Assembly (NCBI GenBank): GCA_963727485.1
Contig: CAVSGM010000001.1
Span: forward strand, 544,001 to 608,000
DNA length: 64,000 bases
Direction of reading: 5' to 3'
DNA from: an uncultured delta proteobacterium
Lineage (GTDB): Bacteria > Myxococcota > Myxococcia > SLRQ01
Positions 1 to 64,000 of this stretch are shown here, one piece after another. The notes under the pieces were generated by a model, which was not told where the DNA came from, ran no database searches, and saw nothing but the letters and a program-made list of their open reading frames with translations. How positions within the stretch are numbered: position 1 is the first letter of the stretch; each line of letters starts with the position of its first letter. The position numbers and the translations under genes are program-made.

Positions 1-22
1 GTAGATGCAAGGGCCTCTTGCG

Positions 23-67
23 TTGGTCTGACCAAGTTGGTAATACCACTTGCAACTGGTAATACCA
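23..67. promoter_or_regulatory. Three FadR/PdhR-type operator boxes TGGT-N3-ACCA (24-34, 38-48, 57-67)
   Basis: TTGGTCTGACCAA palindrome plus two copies of TGGTAATACCA directly upstream of a FadR-subfamily regulator; fits the TGGT-N3-ACCA FadR-family consensus. Confidence 0.75.
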
Positions 68-70
68 CTC

Positions 71-856
71 ATGGCCAACCCGACCTCCCAGCCCCCCACC
101 GCCCCGAAGAAGCGCGCCGCCGACGCCGCCGCCGACCGCCTCCGGCGAGCCATCCTCCAGGGGGATCACCCCGCCGGCTCGGACCTCCCCCCGGAGCGCG
201 AGCTCGCCGAGCACCTCGGCATCAGCCGCCTCACCCTGCGCTCGGCCCTCGCCCACCTGGAGTCCGAGGGCCTGGTCCGGCCCGTCCACGGCTCCGGAAA
301 CCGGGTCCTCGACTTCCGCGAGACCGGCGGCGTCGAGCTCCTGGGCCACCTGGTCACCGTGGCCCAGGCCGGCGGCGAGCTCCCGGTGCGCCTCTTCGCC
401 GACGTCCTCGAGCTGCGGCGCTTCGTCGCCGTCGAGGTGGTGGGCCTCGCCGCCGAGCGGGGCACCGACGAGGACCTGGCCACCCTGCGCCTGGCGGTTC
501 GGGACCTCGCGACGCACCTGGGCGATCCCAAGGCGTTCATGGCGGCCGACCTGGCCTTCTCGCGCCGCCTCGTCGCCGCCAGCCACAACTTCGCCCTGGC
601 GCTGCTCACCAACACCATCATCCGGGTGCTCGAGGGGCAGCCCGGCATCGAGCTCGCCTTCTACGTGAACCCCGAGGGCACCGTGGAGGTCTACGACCAC
701 GTGCTCTCCCGCCTCGAGCGCCGCGAGGGCGCCGCGGCCCAGAAGGCCGCCCGCCGCCTCCTCGCCCGCCTCGACGCCACCATCCTCGACCGGGTCCGCG
801 CCTTCGCCGCCGCGACGGCCCCCCGCCCGGTCGCCTCCGCAGGAGCAGACCAATGA
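71..856 (+). CDS. GntR/FadR-family transcriptional regulator (wHTH + FCD)
   Basis: LPPERELAEHLGISRLTLRSALAHLESEGLV..HGSG HTH; C-terminal FCD-like domain; ATG at 71. Confidence 0.9.
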   Translation: MANPTSQPPTAPKKRAADAAADRLRRAILQGDHPAGSDLPPERELAEHLGISRLTLRSALAHLESEGLVRPVHGSGNRVLDFRETGGVELLGHLVTVAQAGGELPVRLFADVLELRRFVAVEVVGLAAERGTDEDLATLRLAVRDLATHLGDPKAFMAADLAFSRRLVAASHNFALALLTNTIIRVLEGQPGIELAFYVNPEGTVEVYDHVLSRLERREGAAAQKAARRLLARLDATILDRVRAFAAATAPRPVASAGADQ

Positions 857-1257
857 CCCGTCTCGAACGCCGCTGGGCCGTCACCGCCATGCAGGCCTTC
901 GCCCCGCCCGGGGACGAGGGCCTCGTCCCCGAGCCCGGCGAGGTGGACTGGGGCGGCACCCTCGACGAGATGCTCGCCATCGGCACCCGCCTCTCGGCCT
1001 TCGGGGTGCGCCTCGCCGTGTGGCTGGCCACCTTCGCCCCCTGGTGGGTGCTGCGCCGGCCGCGGACGCTGGCCGGCCTCGACATCCAGACCCGCGCCCG
1101 GGTCCTCACCGGGCTCCTGGAGAGCCGCGTCTACCTGGTGCGCGAGCTGATGCTCCTCCTCAAGATCGTCGCCGCCACCGCCCTGCTCGGGGTGGCGACC
1201 GTCCGCGACCGCTCCCACTACGACCGCCTCCCGGCGGCCCTCGAGGCCACGTCATGA
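853..1257 (+). CDS. Hypothetical partner of GMC oxidoreductase (gluconate-2-dehydrogenase subunit 3-like)
   Basis: ATGA overlaps with both neighbours; MTRLERRW...YDRLPAALEATS. Confidence 0.6.
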   Translation: MTRLERRWAVTAMQAFAPPGDEGLVPEPGEVDWGGTLDEMLAIGTRLSAFGVRLAVWLATFAPWWVLRRPRTLAGLDIQTRARVLTGLLESRVYLVRELMLLLKIVAATALLGVATVRDRSHYDRLPAALEATS

Positions 1258-2765
1258 CCGAGCGCATCCTCACCGACGAAGCGGACTTCGTGGTCGTGGG
1301 CACCGGCGCCGGCGGCGCCACCGCCGCAAGGATCCTCGCCGGCGCCGGCCACGAGGTGGTCCTCCTCGAGGAGGGCCGCCGGCTCGCCATGGGCGAGCAG
1401 CCCCGGGAGCTCATCCACGCCATGCGCCACGCCTTCCGCGACGGGGGCACGGCGGTGGCGAGGGGCCCCACGCCCTTCCCCATCCTCCAGGGCCGGGTGG
1501 TCGGCGGCTCCACCGCCATCAACTCCGGGATCATCTGGCGGCTCCCCGAGCCGGTGCGCCAGGACTGGATCGCGCAGCGTGGCCTCGGCGACCTCCTCGA
1601 CGAGGCGGGCCTCGACGACGCCTTCTCGCGGATCGAGGCCGAGCTGAACATCGCCGACACCGCCGAGGACGTCATGGGCGGCAACGCCAAGGTCCTGCGC
1701 GACGGGGCCACCGCCCTGGGCTTTGCGGGCAAGGCCACCGCGCGCAACGCCCCGGGGTGCAAGGGCGCCGGCCGCTGCCTCCAGGGCTGCCCCAACCGCG
1801 CCAAGCAGAGCATGGACGTCAGCTACATCCCCCGGGCCCTGGCCGACGGGGCGCGGCTCCACCAGCTCGCCCGGGTCGACCGGGTGCGGATGGAGGGCGG
1901 CCGGGCCGTGGGCGTCGTCGGCGCCGTCCTCGACCCCGACACCCGCCGCCCGGTGGGCCGCCTCGAGGTCCGCGCCCGGCGCGGGGTCATCGTCGCCGCC
2001 GGGGCCATCCACACCCCGGCGATCCTCCGCCGCAGCGGCGTGAAGGGGCTCGCCGGCGAGCACTTCATGGCCCACCCGGGCACGGCGGTGGTCGCCCGCT
2101 TCCCCGGCTCCATCGGCATGGGCCACGGCGCCACCCAGGGCTACCAGGTGGTCTTCTTCGAGAAGCACCTCAAGATCGAGTCGCTCACCCTGCCTCCCGA
2201 GATGCTCGCCGCGCGGCTGCCCGGCGCGGGCGTCGCCTGGCAGCAGCGGCTCACCGACCTCGACCACTACGCCCAGTGGGCGGTGATGGTGCGCATGGAG
2301 GCCAAGGGCCGCATCCGCCCGCGCTTCGGCGGGGTCGACGTGGCCTACGCCCCGACGCCCCGCGACGCCGAGACCGCCCGCCAGGGGGTCGTCCTCGCGA
2401 CCCGGATGATGTTCGCCGCCGGGGCCGTCGAGGTCTACCCCTGGATTGGCCGGCGCCCGCCCATCCTCCGCTCCATGGACGAGGTGCGCCTCCTCGAGGA
2501 GGGCGAGGTGGCGCCCCGGGACTTCCACCTCCTGGGCACCCACCTCTTCGCCTCGGCCGGCGCCGGCGCCGACCCGAAGACCAGCGTGGTGGACCCGAAC
2601 CTCGAGGTCCACGGCACCCGGGGCCTCTTCGTCATGGACGCCAGCGCCCTGCCCACGAACATTGGCGTGAACCCCCAGCACTCGATCATGGGCGTGGTGT
2701 GGCGCGCCGCCGAGCGCCTCGCCAACCGCGAGGCCCCGGCCGCCCCCGCCAGCGCCGCCGCCTAG
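1254..2765 (+). CDS. GMC-family flavin oxidoreductase
   Basis: VVVGTGAGGAT FAD motif, GRVVGGSTAINSG, CxGxGxCxxGC, C-terminal DASALPTNIGVNPQHSI. Confidence 0.9.
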   Translation: MTERILTDEADFVVVGTGAGGATAARILAGAGHEVVLLEEGRRLAMGEQPRELIHAMRHAFRDGGTAVARGPTPFPILQGRVVGGSTAINSGIIWRLPEPVRQDWIAQRGLGDLLDEAGLDDAFSRIEAELNIADTAEDVMGGNAKVLRDGATALGFAGKATARNAPGCKGAGRCLQGCPNRAKQSMDVSYIPRALADGARLHQLARVDRVRMEGGRAVGVVGAVLDPDTRRPVGRLEVRARRGVIVAAGAIHTPAILRRSGVKGLAGEHFMAHPGTAVVARFPGSIGMGHGATQGYQVVFFEKHLKIESLTLPPEMLAARLPGAGVAWQQRLTDLDHYAQWAVMVRMEAKGRIRPRFGGVDVAYAPTPRDAETARQGVVLATRMMFAAGAVEVYPWIGRRPPILRSMDEVRLLEEGEVAPRDFHLLGTHLFASAGAGADPKTSVVDPNLEVHGTRGLFVMDASALPTNIGVNPQHSIMGVVWRAAERLANREAPAAPASAAA

Positions 2766-2774
2766 GAGCCCCCG

Positions 2775-3359
2775 ATGCACATCCACGACTTCTTCGCCGG
2801 CGACACCGTCGACGTCGCCGCCCTCGGCGCCTGGCTCGACGACCTCGAGCACCCGGTCCGGGTCGCCGAGACCACCTCCCTCTCGGCCCGCGAGCAGGCG
2901 CGCCTCTTCGACGCCGCCGCGGGGCACCGGCCCCTCACCCTCGACGACCTGGTGCCGGCCGCCGCCGGCGCGGGCACCACCGTGATCCACCACGGGCGCA
3001 ACTCGCTGCCCCTGTTCAAGCGCTTCCAGAAGCGCTTCTACCGGCCCCAGGGCGGCGCCGCCGAGCTCTGGGGCTACAACGAGGGGGCGACGAGGCCCTT
3101 GGTGGGGCCCGGGTACTTCGTCGTCCACCCGGTGGGCGAGGCCGAGGTCCTGGTGGACTACACGCGCCTGCCCCCAGAGGCCCCCGAGGCCTGGCCGGCG
3201 CTGAAGTCCAACGCCGCCGGGCTCTCGCGCTTCGTGTTCAACGGCACCCAGGACGTGCTCCGGGGGGTGAGCCGCCACGTGAGCATCGGCCGGGCGACCC
3301 GGGGCGGCGAGACCATGGACAACTGGTTCGTCCTCTGCCGGGAGGACCCGGCGGCGTAG
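2775..3359 (+). CDS. Hypothetical protein, last gene of GMC operon
   Basis: AGGAG RBS, GC-typical codon use, globular composition. Confidence 0.7.
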   Translation: MHIHDFFAGDTVDVAALGAWLDDLEHPVRVAETTSLSAREQARLFDAAAGHRPLTLDDLVPAAAGAGTTVIHHGRNSLPLFKRFQKRFYRPQGGAAELWGYNEGATRPLVGPGYFVVHPVGEAEVLVDYTRLPPEAPEAWPALKSNAAGLSRFVFNGTQDVLRGVSRHVSIGRATRGGETMDNWFVLCREDPAA

Positions 3360-3432
3360 GCACGGCGGCGTCCTGATCTTGCGGCGGCGGTCACGGCACC
3401 CGAGGCCGGGCCCGTGGTATGCCGGAGGGACC

Positions 3433-4332
3433 ATGCGCCGTGCCGTCGCCGTCCCCGTTGCGCTCCTCCTCGTCCTCGCCTTCGCCGGCCCCGCCCGGGC
3501 CGACGGCTCCGGGGACCTCCCGCCCCCGCCGCCGCCGCCGAGCAGCCCGCCGCCGAGCAGCCCGCCGCCGAGCCAGGCGCCCGCGCCCTCCAGCGCCCCG
3601 CGCCAGGGGAGCTGGGGCGACGTGGGCTTCTTCCTCCAGAAGACCGCCGGCGGGACCTTCATCGCCCTCTCGCCGATCACCGGCACCCGCCTCCAGCTCG
3701 TGGGCCCGGTGTGGGCCGAGGGCCTCTGGGGCCTGACCCTGGCGCTGGGCATCGGGAGCAACGGCGCCCAGCAGGACATGGCCATCGGCAACCCCTACGT
3801 GGGCCTCGACTACGTGGCCCACACCCCCGGGATGACCCTGGTCGCCGGCGGCGGCCTGACCCTCCCGCTGGCCCAGGGGGGCCCGCCCATCACCTACGCG
3901 GTGAGCGAGGGGATGCGGGCGCGGTGGGATCCGTGGATCTGGGCGCAGCAGCGCATGGCCCTGGTGGCCAAGGCCCGGGTGCGTTTCCAGCGCCCCGGCG
4001 GGCTGACCTTCGCCGGGGAGGCGGGCCTCGGCTACCTCTTCTGGCTCGGTGCCGGGAGCGCCCCGGGCCTCGTCGACCTGCAGCTCGCCGGCGAGGTGGG
4101 CTACCGGCCCACGCCGCTGTTCTCCTTCGGCCTGCGGATGACCGCGGTCGCCGGCCAGCCGGTCGGCTCCAACGACCTCCTCCAGCTCGGGCTCGAGCCC
4201 TACCTGCGGATCCACGGCGGCGGGCAGATGTACGAGATCCGTCTTACGTTGCCCTTGGACGGACCCTACGGCTTCGGCTTCGCCCCCGGCGGGGTCTGGG
4301 GGATCGAGGTCGGCGGGGGCATCGCCTACTAG
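3433..4332 (+). CDS. Secreted/outer-membrane beta-strand-rich protein with Pro-rich linker
   Basis: Signal peptide (..PARA), PPPPPSS repeats, alternating hydrophobic strands, C-terminal Tyr. Confidence 0.65.
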   Translation: MRRAVAVPVALLLVLAFAGPARADGSGDLPPPPPPPSSPPPSSPPPSQAPAPSSAPRQGSWGDVGFFLQKTAGGTFIALSPITGTRLQLVGPVWAEGLWGLTLALGIGSNGAQQDMAIGNPYVGLDYVAHTPGMTLVAGGGLTLPLAQGGPPITYAVSEGMRARWDPWIWAQQRMALVAKARVRFQRPGGLTFAGEAGLGYLFWLGAGSAPGLVDLQLAGEVGYRPTPLFSFGLRMTAVAGQPVGSNDLLQLGLEPYLRIHGGGQMYEIRLTLPLDGPYGFGFAPGGVWGIEVGGGIAY

Positions 4333-4439
4333 GGCGGCTCACCGGGGTGTCGAGGGCGCGGGGTCCGGGTGTCAGAGGCCGCGGCGAAATGCGTCGCCGC
4401 TGCCCGCGTACCTCTCCTCGAACCGAAGGAGGACACCCC

Positions 4440-4700
4440 ATGACCCGCTTCTATCGCTCCCGCACCGACCGCAAGATCGCCGGCGTCTGCGGCGGCCTCG
4501 GCGAGATGCTCGACGTCGACCCGAACCTCATCCGCATCGCCTTCGTGCTCCTGGCGCTCGTCACCGGCGTCATCCCCATGGTCGTGGCCTACGTGGTCGC
4601 GTGGCTCCTGGTGCCCTACGAGGGCGCCGCCGACGCCACCCTCCGCCACCCGGACCAGCCGCGGCCCGACGACGGGCACCGGCGCTCCTCGGCGGCGTGA
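4440..4700 (+). CDS. PspC-domain protein
   Basis: FYRSRTDRKIAGVCGGLGEMLDVDPNLIR PspC signature; AAGGAGG RBS. Confidence 0.9.
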   Translation: MTRFYRSRTDRKIAGVCGGLGEMLDVDPNLIRIAFVLLALVTGVIPMVVAYVVAWLLVPYEGAADATLRHPDQPRPDDGHRRSSAA

Positions 4701-4765
4701 TCCCCGGCGGATCCCCGGCGGGATCTTCCCTTCCCGCCGGGCGGGGCCGTGCTAGAACCGGCCCC

Positions 4766-5907
<1,142 letters not shown>

Positions 5908-5911
<4 letters not shown>

Positions 5912-6774
5912 TCGTCGCCGAGGCCCGCGGGCTCCAGGTAGCGCAGCGTCGCCACCAGGTCGTCCGGAGGCCGCCGCAGCCGCCGGCGCTTGAGATCCAT
6001 CCACCCGCCGTCGAGGTCGATGATCGCCGCGGTCTCGCCGTCGCGGCGTCGGATCTCGTGGCGCACCGCCCAGCGGAAGCCCCGGCCGCGCATGCGGGTC
6101 ACCTGGAAGCCCACGGTGATCCGCTCGCCCATGCCCACCTCGCGCAGGTACTCGGTGGTCTCCCGGAGCACGATGGGGCCGAACTCGAGCTCGGCGAAGC
6201 GCTCGGGTGAGAAGCCGTGCTCGGCGAGGTAGGCGAAGCGGGTCTGGGCGCCGTAGTCCGAGTACACCGAGGCGCGCAGGTGGCGGTTGGGGTCGAGGTC
6301 GGACCAGCGGACCTCGTAGGTGCGCTCGTAGGTGCCCCGGGGGACGTCGTCGTCGTGGCCGGGCCGGGCGAAGAGGCGCGTGGGCTCGGCGAAGGCCTTG
6401 AGCTCCACCGCGTTCCCGCCCGGGTCCCGGACGAAGAAGGTCCGCTGCTCGCCCACCTCGCCCGCGAAGCGCGTGGTGGGCGCGATGAGGAACGGGACGC
6501 CGGCCTTCTCCACCCGGCGCACCATCCGCTCCCAGGTGTGCACCGAGACCACCAGCCCGAAGTGGCGCACCGGGACGTCCTCGCCGTCCACCGGGTTGGT
6601 GGCGGCGCCGGGCTCCGGGGCGTCGACCAGGTGGGCGGTGATCTGGTGGCCCCCGAGGTCGAAGTCGATCCAGCGAGTGTCCTCGCGGCCGGTGCCGCAG
6701 CCGAGGACGTCGACGTAGAAGCGGCGGGTGGCCTCGAGGTCGGTGACCGGGAAGGCGAGGTGGAACGGGTCCAT
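5908..6774 (-). CDS. VOC/glyoxalase domain fused to acyl-CoA thioesterase (hotdog) domain
   Basis: N-term [25 protein letters not shown]-term [13 protein letters not shown] thioesterase motif. Confidence 0.8.
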
Positions 6775-6833
6775 GGGGCGCAGGGTAGCCGGGGCCCGGA
6801 GACGTGGCTAGGACCCCATCAAGGAGGTTCACC

Positions 6834-7901
6834 ATGCGCCGCATTGCCAAGCTCGCTGGCGCCCTGGGGATCCTCGGGGGGGCGCTGCTGCTCACCGGGG
6901 CCGGGGGCAACACCAAGACCGCCAAGGTCGTCCTCACGCCCGAGGACCTGGCGGCGTTCAAGCCGCTGCCGAAGGTCATGTCGGACAAGCTGCATCCGAC
7001 CACCAAGGCCGAGATCGACCTGGGCCGGATGCTCTACTACGACCCGCGCCTCTCGGGCGGCCACGACCTGTCGTGCAACTCCTGCCACGACCTCAAGCGC
7101 TTCGGCGTCGACCCTCGGGGCGGCGCGGTGTCGCTGGGGCACAAGGACAAGAAGGGCGGCCGCAACGCCCCCACCGTCTACAACGCCGCCGGCCACTTCT
7201 CCCAGTTCTGGGACGGCCGGGCCAAGGACGTCGAGGAGCAGGCCACCGGGCCCATGCTCAACCCGGTGGAGATGGCCATGCCCGGCCCCGAGCGGGTGGT
7301 GAAGACGGTCAAGTCCATCCCCGGGTACGTGAAGGCCTTCAAGGCCGCCTACCCCAAGGAGAAGGATCCCATCACCTTCAAGAACGTGGGCAACGCCATC
7401 GGCGCCTTCGAGCGCGGGCTCACCACACCATCGCGCTTCGACGCCTTCCTCGAGGGGAAGACCGGCGCCCTCTCCGCGCAGGAGAAGCGGGGCCTCAAGA
7501 CCTTCGTCGACCTCGGGTGCACCGCCTGCCACAACGGGCCCTACGTCGGCGGCGGCAGCTTCCAGGTGCTGGGGGTGGTCCACCCGTTCCCCGACCAGAA
7601 GGACCTGGGGCGCGAGGAGGTCACCAAGAACCCCGACGACAAGATGATGTTCAAGGTCCCCAGCCTGCGCAACGTCACCATGACCGGGCCCTACTTCCAC
7701 AGCGGGCACTACACCAAGCTGCCCGAGGTGGTGCGGACCATGGCGAAGTACCAGCTGGGGGTCGAGAAGCTCACCGACCAGCAGGTGCAGGACATCATCG
7801 CCTTCCTCGGCAGCCTCAAGGGGACGATCCCCAAGGCCTACATCGCCGAGCCGAAGCTCCCAAAGAACGGGCCGAACACGCCCAAGCCCCTGACCGACTA
7901 G
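6834..7901 (+). CDS. Di-heme cytochrome c peroxidase (CcpA/MauG family)
   Basis: Signal peptide, two CxxCH (CNSCH, CTACH), QFWDGRA, FKVPSLRNV..PYFHSG. Confidence 0.92.
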   Translation: MRRIAKLAGALGILGGALLLTGAGGNTKTAKVVLTPEDLAAFKPLPKVMSDKLHPTTKAEIDLGRMLYYDPRLSGGHDLSCNSCHDLKRFGVDPRGGAVSLGHKDKKGGRNAPTVYNAAGHFSQFWDGRAKDVEEQATGPMLNPVEMAMPGPERVVKTVKSIPGYVKAFKAAYPKEKDPITFKNVGNAIGAFERGLTTPSRFDAFLEGKTGALSAQEKRGLKTFVDLGCTACHNGPYVGGGSFQVLGVVHPFPDQKDLGREEVTKNPDDKMMFKVPSLRNVTMTGPYFHSGHYTKLPEVVRTMAKYQLGVEKLTDQQVQDIIAFLGSLKGTIPKAYIAEPKLPKNGPNTPKPLTD

Positions 7902-8467
7902 GTCCGGCGGTCGGCCGGGAGGAGCAGGTCCTCGAGGAAGAACGCCGAGAGCTCCGCCCGGCCGGCGAGCCCCGCCTTGCGGTAGACGGTGCGCGCCTGG
8001 TCCCGGACGGTGCGCTCGGAGACCCCGCGCACCTGGGCGACCTCCTTGAGGGCCATGCCCTTGAGCAGGAGCAGGGCCACCTCGGCCTCCGCCGGGGTGA
8101 GCCCCCACCGGTCGAACTGGCGGTCGATGGCCACCGAGAGGCCCTCGAGGACGCCCCGGGTCTCGGCGCGCCAGCGCTCGGCGTCGGCCTGCGCGGCGGC
8201 GAGGTCCCGGGCGAGGGCCCCGGCGTGGCGGAAGCCCCGGGCCGCCTCGCCCCAGAGCCAGGCCACGCCCCCCAGGGCCAGGACCACCCCGGCGATCTCC
8301 GCCGAGAGGTGGACCAGGTGGCCGGGCCGGTAGCCGTCGGCGACCACGTCGATGGTGAGCATCACCGCCAGGGCGAAGAAGAGCAGGCCCGCCAGCGCCG
8401 GGCGCCAGGGGAGCCCGTCATCCGACGGAGGGACGTCGTCCAAGGGTTTGGAATCGCTGGGGGTCAT
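7898..8467 (-). CDS. Membrane-anchored LuxR-family regulator
   Basis: Two N-terminal TM segments; LTPAEAEVALLLLKG..KEVAQVRGVSERTVRDQARTVYRKAG HTH. Confidence 0.85.
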   Translation of the reverse strand: MTPSDSKPLDDVPPSDDGLPWRPALAGLLFFALAVMLTIDVVADGYRPGHLVHLSAEIAGVVLALGGVAWLWGEAARGFRHAGALARDLAAAQADAERWRAETRGVLEGLSVAIDRQFDRWGLTPAEAEVALLLLKGMALKEVAQVRGVSERTVRDQARTVYRKAGLAGRAELSAFFLEDLLLPADRRT

Positions 8468-8568
8468 CGGGGATCCGTCGGATGGCGCCTGGACGATCCG
8501 GCCCCGGTGCGCATCGTGGGAGCATTCGCCGCCGGTCCGGTGCCGGCCTCACGCAAGGATAACCCGCC

Positions 8569-9117
8569 ATGAACGGTCTGCCCCTCCACCCCGCCATCGT
8601 CCACGTCCCCCTCGGCCTCTCGGTGGTCCTGCCGCTGCTGGCCATCGCCTTCGCCTGGGCCCTGTGGCGCGGCCGCATCGGTCGCGGCGTCTGGGCCACC
8701 CTCGTCGGTCTCCAGGCGGTCATCGTCGTCGCCGGCCTCGTAGCCCTCCGCTCCGGCCACGAGGCCGCCCACCAGGTCCGCGGGCAGGTGCCCCGGGCCG
8801 CGATCCACACCCACGAGGAGCGCGCCGAGGCCTTCGAGTGGCTCGCCGGCGCCACCCTGGTGCTGGCCGTCGGGGTCCTGGTGGTCCCCGGCCGGGCCCG
8901 CAACGTCCTGGGCGCGCTGACCGCCGCCGCCACCGTCGCCGTCGCCGGGGCCGGGGTCTTCGTGGGCGAGGCCGGCGGGCGCCTGGTGTACCAGTACGAC
9001 GCCCCCAAGGCCTACGTGACCCCCGGCAGCGCCCCCGCCCCGGCCCACGGCGACGACGAGGACGCGGCGACCCGCCCGCCTCCGGGCACGCCGAAGGGGC
9101 TCGCCACCCACCGGTAG
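8569..9117 (+). CDS. DUF2231-like membrane protein
   Basis: PLHPAIVHVPLG start, several TM helices, HEERAE, GEAGGRLVY. Confidence 0.7.
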   Translation: MNGLPLHPAIVHVPLGLSVVLPLLAIAFAWALWRGRIGRGVWATLVGLQAVIVVAGLVALRSGHEAAHQVRGQVPRAAIHTHEERAEAFEWLAGATLVLAVGVLVVPGRARNVLGALTAAATVAVAGAGVFVGEAGGRLVYQYDAPKAYVTPGSAPAPAHGDDEDAATRPPPGTPKGLATHR

Positions 9118-9136
9118 GCGCCGGGTGCGGGCGGGG

Positions 9137-9739
9137 TCACGGCCTGGCCCGCACCGTGGCGTCGAGGGCGGCGTCCAGCGTCGCCGCCGGGGGCCGGCGC
9201 TTGTAGGTCTCCGAGAGGTGGCGCCAGACGATCCGGCCCGACGGCGCGAGGACGTACACCGCGGGCCAGGCGGTCTCGTTGCCCGGGTCCTGCACCCCGT
9301 AGGCGTCGATGATCTTCAGGCCCGGATCCGAGAGCAGGGGGAAGGTGAGCCCCAGGCGCGCGGCGAGCTTGCGGCTGCGCCAGGGCGGGTCCACCGAGAT
9401 GGCGACCAGGCTGACGGGGCCGCGGGTGAGCGATTCGAGGTGACGTTGCAGCTGCCCGAGCTGCCGGCGGCAGAAGGGTCACCAGAAGCCGCGGTAGAAC
9501 ACCAGCACCACCGGGCCCCGGGCGAGGTGCGCCGCCAGGGACCACCGGACGCCCCGGGCGTCGGGGAGGGTGAAGCGCGGGGCCCGGGCGCCCACCGTCA
9601 GGGCCCGCCCGTGGATCCCCGGCGGCGGGGCGAGGCGCCGCGCCTGCGGGGGCGGGTGGAAGGGCGCCCGCTGGGGAGCCGCGGTGGCACAGGCGGCGAG
9701 GAGGGCCGCGGTGGCGGCGAGGGGCGTGAGCCGGGGCAT
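9137..9739 (-). CDS. AhpC/TSA (peroxiredoxin-like) lipoprotein, probable selenoprotein (UxxC)
   Basis: Lipobox LAAC; VGARAPRFTLPD..GPVVLVFYRGFW-TGA(9481-9479)-PFCRRQL..LVAISVD..FPLLSDP..PAVYVL in one frame. Confidence 0.8.
9448..9464 (-). promoter_or_regulatory. Candidate bacterial SECIS hairpin
   Basis: GCAGCT-CGGGC-AGCTGC, 15-31 nt downstream of the in-frame UGA, G-rich apical loop. Confidence 0.5.
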
Positions 9740-9841
9740 CGGGTGGGCCTTCGTCGGCACGGCGCCCATGGTAACCGGCGGGCGGGGAGGGCGCCCCGGG
9801 GCCCCTGGCGACGCCTGCGCCCCCGGCGTACGCTCCCGCCG

Positions 9842-11785
9842 GTGACCCGGGCCGCCGACGCACTCGACCGCTACCGCCGCCTCCTCGACACCGAGCGGGA
9901 GGCGGAGCTCGCCGAGCACCGGGCGCTCGTCGCCGACCGGGGCCTCGACGCCTTCGTCGACGCCGGCCGGGCCCTCACCGGCCTCTCGTCCCGGGACGAG
10001 GGCGGGGGCCTCGGGGGGCGCTTCCTGGTGACCTACGGGCCCAAGGCGCCGGCGACCCGTCTCGCCGAGAGCCGCCTGCGGGTGGGCGACGTGGTGCGGG
10101 TGGTCGCCGCCGGCAGGGATGGCGGCGACGGGCCCACGGGCCTGGTGTCCGGGCGCTCCCGGGAGACGATCACCGTGGCCTTCGAGCACCCCCCCGAGGG
10201 GGCCACCGGCCACGGCCTCGCCCTGGTGCAGGCCCCCGACGACGTGACCTGGCGCCGGCAGCAGGACCACCTCCGGGCCCTGGGCCGCGCCCGCCTCGGC
10301 CGCCTCGCCGAGCTGCGCGATCTCCTCCTCGACGACGACGCCCCGGCGCCGGCCTTCAATCCCGAGGCCGAGCTCGAGGCCCTCGACGCCGGCCTCAATC
10401 CCACCCAGCGCCGCGCGGTCACCCGGGCCCTCGCCGCCCAGGACGTGGCGCTGGTCCACGGGCCCCCGGGGACCGGCAAGACCACCACCCTGGTGGAGCT
10501 GGTGCGCCAGGCGCGGCGCCGGGGCGAGCGGGTGCTGGTCACCGCGGCGAGCAACACCGCGGTGGACAACCTGGTCGAGCGCCTCCTGGCAGCAGGCGAG
10601 CCGGTGCTGCGGGTGGGGCACCCAGCCAGGGTCGATCCGGCCCTCCACGACGCCACCCTCGACTTCCGGGTCCGGGCCGAGGAGGGCTTCCGCCTCTCGC
10701 GAAAGCTCCTCGACCAGGCCCGCGCCCTGATGACCGAGCGGGCGAAGGTGGGGCAGAAGGTCGCCCGGGGCCGCCTGCCGCTCGGCGAGGCCCGGGGCCT
10801 CAAGCGCCAGCTCTCCCAGGAGATCGGGGCGCTGATGGACGACGTGCGCCGGATGGAGCGCCAGGCGGTGGGCCGGGTGCTGGCCCGGGCCGACATCGTC
10901 TGCGCCACCCTCACCGGGGCCGCCGGGGGCGAGGTGAGCCGCGAGGTCTTCGACCTGGCGGTGGTCGACGAGGCGACCCAGGCGACGGTGCCGGCGACGC
11001 TCCTCGCCCTCGGGCGCCTCGGGGAGCTCGGGCGCCTCATCCTCGCCGGGGACCACTGCCAGCTCGGGCCCACGGTCAAGAGCCGGTCGGCGGCGGAGGG
11101 CGGCCTCGGTGAGAGCCTCTTCGAGGCCCTGGTGCGCCGCCACGGCGACGGGGTGCGCACCCGCCTCGACGTCCAGTACCGGATGCACCGGGACATCATG
11201 GGCTTCGCCTCGGAGCGGTTCTACCAGGGGGGCCTCGAGGCCCACGCCTCGGTGGCGGCGCACCTGCTCCCGGACCTCCCGGGGGTCGAGGGCGAGGACC
11301 TGGGGGCGCCGCTGGTGTTCATCGACACCGCCGGGCGGGGCTTCGAGGAGGTGCGCCCCGACGGCTCGGAGAGCTGCGCCAACCCCGGGGAGGCCGAGCT
11401 GGCGGCGACCCGGGTCCGGGCCTTGCTCGGCGCCGGTCTGCGCCCGGAGGACGTGGCGGTGATCACCCCCTACGCCGCCCAGGTCCGCGTCCTCCGGGGG
11501 CAGCTCGAGGACCTGGAGGGCCTGGAGATCGACACCGTCGACGGCTTCCAGGGGCGGGAGAAGGAGGCGGTGGTCGTCTCGCTGGTGCGCTCCAACGCCG
11601 AGGGCGAGGTGGGGTTCCTGGGGGAGATCCGCCGGATGAACGTGGCCTGGACCCGGGCCCGCCGGCGCCTGGAGGTGGTCGGCGACTCGGCGACCCTGGC
11701 GGGCCACCCCTTCTACCGGGCGATGGTGGACTACGTGGAGCAGCGGGGGCGGTACCTCTCCGCCTGGGAGCTGCTCCCCGGGTGA
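9842..11785 (+). CDS. Superfamily 1 helicase (IGHMBP2/Upf1-like)
   Basis: GPPGTGKTT, VVDEATQ, GDHCQL, QYRM, TVDGFQGREKE, RMNVAWTRAR; GTG start estimated. Confidence 0.92.
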   Translation: MTRAADALDRYRRLLDTEREAELAEHRALVADRGLDAFVDAGRALTGLSSRDEGGGLGGRFLVTYGPKAPATRLAESRLRVGDVVRVVAAGRDGGDGPTGLVSGRSRETITVAFEHPPEGATGHGLALVQAPDDVTWRRQQDHLRALGRARLGRLAELRDLLLDDDAPAPAFNPEAELEALDAGLNPTQRRAVTRALAAQDVALVHGPPGTGKTTTLVELVRQARRRGERVLVTAASNTAVDNLVERLLAAGEPVLRVGHPARVDPALHDATLDFRVRAEEGFRLSRKLLDQARALMTERAKVGQKVARGRLPLGEARGLKRQLSQEIGALMDDVRRMERQAVGRVLARADIVCATLTGAAGGEVSREVFDLAVVDEATQATVPATLLALGRLGELGRLILAGDHCQLGPTVKSRSAAEGGLGESLFEALVRRHGDGVRTRLDVQYRMHRDIMGFASERFYQGGLEAHASVAAHLLPDLPGVEGEDLGAPLVFIDTAGRGFEEVRPDGSESCANPGEAELAATRVRALLGAGLRPEDVAVITPYAAQVRVLRGQLEDLEGLEIDTVDGFQGREKEAVVVSLVRSNAEGEVGFLGEIRRMNVAWTRARRRLEVVGDSATLAGHPFYRAMVDYVEQRGRYLSAWELLPG

Positions 11786-11870
11786 GGTGCCCGCGGGCGG
11801 CGGGCGCGGAGCGGGAGGCGTGAATAGGCCTGGAGACAGTGCGTCAATCCCGGGCACAGGAGGCACACTC

Positions 11871-12935
11871 ATGCGACAGCTTGCCATTTTCGCTTCAATC
11901 CTTTCGCTCCTCGCCTTTGGCGCCAGGCCGGCCTACGCCGACGAACACGATCGCAAGGAGCGCGATCGCCGGGCGCGCCCCGCCGGGCGCGCCCACGACG
12001 GCAACCGGAACCAGGGGAACCGGGGTGACCGGGCCCGCGGCAACCGCGACGGCGGGAGCCGCGCCCGTCGCGGCCAGCCGGCCGCTCCCGCCCGGCGGGT
12101 CCAGCCCGCCCGCCCGGCCCGCCGGGTGCAGCCCGCCCGCCCGGCCGGCGATGGCTACCGCCGCGGCCGCCCGGTGAACCAGGGCAACGGGTGGAACCGG
12201 GACGCCACCCGTCGCCAGGCCGACCGCGCCCGGCAGGAGCGGAACCGGGCCCGTCGCCAGGCCGACCGCGCCCGGCAGAACGCCGCCCGGGCTCGGCAGA
12301 ACGCCGCCCGCGCCCGGGACGACGCCCGCCGCGCCCGGGACAACGCCCGCCGCGCCCGGGGCAGCGCCGCCCGGTGGCACCGCGCCGCCGAGAGCCGCGA
12401 GGATGCCCAGCGCCTCTACCGCACCTGGCGTCCCCCCGACCACCGGGTTCACCCGGTGCGCCGCCTGAACCGGTACCCCAGGGTGCGCTGGCACCAGAGC
12501 TGGGACCACGACGACTTCGGGCGCTACCGCGCCCGCCAGGGCTGGCGCTCGCCGACCTGGTGGCCCGGCATCGGCGTCGGCTTCGGCGGCTGGGTGAACC
12601 AGCGCTACGCCAATGGCCAGACCTGGTTCCAGGGCTACTACCGCGGCGGCCGCCCCGACGGCTGGGTCCGCGCCTGGTACCAGAACGGCCAGCTGCGCTA
12701 CCAGGGCTACTTCCGGGACGGCGTCCCCGACGGCTGGATGCAGATCTGGTTCCCCAACGGCCAGCTCAAGGCCCAGGGCCAGTACCAGAACGGCGCGCGC
12801 GTCGGCTGGTGGCAGGGCTGGTACCAGAACGGGATGCAGCGCTTCCAGGGCGCCTACACCAACGGGGCCCCGACGGGGTGGTGGACCCGCTGGAGCCCCC
12901 AGGGCCAGGTTCTCGGCCAGGCCTGGCGGGGTTGA
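11871..12935 (+). CDS. Secreted protein with Arg-rich disordered repeats and C-terminal MORN-variant (YwqK-like) repeats
   Basis: AGGAGG RBS, signal peptide ..AYA, repeated WYQNGQ..QG.Y..G...GW units. Confidence 0.75.
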   Translation: MRQLAIFASILSLLAFGARPAYADEHDRKERDRRARPAGRAHDGNRNQGNRGDRARGNRDGGSRARRGQPAAPARRVQPARPARRVQPARPAGDGYRRGRPVNQGNGWNRDATRRQADRARQERNRARRQADRARQNAARARQNAARARDDARRARDNARRARGSAARWHRAAESREDAQRLYRTWRPPDHRVHPVRRLNRYPRVRWHQSWDHDDFGRYRARQGWRSPTWWPGIGVGFGGWVNQRYANGQTWFQGYYRGGRPDGWVRAWYQNGQLRYQGYFRDGVPDGWMQIWFPNGQLKAQGQYQNGARVGWWQGWYQNGMQRFQGAYTNGAPTGWWTRWSPQGQVLGQAWRG

Positions 12936-12963
12936 CCCCCAGGCCCGGCGGCCCCCGAGGGGG

Positions 12964-13164
12964 CTAGCCCTGCTCGACCGCCGCGGTGATGGCCGCGGCG
13001 GTCGTCGTCTGGGCCGGCTGGTTCTCGGCGACGGCCTGGGCAGTCGCGGTGCCGCCGATGCGCACGCCGGCGAAGGTGGCGACGGTGGCCACCAGCAGGG
13101 TGGCGATAAGGGCGGCGGTGATGAGGGCGAAGAGGCGATTGAAGGTGGTGAGGAAGGTGGTCAT
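12964..13164 (-). CDS. Small membrane/secreted protein (66 aa)
   Basis: AGGAGGA RBS before ATG at 13164; hydrophobic N-terminal half, Ala/Thr-rich tail. Confidence 0.6.
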   Translation of the reverse strand: MTTFLTTFNRLFALITAALIATLLVATVATFAGVRIGGTATAQAVAENQPAQTTTAAAITAAVEQG

Positions 13165-13324
13165 GGCGTCCTCCTGGGGCGACTCGGCGGTTCCGGATTC
13201 GCTTGGGGATACGCAGGCGCAGGCGCCTGATTTCGACGGAACTCCCCGGAAGAGTTCGTGAAATGAGATTTGCGCGCGTGCGTACTTCCCGCCGGCCGGT
13301 CTGCGGCCGCGAGGAGCCGACGCC

Positions 13325-14618
13325 ATGCACCCCCCCCTCCGACAGCTCGCCCGATCTGGGTCCTTCTGGCCTGCCTGGCCGCCCCCGCGACGGCCCACGC
13401 CGGAGCACCCACCGGGCCCCGGCCCGCCCGGCCGCGGACGGCGCCCTCCCGGACCTCGACACGCGTCTCCTCATCCTCGCCCGCGCCTGGGCGGCAATCC
13501 CCCTCTACTTCGCCCACCGGGAAGACGTCCCCGACCTCGATCTCGAGGCCCTCTACCGGGAGACGGTGCCGGCGGTGCGCGAGGCGAAGACCCGGAAGGC
13601 CTTCGACCTGGCGATGATGGCCTTCATGGCCCGGCTCCACAACGGCCACTCCTGGTTCTGGGACGACTGGCTCTACCGGACCGAAGGCGCAAAGCTCCCC
13701 TTCTCCCTTCGGCCCCTCGGCGGGCGATGGGTGGTGGGCGCCAGCCACGTCCCCGGGCTCCCGGCCGGGAGCGTGGTCACCACCGTGGACGGCGTGCCCA
13801 TCGCGCGTTTCTACGGGCGGCAGAAGCGCTATCTCAACGCCTCGAGCGATCGGCAGGCGCGGTACAAGCTGGGCGGGCGGCCCTGGCTCTGGCCCCAGCG
13901 CTTCACCCTGGGGCTCGCCTCGGGGCGCCGGGTGACGGTGACCCGCGGCCACCGGGGCCCGACCCCACCCCCGAAGCCGTCCCACCGGTGGCTCGCGGGC
14001 CGGGTGGGCTACCTGCGCATCGCCTCCTTCGGCAACCCGGACTCGGAGGCCGAGGCCGTCGCCGCGGTGAAGCGCTTCGCCGCCGGCCACGCCCGGGCCC
14101 TGATCGTCGACGTGAGGGGCAACGGAGGTGGGAGCACCCCGGAGAAGCTGGTGGCCGCCCTCATGGATCGGCGCTACCGCTACTGGCGCGAGTCGACCCC
14201 CCAGCGCCTCGGCGTCCTCGGAGCCCGGGGGGCCGAGCCCTTCGCCCGGGCGCGCCTCGCCTGGCCGGCGACCTGGGTGGAGCCGGAGGCGCCGGCGTTC
14301 ACCGGGCCGGTGGTGATCCTGGTCGACGGCCGGTGCACCTCGGCCTGCGAGGACTTCGTGGAGCCCTTCGCCGACAACCACCGGGCCACGATGGTGGGCG
14401 AGCGCACCGCCGGGAGCAGCGGCCAGCCCTGGTACCGCTTCTTCCCGGGCGGGATGCGCATCATGATCGGCGCCAAGCGCGAGGCCTTCCCCGACGGCCG
14501 GCGCTTCGAGGGGGTGGGCATCGCCCCGGACGTCGAGGTGAAGCCGACCCTGGCGTCGCTCCGGGCGGGGGCCGATCCGGCCCTGGTGCGCGCCGAGGCG
14601 ATCGCCCGGGGACGGTGA
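13325..14618 (+). CDS. S41-family peptidase with PDZ-like region; 5' end frameshifted
   Basis: GYLRIASF, LIVDVRGNGGG, TSACEDF, VGERTAG, EGVGIAPDV; ATG, signal peptide and mature part lie in three different frames (13325-13440). Confidence 0.85.
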
Positions 14619-14624
14619 GCGGCC

Positions 14625-15392
14625 CTACCGCCAGCGGGTGAGGAGCCGCTCCCGGTCGAAGAGCCGGGCGGCGACGGCGACCAGGACCACGTCGGCGACG
14701 GCGAGGCCCGCCGCCAGGGCCAGGTAGAAGCCCAGGCCCAGGTGGACCTTCCCGGCGATCTGGGCGACCACCAGCCCGAGCAGGGGGACCACGGTCATCG
14801 CCGCCAGGTTCTGGGCCGCACGGGGATCGGTGACCCTCGCCGAGACCGCCACGGCGACGGCGTTGCCGAAGAGGGCGAGGAGCGGGGCGAGGACGGCGAC
14901 GGCAAACGCCCAGGCGGCGTCGGGGAGCAGGGCGTGGCCGGCGAGGGCGTCGAGGGCGCCGACGAAGACCCCGGCGGAGAGCCAGGTGATGGCCAGCGCC
15001 GGGATCACCGCCCCCACGCTCTTGCCCACGACGATGGCGGTGGTGGACACCGGGGTGGCCAGAAGCGGCTCCAGGGTCCGGCGCTCGCGCTCGCCGCCGA
15101 TGGACTGGGCCGCGAGGAGGATGGGGAGGAACACCGGCATCACCAGGAACACGGGCAGCCAGTTGGTGGCCGCGGCCCGGACCAGGACCTCGATGGGGGC
15201 TCCGGCGCCGAGGCCGTAGATCTGCTGGATGAAGGCCACCGACGCCGCCGGCGCCGCGTGGGCGAGGTAGGCCACCAGCGCCACCGGCACCACCACCGTG
15301 GTGGTGGGCAGGGAGATCATGGACGCCAGGAGCACCGGCGAGCGGCGGATCTCGTGGAGCTCCTTGCGGAGGATGAGGCCGGCGGCGCTCAC
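14625..15392 (-). CDS. ABC-2 type transporter permease
   Basis: LILRKELHEI, GGERERRTLEPLLATP, multiple TM helices; GTGA overlap with ATPase. Confidence 0.88.
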   Translation of the reverse strand: MSAAGLILRKELHEIRRSPVLLASMISLPTTTVVVPVALVAYLAHAAPAASVAFIQQIYGLGAGAPIEVLVRAAATNWLPVFLVMPVFLPILLAAQSIGGERERRTLEPLLATPVSTTAIVVGKSVGAVIPALAITWLSAGVFVGALDALAGHALLPDAAWAFAVAVLAPLLALFGNAVAVAVSARVTDPRAAQNLAAMTVVPLLGLVVAQIAGKVHLGLGFYLALAAGLAVADVVLVAVAARLFDRERLLTRWR

Positions 15393-16330
15393 GGGACCAG
15401 CCCCGTCCGCCGGGCCTCGGCGAGGAGGGCCAGGTAGGCCTCCTCCAGGGCGTGGCGCGCCGGGACCACCGCCTGCACCCGGCCCCCGGCGCCCACCGCG
15501 GCGGCGACCACGTCGGCGACGGCGCCTCCCTCCGCGAGCTCGAGGTGCAGGGCCCCGCCCTCGAGGCGGCTGGCGGCCACCGCCGGGTGCCCGCCGACGA
15601 CGCCGGCCACTCCGTCCACCGGGGGCTCGAGCTGAAGGACCACCCGGCGGTCGGCGGCGGCGGCCCCGGCGACGTCGTGGACGCCGACGAGGCGCCCGGC
15701 GAGGAACGCCGCCCGGCCGCAGAGGCGCTCGACCTCGTCGAGGTGGTGGGTGCAGAGGATCACCGTGCGCCCCTCGGCCGCGAGCTCGCCGATGATCGCC
15801 CGCACCTCCCGGGTGGCCTCCGGGTCGAGGCCCACGGTGGGCTCGTCGAGGAGGACGATGTCGGGGCGGTGCATCAGGGCCCGGGCGATGGCGAGCTTCT
15901 GCTTCATCCCCCGGGAGAGGCTGCCGAAGGGGGCGTCGGCCTTGTTCGCGAGGTCGAAGCGGCCGAGGAGCTCTTTCGCCCGGCGGTCGGCCTCGTGGCG
16001 GCCGAGGCCGTAGAGGCGCGCGAAGTGGACGAGGTTGTAGCGGGCGGCCAGGGGGTCGTAGAAGCCCGGCTGCTCGGTGAGCAGGCCCACCTTTCGGCGC
16101 AGGGTCGCGCCCCCGGCGCGCCCCGGTCCCACCTCGACCCCGGCGACGGTGGCCCGCCCGGCGTCCGGGGCGTAGAGGCCCGCGAGGATGCGCAGGGTGG
16201 TGGTCTTGCCGGCGCCGTTGGGCCCGAGGAGGCCGAAGACCTCGCCGGCCTCCACCGAGAAGGCGAGGTCGTCGATGGCGCGGTGTCCGTCGAAGGCCTT
16301 CGAGAGGCCGGCTACCTCGATGGCGGTCAC
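15389..16330 (-). CDS. ABC transporter ATP-binding protein
   Basis: GPNGAGKTT, LSRGMKQK, LLDEPTVGLD, CTH. Confidence 0.93.
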   Translation of the reverse strand: MTAIEVAGLSKAFDGHRAIDDLAFSVEAGEVFGLLGPNGAGKTTTLRILAGLYAPDAGRATVAGVEVGPGRAGGATLRRKVGLLTEQPGFYDPLAARYNLVHFARLYGLGRHEADRRAKELLGRFDLANKADAPFGSLSRGMKQKLAIARALMHRPDIVLLDEPTVGLDPEATREVRAIIGELAAEGRTVILCTHHLDEVERLCGRAAFLAGRLVGVHDVAGAAAADRRVVLQLEPPVDGVAGVVGGHPAVAASRLEGGALHLELAEGGAVADVVAAAVGAGGRVQAVVPARHALEEAYLALLAEARRTGLVP

Positions 16331-16404
16331 GGGTGGGGGCCGGGGGTCCGAACAGGGTGGCACCGGTGGCGCCACAGTGCCACCCTGGAGCCCGGAGCCC
16401 CGCC

Positions 16405-16749
16405 ATGTCCAAGACCCTCAAGCCCCCCGCCCTCGATCCCTCGACGCTCGCTCCGCGCATCGGCTCGGGCTACCCGGCGCCGTTTGCCGCGGCGGCCGGG
16501 AAGCGGGAGAAGCGCGCCCTCGGCGACGCCCTGGGCCTGACCCACTTCGGCGTGAACCTCACCACCCTGCCGCCCGGGTGCTGGTCCTCCCAGCGCCACT
16601 GGCACACGGCGTCCGACGAGCTGGTCTACGTCCTCGAGGGGGAGCTGGTCCTGGAGACCGACGCTGCCACCTACCCCGACGTCGACCTGGCGGTGAAGCG
16701 GGTCGAGGGCAAGTGGGTCTACACCCACAAGGACGGGACGCCCTACTGA
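16405..16749 (+). CDS. Cupin-domain protein, apparently internally deleted
   Basis: GSGYPAPF, FGVNLTTLPPG..SSQRHWH..DELVYVLEGE then directly YPDVDL..HKDGTPY; second cupin motif absent. Confidence 0.7.
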   Translation: MSKTLKPPALDPSTLAPRIGSGYPAPFAAAAGKREKRALGDALGLTHFGVNLTTLPPGCWSSQRHWHTASDELVYVLEGELVLETDAATYPDVDLAVKRVEGKWVYTHKDGTPY

Positions 16750-17969
16750 TGCGGCGGCGCCCGGTCCTCGAGGCGCTCCTCGCGTCCCTCGTCGTCGCCC
16801 TCGGCGCCGGCTGCGGGCACGGCACCGCGGCGGGCGGCGCCGACGGGGGCGGCGTGTCCCGGGATGCGGGCGGCGGGGGCACCGGTTCCGACGGCGGCAC
16901 CGGCGACGGAGGTGCGACGGACGGCGGCCCCACCGACGGCGGCGCGGCCGACGCCGGACCCTGGGTCCACTTCGTCTCCCCGGCCCCGGGCGCCACCGTC
17001 CCCAACCCGGTGACCTTCACCGTCGCCGCCGGCCAGGTCGACCAGGTGCAGATCCTCGCCGACGGCACCTGGGCGCTCGCGCCCGCCTGGGATCCCACGA
17101 CCACGGGCACGCTGCGCTACCGCTTCGCGAACACCGGCACCCGGCACGTCCAGGTCAACGGCCTGGTCGCCGGCCAGGTGGTCGTCACCGAGCCCCTGAC
17201 CCTCACCATCCCCCCCGACCCCTGCGCCGACCGGTTCTTCCTCGACCGCTTCGACGCCCAGAACCAGGACCCCTCGGGCACCGTGGATTTGGCCTCGCTC
17301 CGGGAAGACGCCCTGGCCGCGGTGAAGCAGGCCATCGCCGACCTGCGCGCCTGCGGGGCCACGGTCACCGACGGGGGGATGATGTCGCTGCTCTACTACG
17401 AGGGCGCCCTGCGCCTGGGCGCCTACAACACCCGGTGCAGCGAGAACAGCTACGACCCCATGCCGTCCGGGTGCGACGCCTACCCCGAGGCCCTCTACAG
17501 CTACCAGTACGGCCTCGGCGCCATCCACACCTCGAACTTCCACCCCTGCAAGGGCGGGAGCTGGACGGCGGGGATGCGCGCGCTCTTCCTCAAGCTCGCC
17601 GCCGACCACGGCTACGACACCCGCGCCTCGCTCATGACCCCGGCGCTGACCGACCGCTTCCACCAGGTGTGCCCGAACGCCACCCCCACGGCGGTCGACT
17701 ACTACCTCCTCGCCGCCCACGACGTCTTCGGGATCCCCAGGAACGGCGCCGGGAACGACCTGGCGGCGGTGGGCAGCTTCCCCTTCGTGGACCCGGCGAT
17801 CTCGGTGGCGCTCACCTTCCACGCCCTCACCGCCAGCTGCGCCTCGATCCACTCGGACCGCGACGCCATCACCGCCTTCGGGGGCGGGGACGCCAGCTAC
17901 GCCGACCCGGCGAAGCAGGACCAGATCCTGTCGTACTACCAGGACTACGCCGCGGCGCACTGCCCCTGA
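16749..17969 (+). CDS. Lipoprotein: DGG linker, Ig-like domain, Cys-containing C-terminal domain
   Basis: Lipobox GAGC, DGG repeats, FVSPAPGATVPNPVTFTV (Big-like). Confidence 0.75.
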   Translation: MRRRPVLEALLASLVVALGAGCGHGTAAGGADGGGVSRDAGGGGTGSDGGTGDGGATDGGPTDGGAADAGPWVHFVSPAPGATVPNPVTFTVAAGQVDQVQILADGTWALAPAWDPTTTGTLRYRFANTGTRHVQVNGLVAGQVVVTEPLTLTIPPDPCADRFFLDRFDAQNQDPSGTVDLASLREDALAAVKQAIADLRACGATVTDGGMMSLLYYEGALRLGAYNTRCSENSYDPMPSGCDAYPEALYSYQYGLGAIHTSNFHPCKGGSWTAGMRALFLKLAADHGYDTRASLMTPALTDRFHQVCPNATPTAVDYYLLAAHDVFGIPRNGAGNDLAAVGSFPFVDPAISVALTFHALTASCASIHSDRDAITAFGGGDASYADPAKQDQILSYYQDYAAAHCP

Positions 17970-17979
17970 CGCCGCCCCC

Positions 17980-19761
17980 CTACTGGCAGGCGGGGTCGCA
18001 GAACGAGTAGGCCCCGTTGAGGTAGGCGTCGCAGAAGCCCGAGGTGCACGGGTGGGTGGCGTCGCAGGTGGGCTCCAGCAAGGGGATCGTCGACGACACG
18101 CAGGCCTTCCCCCCGGTGACCGCCTGGCAGGTGGAGCCGTTGGGGCACTGCGAGCACGTCCCGCCGTTGCAGTAGGGCTGCGCGGTGCTGGTGCACTGGC
18201 TGTCCTTGGTGCAGGTGACGCAGACCTGGTTGGTGGTGTCGCAGTAGGGCGTCGAGGTGCCGGCGCAGTTGGCGTCCTGGGTGCACGCCACGCAGGTGTG
18301 GGTGGCGGTGTCGCAGGCCGGGGTGGCGCCGCCGCACTGGGAGTCGCTCACGCAGTCGACGCAGGTGTGCTTGGAGGTGTCGCAGACCTGGCCGCCGGTG
18401 CAGTCGCCCGAGGAGACGCAGGCGACGCAGGTGCCGTCGGTGGTGTAGCAGTGCTTGCCGCTCGGGCACTGGCTGTCCTGGCGGCAGGCGACGCAGTGGG
18501 GCGGCGAGAGGTTGGTGCCGCAGTAGGGCACCCCCCAGGCCGAGGGGCACTCGCTGTCGTTGGTGCAGCCGATGGTCTTGCCGGCGTCGGCGCAGGTGTC
18601 GCCGGAGGCGTCGATGGTCTCGCCGGGGACGCAGCAGAAGCTGCCCCCGAGCCCGAAGGTCGAGGACGAGGTCCCGCAGAACTCCCCGCTGCCGCAGCAC
18701 ACCGCGGTGGGGCTCGACTTGCAGGGGGTGGTGTCGGCACAGACCGCCCCCCCGGTGAGGCTGGTGAGCACGCACTGGAAGGAGCTCGACTGGCAGGGGT
18801 TCTGCTGGGTGCAGCTCGCCAGGCGACCGGTGGCGTCGTAGCCCGAGCAGGTGACGCCCCGGTCCTGGCAGGTGGAGGAGAGGCACACCTGGGTGCCGGT
18901 GCAGCCGTGGCCGCAGGTCCCGCAGTTGGCGCCGTCGCTGGTGAGGTCGACGCAGGTGCCATTGCACTCGGTGAGCCCGGCGGGGCAGACGCAGGCGTGG
19001 GTGCCGGTATCGCAGGTCTTGCCCCCGGTGCACTGGGCGTCCTGGTCGCAGCCGGGCAGGCAGGCCTTGGTGGTGGTGTCGCAGTAGTTGAGGCCGGTGC
19101 ACCCCTGGGTGGTGCAGTCGGGCGGCGTCTGGCAGCTGCCCGAGACGCAGGCCTGGTCGATGGCGCAGGCGTGGCCGCAGGTGCCGCAGTTCAGGGCGTC
19201 GGAGAGGGTGTCGGTGCAGGCCCCGCTGCAGATCTGCTGGGCGCCCGGGCAGAGGCAGGCGGACTGGTTGCAGCTGGCGCCGTTGGGGCAGGGGCGGTCG
19301 CAGCTCCCGCAGTGGGCCGGGTCGGAGGAGAGGTCGGCACACACACCGTTGCAGTCGGTGAGCCCGGCGCCGCAGGTGACGGTCCCGCCGTCGGGGGTCC
19401 CCCCGTCGCCCACGGTGCCACCGTCGCTGACGGTCCCGCCGTCGGAGGTGCCGCCGTCGGTCACCGTCCCGCCGTCGGTCCCGCCGGTGCCCCCGTCGGT
19501 CACCGTCCCGCCGTCGGTCCCGCCGGTGCCCCCGTCACCGCCGGTGACGATTCCGCCGTCCGGGAGCACCCCGCACTGGCAGGCGCCGTAGGTTCCGTCG
19601 TCGCGGCAGACCTCGACCCCGGCGGTCTGGTCGCTGCAGACGCACTGGACCTTGTCGCCGGGGGCGCAGTCGGAGCCGGCGGAACCGAAGAAGCACCCAC
19701 CGGTGGCCACGAGCCCCCCGGCGAGCACCCAGACCATGACCGAAGGACGGTGGACGCTCAT
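17980..19761 (-). CDS. Cys-rich repeat lipoprotein (myxobacterial disulfide-rich surface protein)
   Basis: Lipobox TGGC, TDGGT linker, repeats C..C.DL.SD..NCG.CG..C and CVAC..D.QC....P.CD. Confidence 0.8.
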   Translation of the reverse strand: MSVHRPSVMVWVLAGGLVATGGCFFGSAGSDCAPGDKVQCVCSDQTAGVEVCRDDGTYGACQCGVLPDGGIVTGGDGGTGGTDGGTVTDGGTGGTDGGTVTDGGTSDGGTVSDGGTVGDGGTPDGGTVTCGAGLTDCNGVCADLSSDPAHCGSCDRPCPNGASCNQSACLCPGAQQICSGACTDTLSDALNCGTCGHACAIDQACVSGSCQTPPDCTTQGCTGLNYCDTTTKACLPGCDQDAQCTGGKTCDTGTHACVCPAGLTECNGTCVDLTSDGANCGTCGHGCTGTQVCLSSTCQDRGVTCSGYDATGRLASCTQQNPCQSSSFQCVLTSLTGGAVCADTTPCKSSPTAVCCGSGEFCGTSSSTFGLGGSFCCVPGETIDASGDTCADAGKTIGCTNDSECPSAWGVPYCGTNLSPPHCVACRQDSQCPSGKHCYTTDGTCVACVSSGDCTGGQVCDTSKHTCVDCVSDSQCGGATPACDTATHTCVACTQDANCAGTSTPYCDTTNQVCVTCTKDSQCTSTAQPYCNGGTCSQCPNGSTCQAVTGGKACVSSTIPLLEPTCDATHPCTSGFCDAYLNGAYSFCDPACQ

Positions 19762-19826
19762 CCCCCGCCTTTTAGCCGGTCCGCACCGGCTTGGGAACCC
19801 GGGGGGCCCGCCACACCGCCGGCCGC

Positions 19827-21602
19827 TCAGGGGCAGGCGTACACGCAGTAGTGGTACCCGCCGGCAGGGATGCAGATCTTGCAGGAGGTTGCCGCAGTCG
19901 GCGTCCTGGGTGCAGGGCGCGGAGGTCGCGGGCATCAGGCAGGCGTGGCGGCCGTCGGCGGCCGTCTGGCAGGTGGTCCCCGAGGGGCACGTCTGGCAGG
20001 TGCCGCCGGCGCAGACCGGGGTGGCGGTGCCGCAGTCGGCGTTGTTGAGGCAGGCGACGCAGGCGTGGGCCGAGGGGTCGCAGAGCGGCCGGCCGGGGTC
20101 GGTGCAGCCGGCGTTGGTGGTGCAGGCGACGCAGGTGTGGGTCTTGGTGTCGCAGGCGGGGGTGATGCCCACTGCAGTCGGCGTCCCTGAGGCAGGCGAC
20201 GCAGGTGCCGCGGGTCGTGTCGCAGACCTGGCCCGTGGCGCAGTCGGCGGTCGACAGGCAGTCCACGCAGGTGCCCCTGGAGCTGTCGCACTGCTTGCCC
20301 GTGGGGCACTGGCTGGTGTTCAGGCAGGCGACGCAGGTCGGCCGCGGGCGGCTGGTGTCGCAGTAGGGTCGGTCCCAGGCCGCGGGGCAGTCGCTGTCCG
20401 CCTGGCAGCCGATGGGCAGACCGATGTCGATGCAGATGCCGTTGCCGAACGACCCGCCGGGCAGCGACTCCCCGGGGGTGCAGCAGAACGGCTGGCTGGC
20501 GGTGCCGGCGTCGTCGATGCCGCAGAAGCGGCCGGGGGTGCAGCACTTGACCGTGGGCGAGGTCAGGCAGGGGGTCATCGGGCGCAGTACCCGCCGCTGG
20601 AGCCGGGCACGGGCGGGTCGCACTGGAGGGCCTGGGTTCCGGCAGGGTTGCGTCGGGCCGCAGTCGGCCAGCCGTCCGGTGTCGGAGTAGCCGCTGCACA
20701 CCTGGGCCGGATCCGTGCAGACGCCGCCGAGGCACGACTGGCTCACGGGGCAGGCGTGGCCGCAGGCGCCGCAGTTGGCGTCATCGCCGGGCAGGTAGGT
20801 GCACTGGCCGTTGCACGCGGTGTAGCGGCGTGGCGGCACACGCAGGTGCTGGTGCCGGTGTCGCAGCGCCGGTCGAGGCTGCAGTCGCTATCGGAGAGGC
20901 AGCCCGACTTGCAGGTCGCCGGTCGCGTAGTCGCAGTAGGCGTTGAGGAGGGCAGCCCTGGGAGACGCAGCTGGCGGCGCCGGGGCGCAGGTGCCGCTGT
21001 CGCAGATGCCGTCAGGGGCAGGGGCGGCCGCAGCAGCCCGCAGTTGGACGCGTCGGTGGCGGTGTCGATGCAGGCGCCGCTGCAGAGGGTCTGCCCCCGG
21101 GGCAGGCGCAGGCGCCGACGGGTGCAGCTGCCCGTGGCCGGGCACGCCCAGCCGCAGGCGCCGCAGTTGGCGGGGTCGGCGGTGAGGTCGATGCAGCTGC
21201 CGCCGCAGGCGGTCAGGCCGGTGCCGCAGGAGACGCCGCCGTCGGTCGCGGTGCCGCCATCGGTCGCGGTGCCGCCATCGGTCGGGGTGCCGCCGTCGGT
21301 CGGGGTGCCGCCGTCGGTCGCGGTGCCGCCGTCGGTCGCGGTGCCGCCGTCGGTCGCGGTGCCGCCGTCGCTGCCGCCCACCGTCGCCCCCGTCGACGGG
21401 GAGCACTCCGCACTCGCAGGCCCCGTAGGTGCCGTCGTCGCGGCAGACCCGCACTCCGGGCACGCCGATCGGTGCAGGTGCACGGCGATCTCGGCTGCCG
21501 GGGGCTGCAGTCGGCGCCGGTGCCACCGGGGAAACAGCCGCTGGCGAAGCACGAGGGCGCCAGCGAGGCGAGGACGAGGTATCGTCGAGTGATGAGCGCC
21601 AT
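19827..21602 (-). pseudogene. Tandem paralog of Cys-rich lipoprotein, multiply frameshifted
   Basis: MALITRRYLV..ASGCFPGGTGADCSP start; same linker and Cys repeats spread across frames; ends ..YHYCVYACP-TGA at 19827. Confidence 0.7.
21240..21370 (-). repeat. 18-bp coding tandem repeat (TDGGTA/P)n
   Basis: Repeated ccgccgtcggtcgcggtg / ccgccgtcggtcggggtg units. Confidence 0.8.
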
Positions 21603-21745
21603 CGTCGACCCAGCTGGGGTACTGTGGGAAGTGGGAATCGGCACCGGGGGGATGGCGTCGGGCGGGGGCCCCGAACGGGCCGGCTCTCCGGAATGCGTCC
21701 CGGCGCGGGATGTGTTCAAATCCCTGGCCTCTCACAGGGATCCCC

Positions 21746-23164
21746 ATGTCTGAACGCTACTTCCAGGACGCCTTCGGCATCACCGACGAGGTCATTCGTC
21801 GGGTCCTCGCCGCTGCCCTCTCGCGCGGCGGGGACTTTGCCGACCTCTACTTCCAGCACGGCATCGCCACCAGCCTCGCCCTCGAGGACGGGAAGGTCGA
21901 CCGCGCCGCCACCTCGGTGGACCTCGGCGTGGGCATCCGGGTGGTGGTCGGCGACCAGACCGGCTACGCCTTCACCGAGGACCTCGCCGAGCCGGCGATG
22001 ATCGCCGCGGCGAAGACGGCGGCGGGCATCGCCGCCTCCGGCGCCGCGGTGGCCCCCGTGGACCTCACCCCCCGGTCGCTCCCCCGCTACTACGACACCG
22101 CCTACGACTGGGGCGGCGTCGGCGCCCCGGAGGTGATGCCGCTCCTCGACCGGGTGAGCGAGGCCATCTGGAAGGGCGACGGGGTGGTCCGGGTGCAGGC
22201 GAGCTTCGCCGCCGGCCAGCACCAGGTGATGGTGGTCGACTCCGAGGGCCACGTCTCCACCGACTCCCAGCCCATGACCCGGATCTTCGCCTCCTGCGTG
22301 ATGGAGCGCGGAGGCGAGCGCCAGAGCGGGAGCCACAACCTCGCCGCCCGGGACGGCCTCGGCTTCTACACCGACGCCCGCCTCGATCACCTGGTCTCGA
22401 CCGCCCTCGACCGCACGGCGATCCTCTTCGAGTCCAAGCGACCGCCCCAGGGCGAGATGCCGGTGGTGCTCGCCGCCGGCTCCTCGGGGATCCTGCTTCA
22501 CGAGGCCATCGGCCACGGGATGGAGGCCGACTTCAACCGCAAGGGCGTCTCCATCTTCTCCGACAAGATCGGCAAGCCGGTGGCCGCGCCCTTCGTGACC
22601 ATCGTCGACGACGGCACCAACCCCAATGCCCGCGGGGCCATCAACGTCGACGACGAGGGCCAGGACAGCCAGCGCACGGTGCTGGTGGAAGAGGGCACCA
22701 TGCGCTCCTACCTCCACGACCGGATCAGCGCCAGGCACTACGGCGTGGCGCCCACGGGCAACGGCCGGCGCCAGAGCTTCCGCCACGCGCCGCTGCCCCG
22801 GATGCGCAGCACCTACATGATGCCCGGGCCCCACACCAAGGACGAGATCATCAAGAGCGTGAAGAAGGGCATCTATGCGGTCTCCTTCACCAACGGGCAG
22901 GTGAACATCGGCGCCGGCGACTACGCCTTCTACGTGAAGAACGGCTGGCTCATCGAGGACGGGAAGATCACCGCGCCCATCAAGGACGTGAACCTCATCG
23001 GCAACGGCCCCGAGTCCCTCTCGCGGATCTCCATGGTCGCCGACGACTTCGAGCTCGACGAGAGCGGCTGGACCTGCGGCAAGGACGGGCAGTCGGTGCC
23101 CGTGTCGCTGGGGCTGCCCACGGTCCTGGTGGACCGCATCGTGGTGGGAGGACAGCAGGGATGA
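21746..23164 (+). CDS. tldD: TldD metalloprotease subunit
   Basis: GGDFADLYFQ, GVGIRVV, GILLHEAIGHGMEADFNRK, PRMRSTY, CGKDGQSVPV. Confidence 0.92.
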   Translation: MSERYFQDAFGITDEVIRRVLAAALSRGGDFADLYFQHGIATSLALEDGKVDRAATSVDLGVGIRVVVGDQTGYAFTEDLAEPAMIAAAKTAAGIAASGAAVAPVDLTPRSLPRYYDTAYDWGGVGAPEVMPLLDRVSEAIWKGDGVVRVQASFAAGQHQVMVVDSEGHVSTDSQPMTRIFASCVMERGGERQSGSHNLAARDGLGFYTDARLDHLVSTALDRTAILFESKRPPQGEMPVVLAAGSSGILLHEAIGHGMEADFNRKGVSIFSDKIGKPVAAPFVTIVDDGTNPNARGAINVDDEGQDSQRTVLVEEGTMRSYLHDRISARHYGVAPTGNGRRQSFRHAPLPRMRSTYMMPGPHTKDEIIKSVKKGIYAVSFTNGQVNIGAGDYAFYVKNGWLIEDGKITAPIKDVNLIGNGPESLSRISMVADDFELDESGWTCGKDGQSVPVSLGLPTVLVDRIVVGGQQG

Positions 23165-24480
23165 GCCAGGACCTCATGGATCTCGCCGAGCGCACGCTCG
23201 CGCAGGCGCAGCAGAAGGGCGCGCAGGACGCCGCGGTCTCCGCCAGCCGGGGCCGCTCCATCAGCGTGCAGTACCGCGACGGGGAGCTGGAGCAGGTGCG
23301 CGAGTCGGCGTCGGCGCAGCTCGGCGTGAGCCTCTACGTCGACGGACGCTACTCGACCCACTCCACCAACGACCTGCGCCCCGAGGCGGTCGACGCCTTC
23401 CTCGATCGCGCGGTGGCCCTCACCCGGCTGCTGGCCGAGGACCCCAACCGCGGCCTCGCCGACCCGGCCCTCTACGCCGGGCGCAGTGAGGCCGACCTGG
23501 GCATCCGCGATCCCGCCTGGGAGTCCCTGGACACCGAGGCCCGGAAGCGCCTCGCCGAGGAGGCCATGGCCGGGGCCCGGGCCGTCGAGGGGCCGATCCT
23601 CTCGGTGACCGCGGGGATGAGCGACGGCATCGGCGAGTCGGTGCGCCTCCACTCCAACGGCTTCAGCGGCCGGCGCGAGGGGACGCGCTTCGGCCTCGGG
23701 GTCGAGGTCTCGGTGAAGGACGAGGGCGACCGCCGCCCCGAGGAGTGGGACGCCGCCAGCACCCGGCGCCAGGACGCCCTCCCCAATCCCGCCACCGTCG
23801 GTCGCCGGGCCGCCGAGCGGGCCATGGCGCGCCTCGGCCAGCGCAAGCTCCCCAGCGGCACCTTCCCCCTGGTCGTCGATCCCCGCGCCGGGTCCACGCT
23901 GCTGCGCCACTTCCTCGCCGGCCTCGGGGGCGCGGTGCTCCACCAGCGCCGCAGCTTCCTCCTCGACCGCCTCGGCGACACCGTGGGCACCGAGGCCTTC
24001 CACCTGGTCGACGACCCGCTCCTGGTCGGCGGGCTGGCCTCCCAGCACTACGACGGCGACGGCATCGCCGCCCGGCCGCGGACCCTGGTCGACCACGGGA
24101 AGCTCGCCGGCTACCTCGTCGACGTCTACTACGGGCGCAAGCTCGGGGTGACGCCCGAGGGCGGCGGGACCACCAACCTCACCGTCGCCCCGGGGGCCAA
24201 GAGCCAGGCGGAGATCATCGCCGACATGTCCCGGGGGATCCTGGTCACCGGCTTCCTCGGGGGGAACGCCGACGTGGCCACCGGCGACTTCTCCCACGGC
24301 ATCGTGGGCTTCGTCATCGCCGACGGGAAGCTCGCCGGCCCCATCGGGGAGATGAACGTCACCGGCAGCCACCGGGCGCTGTGGAACCAGCTCCGGGAGA
24401 CCGGCAACAATCCCTACCCCTGGTCGAGCTGGCGCCTGCCGACGATGGTGTTCACCGACGTCGACGTCTCCGGCGCCTGA
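23161..24480 (+). CDS. pmbA: TldE/PmbA family protein
   Basis: ATGA overlap with tldD; lacks HExxxH; DDP..G..S..YDGDG, TGDFSHG. Confidence 0.88.
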   Translation: MSQDLMDLAERTLAQAQQKGAQDAAVSASRGRSISVQYRDGELEQVRESASAQLGVSLYVDGRYSTHSTNDLRPEAVDAFLDRAVALTRLLAEDPNRGLADPALYAGRSEADLGIRDPAWESLDTEARKRLAEEAMAGARAVEGPILSVTAGMSDGIGESVRLHSNGFSGRREGTRFGLGVEVSVKDEGDRRPEEWDAASTRRQDALPNPATVGRRAAERAMARLGQRKLPSGTFPLVVDPRAGSTLLRHFLAGLGGAVLHQRRSFLLDRLGDTVGTEAFHLVDDPLLVGGLASQHYDGDGIAARPRTLVDHGKLAGYLVDVYYGRKLGVTPEGGGTTNLTVAPGAKSQAEIIADMSRGILVTGFLGGNADVATGDFSHGIVGFVIADGKLAGPIGEMNVTGSHRALWNQLRETGNNPYPWSSWRLPTMVFTDVDVSGA

Positions 24481-24495
24481 CGCAGGTCCCGCGGT

Positions 24496-25092
24496 TCAGA
24501 ACTTGAACCGCGGCCCGAAGGTCAGCTCGATGGTGCCCACCGGCGTCACGTAGGGCGTGAGCAGCGGCCCGACCTCGGGGACCACCAGCTTGGCCCCGAA
24601 GCCGAAGCCGGACGGCAGCCAGATGTCGAGGCCGGCGATGAAGCGGAAGTCCAGGGCCATGAAGAACGGGTTGTAGCCGCCGAAGAAGGCGCCGCGCTCA
24701 TTGCCCATGCGCAGGCCCACGCCCACGCCGAGGTAGGGCACCAGGGCCGGCGCCCGGGGGATGCGGAAGCGCCAGGCCACGTCGAGCACCGGGTTCAAGG
24801 TGAAGGCGTAGTTGGACACCCCCAGGCGCAGGCCGGGGATGAGGGTGAACCCGCTGTGGTCGGCGATGGCGTAGTCGGCGCCAAAGAGGAAGAGGCTGCC
24901 GCCGAAGGGCGTGGGGTTGCCCACCGAGAGGTCGCTGGCGAAGCCCACGAAGGGGCGGATGGAGGTGCCGCTCCCGTTCCAGGCGCGGGCGTGGTGGTGG
25001 CGGATCGGGCCTTCGGCGGCGGCGGGGTGTCCCAGGGCGAGGCCGAGGGCGAGGACGGCCAGGGCGCAGGCAGCGGGGCGGAGGCGGATCAT
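24496..25092 (-). CDS. Putative small outer-membrane beta-barrel protein
   Basis: Signal peptide, PYLGVGVG strand motif, C-terminal RFKF. Confidence 0.65.
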   Translation of the reverse strand: MIRLRPAACALAVLALGLALGHPAAAEGPIRHHHARAWNGSGTSIRPFVGFASDLSVGNPTPFGGSLFLFGADYAIADHSGFTLIPGLRLGVSNYAFTLNPVLDVAWRFRIPRAPALVPYLGVGVGLRMGNERGAFFGGYNPFFMALDFRFIAGLDIWLPSGFGFGAKLVVPEVGPLLTPYVTPVGTIELTFGPRFKF

Positions 25093-25544
25093 CGGGCGAG
25101 CTCCTCGAGGTCGGGGGTGGGGGCCGGGGCGGCGAGCCGCCGCCGCTCGGGATCGGTGAGGTAGGGCAGGGCGAGGTGGTGACGGCGGCCGTCTCCCAGG
25201 GCGGGGCCGGTGACCACCGCCCGGGTGGGGATGGGCACCTCGTCGCCCTCGGGCAGGAGAAGGACCACCGGACGCTCCCCGTCGGCCACCCCCAGGACGC
25301 CGGCGACGACGCAGCCGTCGGCCGTGACCGAGACCACCGGGAGATCGAGGACGCCGCGGCCGGTCTCCAGGCGCAGGCGGGGGCCCGGAATCGCGGCGCC
25401 ACCGTCCCCGGCGACCGTCTGGGCGAGGAGGAGACCCTGGCGCAGGATCTCCCAGCGCACCAGCGAGCCGGAGGGGAGCGCGCCGTCGTGCTCGGCGCGT
25501 CGCTTCAGGGACACGAACTCGCTGACCATCTCGCTGACGTCCAT
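25089..25544 (-). CDS. Hypothetical protein (possibly degenerate PilZ-like barrel)
   Basis: ORF coupled to downstream gene; VVSVTADGC..RAVV..LALPY pattern. Confidence 0.55.
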   Translation of the reverse strand: MDVSEMVSEFVSLKRRAEHDGALPSGSLVRWEILRQGLLLAQTVAGDGGAAIPGPRLRLETGRGVLDLPVVSVTADGCVVAGVLGVADGERPVVLLLPEGDEVPIPTRAVVTGPALGDGRRHHLALPYLTDPERRRLAAPAPTPDLEELAR

Positions 25545-25668
25545 GGGGGGCTCCCGTCGGGGGTTCAGCTCGTGCTACGACGGGGCCGGTCGAATGGATC
25601 GAAAAATCTCGGCAGCCGTTTCCAGTGATCCGTTTTCCGGGGCCGGGCGTAGCCCCTCCCGAGGATCC

Positions 25669-26262
25669 GTGGAACCGACGACGGCGACCCTCGAGGCGTT
25701 CCGGCGCGGAGAGCGGGAGGCGTTCGCCTGCATGGTGCAGGGGTTCGGTTCCACGGTGCGATCCATCGTCATGCGCTACTTTCGAGAGCCCTTCGACCGC
25801 GACGAGGCGCTGCAGGAGGTGTGGCTGCACCTCTATCGCCAGCGCCAGGCTCTCGATCCGGACCGCGCCGGGGAGGTGCGGGGCTTCGTGGCCACCCTGG
25901 CGAGGCGCCGGTGCATCGAGCTCCTCCGCGCCGCCGGCCGGCAGCCGCCGGTGGACGAGGGGGACGAGGCCGCGGCCCCGGATCCCGCCGGTGAGGCCGA
26001 GCGTGCGGCCGCCGGGGAGCGCCGGGAGCTCGCCGAGGCGGTGGCGGCGTTCCGGGCCCGGCTCGATCCCGAGTGGCAGCGGTTCTTCGACCTCCACTTC
26101 GTCGAGGGGCTCCCCGCCGCCGAGGTCGCGCGGCGCCTGGGGATGGGCGTCCCCCGCTCCAAGTACGTCAAGCGGGTGCTGGTGGCCCGGGCGCGCAGGC
26201 ACCGGGCGCTGATGGCCGCCCTCGGGCGACTCCGGGACCCGGAGGGCGACGATGCACCGTAG
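25669..26262 (+). CDS. ECF sigma-70 factor
   Basis: DEALQEVWLHLY region 2; FVEGLPAAEVARRLG region 4; GTG start estimated. Confidence 0.85.
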   Translation: MEPTTATLEAFRRGEREAFACMVQGFGSTVRSIVMRYFREPFDRDEALQEVWLHLYRQRQALDPDRAGEVRGFVATLARRRCIELLRAAGRQPPVDEGDEAAAPDPAGEAERAAAGERRELAEAVAAFRARLDPEWQRFFDLHFVEGLPAAEVARRLGMGVPRSKYVKRVLVARARRHRALMAALGRLRDPEGDDAP

Positions 26263-27169
26263 GGCGCCCATCCACCGGCTCCTCGCCGAGGGCCTCCCGC
26301 CCGGGGCCGAGGCGCGCCTCCGAGCCCACCTGCGCCGGTGCGCCCGGTGCCGCGTGGTCTACGCCGAGGAGCAGGCGCTCCTCCGGGCCCTCGCCGGGAA
26401 TCCGTCGGCGCCCACCGCCGCCGAGGACGCGCGCCTGGTGGACGCGGTGCTCGCGGCGGCGACGACCGCCGGTCTCCGGGAGGGCCGCCTCGGCGCCCTC
26501 GTCGATCGTCTCCTCTGGCTCCCGGGCCCGGTGCTGGCCGGCGCCGCCGCCGCGGTCGTCCTCCTCGCCGTCGGGGTCACCGCCGGGCTCGCCGCCGGCC
26601 CGGGGCCGGTGGTCGCCCGGATCGCCCGGGGCGCCGGCCTCACCGTCGACGGCCATCCCGCTCCGATCGGGGACACGCCCCTCGCCCTCCACGCCGGCGC
26701 CCACCTGGGGGTGGGCCAGGGGGGGCTCGCGGTCCTCGACCTCGCCCGCCCGGGGCAGGTCCGGGTCTACCCGGGGACCCGCCTCGTCGTCGGCCGCCGG
26801 GGCCGGGTGCTCGACCTCGCCACCGGCCGGGTGTGGTGCCGGATCCCCGAGGGCCACGGCGGCTTCACCGTGCGCACCGGCGAGGCGGTGGTCGAGGACC
26901 TGGGCACCTCCTTCGTGGTCGCCCACCACGCTGGGGACGGGACCTCGGTGCGGGTGATGTCGGGGACGGTCGCGGTCCACGGCCGCCACCGCCGCCGCAC
27001 CGTGAAGGTCACCGCCCACCAGGAGACGCAGGTGCGCCCCGGCGACGACCCGGCCCCACCGGCGCGCTACGATCCGGCCCGGGACCGCCTCGACTGGGCG
27101 GCCCTGTGGCACCGGTTCCTGGACAGCCTCCGCGACGCCCTGGAGAAGGTGAAGCGGATCTTCCACTGA
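26252..27169 (+). CDS. Anti-sigma factor: zinc-binding HxxxCxxC + TM + FecR domain
   Basis: HLRRCARC, TM helix, FTVRTGEAVVEDLGTSFVV..TSVRVMSGTVAV. Confidence 0.85.
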   Translation: MHRRAPIHRLLAEGLPPGAEARLRAHLRRCARCRVVYAEEQALLRALAGNPSAPTAAEDARLVDAVLAAATTAGLREGRLGALVDRLLWLPGPVLAGAAAAVVLLAVGVTAGLAAGPGPVVARIARGAGLTVDGHPAPIGDTPLALHAGAHLGVGQGGLAVLDLARPGQVRVYPGTRLVVGRRGRVLDLATGRVWCRIPEGHGGFTVRTGEAVVEDLGTSFVVAHHAGDGTSVRVMSGTVAVHGRHRRRTVKVTAHQETQVRPGDDPAPPARYDPARDRLDWAALWHRFLDSLRDALEKVKRIFH

Positions 27170-27173
27170 CCGG

Positions 27174-27641
27174 TCAGCTCGGGGCGCCGACGGCCTTCAC
27201 CGGCTCACCCTGCTGCACCGTCAGCGGCGCCAGCTTGGTGAGGCGCTCGGTGTCCAGCGGCGTGCCCACCGCCGGGAAGGCCAGGCCCCCGGGGGTCCAC
27301 TCGGGGACGAAGAGGATGGGCGTGGCCTCGCCGTTGTAGCCCAGCTGCACCAAGAGGTCGGTGTCGAAGGTGCGGCAGTTCTTCTCGCAGCAGGTGAACG
27401 GCGCCAGCACCCGGTAGAGGCCCTCGGGGGGCAGGGGCTCGAGGGTCACGGCGAGGCCCGGATCGCCCAGGGTCTCCCCCTGCTCGGGGAAGTTGGCGCG
27501 GTTGAGGTGCCAGTCGTCGGGCGGGTAGATGCCGGGCCCGGGGTTGCCGTGGTTGTGGAACATCACCAGGCGCCCCGCGGGCACCGAGCCGATGTCGATG
27601 GTGGTCTTGTAGAGGCCGCAGGGCGGCAGGCCGTCGGACAT
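27174..27641 (-). CDS. Conserved hypothetical protein
   Basis: Typical codon use; motifs FHNHGNPGPGIY, CCEKNC, QLGYNG. Confidence 0.75.
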   Translation of the reverse strand: MSDGLPPCGLYKTTIDIGSVPAGRLVMFHNHGNPGPGIYPPDDWHLNRANFPEQGETLGDPGLAVTLEPLPPEGLYRVLAPFTCCEKNCRTFDTDLLVQLGYNGEATPILFVPEWTPGGLAFPAVGTPLDTERLTKLAPLTVQQGEPVKAVGAPS

Positions 27642-27662
27642 GTTGGGACTCCGTTCTCGTTG

Positions 27663-28034
27663 TCAGCGACGGAACTCCCGACGGCCATCCTCCGAGAAGA
27701 GCACCCAGAGACCATAGAGCCCGACCAGGCTCGCCCAGGAGAAGGTGAGCACCTGGGCGGCCGAGCCCGCCACGCCGAGGAACCGGCCCCAGCCCTTGCG
27801 GGCGAACAGGCCGAAGGCGGTGAGGAACCCGATGACGCCGCCGCCCAGGAGGCTCGCCCCGAAGCCGGCCCCCAGCCACCAGGCGAGGTGGCCGAGACCC
27901 ACGAGGTCGAGGAACTCCTTGAGGAAGCGGCCCCAGGTCCCGCCCCCGACGAGGAGGACGAGGATCCCGAGCACCGAGGCCACGAGGCCACTGAACGCGT
28001 AGAGAAAGCCGAGGGCGGAGACATGCTTGCCCAT
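27663..28034 (-). CDS. Small membrane protein
   Basis: AAGGAG RBS; 3-4 TM helices. Confidence 0.7.
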   Translation of the reverse strand: MGKHVSALGFLYAFSGLVASVLGILVLLVGGGTWGRFLKEFLDLVGLGHLAWWLGAGFGASLLGGGVIGFLTAFGLFARKGWGRFLGVAGSAAQVLTFSWASLVGLYGLWVLFSEDGRREFRR

Positions 28035-28183
28035 GGGGAAGCTCCTTGAGTCACCAGTATACGTCCCCACTACGCTTCACGCAGCGGTTGGATTCCATCC
28101 GGGCCCGGTGGCCGGCCGATGCCTAGGTTCTCCTTGGGCGTCCGCACCTGTCCGGCGGGGGCGTCCGAAAGGGGGAACGGGCC

Positions 28184-28306
28184 ATGGATCCCGTGTTTGC
28201 CTGGGTGATGGCGAGCATCATCACCTTCCTCGCTGGCGTGGCCATCGCCGCGGGGATCCGCTCCTGGGTGCAGGCGCGGCGGTTTCGGCGGCAGGCGGGG
28301 CCTTGA
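28184..28306 (+). CDS. Putative 40-aa single-pass membrane microprotein
   Basis: MDPVFAWVMASIITFLAGVAIAAGIRSWVQARRFRRQAGP; purine-rich RBS; not in ORF track. Confidence 0.55.
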   Translation: MDPVFAWVMASIITFLAGVAIAAGIRSWVQARRFRRQAGP

Positions 28307-28367
28307 CCCCCGCGGTCGGGGGCCGCGCCGGTTGGTGCCCGGAGCGCCGAGGGGCTAGATAGGGAGC

Positions 28368-28679
28368 ATGGCCCCCGACGACGAGGCGCGGCTGCCCCAG
28401 GTGGCCGAGGCCGGTGACGACGAGCCGCCGGTGGTGGCGCGGATGGTCGTCGAGATCCGCTCCGACGGCACCCGGACCATCGCCCGGGGCGCCCTCGAGG
28501 ATCGGCTCCTCGGGGAGACGGTGCAGGTGCACGCCGAGGCGGCGACGCCCCTGGCCCTTGTGGGGCAGCTCGCCCGGTCGCTGGCGCGGACCCCGGTCCT
28601 CGCCCGGCTCCGGCACCGGGGACGGTCGCTGGCGGCCACCGCCCGGGGGCTCTTGCCCGGGCGCCGCGACGACGACTGA
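28368..28679 (+). CDS. Hypothetical protein
   Basis: GGGAG RBS; PVVARMVVEIRSDGTRTIARGALED. Confidence 0.65.
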   Translation: MAPDDEARLPQVAEAGDDEPPVVARMVVEIRSDGTRTIARGALEDRLLGETVQVHAEAATPLALVGQLARSLARTPVLARLRHRGRSLAATARGLLPGRRDDD

Positions 28680-28714
28680 CGGCCACCGGTCCGGGGCGCC
28701 GGGGTGCCGCCCGT

Positions 28715-29695
28715 TCAGGGCAAGGCGGCGCGACGGGCCTTCCCGTCGGCGTCATCGAGGAAGGCGTCGAGCTCGGGGAAGACGGTCACCGGCGCCCGCT
28801 TGCCCACCAGGAGGTCGATGTGCCCGGCGTCGAAGAGCCGCACCGTGGCCCCGGCGCGCCGGGCGGTGTCGGCGGCGGCGGACCGGTGGCACTGGTGGTC
28901 CCGGGTGCCGGCGATGGCCATCAGCGGCACGGCGCCTTCGGGGAGTCGCGGCAGGTAGGCCTCGCCGGCGGCGTCCCGGAGGCCCCCGGGCTGGAAGAGG
29001 GTGGCGAGCTGGGCCAGGACCGGCGCGCTCACCGTGTGGAAGCCCTCGGCCATCACCCGGCGGTGGAGCGGGCGCTCGAGGTTCGGGGGCCAGAGGTTGA
29101 AGGCGTCGAGGCGGCGCAGGGGGCGCAGGCCCGAGAGCGGCGACTGGAGCCGGGCCAGGGGGCCGAGCGGCACCGCCGGGAGCACCCGGGCCAGGAACGC
29201 CAGGCGCGCCGCCGGGGCGAAGTCGCTCTTGCCCGGGGTGTAGTCGAGGGCCGAGCCCACGGTGACGCCGCTGGCCAGCCCCCGGCCGCCGTTGCGGGCG
29301 AGCCAGGCGTAGAGGAGGATCCCGCCCATGGAGTGGCCCACGAAGTGGACCCGGTCCCGGCCGGTGACCCACCGCACGGCGCTCACGGCCGCGGGGAGGT
29401 CGTGGTCGAGGTAGGTGTCGAAGTCCCAGCCGTAGCGGGGGGTGCCCGGGAGGCGGTCGGCGGCGCCGTGGCCCCGGAGCTCGAGGGCGAAGACCTCGTA
29501 GCCCCGGCGGGCGAGGTGGCGGGCGAGGGACCGCTCGGGGACGAGGTCGAAGGGCAGGCGGTTGGCGGCGAGGCCGTGGCAGAGGACGACCGGGTGGCGG
29601 CGCCTCGCGCCCTCGGGCCGGTAGCGCCACAGGGCGATGCGCCACCCGCCCCCGGCGGGGACGCGGCGGAGCTCGGGATCGGCGGGGGCGGTCAC
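28715..29695 (-). CDS. Alpha/beta hydrolase (lipase/PHA-synthase-like)
   Basis: VVLCHGLAAN, ELRGHG, VGHSMGG nucleophile elbow, GHIDLL. Confidence 0.88.
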   Translation of the reverse strand: MTAPADPELRRVPAGGGWRIALWRYRPEGARRRHPVVLCHGLAANRLPFDLVPERSLARHLARRGYEVFALELRGHGAADRLPGTPRYGWDFDTYLDHDLPAAVSAVRWVTGRDRVHFVGHSMGGILLYAWLARNGGRGLASGVTVGSALDYTPGKSDFAPAARLAFLARVLPAVPLGPLARLQSPLSGLRPLRRLDAFNLWPPNLERPLHRRVMAEGFHTVSAPVLAQLATLFQPGGLRDAAGEAYLPRLPEGAVPLMAIAGTRDHQCHRSAAADTARRAGATVRLFDAGHIDLLVGKRAPVTVFPELDAFLDDADGKARRAALP

Positions 29696-29733
29696 CGGGC
29701 GAGGATAGCGCGCCCGCCTCCCGCGGGCACGGG

Positions 29734-31116
29734 TCAAGGCCGCTTCCTCGTCCCCGGCGCCCGGGGCGGCGCTGTGAGGTCCGCCGCGGTGGGCCCCCGG
29801 GAGACCAGGGCCACCGGCCCCCCCAGGGCCTCCTCCACCGCCGCCACCACCGCCTCGAGGGTCGCCGGCACCGACCGGTAGATCGGCGTCGCCCGGGCGA
29901 GGCGGGCGGTGAGGGCCGCGCGCCCTGCGAGGTCGTCGGGGGGCGCGGCGGCGAGCCACCGGGTGAGGTCGTCGACGCGCTCGGGGGGCCCGCCCGCGCG
30001 TCCGGGGAGCTCGTAGGCCACCGCGAGGCGGAACGCCGGGAGCCGGGGCACCAGGTCCCCATGGGTGAGCACCAGGGCGTCGACGCCGGCGTTGACCGCG
30101 AGGGCGTGGCGAAGGAGGACCGCGTCGAGCCAGCCCAGGCGCACCTTCCCCTGCCAGGGGTTCTCGGCGTTGTGCTCCCCCACCAGGCCCGCGAGGTCCC
30201 CGGTCTCGGTGGGCAGGGGACCGGCGCCGTGCCGCGGGAGGTGGGTGCGCAGGACCCCGAGGCGGCGGACCTCGGCGTCGGGGGCGAAGCGGGCCAGAAG
30301 GTCCAGGGCCCCGCGGGAGGTGCAGTCGGACCAGGTGGTGTGGGGGTGGAGGCCATGGTCGCCGTCGAGGAGCACCCCCTGGGCGCCCTCGAAGACCAGG
30401 GCGGGCGCCTCGGCGAGCCACCGGGCGAGGGTGGCCGCGTCGCGCACCGCCGAGGCCACGGTTCCGGCCGCGGCGATCCACCGCTGGGGCACGCCCGGGT
30501 CCTCGAGGATCGCCCGCTCGTCGCGGGCGGCAACCGTGTCCGGGCGCGCGCCCGCCAGGGCCCCCAGGGCGTCGAGGGCCCGGGCCCGCTGCCGCGAGAG
30601 CTTCCGCGTCAGGACCGCCGGGGCCCGAAGATCGCCGGCGCGCACCGCGTCCTCGGGGAAGGCCAGGGCGTCCGCGACCGTCTCCCCCACGCCCACCCCG
30701 CAGCTCCCGTGGCGCGCTTCCCCCCTCGCCAGCTCCCGGAGGCGGTTGAGGGCCTGGTGGTAGGGCGTGATCACCCGGCAGTCGGCGCTCACCGCCAGGC
30801 GGTCGAGGGCGTCCGGCACCCCCAGGTCGGCGAGGCGCCGCGCCTCGACCCGAAGCGCCGTGGGATGCACCACCACCGGCGCCGCGAGGACGGTGCGGGT
30901 CCCGGCGACGAAGGTCCCGGCGCCCAGCTGGGCGAAGGTGTGGGCGCGGCCGTCGGGGGCGACCACCCGGTGGCCCGCCTGGGCGCCGCCGTTGTACCGC
31001 ACCACCACCGTGGCCCCGGTGGCGCGGACCAGGTGGTCGGTGACGAGCCCCTTGCCCGCGTCCCCGAAGCCGAGATCGACCACCACCGAGGCGCGGCGCG
31101 CGCCCCGCCGGCTCAT
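29734..31116 (-). CDS. Divergent adenylosuccinate synthetase-like protein
   Basis: DLGFGDAGKG, RYNGGAQAGH, FEGAQGVLLD, RHGAGPLPTE, GWLDAV; aspartate loop and TKLD motif altered. Confidence 0.85.
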   Translation of the reverse strand: MSRRGARRASVVVDLGFGDAGKGLVTDHLVRATGATVVVRYNGGAQAGHRVVAPDGRAHTFAQLGAGTFVAGTRTVLAAPVVVHPTALRVEARRLADLGVPDALDRLAVSADCRVITPYHQALNRLRELARGEARHGSCGVGVGETVADALAFPEDAVRAGDLRAPAVLTRKLSRQRARALDALGALAGARPDTVAARDERAILEDPGVPQRWIAAAGTVASAVRDAATLARWLAEAPALVFEGAQGVLLDGDHGLHPHTTWSDCTSRGALDLLARFAPDAEVRRLGVLRTHLPRHGAGPLPTETGDLAGLVGEHNAENPWQGKVRLGWLDAVLLRHALAVNAGVDALVLTHGDLVPRLPAFRLAVAYELPGRAGGPPERVDDLTRWLAAAPPDDLAGRAALTARLARATPIYRSVPATLEAVVAAVEEALGGPVALVSRGPTAADLTAPPRAPGTRKRP

Positions 31117-32015
31117 CTGCGCCCGAGGCTGTCGGCGAAGGGCGTCAGGGCCTTCACCACCCGGCGGAGGCGCCCGTGCTCGAGGCCGGCGCCCTCGAGG
31201 AGCCCGGAGAGCGCCTTGCGGCTCTTCGCCCGCCCCTCGGCGAGGGCGATGGCGCCGGCGGCGGCGAACGCCGTGTCCTCGGGGGCGTCGAGGCAGATCA
31301 CGTGGTCGCCCAGGAGCCCGCGCCACCGGGGCTCGCAGTGGCTCCGGCGGCGCTGATCGGGGATGAGGAAGAAGGGGTGGTAGTGCTTCTGCACCTCGGC
31401 GACAATCTCCTCCACCGGGATGTCCTCGTCGAGGCGGTCGCCGAGGATTCCGTCGGCGACGGCCGGGGACAGGGCCGGGTAGGGGTCCTCGTCACCGGTG
31501 AGGAAGGCGTAGCCGCGCCGCCCCCGCTTCACCGCGCAGTCCATCTCGGTGTGCTGGGCCAGGAAGTAGAGGGCGAGCTCGTAGCTCTCCTCGCCGTAGG
31601 GCCCGCCGGCGCCCTCGAGGTAGCTGCGGGTGAGCCAGCCGTCCATGAGCTCGGCGGTGGACTCGAACTGGCCCACCTGGAGCGGGGCGGTGTCGCTGTA
31701 GGCGTCGCCCACGGCCATGAAGAGCACCTGGGGATCGGCGACGCCGCTCTCGGTGAGGACCTTCATGAAGCCCGGGAGGTGCACCGTGGCCAGCTCCCTG
31801 GGGATGTCGCCCATCGACCCGGTGACGTCGAGGGCGAAGACCACGCCCAGGGAGTCGGGGTGGTCGTCACTGTCCCGGCACTCGCGGACCAGGACCCCCT
31901 TGGGGTTCATCAGCGGGTGGCACTGGGTCTCGCGGAAGACCTCCTGGATGGGGAGGCTGGAGCGGGCGCGCAGGAGCGCGGCGTGGGCCTCGTGGCTGTA
32001 GTCTCCGTATCCCAT
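31113..32015 (-). CDS. vWA-domain protein
   Basis: FALDVTGSMG MIDAS motif, GEESYELA, FLTGDE; ATGA overlap with PurA-like gene. Confidence 0.85.
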   Translation of the reverse strand: MGYGDYSHEAHAALLRARSSLPIQEVFRETQCHPLMNPKGVLVRECRDSDDHPDSLGVVFALDVTGSMGDIPRELATVHLPGFMKVLTESGVADPQVLFMAVGDAYSDTAPLQVGQFESTAELMDGWLTRSYLEGAGGPYGEESYELALYFLAQHTEMDCAVKRGRRGYAFLTGDEDPYPALSPAVADGILGDRLDEDIPVEEIVAEVQKHYHPFFLIPDQRRRSHCEPRWRGLLGDHVICLDAPEDTAFAAAGAIALAEGRAKSRKALSGLLEGAGLEHGRLRRVVKALTPFADSLGRR

Positions 32016-32038
32016 GGGCTTGGGACTCCTTCCGGGGG

Positions 32039-33058
32039 TCAGGGGTCGGTGGGCAGGACCAGCGGGTGGAAGCTCGGGGCGCCGAAGCACGCGCGGGCGA
32101 GCTCGCCCACGGTCTCCCGGAGCTGCCAGGCGGTGACGGTCCGGCCCGGTGGGGGATCGTCCGCCGCCACCTCCGCCAGGAGCCCGGCGAGGGGGGCGGG
32201 GATGGTGTCCGGGACCCGGCCGGAGCGGCCGTCGCCGCCGAGGGCGAAGGCCACGCAGCGGGCGCTCATGATCAGGTCGGCGCGGCGGCTGCGCACCTCG
32301 GGGCCGTCGGGGTAGAGATCCGGGTGGCGCGCCGGCGCCCGCTCGACCTTCGTGCCCTCGGCGCCGGCGTGGACGAAGCCGGCGAGGCGGGCCCCGTGCT
32401 CCCCGTCCTGCACCAGCACGTGCTGGGGGAGCACTGCGCCGTGGCACACGCCGTGCTCGTGGACGACGTGGAGGATCTCGAGGAGCCGGCGCCACAGCCA
32501 CGGCCCCACCTGGGGGGCCACGCCGCCGGGCCAGGCCGCCCGGACGTCCTCGAGGGTGTGGACGAAGCCCGGCGTCCAGCGGAACACCGCCCCGTAGCCG
32601 CCCGCGTGGAGGTCGTGGAGGGGACCGGCGGCGACGGGATCGGGGAGGCGCCGGGCGAGCTCGGGGGCATCGGCGGCGACCTGGGCCTGGAGGCGGCCGG
32701 TCAGCGCCACCTCGTGGTCGAGGCGCGGGGCGTCGGCGGCATCGCGCAGCACCTTGAGGAGCACCCGCTCCGAGGGGAAGCGCGCCCGCTCGGCGAGGTA
32801 GACCACCGAGGTGTCGCCCTCGGCGAGGCGGCGCAGGGGCGCGTAGTGGACGCCCTCGAGGGTGGTCCAGGTGTCGTAGCCGTTTGCCGCCGGGTCGTTC
32901 CAGGCCTCGAAGGCCGCCCGGAACCGCGCCCGGCTCACCACCGAGGGATCGAGGCGGACGGTGGTGCCGCAGAACTCGCAGACGGTGCTGCGGGCGAAGC
33001 GGCTGGGCGGGGTGAGGGCGGCCCCGCAGCGGGGGCACTCGAGGACCGAGGCGTTCAC
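32039..33058 (-). CDS. Zn-ribbon + protein-kinase-fold protein (likely pseudokinase)
   Basis: CPRC..CEFC; LAEGDTSVVY, VLLKV, HGAVLPQHVLV in place of HRDxKxxN. Confidence 0.75.
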   Translation of the reverse strand: MNASVLECPRCGAALTPPSRFARSTVCEFCGTTVRLDPSVVSRARFRAAFEAWNDPAANGYDTWTTLEGVHYAPLRRLAEGDTSVVYLAERARFPSERVLLKVLRDAADAPRLDHEVALTGRLQAQVAADAPELARRLPDPVAAGPLHDLHAGGYGAVFRWTPGFVHTLEDVRAAWPGGVAPQVGPWLWRRLLEILHVVHEHGVCHGAVLPQHVLVQDGEHGARLAGFVHAGAEGTKVERAPARHPDLYPDGPEVRSRRADLIMSARCVAFALGGDGRSGRVPDTIPAPLAGLLAEVAADDPPPGRTVTAWQLRETVGELARACFGAPSFHPLVLPTDP

Positions 33059-33212
33059 GGGCGAGGGAACCCTACCAGATCCCCGGGCGGCCCTCTGGGG
33101 GAGGTCACGGGGACGGCGCCGGCGCTTTGACCGCAGCTCGGCGACCCGGCTATCGTCGGCACCTTGGAGCCGGGGGGCTAAAGAACATCCAGCACCTGCC
33201 GAACCAGGAGGC

Positions 33213-34172
33213 ATGATGCCGAGACCCGCAGCGCCCGTTCCCCCGGCCCCGGTCGACGAGGAGGCGGAGCTCCAGCGCCAGGAGACCGAGCTCGCCCGGC
33301 GCGAGGCCGATCTCGCCGGCCGCGAGGAGGCGGTGGCCGCGGCCCTGGGGCGGGCCCAGGCCCGCTTCCAGGCCCTGGAGGAGAAGCTGGTGGTCCTCGC
33401 CCGCGACGGGGCCCCCGGTGCCGACGCGCTCCTGGGGCGCCTTCCGTCCCTGGCCCCGCCCCCGGGAAGCCGGGATCGCGAGGCCGCCCGCCAGGCCCGG
33501 CGCCAGGCCCTCGCCGCCCGGGCGGCCGCCCTCTCCCACCGGGAGCAGGCCGCCGGGCTCATCTCCCAGTCCCTCGCCGGGGCGGTGAAGCAGATCGAGG
33601 CCGGGGAGACCGAGGCCGGTCGCCTCGCCCAGGCCCAGGACACGGCCCGCCAGCAGGCGGCGGCCCAGGCCCAGGCGGCGGCCCAGGCCCAGGCGGCGGC
33701 CCAGGCCCAGGCGGCGGCGCCCAGGCCCAGGCGGCCGCCCGGACCGCGCCGGCGATCCCCGCGGCCGCCGACGCGCCCCACGGCACCCCCATCGCCCGGA
33801 TCCACCCCCAGGCCCCCGACCGGCCCGGGCCGCCTCGCATCGCCCCGCGGGTGCGCCTCGACGCCCAGGTCGACCTCCAGGGCGACACCAACTTCTACGT
33901 CGGCTTCGCCCAGAACGTCTCCGCCGGCGGCCTCTTCGTCGCCTCCTTCGACTTCCACCCGGTGGGCACCGAGGTCGACGTCGCCTTCGCCCTCCCCGAC
34001 GGCACCCGGATCCAGACCCGCGGCACGGTGCGCTGGGTCCGGGAGGTGAACGACGCCACCCCCGACGTCTGGCCGGGGATGGGCCTCGAGTTCCAGGCCC
34101 TCCACCCGGAGGCCGAGGCGGCGATCCAGCGGTTCATCGCCGAGCGCGAGCCCCTCTTCTACCCCGACTCGA
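33213..34172 (+). CDS. Coiled-coil + PilZ (TIGR02266-type) protein, frameshifted
   Basis: AGGAGG RBS; (AQAQAA)n linker; PRVRL..NFYVGFAQNVSAGGLFV..VRWVR..GMGLEF..REPLFYPD; frame change near 33720-33840; stop not clean. Confidence 0.75.
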
Positions 34173-34189
34173 TCCCCGTCGCGCCGCAT

Positions 34190-34519
34190 GCCCCTCGGAC
34201 CCACGGGGTCCAGCGCCGCGGCGACGGCGGCGGCCTCACGGGCGAGGGCCGCGACGTCGATCCCCGCGGGGGTCCCGTCGACCCCGGCGAGGGTGTCGGC
34301 GCCCCGGGCGAGGACCCGCCGGGCGCCGACCCGGTTGCCCCGGGCGAGGTGCACCCAGCCGGCGGCGACCTGGGCCAGCCCCTTCCACAGGGGCCGCTCG
34401 CCGGCGGGGGTCGCCGGGTCACGCCACCTCGCCTCGAAGGCCTCGTGGGCCGCGAAGGGCCGGCCCGCCTCGAGGTCGGCGAGGGCCGCGCGGGCCCGGG
34501 GATCGGGGGTGGCCCTCAA
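34190..34519 (-). CDS. DUF309-family protein (3' end uncertain)
   Basis: FAAHEAFEARW..LWKGLAQVAAGWVH..RGN..GA signature; TTG start overlapping the upstream stop. Confidence 0.75.
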
Positions 34520-35283
34520 GGCGCCTCGAGGCCCGCGAGGAACTCGAGGAGCACCGCATCGAAGGCCAGTGGCCGCTCCAGGCTCGAGAGGTGGCCCGCC
34601 TCGGGGATCACCTCCAGCCGGGCGCCGGGGATGGCGCCGGCGAGCTGCCGGGCGGTCTCCGGTGGCGTGAGGGTGTCCTCGGCGCCGACGACCACCAGGG
34701 TGGGCACGTCGATCTCCGGGAGCAGCGGGGCCGAGTCCGGGCGGTCGCGCATGGCCTCGAGGGCCCGGGCGACGCCCTCGGGGTCGGCGCCGGCCACCCG
34801 GTCGCGCACGCTTTCGACCACCGTGGGCCGCTGGTGGCGGCTGGTCTCACCAAGGAGCGCCGGGACCAGGGTGTCCGGGAGCCAGGCCACGCCCTCGGCC
34901 CGGGCCCGGGCCGCCTGGGCGGTGCGCCGGGTGCGGCCCGGGTCGTCGTCGGCCTCGGCGCGGGTGTCCACCAGCACCAGCGCCGCGACCCGGTCCGGGT
35001 GCCGAGCGACGAGGCGCAGGGCCACGTAGCCGCCCAGGGAGCAGCCCACCACCACCGCCCGATCGAAGCCCGCGTCGTCGAGGTCCCGGACCACGGTGTC
35101 GGCGAAGGACCCGAGGTCCGCGGCCCCCGGCGCGCGTCCCCCGAAGCCCGGGAGGTTCGGCGCCAGGGCGGGACCGAGGCGACCCAGGCTGGCGAGCTGC
35201 GGCGCCCACATGGTGCCGTCGAGGGGGAAGGCGTGGAGGAGCACGACGGGAGGTCGACCGGCCATGCCGGGACCATAGGACAT
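34516..35283 (-). CDS. Alpha/beta hydrolase (enol-lactonase-like)
   Basis: LLHAFPLDG, GCSLGG, VGAED, AGHLSSLE. Confidence 0.9.
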   Translation of the reverse strand: MSYGPGMAGRPPVVLLHAFPLDGTMWAPQLASLGRLGPALAPNLPGFGGRAPGAADLGSFADTVVRDLDDAGFDRAVVVGCSLGGYVALRLVARHPDRVAALVLVDTRAEADDDPGRTRRTAQAARARAEGVAWLPDTLVPALLGETSRHQRPTVVESVRDRVAGADPEGVARALEAMRDRPDSAPLLPEIDVPTLVVVGAEDTLTPPETARQLAGAIPGARLEVIPEAGHLSSLERPLAFDAVLLEFLAGLEAP

Positions 35284-35286
35284 CCG

Positions 35287-36924
35287 TCAGGGCGATGCCG
35301 GCGCCCGGGGCAGGGTGAGGGTGAAGGTGGTCCCGGCCTCGGGGTCGCTTGCGGCGTCGAGCCGGCCACCGTGGGCGGCGGCGCACCCCTGGACCAGGGT
35401 CAGGCCCAGGCCCAGGGCCCGGCGCGGGGTGCCCCGGGTGACGGGCGCGACCAGGGCCCGGAGCTGATCGGCCGGGAGGGGCGGGCCGGCGTTGGTCACC
35501 GATATCGCCACCTGCTCTGGGGTGCCCCTCACCGCGAGCCGCAGGGGCTGCCCCCGGGTCCCGTGGTGGCAGGCGTTGTCGATGAGGTGCCGCACCGCCC
35601 GGCGGACCAGGTCGGCGTCGAGCTCCGCGTTGGTGTCCCCGGTGACCTCGAGGTCGATCCCCCCGCCCTCGGAGGCGGCGAGGGTCGCCACCAGCTCTCG
35701 GACCAGCTCCCCGACGTCCACGGCGGTCGGTCGCAGGGGCAGCCGCTCCCCGGCGCCGACCCGGTTGGTGAGGAGGACGTCCTCGAGCTGCCGATCGGCG
35801 GCGTCCACGCTCCCGGTGATCCGCGCCGCCAGCTTCGCCGTCCGGGGGGCGTCGTCGGGGCGTCCCTCGATGGCCTGGGCGGTGAGGCGGATCGCCGCCA
35901 GGTGACCCCGGAGATCGTGTCCCAGGTGGCTCACCGCCTCCTGGCGCAGGCGCACCTCGCCCTCGAGGCGATCGACGAGGGCGAGCCGCGTCTGGTCGAG
36001 GCGGGCGAGGTCGAGGAACACGGCCACCCGGCCGGCGAAGCGTGCGAAGCGCCGGGTCTCGAGGAAGCCGAAGCCGCGCGGCCGCGTCGAGGTCACGTAG
36101 ACCACCCCCAGGGGCCGCCCCCGGGAGAAGAGCCGCGCCGCCAGGCCGTCGACCATCCGGTTCTGGCGCAGGGCCCGGGCCACCGCCGGGGCCTCGTCGG
36201 TGGCCGAGAGGACCCGGGGCGCGTCGTCGCCGGTCACCAGGTCCACCAGGGCCGGATGGCCCAGGGGCTTGGGATCCGGCAGGCCCCGGGCGGCGGCGAG
36301 GGCGAGCTGGCCGCTGTCGGTGTCGAAGAGGAAGAGGGCGCCGGCGGAGGCCCCCACCGACTCCAGGAGGGCGTCGAGGGCCGGGAGGATCCACCTCGGC
36401 GGCGACTCGACGCCGTCGCCGTGGGACACGTCGTCGAGGCGCCGGAGGAGCCGGCGCTCGGCGGCGATCCCCGCCTTCACCCGCTCGAAGAACACGCCCA
36501 CGGTGGCGGCGCAGGTGGCCCCCACCGCCAGCTGCAGCCGGCTCATCTCGGCCGGGGACGGCCGCGCGTCCTCGGGGAGGGCGCCGAGGACCTCGACCAG
36601 CACCTGCTCCAGGACCAGATGCTCGGCGACGCTCTCCTCGAGGTCGAAGCCCGGGCGCAGCTCGCTGGCCTGGTGGGCGCGGTGGAGCGCCGCCAGCGCT
36701 GGCGCGTCCTCGGGCCCGTTCTCGAAGACCTGGGCCAGGTCCGAGAGCAGGGCGCCGAGGTGGTCCGCGAGCTCCAGGCGGGTCACCCCCCGGGCGGACG
36801 CGGCCCGTCCGGCGACCTCGCGCCACCGGTGGCGGATCTCCCCCTCGTGGGCGCCGAGGACGGCGGCGAGCCCGGGCATGTGCACCTCCGCTGCGAGCCT
36901 AGGGCCCGTTCCGGCGGTCGCCAC
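35287..36924 (-). CDS. Sensor histidine kinase (RsbRD-N-like + GAF + HisKA + HATPase)
   Basis: GHDLRGHL H-box, HLIDNACHHG N-box, GLGLTLV; start may be ATG at 36879. Confidence 0.85.
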   Translation of the reverse strand: MATAGTGPRLAAEVHMPGLAAVLGAHEGEIRHRWREVAGRAASARGVTRLELADHLGALLSDLAQVFENGPEDAPALAALHRAHQASELRPGFDLEESVAEHLVLEQVLVEVLGALPEDARPSPAEMSRLQLAVGATCAATVGVFFERVKAGIAAERRLLRRLDDVSHGDGVESPPRWILPALDALLESVGASAGALFLFDTDSGQLALAAARGLPDPKPLGHPALVDLVTGDDAPRVLSATDEAPAVARALRQNRMVDGLAARLFSRGRPLGVVYVTSTRPRGFGFLETRRFARFAGRVAVFLDLARLDQTRLALVDRLEGEVRLRQEAVSHLGHDLRGHLAAIRLTAQAIEGRPDDAPRTAKLAARITGSVDAADRQLEDVLLTNRVGAGERLPLRPTAVDVGELVRELVATLAASEGGGIDLEVTGDTNAELDADLVRRAVRHLIDNACHHGTRGQPLRLAVRGTPEQVAISVTNAGPPLPADQLRALVAPVTRGTPRRALGLGLTLVQGCAAAHGGRLDAASDPEAGTTFTLTLPRAPASP

Positions 36925-36936
36925 CCGGGCCGCCGG

Positions 36937-38100
36937 TCACCCCTCGACGAAGCTCTCCTGGTAGCCCGCATCCTCCACGGAGACGGCCGCCTCGGTGAGC
37001 TCGAGGGGCCTCACGCAGTCGAGCATCACCGCCAGCTCGCTGGTCTGACGGTGGCCGATGCTCCCCTCGTAGGCGCCCGGGTGGGGGCCGTGGGGGAGAC
37101 CCGCAGGGTGGAAGGAGATGCTCCCCGGCCCGACCCCGCGCCGGGAGGTGAAGTCGCCGCGGACGTAGAAGAGGAACTCGTCCACGTCGACGCTGGAGTG
37201 GGGGTAGGGGCAGGGGATGGCGTCGGGGTGGAAGTCGACCATCCGCGGGACGAAGCTGCAGATGAGCGCGCCCCGGGTGCCGAAGGTCCCGTGCCAGGTC
37301 GGCGGCAGGTGCACCAGCCCCGCGCGGGGCTGGAAGTTCAAGATGGGGAAGATGAAGGGGTAGACGCTCCCGTCCCAGCCCACGACGTCGAGGGGCGAGT
37401 GGTCGACGGTGAACCCGTGGAAGGCGCCGGCCTTCTTCACCACCAGCTTCCGGATCCCCTCGTCCATGGGCCCCAGGTGCTCGGGGCGCTTGAAGTCCCG
37501 GGCGCAGTAGGGCGCGTCCATCTTCAGCTGGCCCACCTCGTTGCGCCACTGCTCCAGGAGGTGCAGGGCGCCGAGACACTCGATGGACAGCCAGGTCTGG
37601 CGCACGCCGTCGTCGGGGATGAAGCGGTGGGGGAGGCCCCGGGGCACGGCGACGTAGTCGTCGGCCTGGTAGCGCAGATCGCCGAGGACCGAGCGCAAGG
37701 TCCCGGTGCCCTCCTGGACGAAGTAGAGGTCGTCGCCGTCGGCGTTGGCGAAGTACACCGGGTCGGCGGCGTCCGGGGTCACCAGGGAGAGGACCACGTC
37801 GTCGTTGAACATCAGCGGCACCCGGGCGTCCACCGGCGCCCCGCCCCGGCGCTCGAGCTCCGGCGTCCGGAAGTGGCGCTTGGCCAGCGGCCTCGGCGCC
37901 GCCGCCTGGGGGAGCGTCCACCCGTGCTCCGCCGGCCCCAGGTGGTGCTCGTGGGGCCGACGCAGGTGGTAGGCGATGGTGTAGGGGCCGTCGAAGCCGG
38001 CGCGGGTGATGCACTCCTCCCAGCGCAGGTTCCCCTCGGCGTCGCGGAAGGCGATGTGGTGCTTGGGCGGCACCTCTCCTCGGACGATCCGGTCGAGCAT
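36937..38100 (-). CDS. hmgA: Homogentisate 1,2-dioxygenase
   Basis: NADGDDL, HSPLDVVGWDG, HLPPTWH, PYPHSSVDVDEFLFY, HPAGLPHGPHPG. Confidence 0.92.
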   Translation of the reverse strand: MLDRIVRGEVPPKHHIAFRDAEGNLRWEECITRAGFDGPYTIAYHLRRPHEHHLGPAEHGWTLPQAAAPRPLAKRHFRTPELERRGGAPVDARVPLMFNDDVVLSLVTPDAADPVYFANADGDDLYFVQEGTGTLRSVLGDLRYQADDYVAVPRGLPHRFIPDDGVRQTWLSIECLGALHLLEQWRNEVGQLKMDAPYCARDFKRPEHLGPMDEGIRKLVVKKAGAFHGFTVDHSPLDVVGWDGSVYPFIFPILNFQPRAGLVHLPPTWHGTFGTRGALICSFVPRMVDFHPDAIPCPYPHSSVDVDEFLFYVRGDFTSRRGVGPGSISFHPAGLPHGPHPGAYEGSIGHRQTSELAVMLDCVRPLELTEAAVSVEDAGYQESFVEG

Positions 38101-39248
38101 CAGGCGCGGCGCTCCTTCATCTGCTCGCGCTCGATGCTCTCGAAGAGGGCGCGGAAGTTCCCGGCGCCGAAGTGGTCGTCGCCCTTGCGCTGGATGAGCT
38201 CGAAGAAGAAGGGCCCGGCCTCGCTCTCCTTGTAGAGGCCCGCCGAGTCCCGGAGGAAGATCTGGATGAGGTAGGCGTGGTCGGCGGAGCCGTCGACCAG
38301 GATCTCCAGGTCCCGCAGCTCCTCGATGTCCTCGTCGATCTCCTTGATCCCGAGCTTCTCGATGCGCTCGGGGAGCAGGTCGTAGTACGAGCCCGGGGTG
38401 GGCATGAACTCGACGCTGCGCGCCCGCAGGCCCTTCACGCAGCCGACCAGGTCCGGGGTGTGGAGGGCGGCGTGCTGGATGCCCTCGCCGCGGTTGTCCT
38501 CGACGAAGATCCGAATCTGCGAGTCGTGGAAGTTCGGGCGCTCGGGCTCGTTGTTGGCGAACTTCACCCCGCTCTCCGGGTCGTACATCACGATGGAGCG
38601 CAGCCCCGAGCCGGCGTCGCCGCCGCCGACGTCGGTGGTGTGGAACTCCACGTCCCAGAACTGCTTCCAGCCCATGACGTGCTCGAGCCACAGGAGCATG
38701 GGCTTCATGGTGCGGAAGTTGGCGGTGAGGTGGTCGATGTGGGTGAAGCCGAAGGCGTTCTGACCGCCCTGGGGCTCGGCGTGGGACTTCAGGCCCGCGT
38801 AGGTCACCGTCTCGCCCACCCGCTCCACGAACTGGAAGTTGGTGTCGCCGAAGGGGGTGGTGATCGCGAAGGTCTTCACCTCGCCGCCCTCCACCGCCCG
38901 GGTCTCGACGCTGGTGATGGGGGTGCCGCCGTTCCCCTCGATGACCCGCAGGGCCCGGTCGGCGTCCTCGACCTCGAAGACCACGGTGCCCACGCCGTCG
39001 GGGTGGCTGTTCAGGTAGTGCCAGGCCCGGCCACCCTCGCCCACGGGCTCGGAGCAGAGGATGAGGCAGTCGCCGGCCTGGAAGAGGGCCGAGCGCTGGC
39101 GCGAGCGCTTCTCCGCCTCGGGGGTGGAGGCGGCCACCTCGGCGAAGTCCATCTTCTCCTGGTAGAAGCGCCGGGAGCGCTCGAGGTCACGGACGTAGTA
39201 GTGGAGCGACTCGATGCGCTTGATGCCGACGGTCTCGGTGGTGGCCAT
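38100..39248 (-). CDS. hppD: 4-hydroxyphenylpyruvate dioxygenase
   Basis: IDHLTAN, SQI, GIQHAAL, YLIQIF, FFELIQRKG..FGAGNFRALFESIE. Confidence 0.95.
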   Translation of the reverse strand: MATTETVGIKRIESLHYYVRDLERSRRFYQEKMDFAEVAASTPEAEKRSRQRSALFQAGDCLILCSEPVGEGGRAWHYLNSHPDGVGTVVFEVEDADRALRVIEGNGGTPITSVETRAVEGGEVKTFAITTPFGDTNFQFVERVGETVTYAGLKSHAEPQGGQNAFGFTHIDHLTANFRTMKPMLLWLEHVMGWKQFWDVEFHTTDVGGGDAGSGLRSIVMYDPESGVKFANNEPERPNFHDSQIRIFVEDNRGEGIQHAALHTPDLVGCVKGLRARSVEFMPTPGSYYDLLPERIEKLGIKEIDEDIEELRDLEILVDGSADHAYLIQIFLRDSAGLYKESEAGPFFFELIQRKGDDHFGAGNFRALFESIEREQMKERRA

Positions 39249-39289
39249 GGGGTTCCTCCGTTCGCGGTGCGTCAGGTTATCCACTCGGG

Positions 39290-39931
39290 TCAGGCGGCGC
39301 CCGTGGGGGCGTCGGGCTGGCGGTCGGGGTGGGCGGCCTGGAAGGCCTCCCTCTCCTGGCACGCCGCCTCGACCCGGGTGAGGGTGGGGTAGGGGGCGAG
39401 GTCCACGCCGTAGCGGCGGGCGTTGTAGAGCTGGGGGACGAGGCAGCAGTCGGCGAAGCTCACCGCGTCGCCGACCAGGTAGGCGCCGGCGGTCTCCTTG
39501 GCCATGGCCTCGAGGGCCGCGAGGCCCCGGGCGATGAAGCTCGCGGCCCAGGCCTGCTTGTCCTGGCCCAGGGCCTCGAGCTGCTTGAGCACCGACGCGT
39601 TCTGCACCGGCTGGATCCCGGCGTTGACCACCTCGGCGAGCTGGCGGACCCGGGCCCGGGCGAGGGCGCCCTCGGGGAGCAGCGGCGGCGCGGGGTGGGT
39701 CTCCTCGAGGTACTCGAGGATGGCGAGGCTCTGGGTGATCGCGGTGCCGTCGCCTGTGACCAGGGTCGGGACCTGGCGCAGGGGGTTGAGGCGCCGGTAG
39801 GCCTCGGCGTGCTGCTCACCGCCGCCGCGCACCAGGTGCACCGCCTGGTACTCGTAGGCGAGGCCCTTGAGGTTCAGGGCGATGCGGACGCGCCAGCTGC
39901 AGGAGCTGCGCCAGTAGCTGTACAGCTTCAT
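39290..39931 (-). CDS. maiA: Maleylacetoacetate isomerase (GST zeta)
   Basis: LYSYWRSSCSWRVRIALNLKG, AHPDRQPDA. Confidence 0.95.
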   Translation of the reverse strand: MKLYSYWRSSCSWRVRIALNLKGLAYEYQAVHLVRGGGEQHAEAYRRLNPLRQVPTLVTGDGTAITQSLAILEYLEETHPAPPLLPEGALARARVRQLAEVVNAGIQPVQNASVLKQLEALGQDKQAWAASFIARGLAALEAMAKETAGAYLVGDAVSFADCCLVPQLYNARRYGVDLAPYPTLTRVEAACQEREAFQAAHPDRQPDAPTGAA

Positions 39932-39934
39932 CCG

Positions 39935-40912
39935 TCAGCCCTCGACCACGGTCTGGTCGATGCACCCGAACACGCTGCGGCCGGCGCCGTCGAGCATCTC
40001 GATCTGGATCCGGTCGCCGACCTTCATGAACGGGGTCACCGGGGCGCCCTGGTCGAGGGTCTCCCGGGTCCGGCGCTCGGCGAGGCAGGAGACGCCCCTT
40101 GCCGGGTCGGCGTTGGAGATGGTCCCGCTGCCGAGGATGGTGCCCGCGGTGAACGCCCGGGTCCGGGTGATGTGGGCGAGGAGGTCGTGGAAGGAGAAGT
40201 GCATCTCCGGTCCCGCCTCGGGGTCGCCGGCGAGCTCGCCGTTGAGCACCGAGCGCAGGCGCAGGTGGACCCGGCCGCCTTGCCAGGCGTCGCCGAGCTC
40301 GTCGGGGGTCACCGCGAACGGCGAGAAGGCGGTGGCGGGCTTGGACTGGAAGAACCCGAAGCCCTTCTTCAGCTCGCCGGGGACCAGGTGGCGCAGGGTC
40401 ACGTCGTTGCAGAGCATCAAGAGGCGGATGTGCGACCCGGCGTCCTCGGCGGCGACGCCCAGGGGGGTGTCGTCGAGGATGGCGCAGATCTCCCCCTCGA
40501 AGTCGAGGCCCCACTCGGGGTCCACCAGGGCGAGGTCGTCGGTGGGCCCGAGGAGGACCCCCGAGCCGCCCTGGTAGACCAGCGGGCTGGTCTCCACGTC
40601 GGCGGGGGGCTCGGCGCCCCGGGCCTTTCGCACCAGGATGATGTGGTTGATGTAGGCCGAGCCGTCGACCCACTCGTAGGCCCGTGGCAGCGGCGGGGCG
40701 AGCTGCCCGGGATCGAGGGGCACGCCGGCCACCTTGCCGCTGGCGAGGTCGGCGGCGAGGGCCTCGAGGGCGCCCTCCACGTGGTCCCAGTCGTCGAGGG
40801 CGGCCTGGAGGGTCGGAGCCACGTCGGTGGCGGGGGCGCAGCGTGTGCCGCTGGGGTGGACGACGACCAGGGCGCCGTCACGGCTTCCGTCTCGGAGGGT
40901 GGCGAGTCGCAT
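39935..40912 (-). CDS. fahA: Fumarylacetoacetate hydrolase family protein
   Basis: DGSAYINH, DFEGE, NDVTLR, FFQSKP, GSGTISN; in tyrosine catabolism operon. Confidence 0.9.
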   Translation of the reverse strand: MRLATLRDGSRDGALVVVHPSGTRCAPATDVAPTLQAALDDWDHVEGALEALAADLASGKVAGVPLDPGQLAPPLPRAYEWVDGSAYINHIILVRKARGAEPPADVETSPLVYQGGSGVLLGPTDDLALVDPEWGLDFEGEICAILDDTPLGVAAEDAGSHIRLLMLCNDVTLRHLVPGELKKGFGFFQSKPATAFSPFAVTPDELGDAWQGGRVHLRLRSVLNGELAGDPEAGPEMHFSFHDLLAHITRTRAFTAGTILGSGTISNADPARGVSCLAERRTRETLDQGAPVTPFMKVGDRIQIEMLDGAGRSVFGCIDQTVVEG

Positions 40913-40989
40913 GGGCTGCGGGTATCACGCGCGCGCCGGGACCGGCAACCTCGGGCGCCTCGGCTCGGTGGAGGTCGGACGCACAGCGG

Positions 40990-41592
40990 TCAGCGCCGCC
41001 ACCAGGCGAAGGTCGAGGCCGTGGGGTCCCAGTAGACGTGGAACGCCGGGCATCGGCCGTCGTCCACCCGCACCCCGCGCAGGGACGGATGGGCCCGGGC
41101 GAAGCGGGCCCCGGCGACGACCCCGGTGCACCCGGGCGCCTGGCCGGCGCCCTGGCACCCGAGCTTCGCCAGGGGCGGGTGCACCGTCTCGGCGGTGAGG
41201 GTCACCTCGGCGCGGCACAGGGATCCCGGGGCGTGGGGCCTCACCGGGAGGCGGATGAGGCGCACCGGGCCCGGGCGGGTGGTGGGCCCGGCGATGAGCC
41301 CCAGGACCACGGCTCCGCCGGTACGCCCCCGGTAGACCTGGTCGGTGACGCCGTCGCCGGTGAGGTCGGCGGCGAGGACCGGCAGGGGCTGCCAGGTCAC
41401 GTCGGGCGCGGCCGCGCGCAGGGCCTCGGTGGGGTCGGGAGCGGACGGGCCCAGGGCGCCCGGGTCGGACCCCAACGGCCGGGGACCGGTGGCGCAGCCG
41501 GCGGCGAGGATCACCGCCCCGGCGAGGGGGAGGACGCCGGCGAGGGCGGCCGGCAGCCGGGCGAGCAGGTGACGACGGGCACCCACAATCAC
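40990..41592 (-). CDS. Hypothetical lipoprotein
   Basis: Lipobox [14 protein letters not shown]a-binding-like motif; GTGA overlap with upstream gene. Confidence 0.6.
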
Positions 41593-42056
41593 ACCGCGTG
41601 GGCGCCGATGACCTCGGGCGGGGCCTGCACCAGCTCGATGAGCACCCCGGCGCCGCCCACCGGGCTGGCGTCGTTGCCCTTGGGGTGGATGAAGCACACG
41701 TCGTGGCCGGCGGCGCCCTGGCGGATGCCCCCGGGGGTGAAGCGCACGCCCTTTGCCGAGAGCCAGTCCACCGCCGCCTCGAGGTCGTCGACCCACAGGC
41801 CGATGTGGTTCAGGGCGGGCTCGTGGACCTTGGGCCGGCCGTCCGGGTCCACCGGCTGCATCAGGTCGACCTCCACCGCGGTGGGGCCGTCGCCGAGGCG
41901 GGCGATGTCCTCGTCGACGTTCTCCCGCTCGCTCTTGAAGTTCCCGATCTGCGGGAGGCCGAAGAGGTCCAGCCACAGGTGGCGGAGGGCGTCCTTGTCG
42001 GGGCCGCCGAGGGCGACCTGCTGGAGGCCGAGGATGCGGAAGGGACAATCGGGCAT
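41589..42056 (-). CDS. VOC-family protein (methylmalonyl-CoA epimerase-like)
   Basis: [40 protein letters not shown]. Confidence 0.85.
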
Positions 42057-42156
42057 GGTCGCTCCTGGGGCTCGGGGAGGGGGCAACATAGATCGGCGCG
42101 GGCGGCGTGTCTTCCGGGCGGCCGGCCCCGGCTGGTTCTGGGTTAGGCTGTAGCCC

Positions 42157-45100
42157 ATGACCCGGTCCCGCCTCCTCTCCGTCGCCCTCACCCTCGCCCT
42201 CGTCCCGGCCTGCGCCCACGCGCCCGGGCTCGCCTCCGGCGGCGGGCCCGGCGGCGCGCCCTTCGCCGCGTCCCCGGCGGACCTCCTCGCCGCCGCCACG
42301 GCCGCCGGCCGCCCGGGCGACGCCCAGACCACGACCCTCTTCGAGGGCGTCCACTACACCCTCGACCTCCAGGGCCGGCAGGTGTGGGACCTGTGGCGCG
42401 TCCTCCAGGTCCACACCGACGACGCGGTGCGCGCCCACGGCATCCTCCGGGTGGGCTTCGAGCCGGGCTACCAGGACAAGCCCCTCATCGAGGCCCGGGT
42501 GATCACCAGCGACGGGCGGGTCCACCGCCTCGACCCCACGACCCTCTCGGTGCGGGGCGCAAGCGACGACGCCGACCAGGAGAATCGACGGCAACCGGGA
42601 CCTGGTCGCGCCCCTGCCGGCGGTGGCCCCGGGCGCGGTCATCGAGGAGCACGTGCGCATCACCGACCGCAAGGTCCTCGATCCCGGGAGCGCCTACGGC
42701 CGCTACCTCATCGGCGACCGGATCCCGGTGCAGGCCACCCGCATCGAGCTCGACGCCCCGGCGTCGCTGCCCCTCCACTACCTGGTCGCCGGGCTCCCCA
42801 AGGCCCACCCGGTGGTCACCACCCGGGCGGGCCACACCCACCTGGTGCTCACCGTGGGGCCCCGGAAGGCGGTGGACGACCTCGAGTCCGACGCTCCCAC
42901 CGACCTGGTGCAGTGGCCCTACTTCGCGTTTGCCACCGGGCAGAGCTGGCAGGCGGTGGCCACCGTCTACGCGGGTCTCGTCGACCGGCAGATCGCCGGG
43001 GCGGACCTGAAGGCCCAGGTGGCCAAGGCCGTCGCCGGGGCCCAGGGCCGCCGCGCCCGCATCGACCGGATCCTCGAGAGGCTCTCCTCGCGCATCCGCT
43101 ACACCGGCATCGAGCTGGGCCAGGGCGCCATCGTCCCCCGGACCCCGGCCCAGACCCTGGCCCGGGGCTTCGGCGACTGCAAGGACAAGGCGGCGCTGGT
43201 GGTGGCCTGGCTGCGAGCCGCCGGGATCCCCGCCCACGTGGCCCTCCTCGACACCTCCGACCGCCACGACGTCGACGCCGCGCTCCCGGCCCTCGGGGTC
43301 TTCGACCACGCCATCGTCTACGTCCCCGGGACCCCGGCCCTGTGGATCGATCCCACCGACCGCGAGCGCCCCGCCGGATCCCTGCCTTCCGGGGACAGCG
43401 GGCGCCTGGCCCTGGTGGCGGCTCGGGCGACCACCGGCCTCATCCGCATCCCCGCCGCCCGCGCCGCCGACAACGTGTTCTCCGACCACCGGGAGCTCGA
43501 CCTCCCGGACATCGGCTGGGCGAAGATGACCCTCAAGCGCACCTTCGTCGGCCGCTTCGCCGCCACCTACCGCAGCGCCCTGGCAAAGGGCAGCGAGAAG
43601 CGGCTCCACACCCACCTCGAGGGCTTCGTGAAGCGCCGCTTCCAGGCGAAGGCCCTCGACCGCCTCACCCATGGCCCCCTCGACGACCTCGAGGCGCCGG
43701 TGAAGATCACCCTGGAGATGGACCGCGCCGGCCGGGGCCGCAGCGACGGGCTCCAGTCGGCGGTGGCCGCGGTGCAGGACGAGAGCCTCTTCGACTTCCT
43801 CCCCGACTACCTCACCGACTCCGCCGACGCCTCGGCCCCCGAGCGCAAGACCGAGCTCATCCTCGCCGAGCCCTACGTCGCGAAGATCCACTACCGGATC
43901 GTGCCCCCGGCGGGGATGACCGTGCGCCACCTGCCCCGGGACGACGGCTTCCAGGTGGGCCCGACGCGCTTCACCCGCCACTTCCACCGGGCCGCCTCGG
44001 GGGGGGTGACCGTGGACGAGCGCTTCGACACCGGCGACGGGCACCTCACGCCCCACCAGGCCCGGGAGCTCCACCTGAAGGTCCACGCGGAGATGCGTCA
44101 CCCGCCGCGCATGGTCTACTTCGAGCTGAAGCCGGCGGTCGACCTCGCCGCCGGGAAGGCCCGGGAGGCCTTCGCCGGCTACCGCAAGCTCGCCCACACG
44201 CCGCCCACCGCCCTCGACGCCGCGCGTCTCGCCGAGGGGCTGCGCAGCTTCGGCCTCGGTGCGCTGGCCAGGCAGTGGGCCCGGAAGGCGACCACCCTGG
44301 ACCCCAAGAGCGTGATCGCCTGGACCGAGCTGGGCCACACCCTCACCGCCGACGTCTTCGGGCGCGAGTTCCACCGGGGCCTCGATCGCGCGGGCGCCAT
44401 CGCCGCCTACCGGCACGCCCTGTCCCTCAGGGAGACCGCCCTCATCCACCAGAACCTCGGGGCCCTCTACGAGCGCAACGACGCCGGCGTGTCCTTCGGC
44501 CCCGGGGCCGATCTCGCGAAGGCCATCGTGGAGCTCCGCGCCGCCCGGAAGCTCAATCCCGCGCCCCACCGGGACCTGGCCCTGATGGGCGCCCTGCTCC
44601 ACGCCGGCAAGTACGACGCGGCGGTGAAGGTCGGCGAGAAGGCCTCCGCCTCCCACCGGCGCAGCCTCCTGCTCCTCTCGGCGTTGGCGCTCCGGGACGG
44701 GGTGGACGCCGCGCGCACCCGGGCCTCGCAGCTCGCCAGCGACGGCAACCCCTCGCTGCTCCTGATGCAGACCACCGGGGCCCTCCTCGCCTTCCGCGCC
44801 TACCCCCAGGCGGTGGCCCTGGCCCGGAGCATCGGCTTCGAGCGCCTGGGGCAGGTGGGCACGCTGCTGGCGAGCATCGGGGACCGGCTGCGTCGCACCG
44901 ACGCGGTGAAGCCCGGCCCCGGGGCCCTGGGCCTGGTGCGGGCCCTGGTGCCCCAGGCCACCGGCGTCGCGGGCGGATCCCTGCGCCGGTGGCTGACGCC
45001 GAGGCTCTCGGAGCGCATCCCCAAGGACATGGTCTTCCCCGCCTTCTTCAAGGTCCCCGGGGCGCCGGACACGAGCCTCGCCGCCCTGGAGAGCATGGTG

Positions 45101-46276
45101 CCCGGCCTCATGGGCGACATCGCCAACGCCATCGCCGTGCTCGAGGACGACGGCGTGGTGGGAGGCGTCCACCGGATTCGCGTGACCACCGCCGACGACG
45201 AGGACGCGGGCATGGCCTACTACGTGGTCCAGGAGAAGGGCGAGCCCCGGCTCCTGGCGAGCGGCCGGTTCACCGCGCCGCTCGGCCGGGCCGCCCTCGA
45301 CGCCCTCGACGCCGGCCACCTCGACGACGCCCGCAAGCTCCTGGACTGGGCCTACCAGGGTGTCACCTCGCCGCCGGCCAGCCTCCCCGGTGAGCCCTTC
45401 GACGGCCTCTGGGGCAAGGACCAGCCCCGAAAGGTCGAGGACGCCCGGCGGGCGGCCCTGGTGCTCCAGGCGGTGGGCTTCCACCCGAAGCCGGCGCTGC
45501 GGCCCCTGGCGGCGCTCCTCGCCCACACCCCGAAGCGGGCGCGGAAGCGCCGCGACGCCCTCGCCCTGGCCCTCGCCGTGGGGTCGGCGACCGCGGGCCG
45601 GACGAAGCAGGCGGTGAAGCTCGCCGAGGGCCTCCTCACCCACCACGACGACGAGGCCTGGCGGCGTCTCGCCTTCTCCTTCGCCCTCCGGGACCACGGG
45701 GTGAAGCTGGCCCGCGGGCTCCTGCGCAGCGTGGGCAAGGCGCACCCCGACGAGCGGGCGGTGGTGGAGGCCCGGGAGTACGTCGCCGTCCGCCGGCGGG
45801 ACCTCTCCGCCGCCACCCAGGCCCTGAAGGCGGCGGTGGACGCCGGGAGCGGCGACGCCGAGGTGGAGAACGAGCTGGCCAACCTGGCCCTCTTCGGGAA
45901 GATCCCCCTCCACCGGGGGCTGGCGCTGGCCAAGGAGGCGGTGCGCCACAGCGGGCGCAAGCAGGACTCCATCCTCAACACCCTGGCGGTGCTCCAGGCC
46001 TTCTCCGGCAAGGACGCCGAGGCCCGGCACAGCCTCCTCTCGACCCTGGCCCTCCACGACGACGGCGCGCCCCTGCCCTCGGACTGGTTCGTGGTGGCCC
46101 GGCTCGAGGAGGACCTGGGCTTCCCCGCCGCCGCCGCCCGGGACTACCTCCGGGTGCGCCAGGAGTGGGACCCGGCCGACCCCGACGGCGCCAACAACTA
46201 CTGGATGGTGGCGAAGAAGCGCCTCGCCGCCCTGAAGGCCAAGGGGATCAAGGTGCCGGCGGCCCCCCGGCCCTGA
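42157..46276 (+). CDS. DUF3857 + transglutaminase-like + TPR lipoprotein, frameshift near 42585
   Basis: Lipobox [21 protein letters not shown] Cys, FDHAIV His, WIDPT Asp; TPR-like helices. Confidence 0.8.
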
Positions 46277-46359
46277 GGGGCGCGGCTTCGACCCTCGCCT
46301 CGGCGCATGGTCCGCGCGCGCCCGCCGGGCTACATTGGCCGCCACCCACCGGAGGGACC

Positions 46360-46773
46360 ATGCACCATCGCGCGCGCTTCGAGATCGAGACCGAGGGACG
46401 GGGAACCGTGGACCTCACCGAGCGGGTCCAGGCGGCCGTCGCCGACTCGGGCATCCGCGAGGGGCTGGCCACCGTCTTCCTCCACCACACCAGCGCCTCG
46501 CTGATGATCTGCGAGAACGCCGACCCCGACGTCCGCGCGGATCTCGAGCGCTTCCTCTCGCGCCTGGTCCCCGACGGCGACCCAATCTTCGCGCACACCG
46601 ACGAGGGCCCCGACGACATGCCCTCCCACGTGCGCACCCTCCTCACCCGCACCTCCATCGGCCTCCCGGTGGCCGAGGGGCGGTGCGATCTCGGGACCTG
46701 GCAGGGGCTCTACCTCTACGAGCACCGCCACCGCGGCCACCGGCGGCGGGTCTCGGTGACCGTGGTGGGATGA
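46360..46773 (+). CDS. YjbQ/UPF0047 family protein
   Basis: HTSASL..ENADPDV..DL, HTDEGPDDMPSH, LGTWQG.YL.EHR. Confidence 0.92.
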   Translation: MHHRARFEIETEGRGTVDLTERVQAAVADSGIREGLATVFLHHTSASLMICENADPDVRADLERFLSRLVPDGDPIFAHTDEGPDDMPSHVRTLLTRTSIGLPVAEGRCDLGTWQGLYLYEHRHRGHRRRVSVTVVG

Positions 46774-46829
46774 CGTCGGGTGCCCTGGCCCCGCCGGGTC
46801 GGTGCTAGAGTGGGCCCAAAGGGGGGGCG

Positions 46830-47417
46830 ATGGGTTACGTACGAGACTACCTGGACGGCTTGCCGGCGGGCATCGAGTCCTACCCGGACCAGCGCGCCAA
46901 GGCCTCCGCCTACCGGGCGTTCCTCGAGGGCCTGCCGGCGGGCGACCTGGCCGGGGCCCTGCCGGCTCCGGTGCGCCACCTGGTCACCGATCCCGAGCCG
47001 GTGACCGCCTGGATCACCGAGGTCCACGCCAACGTCCTCTACCTCGCAGCCGTGGACGTCCTCTTCGACGGCGAGGCCGACTTCCTCGACCACTACGAGC
47101 GGATGAACGAGCGGCTCCTCGGCGGGCCCCTCTACCGGATGCTGATGAGGGTCGCCTCGCCCGGGATCATCGTCCGGGGCGCGGCGGCGCGGTGGGACAG
47201 CTTCCATCGGGGGGTCACCCTCGAGGCCGAGGGCACCGGGCCCAACGCCGCCAAAGTGACCCTCACCTGGCCTCCGGCGATCTACACGCGCCTCATCGCC
47301 GAGGGCTACGCCCGCGCGTTCGTGGTGGCCCTGCGCCTGGCCGGGGGCAAGGACGCGGCCCTCGAGCTCACGGAGTTCACCGCCACCGGCGCCCGATACC
47401 GGGGCACCTGGGGCTGA
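46830..47417 (+). CDS. DUF2378-like myxobacterial protein (copy 1)
   Basis: 195 aa; paralogous to next gene; family call from recollection. Confidence 0.7.
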   Translation: MGYVRDYLDGLPAGIESYPDQRAKASAYRAFLEGLPAGDLAGALPAPVRHLVTDPEPVTAWITEVHANVLYLAAVDVLFDGEADFLDHYERMNERLLGGPLYRMLMRVASPGIIVRGAAARWDSFHRGVTLEAEGTGPNAAKVTLTWPPAIYTRLIAEGYARAFVVALRLAGGKDAALELTEFTATGARYRGTWG

Positions 47418-47464
47418 CCGGCGGGGTTCCCCCAGGTCCAGCGGCCAGGGTAGCCTTGCACGGC

Positions 47465-48052
47465 ATGTCGTACCTGCAGACCTACCTCGACGCCCTGCCC
47501 CAGGGCGAGGAGTCCTACCCCGACTACCTGCAGAAGGCTGCGGTGTACCGGCAGTTCCTGGACCTGATGCCCATGGCCCCGGTGGCCGACGTGCTCCCGG
47601 CGCCCCTGCGCCACCTGGTCCTCGACCCCGAGCCGGTGAGCGCCTGGATCCCCGAGGTCCATCTCAACGCCGTCTACCTCGCCGCCCGGGACGTGGCCTT
47701 CGTCGATGACCAGGCCTACCGCGACCATTGGCGGAGAGTGAACGAGACCCTGCTCTCCGGCCGGCTCTACCGGATGTTGATGCGGGTGGCCTCGCCGACG
47801 GTGGTCATCCGCGGCGCCGGGAGCCGGTGGAGCAGCTTCCACCGCGGGGTGGGCCTGCACCTCGACAGGGTCGATCAGGGCCAGCTCGCGGCCCGACTCA
47901 CCTACCCGGCGCACCTCATCCCCGAGCCCCTCGCCGAGAGCTACGCCATGGCCCTCCAGGTGGCCCTGGAGGTCGCCGGGGCCCGGTCCGCGCGGATCGT
48001 CGCGCAGGCCTACACGCCCACCGAGATCAGCCTCGTGGGCAGCTGGTCCTGA
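47465..48052 (+). CDS. DUF2378-like myxobacterial protein (copy 2)
   Basis: 195 aa; shares ESYPD, DPEPV.AWI.EVH, LYRMLMRVASP, SFHRGV with copy 1. Confidence 0.7.
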   Translation: MSYLQTYLDALPQGEESYPDYLQKAAVYRQFLDLMPMAPVADVLPAPLRHLVLDPEPVSAWIPEVHLNAVYLAARDVAFVDDQAYRDHWRRVNETLLSGRLYRMLMRVASPTVVIRGAGSRWSSFHRGVGLHLDRVDQGQLAARLTYPAHLIPEPLAESYAMALQVALEVAGARSARIVAQAYTPTEISLVGSWS

Positions 48053-48544
48053 TCAGCCGCCCCGGCGCTCGAGGACCCGGAACACCAGCCCCGGGGTCTC
48101 GCCCTCGCGCCTCGAGGTCTCCTGCCACTCGGCGGGATCGAGCTCGGGGAAGGTGGTGTCCCCCTGCACCTGGAGGGGCACCTCGGTGAGGTAGATGCGG
48201 GTGGCCAGCGGCAGGGCCAGCCGGTAGATGGCGCCGCCGCCGATGATCATCGGCAGCGCGTCGGTCTCCCGGGCGGCGGCGATGGCGGCGGCGAGCTGGT
48301 CGAAGACCTCGGCGCCCTCGAGGGTGAGGCCCGGGCGCCGGCTCACCACCAGGTTTCGGCGCCGGGGCAGCGGCCGGCCCACCTCGTCCCAGGTGCGCCG
48401 GCCCATGATCACCGCGTGGCCGGTGGTGAGGTGCTTGAAGTACTTGAGATCCTCGGGGAGGTGCCAGGGCAGGCCCCCCTCACGCCCGATGATCCGGTCC
48501 GGGCTCACGGCGGCGACGAGCGCCAACGGCGCGCGCGCGGACAT
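48053..48544 (-). CDS. folA: Dihydrofolate reductase
   Basis: IIGREGGLPWHLPEDLKYFK, IMGRRTW, RPLPRRRNLVVS, IIGGGAIY, GDTTFP. Confidence 0.95.
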   Translation of the reverse strand: MSARAPLALVAAVSPDRIIGREGGLPWHLPEDLKYFKHLTTGHAVIMGRRTWDEVGRPLPRRRNLVVSRRPGLTLEGAEVFDQLAAAIAAARETDALPMIIGGGAIYRLALPLATRIYLTEVPLQVQGDTTFPELDPAEWQETSRREGETPGLVFRVLERRGG

Positions 48545-49386
48545 CAGACGGCGACCTCGGCCTTGATGTGCGGGTGGGGGTCGTAGCCCTCGAGGCGGAA
48601 GTGCTCGTACTCGAAGTCCTCCAGACGGGTCACCGAGGCCTCGAGGTGCATGGTGGGCAGGGCCCTGGGCTCCCGGGTGATCTGGAGGCGCGCCTGCTCC
48701 AGGTGGTTCCGGTAGAGGTGGGCGTCGCCGAGGCTGTGGACGAAGGTGCCGGGCTTCAGCCCGGTGACCTGGGCCACCATCAAGGTGAGCAGGGCGTAGC
48801 TGGCGATGTTGAAGGGCACCCCCAGGAACACGTCGCCGCTGCGCTGGTAGAGCTGGCAGGAGAGCTCCCCGTCCTGCACGTAGAACTGGAAGAGGGTGTG
48901 GCAGGGGGGCAGGGCGACCTGGTCGGCCTCCTTCGGGTGCCAGCCGCTGACCACGATCCGCCGGCTGTGGGGCCGCTCGCGGATGAGGGCGACGGCCCGG
49001 GCGATCTGGTCCACGCCGTCGCCTTCGTAGGTGCCGTCGGGGCGGAGGGTGGCGCCGAAGTTCCGCCACTGGTGGCCATAGATCGGCCCCAGGTCCCCTT
49101 CGGCGCGGCCGAAGCGGGCGCACTGCTCGGCGGTGGACCACGCGTCCCAGATGTGGACCCCCTGCGCCCGCAACCAGTCCGCGCGGGTCTCGCCCCGGAG
49201 GAACCAGAGCAGCTCGTAGATGATGCTCTTGAGGTGGAGCTTCTTGGTGGTGAGCAGGGGGAAGCCGGCGCCGAGGTCGAAGCGCATCTGGTGGCCGAAG
49301 ATGCCCACCGTGCCCACGCCGGTCCGGTCCTCGCGCGGGCGCCCCTCGTCGAGGATCGTCCGCAGGAGATCGAGGTACTGCTTCAC
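48544..49386 (-). CDS. thyA: Thymidylate synthase
   Basis: [45 protein letters not shown]. Confidence 0.97.
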
Positions 49387-49407
49387 CGTGCCCTCCTCTC
49401 CCCCGGG

Positions 49408-50493
49408 CTAGTGGGGCACCACGAAGTCCTTGATCACGCCCATGTGCTGCATGCTGGGGGCGGCGCTGTCGGACTGCACCACCGGGCTCACCGCCGTCAG
49501 CGGGGTGAACACCCGGCTGTCGAAGACCAGGCCGTCGGGGAAGGTGTCAGGGCCGACGACCGTGGGCACCTGGTACTGGGCGAGGTCGGTGTCCGGGGCC
49601 ACCCAGTCGTAGGGCTTGGCGCGGCTGGCGTTGGTGCCGCCGTTCCCCGCCTGGTCCACGGGCTCGGTCCCGGTGGTGACCACCACCGCGCCCAGGGTCG
49701 AGAGGCAGGCCTCGGTGCGGCTCGAGGTGTTGAAGTCGCCGCCGATGGCCAGGTAGTCGCCGGCGGGGACGTTCGCCTGGATGGCCGTGACCAGGTCGTG
49801 GGCCTCGGTGTTCCGGGCGCCGCTGGAGCGGGTGAGGAGGTGGACGCTCACCACCCAGAGATCGGTGGGCCCCGGGAGGTCGACGTGGGCCCAGGCGAAG
49901 TCCCGGTTGGAGACGCTGGGGTCGGTCCACTCGCCGGAGGCGACGATGGGGAAGCGGCTGGCGATCCCGTTGGGGATCTGCTCGTTGTCGGTCTCGCGGT
50001 AGTAGGCGTAGCTGGCGCCGAAGGCGGCGTCGATGAAGCCGCGGATCTCGGAGGGGGTGTCCCCGCCGACGTTGAACTCCTGGATCATCGCCACGTCGGG
50101 GTGGAGGCCCTTGAAGATGTGGATGCCCGGGTCGAGGTAGCTCTGGTAGTTCCCGCTGGTGAGGTTGCCGGTCATGATCCGCAGGTGACCGTCCCAGCCG
50201 GTGGTCGTCCCGCCGTCGGTCACCGTCCCGCCGTCGGTGGCGGTCCCACCGTCGGTGGCGGTCCCGCCGTCGGTCACCGTCCCGCCGTCGGTGGCGGCCC
50301 CGCCGTCGGTCACCGAGCCGCCGTCGGTGGTCGTCCCGCCGTCACTCACCGTCCCGCCGTCCCCGGCGCCCCCGTCGGTGACGGCGCCGCCGGCGTCGGC
50401 GAGGGCCCCCCCATCTCCGCCCCCGGCGGCGTCGGGCCCGCAGGCCGGCAGGAGGATCACCAGGAAGGCGGCGAGGACGAATCGGCGCATCAT
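49408..50493 (-). CDS. Endonuclease/exonuclease/phosphatase-family lipoprotein
   Basis: Lipobox LPAC, TDGGT linker, MTGNL, MIQEFN, SVHL, GGDFN, YDWV, C-terminal His. Confidence 0.85.
   Translation of the reverse strand: MMRRFVLAAFLVILLPACGPDAAGGGDGGALADAGGAVTDGGAGDGGTVSDGGTTTDGGSVTDGGAATDGGTVTDGGTATDGGTATDGGTVTDGGTTTGWDGHLRIMTGNLTSGNYQSYLDPGIHIFKGLHPDVAMIQEFNVGGDTPSEIRGFIDAAFGASYAYYRETDNEQIPNGIASRFPIVASGEWTDPSVSNRDFAWAHVDLPGPTDLWVVSVHLLTRSSGARNTEAHDLVTAIQANVPAGDYLAIGGDFNTSSRTEACLSTLGAVVVTTGTEPVDQAGNGGTNASRAKPYDWVAPDTDLAQYQVPTVVGPDTFPDGLVFDSRVFTPLTAVSPVVQSDSAAPSMQHMGVIKDFVVPH
50200..50400 (-). repeat. ~18-bp coding repeats (TDGGxx)n
   Basis: Repeated ccgccgtcggt units encoding the TDGG linker. 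Confidence 0.75.
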
Positions 50494-50503
50494 CGTTCCT
50501 GGT

Positions 50504-51370
50504 CTACCCGGAGAGGCCGGTGAGGGAAAGGCTCACCTCCCAGAGGCGCCGGCCGGCGTCGTCGTCCCGGGCCGCCTTGGACGGGGTGACCTCCCTACGG
50601 TCCGAGAAGTAGCGTCCCGAGACCTCGGCGGCCTCGGGGCTCGCCGCCAGGAACACCGAGGTGGCGGCCCCGTCGGTGGGGCTCTTCAGCAGCGGCCGGG
50701 CGATGCGGATCGCCACGCCCATGATCCCCTTGAGGTCTCCGTCGCGGCCGAAGCCGCTGCCGATGACCCCCGGGTGGCAGCAGTTGGCCACCACGCCCTC
50801 GCCCTCGAGGCGCCGGGCGAGCTCCCGGGTGAAGAGGACGTTGGCGAGCTTGCTGGCCCCGTAGACCGCGAACGAGGTGTAGGGGCGCTTCTCGAACATC
50901 AGGTCGTCGAAGTCGAGGCCCGGCGACCGGGTGTGGGCCCGGGAGGAGACGGTGACCACCCGCGCCGGGGCGCTGTGGGCCAGGCGCGCCCGGAGGAGGT
51001 GGGTGAGGAGGAACGGCGCCAGGTGGTTCACCGCGAAGGTGGTCTCGTAGCCGTCGGGGGTCTGGGTGCGCTCGGAGAGGATCAGCCCGGCGTTGTTCAC
51101 CAGGACGTCGAGGCGATCGGTGGCGCCGAGGACGTGATCGGCGAGACCGCGCACCGCCTCGAGACGGGCGAGGTCGGCGACGGCGGGCTCCACCCGGTCG
51201 TGTCCCGCGGCCTCGCGGATCCGCCCCACCGCCGCGTCGACCTTGGACGCGCTGCGGCCGTGGACCAGCACCCGGGCGCCGCGGCGGGCCAGCTCGAGGG
51301 CCGTGGCCTCGCCGATGCCGGTGTTGGCCCCGGTGACCAGGACCACCTTTCCTTCGAGGTTCGCGCTCAT
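50504..51370 (-). CDS. Short-chain dehydrogenase/reductase (retinol-DH-like)
   Basis: TGANTGIG, NNAG, VNHLAPFLL, YGASK. Confidence 0.93.
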   Translation of the reverse strand: MSANLEGKVVLVTGANTGIGEATALELARRGARVLVHGRSASKVDAAVGRIREAAGHDRVEPAVADLARLEAVRGLADHVLGATDRLDVLVNNAGLILSERTQTPDGYETTFAVNHLAPFLLTHLLRARLAHSAPARVVTVSSRAHTRSPGLDFDDLMFEKRPYTSFAVYGASKLANVLFTRELARRLEGEGVVANCCHPGVIGSGFGRDGDLKGIMGVAIRIARPLLKSPTDGAATSVFLAASPEAAEVSGRYFSDRREVTPSKAARDDDAGRRLWEVSLSLTGLSG

Positions 51371-52551
51371 GGGCCGAGGTTGTCCCAGCTGGGGTCGTCG
51401 CCCAGCTCCTGGCCCAGCCAGGCGCCCAGCGAGGTGCTCCCCACCGCCTGGGTGGTGAGGCTCCCGTGGAGGAAGGTGTGGCTGGTGCCCGACTGCAGGT
51501 ACATCTTGAAGTTGGGCGCGCCCGCCAGGACGTTGTCCCGCAGGTTCGTCAGCCCGGCCTCGAAGTCCGCGGCGGGCATGGCGTCGGGGTAGTTGCACTG
51601 CGGGCTGTAGCCGTAGCTGAAGAAGAGCCGGATGGTGCCGTCGTGGGTGTGGGAGAGCAGGGACAGGCGCCGGCCCGGGAACTTCTTCGCCAGGTAGGGG
51701 GCGAGGTTCACCAGGCCGCCGCCGTTGGGCTCGGTGCAGGCGGCGCAGTCCTTGGGGAGGGTGGCGTCGAGGTTCCAGATGCTCCGCCACTGCTGCTGGA
51801 GGCAGGGCTTGAGGTACTGGTCGCTCATCGGGGGCCCCGAGTCGTCGATGAGGTCGACCGGGGTGCAGCCGAAGGCGGTCTGGGTCTGGTCGTAGTTCCA
51901 GGCGGCGCCGAAGCCCCCGGCGCTGGAGCCGGCGAGGACCACCAGCTTGTCCTGCTCGAAGGTGGGCACCAGTCGCTGGAGGTACTGGTGGATGTTGGCG
52001 AAGCCCACCTGGGTCCGGCCGCCGTAGCCGTTGGTGGTGTTGCCCGCGTACACGTCGCCGGAGCAGTAGGGGATGTAGACGTAGCTCCAGTCCTTGACCG
52101 GGTTGTCGGGGTTGGTGCGGTTGAAGATCCCGGTGGTCAGCCCCCCGGACTGGGCGTCGAACCTGGTCTTTCCGTAGCCGTTGGGGTTGGCCACGCTCCC
52201 GCAGGTGTAGGGGTCGAAGCAGGCGCCGCCGCCCTCGAGGAAGATGATGACCTTGTCCGAGGCGGGGTTGAGGTTGACCCCGAGGCCCGTGGCCGAGCCG
52301 TCCATGCACCTGGTTCCGGGGAAGTCGACCCAGGTCCAGGTCTCGTCGGGGGCGGTGATCGGCGCCCCGGGTGAGAGCGTGGGATCGGGCTTGCAGGTCC
52401 AGGCGGTGGTGCCGCCGTCGGTGCCGCCGTCGCCAGCGGCGGTGCCCCCGTCGGTGCCCCCGTCGGTGCCGCCGTTTCCGGGAGGCGTGCCGCAGGCGGC
52501 GAGGGCGAAGGTCAGGACCAGGATCAGACCGGGCGGGGTCAATCGGAGCAT
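51367..52551 (-). CDS. Pectinacetylesterase/Notum-family lipoprotein
   Basis: Lipobox LAAC, CMDGS, FLEGGGAC, PYCSGD, GSSAGG. Confidence 0.88.
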   Translation of the reverse strand: MLRLTPPGLILVLTFALAACGTPPGNGGTDGGTDGGTAAGDGGTDGGTTAWTCKPDPTLSPGAPITAPDETWTWVDFPGTRCMDGSATGLGVNLNPASDKVIIFLEGGGACFDPYTCGSVANPNGYGKTRFDAQSGGLTTGIFNRTNPDNPVKDWSYVYIPYCSGDVYAGNTTNGYGGRTQVGFANIHQYLQRLVPTFEQDKLVVLAGSSAGGFGAAWNYDQTQTAFGCTPVDLIDDSGPPMSDQYLKPCLQQQWRSIWNLDATLPKDCAACTEPNGGGLVNLAPYLAKKFPGRRLSLLSHTHDGTIRLFFSYGYSPQCNYPDAMPAADFEAGLTNLRDNVLAGAPNFKMYLQSGTSHTFLHGSLTTQAVGSTSLGAWLGQELGDDPSWDNLGP

Positions 52552-52591
52552 GGGGGCCTCCAGAGTGGGCAGGCAGTCTAGCACCCGGGGC

Positions 52592-54237
52592 TCAGCTTCC
52601 GGCGAAGCGATCCACCAGGGCGCGGAGGGTGGCGGCGTCGAAGGGCTTGGCCAGGTGGCGGCCCTGCATGCGATCGAGGAAGGCGCGGGCGCGCTCGGTG
52701 AAGGCGCCGCCGGTGAGGAACCACATCCGCGCCGCCTGGTCCGGGAAGCGTTCGAGGAGCGCCTCGTGGAGCTCCATGCCCGTCATCTCCGGCATCATCA
52801 GGTCGCAGAGGATGAGATCGAAGCGTTCCCCGGCCTCGAGCTCGGCGAGGGCGGCGGTGGCCTCGGTGTGGAAGAACACCTCGTGGGTGTCCCGGAGCAT
52901 CCGCCGGATCACCGCGCCGATGAGGGTCTCGTCGTCCACCACCAGGACCCGGAGGCGCCGGGGGCGGCCGCCGGCAACTCCGGCGCCGGGGTGCCGGCCG
53001 TCGCCGTCTCCTCCGCGACCGCGGCCGCCTGGGCGGGCGTCGTCTCCTCTTCGGCCGCCGCCGGGATCCGCACCCGGAACCGGGTCCCCACCCCCGCCTG
53101 GCTCTCCACCTCGATGGTGCCGCCGGCCTCCTCGACGATGCCCTTGCACACCGCCAGCCCCAGGCCGGTGCCCACCCCCTCGGGCTTGGTGGTGAAGAAG
53201 GGCTCGAAGATCCGCGGCCGCGCCTCCCGGGGGATCCCCGGACCGTTGTCGATGACGTCGGCGAAGGCGTCGCCCTCGGCGGTGGTGCCGGTGACCAGGC
53301 GGATGGCGTTCGAGGACTCCCGGCCCTCGGGGAGGGCCTGCACCGCGTTGAGCAGGAGGTTGACGAAGACCTGGCCGAGGCGCGCGTCGTTGACCGTCAC
53401 CAGGGGCGGGGACCCGTAGTCCTTGGTGAGGACCGCCCGGTGGCGCAGCTGGTTCCACACCACCCCCAGGGCGGCGTCGAGGACCTGGCGCAGGTCCACC
53501 ACCGCGCGGCCATCGGCGTGGCGGCGTCCCAGGTGCTTCATCTCCCGGGCCAGGGTGCCCACCCGGACCACGCCCTCCCGGGCCTCGAGGAGGCGCTCGC
53601 GGAGGTCGTCGAGACGCTCCTTGCCCCTGGAGGTCTCCTCGAGGCCCTCGAGGGCCTCATCGAGGTTCGCCAGGATCCAGGTGAGGGGGTTGTTGATCTC
53701 GTGGGCGGCGCCGGCGGCCAGGGCGCCGAGGGCGGCGAGGCTCTCGGCGTGCTCGCGCTCCCGGAGGGCCCGGTCGTGGACCTCCTGGACGTCGCGGGTG
53801 GCGGTGATCACCAGGGCCACCCGGCCCTCGACCCGCACCGGCGCCAGGCGGCTCTCCACCAGGCGGTAGGTCCCGTCGCCGCAGCGCACCCGGTAGCGCA
53901 CCGGGAGGCGGTTGCCCTTCACCGCCGGCGGCAGCTCGGCGAGGAAGCGTGCCCGGTCCTCGGGATGGACGTACTCGGCCGGGTGGTGGCCCACCACCTC
54001 GGCCGGGCGGTGGCCCCATCGGGCGAGGCCCTCGGAGAGGTAGAGGTAGACGCCGTCCCGGTCGTGGACGGCGACCAGGTCGCAGGCGTCGTCGAGGGCC
54101 AGGCGCGCCAGGTCCGCCGGAAAGCCGGGCTCGGTGACGCAGCCCCCAGGCGACGCCCGCAGGATTCGGGTGATCTGGTCGACGGTCTCCTGGGACCAGG
54201 CAGCCTGGGCTGCCGACCTCCTGCCGCGATCGGACAC
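52592..54237 (-). CDS. Hybrid histidine kinase PAS-HisKA-HATPase-REC, frameshift near 52975
   Basis: VHPEDR PAS, AHEINNPL, NLLLNA, FEPFFTTK, GTGLGL; REC VLVVDDE..CDLMMP..KPF in another frame. Confidence 0.85.
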
Positions 54238-54334
54238 GTTACCCCCTCTGCCTACTCTCTCTCCGGGATGTCCCACCGGTCAAATCCCCGAGCGTGGACG
54301 GGTGCGGGCAGGGGGGATATGTCCTCCCCACGCC

Positions 54335-55294
54335 ATGGCCGCCTCCCGTCCCGCATCCCCGGCCGAAGCCGTCGCCCCCACCGTGGTGGCCCGAGGTCTC
54401 CAGAAGCGCTTCGGGGACCTCTCGGCGGTGGCCGGGGTCGACTTCGAGATCGCCCCCGGCGAGTGCTTCGGCTTCCTCGGCCCCAACGGCGCCGGGAAGA
54501 CCACCACCATGCGGATGATCTCCTGCGCGGTGCCGGTGACCGCCGGCGAGCTCACCGTGCTCGGCCTCGACGTCCGCACCCGGCCCCGGGCGGTGAAGCG
54601 GCACCTCGGCGTGGTGCCCCAGGAGAACAACCTCGACGAGGAGCTCACGGTCCGCGAGAACCTCATCCTCTACGGCCACTACTTCGACCTTCCGCGGGCC
54701 GAGGCGGCGGCGCGGGCCGATCGGCTCATCGATTTCGTGCAGCTCGTCGACAAGACCGGCGCCAAGGTCGAGGCCCTCTCCGGGGGGATGAAGCGGCGCC
54801 TGCTCATCGCCCGGGCCCTGGTCTCCGAGCCGCGCCTGGTGATCCTCGACGAGCCCACCACCGGCCTCGATCCCCAGTCGCGCCACCACGTGTGGGATCG
54901 CCTGGAGGCGCTCAAGGCCGAGAACCGCACCCTGGTGCTCACCACCCACTACATGGACGAGGCGGAGGTCCTCTGCGACCGCCTGGTGGTGATGGAGCAG
55001 GGGCGGTTCATCGCCGAGGGCCGGCCCCGGCAGCTCATCCTCGAGCATGTGGGTCGCGACGTGGTGGAGGTCGCCGGCCCCGAGGCGGTGCGCCGGCGGA
55101 TCCTCGAGCGCTACCAGGCGAAGGTCGGCGGCGCCGAGATGGTCCGGGACAAGCTCTTCCTCTACACCGGCGACGCCGACGCCCTGCTCCACGACCTCAC
55201 CGGCGGCGGCTTCGAGGGCGTCACCCTCTACGCGCGGCGCGCCACCCTCGAGGACGTGTTCTTGAGGCTCACCGGCCGGGGGCTCCGGGAGTGA
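54335..55294 (+). CDS. ABC transporter ATP-binding protein (NodI-like)
   Basis: GPNGAGKTT, LSGGMKRR, LDEPTTGLDPQ, TTHYM. Confidence 0.93.
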   Translation: MAASRPASPAEAVAPTVVARGLQKRFGDLSAVAGVDFEIAPGECFGFLGPNGAGKTTTMRMISCAVPVTAGELTVLGLDVRTRPRAVKRHLGVVPQENNLDEELTVRENLILYGHYFDLPRAEAAARADRLIDFVQLVDKTGAKVEALSGGMKRRLLIARALVSEPRLVILDEPTTGLDPQSRHHVWDRLEALKAENRTLVLTTHYMDEAEVLCDRLVVMEQGRFIAEGRPRQLILEHVGRDVVEVAGPEAVRRRILERYQAKVGGAEMVRDKLFLYTGDADALLHDLTGGGFEGVTLYARRATLEDVFLRLTGRGLRE

Positions 55295-56073
55295 GGACCG
55301 TCCTCGGCATCTCCTGGCGCGGCGCCACCCACGTGTGGTGGCGCAACTTCGTGGTCTACCGCAAGACCTGGAAGCTCAACCTCCTCCCCAACTTCTTCGA
55401 GCCGGTGTTCTACCTGGTGGGGATGGGCATCGGGCTGGGCGCCTACGTCTCCCGGGGCATCGAGGGGATGCCGTACCTGGTCTACATCGCGCCGGGGCTG
55501 GTGGCCTCCTCGGCGATGAACGGCGCGAGCTTCGAGACCACCTACAACGTGTTCGTCAAGCGCCACTTCCAGAAGGCCTACGCGGCGATCACCGCCACCC
55601 CCATCAACATCGAGGACGCGATGGTGGGGGAGCTGCTGTGGGCCACCACCCGGGGGCTGGTCTACGGCGCCATCTTCGACCTGGTGGTGGTGGCGATGGG
55701 GCTCACCGGGATCGGCCGGGGCCTGCTGCTCCTGCCGGTCATCGCCCTGACCAGCCTGGTCTTCGCCGGGGTGGGGATGCTCTTCACCAGCTTCGTGAAG
55801 ACCATCGACGCCTACTCGTTCTACTTCACCCTCTGGCTCACCCCGCTCTTCCTGTTCTCGGGGATCTTCTTTCCCGTCGAGGGCCTGCCCCACTGGGCCC
55901 GGGTCGCCGCCTGGTTCACGCCCCTCTACCACTGCGTGAACCTCGCCAAGGTGGCGGTCCACGGGGGCTTCGGCGCGTCGTCGTGGGTGGATCTCGCCTG
56001 GGGCCTGGCGGTGGGCGCGGCGTGCGCCGTGTGGTCGGTGGTGCGCCTGCGCCGGGGCTTCCTCGCCGGGTGA
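55291..56073 (+). CDS. ABC-2 permease (NodJ-like)
   Basis: [28 protein letters not shown] overlap. Confidence 0.9.
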
Positions 56074-56188
56074 GCGCGCGCCGCTCCGGCCGAGGGGCGC
56101 CCCCGCGTCGCTTGCGCCCGCGCGCCTCGCGGCCTACCCGTGGTCACCGACCTTCTACCGATCAGGACCTGCGATGAGGAGACACGCG

Positions 56189-57166
<978 letters not shown>

Positions 57167-57205
57167 CGGGGAGGTGCGCCGGCGTCCGCTGGGGGCGCCG
57201 GCGCG

Positions 57206-57919
57206 TCAGTTCCCCTCGGCCGCGGCGTAGCAGACGTCGACCACGTAGGTCACCGCGGTCCCGAGGAGGGCCCCGGCGAGGACGTCGGTGAGGTAGTGCC
57301 GATCGTCCTGGATCCGCGAGAGCCCCACGAACCCCGCCACCGCGTACGCCGGCAGCCCCCACTGCCACCCGTAGCGCTGCCACACGAACGTGGCCCAGGC
57401 AAAGGCGCTGCTGGTGTGCCCCGAGGGGAAGGAGCGGTGGTCGTGGCCGTCGGGGCGCAGGCGCCCCACGCCGACCTTGAGGACGCCGGTGAGCCCGGCG
57501 GTGATCGACTGGCTCACGAAGAAGGCCTCGAGGTCGGTCCACCGGCGCGCCCGCTCCGGCTTGGGGCCGAGGGTGGCGAGGCCCAGGAGGGCGGCGCCGG
57601 TGCCGGCGAGGAGGACGGTCGGGGCGTTCTGGCCCAGGACGTCGGCGCCGCCGAGGGGGCGGGCGGTGGTGGCCCAGGCGGTGACCGCCGCGTCCTTGGA
57701 CGGCAGGGCGGCGACCCCGGCGACGACGAGGGAGAAGCTGCCGAGCTTGAGGCCCGCGTGGTCGATCAGGTGGTCCCAGGCCCGGGCGGCGACGGTGCTC
57801 GGGCGGGGCGCCGCGCGGGTGGCGGCGGCGGGCGCCGGCGCGGGGGCGGCCGGCGTCCCGGCGTGGGCGGCGGCGGGGAGCGCCAGGGCGACGAGGAGGA
57901 TCAGGGTGGGGCGGTGCAC
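57206..57919 (-). CDS. PAP2-family phosphatase
   Basis: KVGVGRLRP, SFPSGH, SRIQDDRHYLTDV. Confidence 0.9.
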   Translation of the reverse strand: MHRPTLILLVALALPAAAHAGTPAAPAPAPAAATRAAPRPSTVAARAWDHLIDHAGLKLGSFSLVVAGVAALPSKDAAVTAWATTARPLGGADVLGQNAPTVLLAGTGAALLGLATLGPKPERARRWTDLEAFFVSQSITAGLTGVLKVGVGRLRPDGHDHRSFPSGHTSSAFAWATFVWQRYGWQWGLPAYAVAGFVGLSRIQDDRHYLTDVLAGALLGTAVTYVVDVCYAAAEGN

Positions 57920-57989
57920 GGCCCCGGAGCATACCCGGGTCCGGGCGCTCCCGGCCAAGATGTCACCGTCGCCGGGCGGGCGCCGGGGG

Positions 57990-58373
57990 CTAGTAGCCGC
58001 GCATCTTCACCGCGGCGACCAGGCGACCCATGTTCCGCTCGAGGTAGCTGCGGAAGTCGTCCCGGTCGACGACCATGTCGGAGAGCACGTCGTCGAGGAG
58101 GTCCTCGAACACCCGCGTCTCCGCGTCGGGGAGCCGCCGCATGGCCATGGCGATCTTGAGGAGCGCCACCGGGTAGAGCGGGTCGACGGTCTCACCGCCG
58201 CCGACCGCCTCGGTGGGCTCGCTGCGACCGGCGGGCTCGGCGAGCTCGATCCGGTGATGCTCGGTGGCGGGCGCCGGGGCCCGTGCGGTCTCGTGGAGCT
58301 CGTTCTCGGGTTCCGCCTCGACCACGGCGACGCGGGACTTGAGGCCGCCTGCCCCCAGGTAGCGCTCGGTCAT
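57990..58373 (-). CDS. Hypothetical protein
   Basis: GGAGG RBS before ATG 58373; helical C-terminal domain. Confidence 0.55.
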   Translation of the reverse strand: MTERYLGAGGLKSRVAVVEAEPENELHETARAPAPATEHHRIELAEPAGRSEPTEAVGGGETVDPLYPVALLKIAMAMRRLPDAETRVFEDLLDDVLSDMVVDRDDFRSYLERNMGRLVAAVKMRGY

Positions 58374-58552
58374 GGGCACCTCCCCCATTCGGGTGTCGAC
58401 GTGCACACCATTCGATGCCTGCGACGCTACGCTGCCATACATCTGCTGTCAACAACCCGGCCGATGGTGTTAGATCCGGTGATCGTGCCCGGTGATCGGG
58501 GGTCCGATCGGCTTCCCAGATGGCGCCCCGGTGTGGCACCCTGCGCGGCCGG

Positions 58553-59224
58553 ATGCGGGAGCTGCGCTACATCGTGGTCGAGGGACCCATCGGCGTCGGG
58601 AAGACGACGCTCACCAAGGCCCTCACCAAGCGCTTCGGCGGCCGCACCATCTACGAGGTCGTGGAGGAGAACCCGTTCCTCGCGGACTTCTACACCAACC
58701 GCGACAAGTTCGCGTTCCAGACCCAGCTCTTCTTCCTGCTCTCGCGGTTCCGCCAGCAGGAGGACCTGGCGCAGCAGGACCTCTTCGCCCGGGTCACGGT
58801 CTCCGACTACCTCTTCGCCAAGGATCGGATCTTCGCCCAGCTCACCCTCCAGGGGGCGGAGATGGCCCTCTACGACCGGGTCTTCGACGCCCTGGGGCCC
58901 CGGGTCCCGAGGCCCGATCTGGTCATCTATCTCCAGGCGCGGATGGACGTCCTCCTCGAGCGCATCAAGCACCGGGGCCGGCCCTTCGAGCGCAACTTCG
59001 ACAAGGCCTACCTCAAGGGCCTCGCCGAGGCCTACAACAGCTTCTTCTTCCGCTACGACGAGACGCCCCTGCTGGTGGTCGACACCAGCGAGCTCAACCT
59101 CCGCGACTCCCCCGAGGCCCTCGACGCCCTGGTCCGGGAGGTGAAGTCCATGCGCGGGGGGACCCGGCACTTCGTGCCCCGCCTCGAGGCCGCCGGCGGC
59201 GAAGACGAGCCCTCCGAGGGCTGA
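58553..59224 (+). CDS. Deoxynucleoside kinase
   Basis: EGPIGVGKTT, NPFLADFY, FQTQLFFLLSR, PDLVIYL, RGRPFE. Confidence 0.93.
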   Translation: MRELRYIVVEGPIGVGKTTLTKALTKRFGGRTIYEVVEENPFLADFYTNRDKFAFQTQLFFLLSRFRQQEDLAQQDLFARVTVSDYLFAKDRIFAQLTLQGAEMALYDRVFDALGPRVPRPDLVIYLQARMDVLLERIKHRGRPFERNFDKAYLKGLAEAYNSFFFRYDETPLLVVDTSELNLRDSPEALDALVREVKSMRGGTRHFVPRLEAAGGEDEPSEG

Positions 59225-59395
59225 CGGCGGGCGGCGGGCGGCCGGGTGATGACACGGCGGCCCCGGTGGACTAGGTTCCCCACCGGCGGGCGCCACGGCC
59301 TCGTGGCCGGGTACCACGCCACGTCCCCCACCAGCGCCGACCCGAATCCCACGGGCGGCGACCCCCAAAATACGCAGCACCTACGGAGGTAAACC

Positions 59396-60262
59396 ATGAA
59401 GAAGGTTACCATCCAGACCCTCAGGCAGATGAAGCAGGCGGGCGACAAGGTCGTCATGGTCACCGCCTACGACGCCACCTTCGCCCGCATCCTCGACGAC
59501 GGCGGCGCCGACGTCCTGCTGGTCGGCGACTCCCTGGGCAACGTGATCCAGGGGCAGGACTCCACCCTCCCGGTCACCGTCGACCACATCGTCTACCACA
59601 CGGCCGCGGTGCGCCGGGGGACGAAGCGGGCGCACCTGGTCGCCGACATGCCCTTCATGAGCTACCAGGCCTCGGTCGACGAGGCGGTGAAGAACGCCGG
59701 CCGGCTCATGGCCGAGGGCGGCGCCGAGTCGGTGAAGCTCGAGGGCGGCGCCGAGTACGCCGAGGTGGTCTCGCGCATCGTCCGCGCCGGGATCCCGGTG
59801 ATGGGCCACCTCGGCCTCACCCCCCAGTCGGTCCACGCCCTCGGAGGCTACGTGGTCCAGGGGAAGACCGACGCCGCCGCCGAGAAGCTCCTCGCCGACG
59901 CGCAGGCCCTCGAGGCCGCCGGGATCTACGCCCTGGTCCTCGAGGCGGTGCCCACCGAGGTCGCCCAGAAGGTCACCGAGGCCCTCTCGGTGCCCACCAT
60001 CGGCATCGGCGCCGGGGTGGGCTGCGACGGCCAGGTGCTGGTCTGCTACGACCTGTTCGGCTTCAACCCCGACTTCAAGCCCAAGTTCGTCAAGCGCTTC
60101 GCCGACGGCTACCAGACCCTCCGGGGCGCGGTGGAGACCTACGCCGCCGAGGTCCGGGGCGGCACCTTCCCCGACGACGCCCACAGCTTCCACAAGCCCC
60201 AGGCGGTGCGGGCGGTGGAGGACGACCCGGGGAAGCTGTACGGGAGCGTCGCCGGGAAGTGA
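59396..60262 (+). CDS. panB: 3-methyl-2-oxobutanoate hydroxymethyltransferase
   Basis: [36 protein letters not shown]. Confidence 0.97.
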
Positions 60263-61201
60263 CCGCGCCGCGCGTCATCGAGACCCGGGCCGGGATCGCC
60301 GCCGCCTGCGCCGAGGCCCACCGGGCCGGACGCACGGTGGCGCTGGTCCCCACCATGGGCTTCCTCCACGACGGCCACGCCGCCCTGATGAAGGCGGCGC
60401 GGCCGCGTGCCGAGGTGCTGGTGGCGACCATCTTCGTGAACCCCACCCAGTTCGGGGCCGGCGAGGATCTCGATCGCTATCCGCGCGACCTCGAGGGCGA
60501 CCTCGCGGTGTGCGCGCCGGGAGGGCGTGGATCTCGTGTTCGCCCCGCCGGATCCCGCCGAGATGTACCCGGAGGGGTTCCAGACCTGGGTGGAGGTCGA
60601 GGAGACGACGAAGCACCTGTGCGGCGCCCGGCGGCCCGGCCACTTCCGGGGGGTGACCACCGTGGTCACCAAGCTCTTCAACCTGGTGCGCCCGGAGGTC
60701 GCGGTCTTCGGCGAGAAGGACTTCCAGCAGCTGGTGACCCTGAAGACCATGGCCCGGGACCTCGACATGGGCATCGAGGTCGTCGGGGTGCCCACGGTGC
60801 GCGAGGCCGACGGGCTGGCGCGGTCGTCGCGCAACGCCTACCTCGACGCCTCGGCTCGCGAGCGGGCGCTGGGCATCGTGCGCGGCCTCCGGGCGGCCCA
60901 GGCGGCGTTCGCCGACGGGGAGCGGCGCGCCGGCGCCCTGCGCGCGGTGGTTCTCGAGTCCGTGTCCGGCGGCGCCGACGAGATCGACTACGTGGAGCTC
61001 GCGGATCCGGTGACTCTGGCGCCCCTGGCGGCGGACGCCGAGTGTGGGGCCGAGACCCGGGCGCTGGTGGCGGCGTTCTTCGACAGCGCCGGCGGCCGCA
61101 CCCGCCTCATCGACAACGCGGCCCTCGGAGACACGAGCTCCATCGGTGGGGCCGCGGTTGACCCGCGTCCCGCGGGCGCGTCCCGGGGGGGCGCCCGATG
61201 A
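60259..61201 (+). CDS. panC: Pantoate-beta-alanine ligase, frameshift near 60520
   Basis: [19 protein letters not shown]; second frame [28 protein letters not shown]. Confidence 0.92.
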
Positions 61202-61671
61202 GCAAGGAGAAGCCAGGCGCCCCGAAGGGGCGGGTGGTGGCGCGCAACAAGGAGGCGCGCCGCCGCTGGGAGATCTCCGACACCCTGGAGGCGGGCCTGG
61301 AGCTCACCGGCACCGAGGTGAAGGCCATCCGCGACGGCAAGGTGCAGCTCGCCGACAGCTACGCCGTGGTCAAGGGCGACCGAATCTTCCTCCTCAATCT
61401 CCACATCGGCCCCTACGCGCCCGCCGGACCCTACGCCCAGCACCAGCCGACGCGGACCCGGCGCCTGCTGCTCAAGCGCGCCCAGATTGAGAAGCTCATC
61501 GGCCAGATGGCCCAGAAGGGCTACAGCCTGGTGCCCCTCGACGTGCACTTCCGCGGCGCCTGGGCCAAGGTCGAGCTCGGTCTCGCCCGCGGCAAGAAGA
61601 CCGAGGACCGCCGCGAGGAGATCAAGAAGCGCACCGCCGACCGCGAGATGGCGCGGGCGTTCAAGCGCTGA
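61198..61671 (+). CDS. smpB: SsrA-binding protein
   Basis: EAGLELTGTEVKAIR, HIGPY, RTRRLLL, ARGKK..DRRE. Confidence 0.95.
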   Translation: MSKEKPGAPKGRVVARNKEARRRWEISDTLEAGLELTGTEVKAIRDGKVQLADSYAVVKGDRIFLLNLHIGPYAPAGPYAQHQPTRTRRLLLKRAQIEKLIGQMAQKGYSLVPLDVHFRGAWAKVELGLARGKKTEDRREEIKKRTADREMARAFKR

Positions 61672-61690
61672 GCGGGCGGGCTGGGGACGC

Positions 61691-62006
61691 GGACGCCGGG
61701 TGATGCGGACGCCGGGTGATGCGGACGCCGGGTGATGCGGACGCCGGGTGATGCGGACGCCGGGTGATGCGGACGCCGGGTGATGCGGACGCCGGGTGAT
61801 GCGGACGCCGGGTGATGCGGACGCCGGGTGATGCGGACGCCGGGTGATGCGGACGCCGGGTGATGCGGACGCCGGGTGATGCGGACGCCGGGTGATGCGG
61901 ACGCCGGGTGATGCGGACGCCGGGTGATGCGGACGCCGGGTGATGCGGACGCCGGGTGATGCGGACGCCGGGTGATGCGGACGCCGGGTGATGCGGACGC
62001 CGGGTG
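61691..62006. repeat. Perfect tandem array of 16-bp unit GGACGCCGGGTGATGC (19 full copies + 12-bp partial)
   Basis: Read directly; no spacers or variant units seen; last partial copy forms hairpin CCGGGT-GTCAG-ACCCGG (62000-62016). Confidence 0.97.
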
Positions 62007-62064
62007 TCAGACCCGGATTGTAGAATCAGTGCTCAATCAGGTTGGGACCGATCGGGGGAATTCG

Positions 62065-62808
62065 ATGTCACGTCAGCAGCCGAAGCCGAAGCCGAAGCCG
62101 AAGCCGCACTCGCACTCGTCTCGACGCACGCGCAGCGCCCGTCGCTCATCGGGTGGCCGCAAGCAGCTCGAGCTGGAGCTGCGGACGTGGGGCGGTCGCC
62201 GGCGGGGCGCCGGCCGCAAGCCCGCCGGCGACCGGTCGGGCGTGTCCCACCGCCGCCGCCAGGCCGTCGCCTCCAGTCACCCTGTCCACGTCACCCTGCG
62301 CGTGCGCCGGCACGTGTGGAACCTGCGGGCCCGCCGGTGTCGGCGGATCCTCGAGGCGGCCTTCGCCTCGGCCCGCGAGCGGAACGGTCTGCGGCTGGTC
62401 CACTACTCCATCCAGGGCAACCACGTGCACCTGCTGGTCGAGGCCCGGGGTCGCGAGGCCCTCGCCCGCGGCGTCCAGGGGCTCTCGGTGCGCATCGCGC
62501 GGGGGCTCAACCGGCTGATGTCCGCCCGAGGCAAGGTGCTCTCGGACCGCTACCACGCCCACGTGCTCCGTACCCCCAAGGAGGTGCGCCACGCCCTGCG
62601 CTACGTCCTGCGCAATGCCGATCGGCACGGCCTCCGGTGGCGGACCGGACCCCGGGGGCCGAAGGTGGATCCCTGCTCCTCCGGGCGCTGGTTCGACGGG
62701 TGGAAAGGCGATCTGGAGCCCGAGTCCTCGCCCCGGCCGGTGTCTCCGCCCGGCACCTGGCTGCTTCGGGTGGGCTGGCGCCGCCACGGTCTGCTGCCCC
62801 TCGCGTGA
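62065..62808 (+). mobile_element. REP-associated tyrosine transposase (RAYT)/IS200-like Y1 HUH nuclease
   Basis: PVHVTLR, HYSIQGNHVHLLVE (HUH), DRYHAHVL, RYVLRN (catalytic Tyr); basic N-terminus WGGRRRGAGRKP. Confidence 0.88.
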
Positions 62809-62840
62809 CGGGGTCCCCTTGCGTGACGGGGTCCCCTGCG
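62803..62840. repeat. Two direct copies of GCGTGACGGGGTCCCCT
   Basis: Read directly; overlaps the RAYT stop codon. Confidence 0.85.
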
Positions 62841-62894
62841 CAACCGGGAGCCCGGCCCTTGCCAGGTGTCCTTCGCCCAGGTGCCATTCGGCAT

Positions 62895-62967
62895 CGCTCG
62901 GCCGTGCCAAACGGCGAGCGTGGCCGTGCCAAACGGCGAGCGTGGCCGTGCCAAACGGCGAGCATGG
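62895..62967. repeat. Three tandem 22-bp palindromic REP-like units GGCCGTGCCAAACGGCGAGC(G/A)T
   Basis: Each unit holds hairpin GCCGT-GCCAA-ACGGC. Confidence 0.9.
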
Positions 62968-62991
62968 CGCTTGCCGCCCCGGCCGACTCGC

Positions 62992-63312
62992 CTAGGTGCC
63001 CTTGAGCCCCCCGTGCTCCGGGCACGGGCACAGCTCCCGCAGGAACTCGAAGGTATAGATCCCGGTGTCGTGCCCGTCGGAGAACTTGAAGCCGATGGCG
63101 TACCCGCCGACCAGCGTCATGTCGGTCACGGCCGCGTCGAGGCCGTCGTGGAACACGTGGCCGCCACCGTGGCCCTGACAGCCGGCGCAGGGGCAGTGGC
63201 CCCGCAGGTAGCGCATGGGGTAGCGCGAGACGTGGCCGTCGCTCCAGGTGATCTGGACCTCCTGGCGGCCGCGCTCGGCGACGACGTCCTTGGGCTTCAC
63301 CAGCTCGCTCAT
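62992..63312 (-). CDS. DUF971 (GBBH-like N-terminal) protein
   Basis: ITWSDGH..YLRGHCPCAGC, VGGYA..FSDGHDTGIYTF. Confidence 0.9.
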   Translation of the reverse strand: MSELVKPKDVVAERGRQEVQITWSDGHVSRYPMRYLRGHCPCAGCQGHGGGHVFHDGLDAAVTDMTLVGGYAIGFKFSDGHDTGIYTFEFLRELCPCPEHGGLKGT

Positions 63313-63428
63313 GGTCGAGAGGGTGGGCCGGGCCCGGCCCCGCGTCAATCGGATTCCGGCACCCAATCCGCCGATTTCGGGCCCGCCGAGGCGGACTTTG
63401 GCGCCGGGCGGGGTATACAGATGGGCCC

Positions 63429-64000
63429 ATGCACGGCCTGCTCCTCGTCAACCTCGGCACCCCCGACGACACCTCCACCCGGGCGGTGCGCCGCTACCTC
63501 CGGGAGTTCCTCTCGGACCCGCGGGTCATCGACCTCTCGCCTCTGGGGCGCTGGCTCCTGCTCAACGCCATCATCCTGCCCTTCCGCCCGGCGAAGAGCG
63601 CCGAGGCCTACCGCAAGATCTGGAACGACCGGGGCTCGCCGCTCCTCCACCACGGCGTCAATCTCGCAAAGCAGGTGCGCAGCCGTCTCGGCGCTGGATG
63701 GGAGGTGGCGCTGGGGATGCGCTACGGGAGCCCGCCGGTCGACGGCGCCCTGAAGCAGCTCGAGGCCGCCGGCTGCGACCGCGTCGTGGTCCTCCCGCTC
63801 TACCCCCAGTACGCCTCGTCGAGCACCGGCTCCACCCTGGAGAAGGTCTACGAGCTCGCCGGCACCCGGGAGAACGTGCCCTCACTGTGCGCCGTCCCCG
63901 CGTTCCACGCCGACCCGGGCTTCCTCGACGCGGCGGCCAAGGTCGCCCGCGCCGCCCTCGAGGGCGTCGAGGTCGACCACGTGCTCTTCAGCTTCCACGG
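63429..64000 (+). CDS. hemH: Ferrochelatase (partial, runs off window)
   Basis: MHGLLLVNLGTPD..VRRYLREFLSDPRVID, GSPLL, MRYGSP, LPLYPQYA, LFSFHG. Confidence 0.93.
   Translation, partial: MHGLLLVNLGTPDDTSTRAVRRYLREFLSDPRVIDLSPLGRWLLLNAIILPFRPAKSAEAYRKIWNDRGSPLLHHGVNLAKQVRSRLGAGWEVALGMRYGSPPVDGALKQLEAAGCDRVVVLPLYPQYASSSTGSTLEKVYELAGTRENVPSLCAVPAFHADPGFLDAAAKVARAALEGVEVDHVLFSFH

Follow-up and report, generated by a model that had tools for sequence, protein, structure and literature searches.

A RAYT-like Y1 nuclease subfamily likely recruited into the PafBC regulon of one Myxococcota lineage

Introduction

RAYTs bind and cut single-stranded DNA (ssDNA) at REP hairpins, and REP/BIME clusters usually flank them. 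Y1 enzymes are recognised by a single tyrosine followed, four residues further, by a metal ligand (PMC6006769). Tandem REPIN clusters and REP arrays, some of them adjoining RAYT genes, have been described (PMC3116915, PMC3733652), and rolling amplification of BIMEs was proposed earlier (10.1101/2024.07.17.603846). Why hosts keep RAYT-type genes, and when the enzymes act, are treated as open questions in PMC6006769 and PMC5581495.

The PafBC activator is associated with the consensus tGTCgg(N10)tA(N3)T, the GTC triplet of which is read by R46 and R50 of PafB (PMC8635444). In Myxococcus xanthus, pafBC and PafBC-binding sequences have been noted and a PafBC regulon was proposed, with such a sequence at 24 of 51 genes (PMC9705874), so the regulon itself is not new; a WYL pair is up after mitomycin C (PMC12288472). 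The nearest regulatory precedent for the genes described below is the LexA control of ISCR HUH transposases (PMC13393415). In Xre-RES systems of the ParST/MbcTA type, palindromes lie in pairs over the antitoxin promoter, an arrangement that fits a 4:2 complex with two DNA-binding dimers (PMC12204516).

The DNA analysed here, called the window, is a stretch of 64,000 nucleotides from an uncultured delta proteobacterium of the Myxococcota (GCA_963727485.1, contig CAVSGM010000001.1, positions 544,001 to 608,000). A first-pass annotation had proposed that a Y1 HUH gene in this stretch encodes a RAYT variant that makes head-to-tail arrays at its own locus rather than dispersed REP doublets. Judging from sequence comparisons, the gene likely belongs to a RAYT-like subfamily that a single lineage of the Myxococcota brought under its PafBC regulon, and the tandem repeats that flank it most likely arose from older motifs by local slippage.

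The locus and its repeats

The focal Y1 gene lies between smpB and a DUF971 gene, which are convergent around it (Table 1). This placement, already given in the first-pass annotation, is confirmed by Pfam matches of both neighbours (PF01668, PF06155). The same annotation called the gene "lone", which is correct locally, where no tnpB adjoins it, and incorrect genome-wide, where seven more loci of the family exist. The perfect 16-bp array upstream and both downstream repeats are present as described, and a fourth repeat, an AGCCGA run inside the Y1 ORF, had been overlooked. A search of the focal locus for a sigma-70 promoter, a terminator and an Rfam RNA found none.

Table 1. Features of the smpB–DUF971 interval and its surroundings, in window coordinates.
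Feature	Position	Strand	Remarks
smpB, left host gene	61198..61671	+	PF01668, E 2e-52; insert starts past its stop codon
16-bp tandem array	61689..62006	+	19.9 copies, 100% match
Predicted PafBC-type (RecA-NDp) promoter	62005..62026	+	-26 box TGTCAG, 10-nt spacer, -10 box TAGAAT
Motif C variant (YGC-N2-4-WTCAA)	62030..62040	+	By-eye variant, unmatched by pattern
RAYT-like Y1 HUH nuclease gene, 247 aa	62065..62808	+	Pfam Y1_Tnp, PF01797
In-frame AGCCGA run coding PKPKPKP	62078..62106	+	4.8 copies
18-bp duplication across stop codon	62797..62837	+	2.3 copies, 95% match
22-bp repeat	62900..62968		3.1 copies, 97% match
Four GCCR-NN-YGGC palindromic half-sites	62882..62968	.	At 62883, 62906, 62928 and 62950
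DUF971/GBBH-like N-terminal gene, right host gene	62992..63312	-	PF06155, E 2e-24

Across the whole genome, 1842 intergenic gaps of 80–1500 bp were tested, and the 16-bp array exceeds every other exact tandem repeat in them in length. A genome-wide count found the 16-, 18- and 22-bp units nowhere else in its 5.55 Mb. The 18-mer, confined to the focal locus, is a local duplication; one paralog is followed by a stretch that resembles it in part.

A 46-nt piece of the 16-bp array is found with zero differences in short-read contigs of runs X2, X3 and X4, as is a 52-nt piece of the 22-bp repeat in those of runs X1, X2 and X3. These lengths (46 = 16 + 30, 52 = 22 + 30) would be expected of a tandem cycle in a 31-mer graph. 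Since both units also occur in short-read contigs, the arrays are not long-read artefacts, and an origin in assembly was rejected. Short-read depth ratios (20.4, 7.8 and 2.1 against about 2–3.6) are too noisy for copy number, and none of the short-read contigs covering the locus contains an empty-site junction. The AGCCGA run is probably variable in copy number; one X2 contig of depth 2.6 has a 12-letter gap over it, a single contig that may be an error. Elsewhere, panC (named by eye, window 60259–61201) is broken across two frames near 60510 and recA (G000 C1:180930–181891) is likewise broken across frames, both probably as a result of assembly indels.

The insertion site in relatives

In all four same-family relatives compared (G001–G004), smpB adjoins the DUF971 gene with no Y1 gene in between. 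The two genes are convergent and separated by a few to about 30 bp in G002 and G003, and DUF971 follows smpB in the same orientation in G001 and G004. These junctions have no arrays either, and a search of the four genomes for a close family member gave none (best E 3e-8). The gene and the arrays therefore arrived in the focal lineage, and the present arrangement probably goes back to a RAYT-like Y1 HUH gene that was inserted long ago into the smpB–DUF971 junction. At the Y1-free junction of G004, a two-copy repeat of about 53 bp with a word like motif C (see below) lies just 3' of smpB (L140).

The protein and its paralogs

The focal protein contains the HUH motif NHVH (H120-V-H122), whose histidines are invariant across 60 homologs (there numbered H85/H87), a catalytic tyrosine (Y180) conserved in at least 90% of them, and an invariant metal ligand (N184). 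It matches Pfam Y1_Tnp (PF01797) with 27 bits, above the cut-off of 23. The N-terminus is basic (WGGxRxGAGRK), the C-terminal end of the AF2 model (pLDDT 87.5) consists of two short helices, and no HTH domain of Pfam matches the protein. The best Foldseek match of the model is E. coli TnpA-REP (PDB 4ER8, E 4.9e-6), with an alignment of 170 columns versus about 105–147 for most IS200 TnpA chains; a sequence search of the PDB gave only matches of E ≥ 0.67. The NCBIfam model NF047646, matched by all 60 homologs (best E 5e-14), scores 43.8–44.2 bits, which is below its cut-off of 80.

Class 2 RAYTs (TnpA-REP, 4ER8; PMC6006769) resemble the family in combining HUH with a single Tyr and a downstream Asn, in fold (the best match), in their divergent, vertically kept paralogs and in the nearby REPIN-like inverted doublets, some of them tandem. 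Unlike class 2, where the motif is Y---NP, the family has YVLRN[AH] (YVLRNA in the focal protein, NA or NH in all seven paralogs) and scores 44 bits with NF047646, whose cut-off is 80. The WGGxRxGAGRK N-terminus, the 7–20 copies per genome and the predicted PafBC-type promoter are further differences, and the associated repeats, about 18 in number, are without a GT[AG]G foot. The protein would act much as a RAYT does, but as several features of class 2 are lacking, it is not filed as a canonical RAYT. With subclass 2.1 (Group 1 RAYT/TIRYT), as outlined in PMC6006769, PMC5581495 and PMC3733652, it shares a W motif without Trp, an SS motif after the Tyr helix, several divergent copies per genome and a weak tie to abundant repeats, but it has no C-terminal HTH, no terminal inverted repeats and another Y motif.

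The genome encodes seven paralogs with a complete core, the focal one included, and one internally deleted copy. The seven are 59–82% identical, fall into two clades and all carry NH[VL]H and Y[VL]LxN[AH]. Their coding sequences are under purifying selection, with dN/dS of 0.14–0.46 at a synonymous divergence of 0.46–0.91 (simple counting method), and two paralogs have near-orthologs in other assemblies (P0003, P0004). Their identities, dN/dS values and near-orthologs therefore mark them as old, retained paralogs and not as an active IS.

Copies at unrelated sites (seven or eight here and about 20 in G009), absence from the four same-family relatives and a motif C that is kept beside the start codon in many lineages could also be produced by a still-mobile IS-like element of the IS200 or TIRtron type, which would copy itself together with its promoter and have family A, family B or motif C as its ends. 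Such mobility is very unlikely. No two copies are near-identical (the closest pair agrees at 82% of amino acids and 85% of nucleotides), individual paralogs have the near-orthologs just mentioned, and the NCBIfam model NF033573 scores 18, below its cut-off of 55. The flanks lack terminal inverted repeats: among the 25 longest pairs listed none brackets the gene, and these are chance pairs, 71–86% complementary. Unlike IS200/IS605 TnpA, the family has neither a Y---Q motif nor near-identical copies nor tnpB.

Myxococcota records supply most of the homologs, which number at least 6842 proteins at E ≤ 1e-5 if more distant relatives are counted. The roughly 20 divergent members of this Y1 subfamily in G009 (L292–L307, L082, L095 and L104 among them) have a conserved upstream motif of their own and no PafBC box. 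At about 6 of 63 homolog loci (L009, L016, L030, L031, L039 and L048), a divergent ORF starting MPWK runs on the minus strand within 250 bp of the Y1 gene, and related IS-end fragments are present upstream of several others; we take this ORF to resemble an IS481-family transposase.

A PafBC-type promoter at all seven paralogs

Alignment of the paralog flanks revealed TGTCAGACCC-N6-TAGA[AC]T at all seven genes. Both boxes and the exact 10-nt spacing are kept at 7/7 despite diverged spacers and flanks, and ACCC after the box is common to the paralogs. The -35 position matches TTGACA at two or fewer of six bases at all seven, i.e. there is no sigma-70 -35 box. The strict form TGTCRG-N10-TANNNT has 15 sites in the genome at spacer 10, compared to 0–4 at spacers 6–9 and 11–15. 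Of these 15, seven precede the seven intact paralogs, and the others precede recA, a RecA-domain imuA-like gene, an Lhr helicase, a UPF0270 gene, an orphan module and three further ORFs. The bipartite motif and its spacing, the targets recA, imuA-like and lhr, and the PafB arginines are all features of the PafBC/RecA-NDp regulon (PMC8635444). What is particular here is that about half of the strict sites (7/15) precede RAYT-like Y1 nuclease genes.

Two PafB–PafC pairs are encoded in the genome. Their PafBs are 37% identical, the one tested matches the solved PafBC structure (E 1e-33), and neither PafB-like protein has lost the arginines that correspond to R46/R50. To judge from these motifs and residues, PafBC would drive transcription of the paralogs, which stand behind the promoter motif of recA and are therefore likely switched on by DNA damage. 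LexA control was rejected, since no LexA box (consensus from PMC9705874, at most two mismatches) lies within 200 bp of the seven paralog promoters; one is present at recA. SOS-controlled ISCR HUH transposases (PMC13393415) are similar in that an HUH gene is tied to the DNA-damage response, but ISCR genes are LexA-repressed and belong to mobile rolling-circle elements, whereas the genes described here have no LexA box, are predicted to be PafBC-activated and appear to be domesticated.

The recA gene has two tandem promoters (G000 C1:180770–180910; L312), one sigma-70-like, which is overlapped by a Myxococcus-type LexA box, and one PafBC-type. At G000 C11:159520–159950 (L313), downstream of a WYL-domain gene, a Y1-type promoter and a family-B module are found with no gene behind them.

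The focal copy of the motif, TGTCAG-N10-TAGAAT, overlaps an upstream hairpin to which the first-pass annotation had ascribed a design shared with a hairpin downstream. Each of the two hairpins can be drawn, but the upstream one is weak (-6.7 kcal/mol, z -1.4), and 20 of 200 shuffles fold equally well. Its 6-bp stem around the GTCAG loop exists only at the focal locus, the six other paralogs having 1–3 bp. The shared design was rejected because the upstream stem is unconserved at paralogs and folds like shuffles; the resemblance is a coincidence between a promoter box on one side and a paired operator-like palindrome on the other.

In the relatives, a relaxed form of the motif precedes recA at 27 of the 30 loci examined (from 30 of 40 relatives) and the strict form at 13 of 30, with 0–1 at other spacers. 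The exceptions (G001, G011 and G020) are exactly those genomes, three of 41, in which no PafC HTH scores above cut-off, which makes 27/27 PafC-positive versus 0/3 PafC-negative recA promoters; as kin are not independent, this match should be read as a pattern rather than as a test statistic. Relatives generally have the spacer-10 excess, e.g. 22–35 versus 0–4 in nine genomes of genus g13. The homolog loci of other genomes do not have the motif (0/63, 0/13 and 0/17), even where PafC and the motif excess are both present, and many of them carry, by eye, sigma-70-like promoters (TTGAC/TTGC-N17-TATTC). The PafBC-type promoter is thus lineage-specific and not a family trait, and, as it is limited to one lineage, some of its conservation could be due to the common ancestry of the paralogs.

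This ancestry could be all there is to the promoter, which would then have been captured once and inherited with no selected role by a Y1 family that is neutral or decaying slowly. Such a passenger would be missing from the 93 valid homolog loci of other genomes, would drag along extra bases such as ACCC, a sign of common descent, and would leave behind remnants such as the internally deleted copy and the gene-less promoter module. We nevertheless consider it improbable: the boxes and the 10-nt spacer are intact at all seven genes while synonymous sites have diverged to 0.46–0.91, and selection maintains the coding sequences.

Family A and the origin of the 16-bp array

Family A is a set of low-copy REPIN-like inverted doublets, about 67 bp long, that fold as a 22-pair hairpin. 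Its profile matches at E ≤ 1 are all intergenic and define 18 regions; the elements cover 0.03% of the genome. A search of 40 relatives returned only short, chance-level matches. The arms, which begin GTGATG and are without the canonical GT[AG]G foot, are found upstream of three of the six other paralogs. Covariation is seen at 2 of the 22 pairs, and several members form tandem clusters with periods of 203, 224 and 229 bp. Being lineage-specific, dispersed intergenically and present beside those three paralogs, family A is a low-copy candidate for the cognate repeat. Dispersed REP-like doublets thus exist in this genome, contrary to the proposal that arrays take their place.

Matches of a 19-nt span of the 16-bp array fall inside family-A elements in 3 of 4 cases (two or fewer mismatches) or 7 of 10 cases (three or fewer) genome-wide; the rotation of this span was chosen, and other rotations give 0–1. 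The family-A profile search did not match the array itself. On the strength of the span matches, the 16-bp unit is most likely a left arm of family A that was amplified. The 16-mer is bounded by GGTG direct repeats and its last copy is fused to the promoter box. The overlap of the arm's terminal GTG with the -26 box suggests a deletion that fused a family-A arm and the promoter.

Tandem repeats are present in 6 of the 18 family-A regions versus 1.08 expected (Poisson P about 9e-4), an enrichment that is optimistic because the profile was built from nine picked members, some of them inside arrays. Among the non-focal Y1 flanks of this genome, 2 of 11 have tandem repeats versus 0.46 expected, other intergenic VNTRs occur in 59 of 1829 gaps, and both intergenic arrays with the highest copy numbers (19.9 x 16 bp and 9.7 x 9 bp) stand upstream of a Y1 gene; the intergenic and gene calls for these counts, for the 1842 gaps above and for the homolog flanks below are from a codon-score caller that misses some genes. 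Plain slippage leaves the family-A enrichment and the position of the two top arrays unexplained. GC skew was uninformative as to replication strand bias. Two other arrays were noted in passing, one of 110 bp x3 beside a tRNA-like sequence and a family-A arm (G000 C11:298717–299062), the other of 127 bp x4 with no family-A match (G000 C1:105817–106344).

A RAYT variant that builds head-to-tail arrays through repeated strand transfer or rolling-circle copying of its hairpin targets, whether beside its own gene or at sites of family A, could leave such an enrichment, place the longest arrays before Y1 genes, draw its 16-bp unit from a family-A arm and be matched by array-free empty sites in relatives. 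The flanks of homologs speak against it. Of 113 such flanks, 6 carry exact tandem repeats, compared with 1 of the 81 gaps used as controls (p=0.24); repeats of at least three copies are found at 2 of the 113, and tandem arrays at 1 of 17 further G009 copies. Homologs thus mostly lack flanking repeats, which is the outcome that the first-pass annotation had itself named first as counting against its model. Arrays are not a family trait, the array-making RAYT is poorly supported, and we rate this explanation as unlikely. The RAYT-like nature of the protein (best fold 4ER8), the lack of arrays in relatives without the gene, the probable derivation of the 16-bp unit from a REP-like arm and the tandem-repeat enrichment at REPIN-like sites agree with the original proposal; the specialty of building arrays is given up. 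Nicking possibly contributes to local amplification, which would not be a new family trait.

Family B, the 22-bp repeat and motif C

Family B consists of GCCR-NN-YGGC palindromes that come in pairs, 21 of them spaced at 23 bp and seven at 22 bp, with 0–4 at other spacings and no GT[AG]G foot. Such a pair is present at all seven paralogs, in six of them 4–20 bp upstream of the -26 box and at the focal gene downstream of it. The 22-mer contains a family-B half-site, and the focal site is a 23-bp-spaced pair with its second half duplicated. The pattern has 44 strand-hits in this genome and 0–6 in each relative. One pair overlaps the ATG of the only Xre/ParS gene of the genome, which belongs to an Xre-RES operon, and the same is true in G009. 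Of 118 family-B pairs in metagenomes, 12 (11 of 49 at GC ≥ 0.5) have a homolog of the Xre/ParS antitoxin, usually with the pair at the start of that gene, and 106 are without an Xre homolog in the surrounding DNA examined; 12 of the 118 are arrays of three or more sites.

The idea that family B is a Y1-specific REPIN was rejected. None of the 118 metagenome pairs has a Y1 homolog in the surrounding DNA examined, the two cores are not consistently complementary, and all three in-gene pairs tested align to orthologs without an insertion. The insertion-free in-gene pairs and the sites at Xre starts therefore show family B behaving like a protein-binding site pair. Its half-sites are predicted operator-type binding sites, for which we infer a binder. 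They resemble Xre-RES (ParST/MbcTA-type) operators (PMC12204516) in their paired palindromes over the antitoxin promoter, but unlike these, about 20 further pairs are found away from the operon, eight of them beside Y1 genes. The main text of PMC12204516 contains no TGCCA-NN-TGGCA pair (no TGCC string).

Family-B pairs inside genes are located at G000 C2:612003, C2:649017, C2:1303629, C2:1106761 and C2:1701751, in hosts that by eye are leuA-like, SNF2-like, hypA-like, glycoside-hydrolase-like and unnamed. Three in-gene pairs use rare codons. The in-gene sequences suggest that these pairs may be under selection as predicted binding sites. Family-B arrays with a period of 22–24 bp also occur on unrelated metagenome contigs (L175, L181, L183, L184, L185, L189, L202, L212, L244 and L254), and by eye one array precedes a dnaK-like ORF (L180) and another an hspR-like ORF (L281).

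Motif C is located just 5' of the start codon family-wide. Its loose form is found at 63 of 92 loci, compared with a mean of 9 in shuffles and 29 in a distal window, and its strict form at 30 of 92 versus 4. As a marker of the subfamily it was rejected, because genomes that have no close member contain it too (six in G030, four in G001). Two copies, 39 bp apart, lie inside a transposase-like coding region (G000 C4:87972 and C4:88011).

Discussion

Taking the comparisons together, we think it probable that the paralogs are domesticated RAYT-like ssDNA nucleases that are induced by PafBC on DNA damage and act on family-A hairpins, and that the arrays are derived by slippage. DNA damage would activate PafBC and have the seven paralogs expressed from their PafBC-type promoters, and the enzyme, like RAYTs at REPs, would nick ssDNA at the hairpins of family A (about 18 intergenic sites) and rejoin it. 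At the focal locus, a deletion would have joined a family-A arm to the promoter via the common GTG, the GGTG..GGTG-bounded 16-mer would then have been amplified by replication slippage, and the 22-mer would be the duplicated half of a 23-bp operator-like pair. The least certain step is that the single Xre-RES complex binds family-B pairs and could damp the Y1 promoters. Points that count against this explanation are the presence of family-B pairs in coding genes, their near-restriction to this genome, and the low copy number, little covariation and missing GT[AG]G foot of family A.

A further possibility, which we regard as doubtful, is that the seven HUH nucleases are co-induced by ssDNA via PafBC, gated by the toxin-antitoxin system, nick family A and promote tandem amplification.

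No RAYT, and no such member, is described as being under PafBC control in the openly accessible main texts searched. The main text of PMC6006769 mentions neither myxobacteria nor promoters; its supplements may list members of the subfamily.

Taken alone, the tandem arrays hold modest interest. The finding points to a large unclassified Y1 subfamily (the at least 6842 proteins above, distant relatives included), and the recA promoters (27/27 vs 0/3) support, on comparative grounds, a PafBC regulon that spans the myxobacteria as a class. Seven paralogs with the PafBC-type promoter of recA offer, for one lineage, a testable answer to when RAYT-type enzymes act and why they are kept: their activity would be tied to ssDNA stress, an inducing condition that also supplies the substrate of the enzyme. 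If the doubtful reading with co-induction, gating and amplification is true, RAYTs would gain a defined inducing signal and a host-level role, and the lineage would have a stress-triggered route to repeat and genome variation.
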